DNA of 3,030 nt from Candidatus Krumholzibacteriia bacterium (GTDB lineage: Bacteria > Krumholzibacteriota > Krumholzibacteriia > LZORAL124-64-63): positions 1 through 3,030 of the forward strand of contig JAZBOO010000372.1 of the NCBI GenBank assembly GCA_036351155.1. Reading direction: 5' to 3'. Below, one piece after another: positions 1 through 3,030 of this stretch. The notes under the pieces were generated by a model. That model searched no databases. It saw only the letters and a list, made by a program, of their open reading frames with translations, and had not been told where the DNA came from. How positions within the stretch are numbered: position 1 is the first letter of the stretch; the number at the start of each line of letters is the position of its first letter. The translations under genes and the position numbers were made by a program.

Positions 1-380
1 ACCAGCATGCTGACCACGCCATCGGTGATCATCACGGGTTCAGATACAGGGTAAGTGCCTTCGCGCCAGTCGAGGGTTCCGGTGGCGCCCGCCCCGGTAA
101 GGTGGGCGGTGACCGGAATGGCCAGGTCACTTTCGGCGAAGGGCTCGAGGACCATGCTGTCGGGAACGGTGAGCATTCCTTCCCGCCAGGTCAGCGAGAT
201 CTGCCCCACACCCGGACCGGATTGCCACTGGTAACTGGCCAGCGAGTCACGGGCGCCGCCGATGATCAGGTAACCGGGATGGCCCAGTTCGCCGGAACGT
301 GGCCCGGATTGCGCGAAGACCGCATCCCCCAACAGACCCGAACAGACCATGAGTAGAAATAGACCAACACGCTGGGACAA
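1..380 (-). CDS. Putative exported (Sec signal peptide) hypothetical protein, 3' end truncated by the window edge
   Basis: My own translation; it is missing from the ORF track because no stop lies in the window. The frame is open from 488 to the left edge. Best start is TTG at 380-378 with AGGAG (395-391) 10 nt upstream. Translation: MSQRVGLFLLMVCSGLLGDAVFA/QSGPRSGELGHPGYLIIGGARDSLASYQWQSGPGVGQISLTWREGMLTVPDSMVLEPFAESDLAIPVTAHLTGAGATGTLDWREGTYPVSEPVMITDGVVSML... It has a basic n-region, a hydrophobic h-region and a V-F-A|Q signal peptidase I-like site. Confidence 0.75.
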   Translation of the reverse strand, partial: MSQRVGLFLLMVCSGLLGDAVFAQSGPRSGELGHPGYLIIGGARDSLASYQWQSGPGVGQISLTWREGMLTVPDSMVLEPFAESDLAIPVTAHLTGAGATGTLDWREGTYPVSEPVMITDGVVSML

Positions 381-390
381 AACTGGAACA

Positions 391-395
391 CTCCT
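391..395 (-). promoter_or_regulatory. Shine-Dalgarno (AGGAG) for the exported-protein gene
   Basis: Minus strand reads ttcAGGAGtgttccagttTTG, with 10 nt to the TTG start at 380. Confidence 0.6.
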
Positions 396-484
396 GAAGC
401 GGGTAGACTCCGGAACACAAACGAACGCATTCGGAAACTCCGGATCTTGATCAGTCCAGATGCTAGTTCCAGACGCTGTGCGTA

Positions 485-1342
485 TCAATCAGAATCATCG
501 GCCCCCGCCACCTTTTGCCCAAATTGCGCAAGCACGGTGCCCGGGGAAGGATGAGATTCCCCCACCTGCCGGGAAAGGATGGTCAGCCCCACCTCGGCCG
601 GGCCCTTGATGCTTGCCATGGCCTCACGGCATCTGTCCACATCACGAGATTCCAGGCCAGCGAGTTCCGATCGGGGTGAAGAAAGGCAACTCTGGTCCAC
701 GATGATGATTTCCAGCCGCAAGGGCGTCAGAAGCCTCAGAGCCCGGTTCAATGTATAAAAACTGGACAGAGATCCGGCCTCGGACGGGCCCAGGCACCAG
801 GCCAGGGTACTGCTGGCCGGCAAGCGCAAAACCTCGGCTCCCGGCACAAGATTGGCAGCCTCCAGCAGTCCAAGCTGATGGTTGTTCAAGCTCCCCAGAT
901 TCCTGACGGGAAAGGGTTTCCTGTTCGAAGGTGGCCTGCTACGAGATTTACCCCGAGGAGATTCCGGGAGGGCCTCCAGAGAAACGGACCAGAGGCAGGG
1001 GTCCGGAGCCCCGGCCAGCGACAGATCGCTGGATCCGGATTGAAGTTCCGGGGCGAACTCCTGCAGGTGACTGATGGCCGACCAGTGCAATCGTGGTGAT
1101 TCCCTGAGCTGGACCTGGCTTGACCTCATGCCACGGATCATTCCCGCGCAAACCCACGCGATCACATGCCCATGCCCCGACCCGGCCACGGCCAGACATT
1201 CAGCCCGGTCAGAATCAATGGCCGCTTCCTGTTCACTCGGTTCCAAAAAATGATGCGCAATAGCAGAGATGTGGTGAGGTCGTTTCTTGTTTCCTCCGGA
1301 TAGACCTTCGGTGAACCGACCCTTCGGTTTTTCTGGAACCAT
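485..1342 (-). CDS. Hypothetical protein (285 aa), possibly a degenerate/inactive ParA/MinD/FlhG-like P-loop fold
   Basis: Long ORF starting 40 bp after the stop of the ParA-CBM48 gene on the same strand, with ATG preceded by GGGGGA (1357-1352). Its segments line up in order with ParA/MinD elements, but the catalytic residues are missing (see findings). The CDS call is fairly secure; the fold assignment is inference. Confidence 0.75.
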   Translation of the reverse strand: MVPEKPKGRFTEGLSGGNKKRPHHISAIAHHFLEPSEQEAAIDSDRAECLAVAGSGHGHVIAWVCAGMIRGMRSSQVQLRESPRLHWSAISHLQEFAPELQSGSSDLSLAGAPDPCLWSVSLEALPESPRGKSRSRPPSNRKPFPVRNLGSLNNHQLGLLEAANLVPGAEVLRLPASSTLAWCLGPSEAGSLSSFYTLNRALRLLTPLRLEIIIVDQSCLSSPRSELAGLESRDVDRCREAMASIKGPAEVGLTILSRQVGESHPSPGTVLAQFGQKVAGADDSD

Positions 1343-1351
1343 ACTGACTTA

Positions 1352-1357
1352 TCCCCC
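1352..1357 (-). promoter_or_regulatory. Putative ribosome-binding site (GGGGGA) for the 285-aa gene
   Basis: Minus strand reads gactGGGGGAtaagtcagtATG, with a 9-nt spacing. Confidence 0.45.
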
Positions 1358-1382
1358 AGTCAAACTGTCGTTTGTCTCCCCG

Positions 1383-1655
1383 CTAGGGGATTTCCACCAT
1401 GCTGTTTGCGCCCCCGAATTCGTTGGGAACAGTTTCGCTGTTGTGCGGATCCGGCAACCAGGCGCCGTCCACGATAAAACGGTATTCATAACGTCCTGGA
1501 TCCAGAGCCAGGTGGGCCTCCCACATCCCATCCTCCCGCTTCTGGAGTCCCAGGCCCTTGGCAGACCAGTCACAGAAATCTCCGGTGATGCGCACGGTTT
1601 TCGCACGCGGAAAATCGGCCTCGAAGCAGACACCGGATTGTGTTATTTGCGGTCC
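1383..1655 (-). other. Glycogen/starch-binding CBM48 (AMPK1_CBM-like) domain-coding segment of the ParA fusion
   Basis: The motifs G-D-F-x-x-W, L-x-P-G-R-Y-E-Y-R-F-I-V-D-G-x-W-x-x-D-P and F-G-G-x-N-S are characteristic of the AMPK beta-subunit glycogen-binding domain family. Confidence 0.9.
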
Positions 1656-2456
1656 GTGGAGCAAGGACATCCAGTGATCCAGACCCGCCACCGTCAGATC
1701 CACTTCCTGTTCACAGACTTCCCTGGCCAGGTTGCGGAAGTCGAGGGCACCACGGCTTTCAGGGTCAAACTCCACCACAGGCTGTCCCAGTCCGGCGGCC
1801 TCCTTGAAGCGCACAGTGTGGTGAATGATGGTCTCGAACAGTTCCTGATCGTACAGTTCGTCCAGTTCCTCCATGAGCTTGCGCACGAATCGGGGCCGGG
1901 TGTCGAAGTCTGAAAGCAGGACCCGCGGGATGATATCATGCCCCTTCTTATCCCGGAGAACGGCCAGGGTTTCCCTCATTTTTCGGACAGCCTGCAGGCT
2001 GTAGGTGCTGGGATCCACGGGGATGATGACCTCTCCACTGGCCAGCAGGGCATTGAAGGTCAGGAGACTGACGCTGGGGGGACAATCGATCAAAACGTAG
2101 TCATAGGGCAGGTCACTGCGGCGAAGATTGTTGCGGAGTCGAAGGTCCCGCTCCTTTTCCCCGGACAGCTGCTGCTCGACGGCGCTCAGTTCGATGCCGG
2201 CGGGAACCAGATGGAAGCCGGGCCCGATTTCCAGGAAGGCGTCCTGCACCAGAATGTCGCTGCTGAGGTAGAGATCGTAGGTGGAGAGGGAAAAATCGCG
2301 TTCCCGGAAGCCGAAGGCCAGGGTGGCGTGCCCCTGGGGGTCGTTATCGATCAGTAACACCTTTTTGTCGAGCCGGGCCAGAGAGGCGCAAAGATTGGTG
2401 GTGGCGGTGGTTTTTCCACAGCCGCCTTTCTGGTTGGCCAAGGCGATGACTCTCAT
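1383..2456 (-). CDS. ParA/Soj-family ATPase with C-terminal glycogen-binding domain (AMPK1_CBM / CBM48-like E-set), 357 aa
   Basis: ParA/Soj domain at aa ~1-250: deviant Walker A KGGCGKTT (aa10-17, nt 2429-2406), Walker A' LLIDNDPQG, Walker B VLIDCPPS, LLTFNALLAS, and C-terminal VRFKEAAGLGQPVVEFDPESRGALDFRNLAREV. AMPK-beta-like CBM48 at aa ~268-357: AKTVRITGDFCDW...DGMW...LDPGRYEYRFIVDGAWLPDPHN...NEFGGANS. SD AAAGGA lies 6 nt before the ATG. Confidence 0.95.
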   Translation of the reverse strand: MRVIALANQKGGCGKTTATTNLCASLARLDKKVLLIDNDPQGHATLAFGFRERDFSLSTYDLYLSSDILVQDAFLEIGPGFHLVPAGIELSAVEQQLSGEKERDLRLRNNLRRSDLPYDYVLIDCPPSVSLLTFNALLASGEVIIPVDPSTYSLQAVRKMRETLAVLRDKKGHDIIPRVLLSDFDTRPRFVRKLMEELDELYDQELFETIIHHTVRFKEAAGLGQPVVEFDPESRGALDFRNLAREVCEQEVDLTVAGLDHWMSLLHGPQITQSGVCFEADFPRAKTVRITGDFCDWSAKGLGLQKREDGMWEAHLALDPGRYEYRFIVDGAWLPDPHNSETVPNEFGGANSMVEIP

Positions 2457-2462
2457 ATCGAA

Positions 2463-2468
2463 TCCTTT
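2463..2468 (-). promoter_or_regulatory. Shine-Dalgarno (AAAGGA) of the ParA-CBM48 gene
   Basis: Minus strand reads gtcgAAAGGAttcgatATG, with a 6-nt spacing. Confidence 0.7.
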
Positions 2469-2525
2469 CGACCTGAAACCGCAATTGAAGCCAGTTTGGC
2501 GGTGTTGACCATCTATGTCGAAAGG
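2464..2525 (-). repeat. Perfect 9-bp inverted repeat (CCTTTCGAC ... GTCGAAAGG) in the ParA-CBM48 leader, overlapping the SD
   Basis: CCTTTCGAC at 2464-2472 and GTCGAAAGG at 2517-2525 are exact reverse complements. They enclose an inner ACCGC (2478-2482) / GCGGT (2499-2503) stem. Confidence 0.6.
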
Positions 2526-2555
2526 TGGCGGCCTCCTGCCGATACCTGTGGGGAG

Positions 2556-2607
2556 ATAGTCCGGCGAAGAAAGTGTACTGTCAACAAGAAATAATGAAAA
2601 CTTTAAT
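2556..2607 (-). promoter_or_regulatory. Putative sigma70-type promoter for the ParA-CBM48 operon
   Basis: Minus strand has a perfect -35 TTGACA (2584-2579), a 17-bp spacer and a weak -10 GACTAT (2561-2556). Immediately upstream is the most AT-rich stretch of the window (2585-2607), which is UP-element-like. Confidence 0.55.
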
Positions 2608-2660
2608 CGACACCCCAGCAGATTGTGTCCGAAACGCTCCAGGAAGGTCCTGCAAAAGAA

Positions 2661-3030
2661 TCAGGGGACGAAGATGGTCCACAATGCCCCAAAAACCACC
2701 CCCCCAAAAACCTCCCACCAGGTATGCCCCACCAGTTCCCTCAAGCGCCCCTGATCCAGCTTCCGGTGAGCCAGAACCCCATCCATCAACTCATTCAACA
2801 GCTGCGCCTGGTTTCCGATCTCCTGCCGCAACCCCGTCGCCTCCAGAATCACGAACAAGCTGAACACGAGCACCAGACTGAAAATCGAGGAATCGAACCC
2901 CTCCATGCGCCCCACCAGCAGGCTCAACGTGGTGACCGTCGCCGAATGGGAACTGGGCATCCCACCGTTGGAAAGGAATAACCCCGGTTCCCATTTGCGC
3001 TTGACCACAAGGGCCAGCACGACTTTGAAG
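2661..3030 (-). CDS. Divergent PAP2 family (DUF212; acid phosphatase/vanadium haloperoxidase-related) membrane protein, 5' end outside the window
   Basis: Signature GGMPSSHSA (nt 2966-2940), hydrophobic TM segment SIFSLVLVFSLFVIL, (D/E)AxGxRxxxGxQAxxLN, and LRELVGHTWWEVFGG. The frame stays open to the window edge (...FKVVLALVVKRKW), so the GTG at 3020 is probably internal. Confidence 0.92.
   Translation of the reverse strand, partial: FKVVLALVVKRKWEPGLFLSNGGMPSSHSATVTTLSLLVGRMEGFDSSIFSLVLVFSLFVILEATGLRQEIGNQAQLLNELMDGVLAHRKLDQGRLRELVGHTWWEVFGGVVFGALWTIFVP

Follow-up and report, generated by a model that had tools for sequence, protein, structure and literature searches.

Results

Gene content of the locus

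The window, by which we mean the whole 3,030-nt stretch of Krumholzibacteriota DNA analysed here, carries a ParA-CBM48 fusion gene followed on the same strand by a partner gene, with a further reading frame cut by the contig end on either side (Table 1). A scan for promoters in the window returned two promoter-like sites against 0.7 expected, none of them upstream of the fusion, and a scan for terminators returned three terminator-like sites against 3.8 expected.

Table 1. Features of the window, in order of position
Feature	Position	Strand	Basis or remarks
N-terminal part of a ~200-aa protein, truncated at the contig end; contains a hydrophobic stretch resembling a signal peptide	3..488	-	ORF, relatives
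Partner gene (285 aa), starting 40 nt past the end of the fusion	485..1342	-	no Pfam or NCBIfam family
N-terminal peptide of the partner (aa 19-33), KKRPHHISAIAHHFL	1244..1288	-	sole strongly conserved partner segment
ParA-CBM48 fusion gene, 357 aa + stop	1383..2456	-	ORF, Pfam AAA_31 and AMPK1_CBM/CBM_48, full-length relatives
AMPK-beta-type CBM48, aa 270-357	1386..1649	-	W297, R326, W333, F347, G348, N351
Linker, aa 251-269	1650..1706	-	conserved helix: W262, L265, L266, G268, P269
Soj/ParA-type ATPase domain, aa 1-250	1707..2456	-	Pfam, PDB matches, residue conservation, AF2 model
Gene for a DUF212 (divergent PAP2) membrane protein, truncated at the contig end	2661..3029	-	upstream of the fusion

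The fusion gene is a single frame with no internal stop. Pfam AAA_31 matches aa 1-170 of its product (E 9.4e-46, 156 bits against a cut-off of 27) and CbiA aa 4-227, while at the C-terminal end AMPK1_CBM (PF16561) on aa 285-356 (E 6.2e-12, 46.0 bits against 26.8) and CBM_48 (PF02922) on aa 275-331 (26.6 bits against 22.4) both reach their gathering scores; the CBM forms the C-terminus, ending ...NSMVEIP. The initial sequence-only reading had described one unbroken ORF in which an intact ParA ATPase (aa 1-250) is followed by an AMPK-beta-type CBM48 (aa ~268-357), and the ORF, Pfam and PDB matches agree on this layout, with the CBM48 at aa ~270-357. It had also allowed for a one-off fusion or an assembly chimera. 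Neither applies, because the same 357-aa protein is found end to end in 45 other species-level genome loci and PF16561 is present in 119 of the best 120 90%-clusters. Among relatives (124 architectures) the linker ranges from 6 to 369 aa, a spread as expected of a flexible tether.

The combined ParA and CBM48 architecture occurs in 127 of the best 150 clusters at 50% identity. Within Krumholzibacteriota the fusion was detected in 151 of 208 genomes, and carriers elsewhere belong to Omnitrophota, PVC/Planctomycetota, Desulfobacterota, Schekmanbacteria and Glassbacteria. The suspicion that such an architecture might already lie uncharacterised in databases was borne out, with no described example found. 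Among the papers listed in searches of the open literature (subscription journals and bioRxiv supplements lay outside the search) we found no publication on a ParA-CBM48 fusion, and none linking a ParA-like ATPase with glycogen granules or with their positioning or segregation on the nucleoid. The gene pair is widespread and unstudied.

A Soj/ParA-type ATPase distinct from the canonical partition pair

Among solved structures, aa 2-250 of the fusion match Myxococcus xanthus ParA (8RAY, E 3e-45) and Thermus thermophilus Soj, and the folds nearest to the AF2 model of the ATPase domain are likewise Soj/ParA (TM(target) 0.79-0.83). The nucleotide-binding loop reads NQKGGCGKTT, a deviant Walker A of the form KGGxxGK[ST] with its signature lysine (K10, K15), and is accompanied by D37/D39, the Walker B residue D124 and the basic residues R216/K218. 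K10, K15 and D124 are invariant in all 46 close sequences (that of the window plus the 45 loci). In the broad set of 128, K10 and K15 are kept in 126, the DxD aspartates D37 and D39 in 126 and 127, respectively, and D124 in every sequence, together with a family-specific histidine in a DPQGH motif (125/128). In the alignment to 8RAY, R216 pairs with R238 of M. xanthus ParA, and an R238E replacement there is described as abolishing non-specific DNA binding (PMC12462528, in the part of the text available). Position 216 is R or K in 45/46 close and 104/128 broad-set sequences; the DNA-contact residue is thus kept, and DNA binding by the fusion is predicted.

Since the same genome holds a separate canonical parA-parB, side by side on contig C23, the fusion is an extra ParA, consistent with the earlier comparison to orphan ParA/MinD ATPases. 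The sole ParB_N match of the genome adjoins the canonical parA, no ParB_N gene lies beside the fusion, and the fusion misses the NCBIfam ParA_partition equivalog cut-off (124.2 bits against 180).

Assignments to other ATPases of this kind were rejected: BcsQ (TIGR03371, 91.9 bits against 157.85; NF007460, 21.5 against 399), a bacterial tyrosine (BY) autokinase (TIGR01007, 30.9 against 108; TIGR03018, 32 against 230), in which a C-terminal tyrosine cluster would stand where the fusion has its CBM, and MinD (TIGR01968, 54.6 against 212.9), the C-terminus being a beta-sandwich instead of an amphipathic membrane-targeting helix.

A conserved AMPK-type sugar site

Aligned to PDB sequences, aa 285-356 match the CBM chains of AMPK beta2 and beta1 with E 2e-7 to 3e-6. 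AMPK beta CBMs, type II pullulanase and SEX4 are the top matches of the module, and CBM48-bearing ferulic acid esterases are among the weaker ones (E 0.18-0.7). The proposed correspondence of sugar-binding residues was upheld by the HMMER alignment, which places W297, R326, W333, F347 and N351 in the columns of AMPK beta W99/100, K126, W133, L146 and N150; the spacing of the site is self-consistent (7 residues from K to W, 17 from W133 to N150). Of these AMPK beta1 residues, L146 and N150 are ones that we take to be glycogen contacts. Glycogen binding by the AMPK beta1 CBM is reported to be abolished by W100G and K126Q and weakened by W133L and G147R (PMC6274970, in the portion available). The contact residues predicted earlier are intact in the fusion and conserved family-wide, with W297 in 128/128 sequences, R/K326 and W333 in 124/128 each, G348 in 122/128 and N/D351 in 115/128. 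The site is under strong constraint, and alpha-glucan binding, with granule positioning as its outcome, may be its function.

A partner gene with a ParB-like N-terminal peptide

The sequence-only reading had supposed that a built-in CBM would stand in for a separate adaptor or partner. This part did not hold, given that a conserved gene whose product has a ParB-like N-terminal peptide always adjoins the fusion in this phylum. By tblastn the partner is found immediately downstream of the fusion in 20 of 46 loci, and profile searches add further loci. Its strongly conserved positions (H24, I25, A29, H30 and F32) all fall within the N-terminal peptide, whose motif recurs in 29 aligned partners as well as in 11 further partner ORFs of families f8 and f9. 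The partners have drifted to 19-29% identity. In other phyla the peptide takes the form KPLGRGLEDVSHLFLS, LG(R/K)GL-like, which the N-terminus of the genome's own ParB, VLGKGLSALIQ, resembles. A general rule for the N-terminal peptides of ParA-activating partners has been formulated (PMC11407121, PMC12462528; both sources available in part), and the partner peptide can be read as a candidate ParA-activating peptide. Close unfused ParA relatives (L121, L118) have the same partner peptide and no CBM, so the module can work without a sugar module.

Searches of Pfam and NCBIfam assigned the partner to no family, and a protein atlas search gave no usable match. Its predicted structure shows a P-loop-NTPase-like alpha/beta fold over aa 45-283 (pLDDT mostly 85-95), with a loop that has no GK[ST] and in which the Walker A lysine is absent. 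With a degenerate ParA/MinD (pseudo-ATPase) as the candidate identity, the fold was found to match CooC1, TRC40, HypB, MipZ, McdA and ParA with Z 8.5-10.3, and a Rag GTPase equally well (10.3); the top Foldseek match of the model is ParA 3EA0 (E 4.6e-4). Comparison of the partner and fusion profiles by hhalign gave no significant match (probability 0.07%), and one partner from another lineage (L118) matches a ParA profile with E 0.0011.

Gene neighbourhood

In related loci the genes follow one another on one strand in the order DUF212, fusion, partner, ~200-aa protein, Wzy_C, GT4, WecA-like transferase and methyltransferase. DUF212 lies upstream of the fusion in all 39 related loci with enough upstream DNA, and of the 30 with at least 6 kb downstream, all have Wzy_C and the WecA-like transferase and 29 have GT4. 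The ~200-aa protein belongs to no Pfam or NCBIfam family. This envelope-glycan cluster, which lay out of view of the sequence-only reading, is not kept in the f8/f9 loci, where peptidases and ClpB come after the pair, and is absent from most metagenome loci. In an unrelated low-GC lineage a gene for an Alginate_exp porin (Pfam) adjoins the fusion (L109, L114) and the peptide-bearing neighbour is a membrane-anchored protein, while L112 and L117 have PEP-CTERM exopolysaccharide export, chain-length and tyrosine-kinase genes 2-5 kb from the fusion. We saw no cellulose synthase genes in any locus examined.

Co-occurrence with glycogen metabolism

The genome from which the window comes encodes glgA (498 bits), glgC (459 bits), a GlgX-like debrancher and an alpha-glucan phosphorylase; no GH13 GlgB was detected in it (best 46.6 bits), and its GH57 matches are weak. 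Across Krumholzibacteriota the glycogen-synthase domain PF08323 is present in 131/151 carriers and 29/57 non-carriers, as raw counts uncorrected for relatedness. Genera g37, g39, g18 and g14 have neither the fusion nor PF08323, and genera g3, g22 and g28 have glgA without the fusion. In one relative, G207, the 9 kb after the fusion encode two GTs of glycogen-synthase type, two GH57 proteins, one of them a branching enzyme, and an alpha-glucan phosphorylase, and in two metagenome loci (L109, L112) a GH57 gene lies two genes upstream of it.

PF08323 is absent from 20 of the 151 carriers, 11 of which belong to families f8 and f9 and also show neither a TIGR02095 glgA nor a PF00343 phosphorylase. 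Five of these 11 are 91-96% complete (G200, G196, G198, G206 and G174); GH13 was found in none of them, GH57 only as one 22-bit match, and GlgC scored at most 75 bits against a cut-off of 425. The expectation that carriers have glycogen pathways therefore stands for the window's own genome, for 131 of the 151 carriers and for the G207 cluster, and fails for the 20 without the synthase domain, including five that lack all of the alpha-glucan enzyme families searched. The W/R/W/F/N site is nevertheless kept in 14 of the 15 fusions examined from f2, f8 and f9 genomes, these five included. Since near-complete carriers without alpha-glucan enzymes retain an intact site, the ligand of the fusion may differ from classical glycogen.

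Each of the five genomes has 2-6 PF16561 matches, the CBM of the fusion counted, and the further PF16561 proteins are 680-970 aa long with no known alpha-glucan catalytic domain. The gene for one of them adjoins a polysaccharide flippase gene.

Discussion

We propose that the fusion and its partner tether alpha-glucan particles to the nucleoid or position them there, a reading to which we give a probability of roughly 0.45. It builds on what is directly established, namely the architecture, the conservation of residues for catalysis, DNA contact and sugar contact, the pairing of the two genes and a partial link with glycogen genes; from these we infer that the fusion binds DNA and glucan, that the partner activates it and that anything is positioned at all. 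In such a two-gene module the fusion would be a cytoplasmic Soj/ParA-type ATPase that, on binding ATP, would form a sandwich dimer and associate with nucleoid DNA, while the C-terminal CBM48, on its variable linker, would grip the alpha-1,4/1,6-glucan of glycogen-like particles. As the ATPase would dimerise with one CBM per subunit, each dimer would present two sugar-binding heads and could tie glucan particles to the chromosome. The ParB-like peptide of the partner would dock on the ParA dimer and elicit ATP hydrolysis, upon which the ATPase would leave the DNA. Cycles of binding and release might spread the particles across the nucleoid or keep them there, with inheritance by both daughters, by analogy with the handling of plasmids and carboxysomes by ParA. 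More tentatively, several phyla may tether and partition alpha-glucan particles on the nucleoid by means of a ParA with its own cargo module, which a pseudo-NTPase partner bearing a ParB-like peptide would drive. In a bolder variant the glucan particle would itself be a third matrix, besides the nucleoid and the membrane, seating machinery bound to the partner. Several observations count against the tether reading: carriers that lack alpha-glucan enzymes, whole genera with glgA and no fusion, the envelope-glycan neighbours, unfused relatives that have the partner peptide and no CBM, and the window's own genome, in which no GH13 GlgB was detected and GH57 matches are weak.

The conserved neighbourhood could point instead to the organisation of envelope-polysaccharide assembly, with fusion and partner placing or regulating a lipid-linked glycan pathway (Wzy_C, GT4, WecA-like and a phosphatase-like DUF212), in a role like that proposed for BcsQ with cellulose synthase, and with the CBM holding either an intermediate sugar in the cytoplasm or glycogen that supplies carbon. 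The near-invariant one-strand gene order, maintained despite the drift of the partner, argues for this, as do the porin and the membrane-anchored neighbour of the low-GC lineage and the export, chain-length and kinase genes of L112 and L117. We nonetheless consider it unlikely: the cluster is missing from the f8/f9 and most metagenome loci, the ATPase is nearer to Soj (30-38% identity, with the TM values given above) than to BcsQ (20-22%, TM 0.70-0.75) and misses the BcsQ and tyrosine-kinase cut-offs, and the sugar site is of the AMPK beta alpha-glucan type. Moreover, Wzy products are polymerised outside the cytoplasm, whereas the CBM would be cytoplasmic. The proximity to Soj might in turn suggest an ordinary second chromosome- or plasmid-partition ParA with an incidental C-terminal domain, consistent with its best PDB and NCBIfam matches and with source annotations as 'chromosome partitioning protein'; with no adjoining ParB_N gene, a score below the ParA_partition cut-off and a strongly constrained CBM site, this is very improbable.

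Two further explanations keep the module and change what the sugar does. Glycogen could be a signal or platform and not the cargo: as in AMPK, the CBM would report on the glucan store, and it would sequester or free an ATPase that positions something else, linking carbon storage to a further process in the cell. The partner, a sizeable folded protein, is a possible cargo adaptor, and unfused relatives retain ParA and partner without a CBM, so the CBM looks like an added input. There is a precedent in the AMPK beta CBM, described as mediating inhibition of the kinase by glycogen (PMC6274970, as far as the text is available). Against it, the neighbourhoods suggest no second cargo and the carriers without glycogen enzymes count here too; no present result tells it apart from a tether, and we rate it as rather unlikely. 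Alternatively, the CBM48-like domain may have another ligand in place of alpha-glucan, for instance a different polysaccharide or the surface of a protein, in which case the name 'glycogen-binding' would mislead. The five near-complete carriers with an intact site fit this idea, as do their additional PF16561 proteins, including the one encoded next to the flippase gene, and the weak ferulic acid esterase matches. However, sequences from different phyla share precisely the aromatic platform of the AMPK type together with the K/R and N positions, the top sequence matches are to AMPK beta CBMs, type II pullulanase and SEX4, and glycogen genes adjoin the fusion in G207, L109 and L112; a different ligand class is accordingly quite improbable.

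The alpha-glucan tether that we favour would combine elements of several known systems. With chromosomal Soj/ParA (8RAY; T. thermophilus 1WCV/2BEJ; Helicobacter pylori 6IUB) the fusion shares the deviant Walker A fold and a basic residue at the DNA-contact arginine position. As in ParABS, the partner has at its N-terminus a peptide rich in aliphatic and basic residues; unlike ParABS, the fusion adds a C-terminal CBM48 and the DPQGH histidine, has neither ParB nor parS beside it, falls below the ParA_partition cut-off, and is paired with a protein that has a P-loop-like predicted fold in place of a ParB_N domain. BcsQ is likewise a ParA/MinD-family ATPase within a polysaccharide gene cluster, and Pfam CBP_BcsQ spans the whole ATPase domain of the fusion (56.5 bits), but the fusion stays under the TIGR03371 cut-off, its fold match is weaker than that to Soj, and no cellulose synthase genes appear in the examined loci. 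The CBMs of AMPK beta, SNF1 and SnRK1 beta and of SEX4/LSF1 are of the domain family to which the module of the fusion is assigned with a score over the Pfam cut-off, have the same glycogen-contact residues and are non-catalytic modules bringing another activity to glycogen or starch, as proposed for the fusion; the latter is bacterial, is joined to a ParA ATPase and not to a kinase scaffold or phosphatase, and its glucan binding is predicted.

ParA/MinD ATPases are a general bacterial means of placing chromosomes, plasmids, carboxysomes, chemoreceptor arrays and division sites. In McdA-McdB, PomXYZ and ParC/PpfA, too, an extra ParA-type ATPase stands beside a fast-evolving, family-less partner gene, and the nucleoid is the matrix for non-DNA cargo, as presumed for the fusion (PMC11407121, available in part); McdA is a more distant sequence match (E 1e-10), and the fusion differs in having its cargo module inside the ATPase and a carbohydrate as presumed cargo. 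The cargos in that 2024 review are all DNA or protein assemblies reached via a separate adaptor, and its available text contains no occurrence of glycogen, carbohydrate, polysaccharide or granule (PMC11407121). If true, our reading would give the ParA/MinD family its first cargo made of carbohydrate and its first cargo adaptor built into the ATPase. The fusion family would make it testable whether the inheritance of a storage polysaccharide at division is a matter of chance, its ATPase, linker and CBM would be a minimal portable tether for synthetic cell organisation, and the carriers without known glycogen enzymes make the identity of the ligand a genuine problem.

Our reading would also mean a new class of ParA cargo, with a dedicated activator, across many uncultured phyla. 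In the metagenome fusion loci the link to a partner is the peptide as read by eye: the Krumholzibacteriota partner profile found no partner in any of the 14 such loci, and a 16-residue peptide profile run against 3919 ORFs of 80 metagenome loci gave E values of only 0.4-9, which are not significant. Among the top 11 rows of that search, at these non-significant E values, three are genes just downstream of fusions and one is a neighbour of an unfused ParA.

A ParA ATPase fused to an AMPK-type carbohydrate-binding module

The 3030-bp window constitutes the whole of contig C372, one of 405 contigs in the 4.19-Mb, 97.6% complete assembly G000. The coordinates, domain borders and residue mapping that the sequence-only reading had given for its ParA–CBM48 fusion agree with the ORF, the Pfam matches and alignments to structures. 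Among solved structures, M. xanthus ParA (8RAY, E 3e-45) and the Soj proteins of T. thermophilus and H. pylori align to residues 2–250, and the carbohydrate-binding modules of AMPK beta2 and beta1 (E 2e-7 to 3e-6), type II pullulanase and SEX4 to residues 285–356. An AlphaFold2 model built with 37 relatives as input (pLDDT 82.7) predicts an alpha/beta domain like that of Soj, a short helix (aa 259–266) and a beta-sandwich from aa 270; its top Foldseek matches are Soj/ParA structures (target TM 0.79–0.83, 30–38% identity), with BcsQ, McdA and MinD ranking behind.

Coordinates of features in the window, in genome G000, in genome G200 and in metagenome loci
Feature	Location	Strand	Remark
Fusion ORF	window 1383-2456	-	357 aa, uninterrupted
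AAA_31 (Pfam)	fusion aa 1-170		E 9.4e-46
CbiA (Pfam)	fusion aa 4-227
CBM_48 (Pfam)	fusion aa 275-331		26.6 bits, cut-off 22.4
AMPK1_CBM (Pfam)	fusion aa 285-356		46.0 bits, cut-off 26.8
DPQGH histidine	fusion aa 43, window 2328-2330	-
Partner ORF	window 485-1342	-	285 aa, 40 nt downstream of fusion
DUF212 gene	window 2661-3029	-	upstream of fusion
Lysine-rich protein genes	L109:7111-7512; L112:7464-7979; L117:3012-3419; L116:4288-5001
CBM-less ParA and partner	L121:5989-7844; L118:446-2313
Loci of the two G200 fusions	L102, G200:C1:952000-971000; L103, G200:C1:1780000-1799500
Second AMPK1_CBM match of G000	G000:C2:24843-25090	+	31 bits

Conservation was assessed in a close set (the window and 45 loci) and a broad set (the window and 127 representatives, about 35–57% identity). 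K10, G11, G12, K15, D37, D39, D124, W297, W333 and N351 are invariant in the close set, where the counts are R 40, K 5 and L 1 at position 326, F 42 and Y 4 at position 347, and R 40 and K 5 at position 216. The broad set retains K10 and K15 in 126/128 each, D124 in 128/128, R/K216 in 104/128 and, at the sugar site, W297 (128/128), R/K326 (124/128), W333 (124/128), G348 (122/128) and N/D351 (115/128). In AMPK beta1, L146 and N150 presumably have roles in the glycogen site. Glycogen binding by the AMPK beta1 module is reported in a review to be abolished by W100G and K126Q and weakened by W133L and G147R (excerpt of PMC6274970), and M. xanthus ParA R238E to have lost non-specific DNA binding (excerpt of PMC12462528); in the alignment to 8RAY, R238 corresponds to R216 of the fusion. 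Residue conservation in both sets suggests purifying selection on the ATP site, on the canonical sugar site and on the residue that likely contacts DNA. Residue 43 is the histidine of a DPQGH motif in 125/128 of the broad set, whereas the Soj/ParA sequences aligned to the fusion have Asn there (PQGN); this histidine is possibly a signature of the family close to the nucleotide site.

Distribution of the architecture

The fusion is not the one-off that the sequence-only reading had allowed for: among the top 120 clusters at 90% identity, 119 have PF16561 (AMPK1_CBM) and nearly all are exactly 357 aa long, and 151 of 208 Krumholzibacteriota species genomes carry a fusion match at E <= 1e-70 as read from the search output, the remaining 57, whole genera among them, having no such match. 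Scanning a single genome for each species gave 46 loci (46–85% identity, one cut by a contig end), labelled Krumholzibacteria/-ota or without label, with a few others. When 1.84 billion representatives were searched, two domain profiles of our own placed ParA ahead of CBM in 127 of the best 150 clusters, with 14 having ParA only and 9 consisting of chains of 5–18 CBM48-like repeats without ATPase; the ParA–CBM linker ranges from 6 to 369 aa. A search with a profile of 50 distant members listed 120 proteins, all with both Pfam domains, whose named carriers include Omnitrophota/Omnitrophica, the PVC group, Deltaproteobacteria, Desulfobacteraceae and Schekmanbacteria; Planctomycetota and Glassbacteria also carry the fusion.

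Tandem-CBM proteins without ATPase, which could be multivalent glucan-binding scaffolds, are exemplified by P0121 (1812 aa, 18 CBM48-like copies at 34–40% identity to the fusion CBM), and also by P0134, P0208, P0253 and others.

An additional ParA and its partner gene

G000 has seven AAA_31 matches, the best of which (214 bits, contig C23) adjoins the only ParB_N gene of the genome, which makes the fusion an extra ParA lacking a ParB. The partner ORF is a real gene, and its product matched no Pfam or NCBIfam family. In 20 of 46 loci tblastn puts it in this position, and a profile detects it beside the fusion in 12 more cases from families f8 and f9; 29 copies align at 19–29% identity only. The conserved part of the partner is a peptide at its N-terminus, KKRPHHISAIAHHFL in the window and RPRHIRDIAHLYLS in f8/f9; a related peptide starts the downstream product in 6 of 14 fusion-bearing metagenome loci (for example KPLGRGLEDVSHLFLS, KRLGRGLEDITDIFIS and KKLVRGLRDISPLF), and these metagenome peptides are close to the N-terminus of the ParB of G000, VLGKGLSALIQ. 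Six other loci, of the low-GC lineage, have just upstream a 186–202-aa protein starting EIY(E/D)HLA(K/Q)(I/V)YL, then a hydrophobic stretch, a weaker likeness judged by eye. A ParB motif at the unstructured N-terminus, made up of aliphatic and basic residues, is described as sufficient for ParA stimulation (excerpt of PMC12462528), which by analogy supports reading the partner peptide as a putative ParA activator.

Residues 45–283 of the partner are predicted with good confidence to form a P-loop-NTPase-like alpha/beta domain (pLDDT 77.8 overall). The model's best structural matches are CooC1, TRC40/Get3, HypB, MipZ, McdA and ParA (Z 8.5–10.3 over 158–200 residues), with a Rag GTPase equally high; ParA is its top Foldseek match (E 4.6e-4). 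The glycine-rich loop contains no lysine, and profile–profile comparison with the fusion gave no significant match. On these grounds we name it a predicted Walker-A-less P-loop-like protein; it is possibly a degenerate ParA.

At two metagenome loci, L121 and L118, a close ParA (about 47% identity to the first member of the family profile) lacks the CBM and is followed by a partner with a LGKGIEDISHLFLS-type peptide and a ParA-like core; the following product starts KRLGKGIEDISHLFLS in L121 and weakly matches our own ParA profile in L118 (E 0.0011). The arrangement looks like an unfused version of the fusion–partner module, and the pair thus seems older than the CBM, which has the look of an added module.

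The closed 4.3-Mb genome G200 has two fusion copies. One, copy b, lies after ATP synthase genes and is accompanied by a normal partner; in the other, copy a, positions 326 and 347 are Q and L, and the next frame (646 aa) combines an N-terminal partner peptide with an NrfD-like membrane domain in the C-terminal half.

Gene neighbourhood

Downstream sequence of 6 kb or more is available in 30 related loci. Within 8 kb and on the strand of the fusion, all 30 have Wzy_C (O-antigen-ligase-like), a WecA-like polyprenyl-phosphate sugar transferase and an uncharacterised 435-aa protein, and 29 have GT4. The gene for the DUF212 (divergent PAP2) membrane protein lies directly upstream in 39/39 loci with enough upstream DNA, and the window ends agree with this DUF212-to-Wzy_C-cluster order. 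In f8/f9 only DUF212, fusion and partner stay together, peptidases and ClpB coming next. Within the low-GC lineage an Alginate_exp porin gene (Pfam) precedes the fusion in L109 and L114, upstream proteins with similar N-termini occur in L112, L115 and L116, and PEP-CTERM export, chain-length, ATPase and tyrosine-kinase genes lie 2–5 kb downstream in L112 and L117.

This lineage also has a very lysine-rich protein with N-terminal KKK/KRK runs, encoded downstream of the fusion at a distance of one or two genes; the three scanned (L109, L112, L116) matched no family, and proteasome-beta-like genes follow in L109 and L112.

Glycogen genes and the candidate cargo

At a probability of about 0.45, we read the fusion and its partner as a tether or positioner of alpha-glucan particles on the nucleoid. 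ATP-bound fusion dimers would sit on the nucleoid and hold the particles through two CBMs per dimer; the partner peptide would fire the ATPase, leading to release, and cycling would distribute or retain the particles. What would be new is the combination, along with the partner class and the cargo; the individual domains and ParA logic in general have precedents. As the sequence-only reading had supposed, no characterised example emerged, our literature search finding no paper on the ParA–CBM48 architecture, and excerpts of a 2024 ParA/MinD family review (PMC11407121) make no mention of carbohydrate cargo.

G000 encodes GlgA (498 bits) and GlgC (459 bits), both above NCBIfam cut-offs, a CBM48-GH13-isoamylase-C protein (GlgX-like debrancher) and a DUF3417-phosphorylase (alpha-glucan phosphorylase). 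The search for GH13 GlgB, the branching enzyme, found none (best 46.6 bits), and GH57 gave weak matches only (23–26 bits, in proteins of 794 and 1289 aa). Two explanations fit: a branching enzyme that is divergent or missing from the assembly, or a glucan with few branches. Contigs C179, C242, C26, C247, C66 and C381 hold these glycogen-gene results. Downstream of the fusion in G207 (f9), and on its strand, lie genes for two glycogen-synthase-like transferases, a GH57 branching enzyme with BE_C, an alpha-glucan phosphorylase and another GH57; in L109 (213 bits) and L112 (209 bits) a GH57 gene lies two genes upstream of the fusion.

The co-occurrence with glycogen genes that had been proposed as a check holds in part. 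The glycogen-synthase domain PF08323 is found in 131/151 carriers versus 29/57 non-carriers across the phylum, and in 6/17 versus 1/19 within f8 and f9 (both raw genome counts, relatives counted separately); genera g37, g39, g18 and g14 have neither fusion nor PF08323. It fails in 20 carriers without PF08323, 11 of which, all f8/f9, also lack glgA and phosphorylase, and genera g3, g22 and g28 have glgA and no fusion. Deeper searches of five of these 11 PF08323-less carriers (G200, G196, G198, G206 and G174; 91–96% complete) found no GH13, a single 22-bit GH57 match and GlgC matches no higher than 75 bits (cut-off 425). The W/R/W/F/N residues are kept in 14 of 15 fusions examined from f2/f8/f9 genomes, these five included, the exception being one G200 copy, and the partners examined keep the peptide. 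Each of the five has 2–6 AMPK1_CBM matches, the fusion's own included; the other CBM proteins carry the module at the N-terminus (~680 aa) or at the C-terminus (~950 aa), one of the latter having a weak MGH1-like glycosidase match and adjoining a Polysacc_synt polysaccharide flippase gene. Carriers in which no glycogen genes were detected either make alpha-glucan by enzymes outside our search or have another ligand for the CBM.

That second option would extend to a general reading in which the CBM binds a non-glucan ligand, which we regard as improbable given the retained sugar-site residues. Somewhat less doubtful, though still unlikely, is a CBM acting as sensor or platform for another cargo. 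The recurrent envelope-glycan neighbours are the chief support for a pair that organises envelope-polysaccharide assembly, the strongest of these alternatives and an unlikely one nonetheless: the ATPase is Soj-like, not BcsQ- or kinase-like, the CBM is cytoplasmic and the gene association is not universal. A plain partition ParA, for all the Soj/ParA likeness of the ATPase, would be very surprising.

G200 and G196, genomes in which no GH13, GH57, GT5 or GT35 was detected, still encode several CBM48/AMPK1_CBM proteins (loci L197, L198, L199 and L200), among them a small CBM protein beside the ~680-aa one. In G000 itself, a second AMPK1_CBM match begins an ORF cut short by the end of contig C2.
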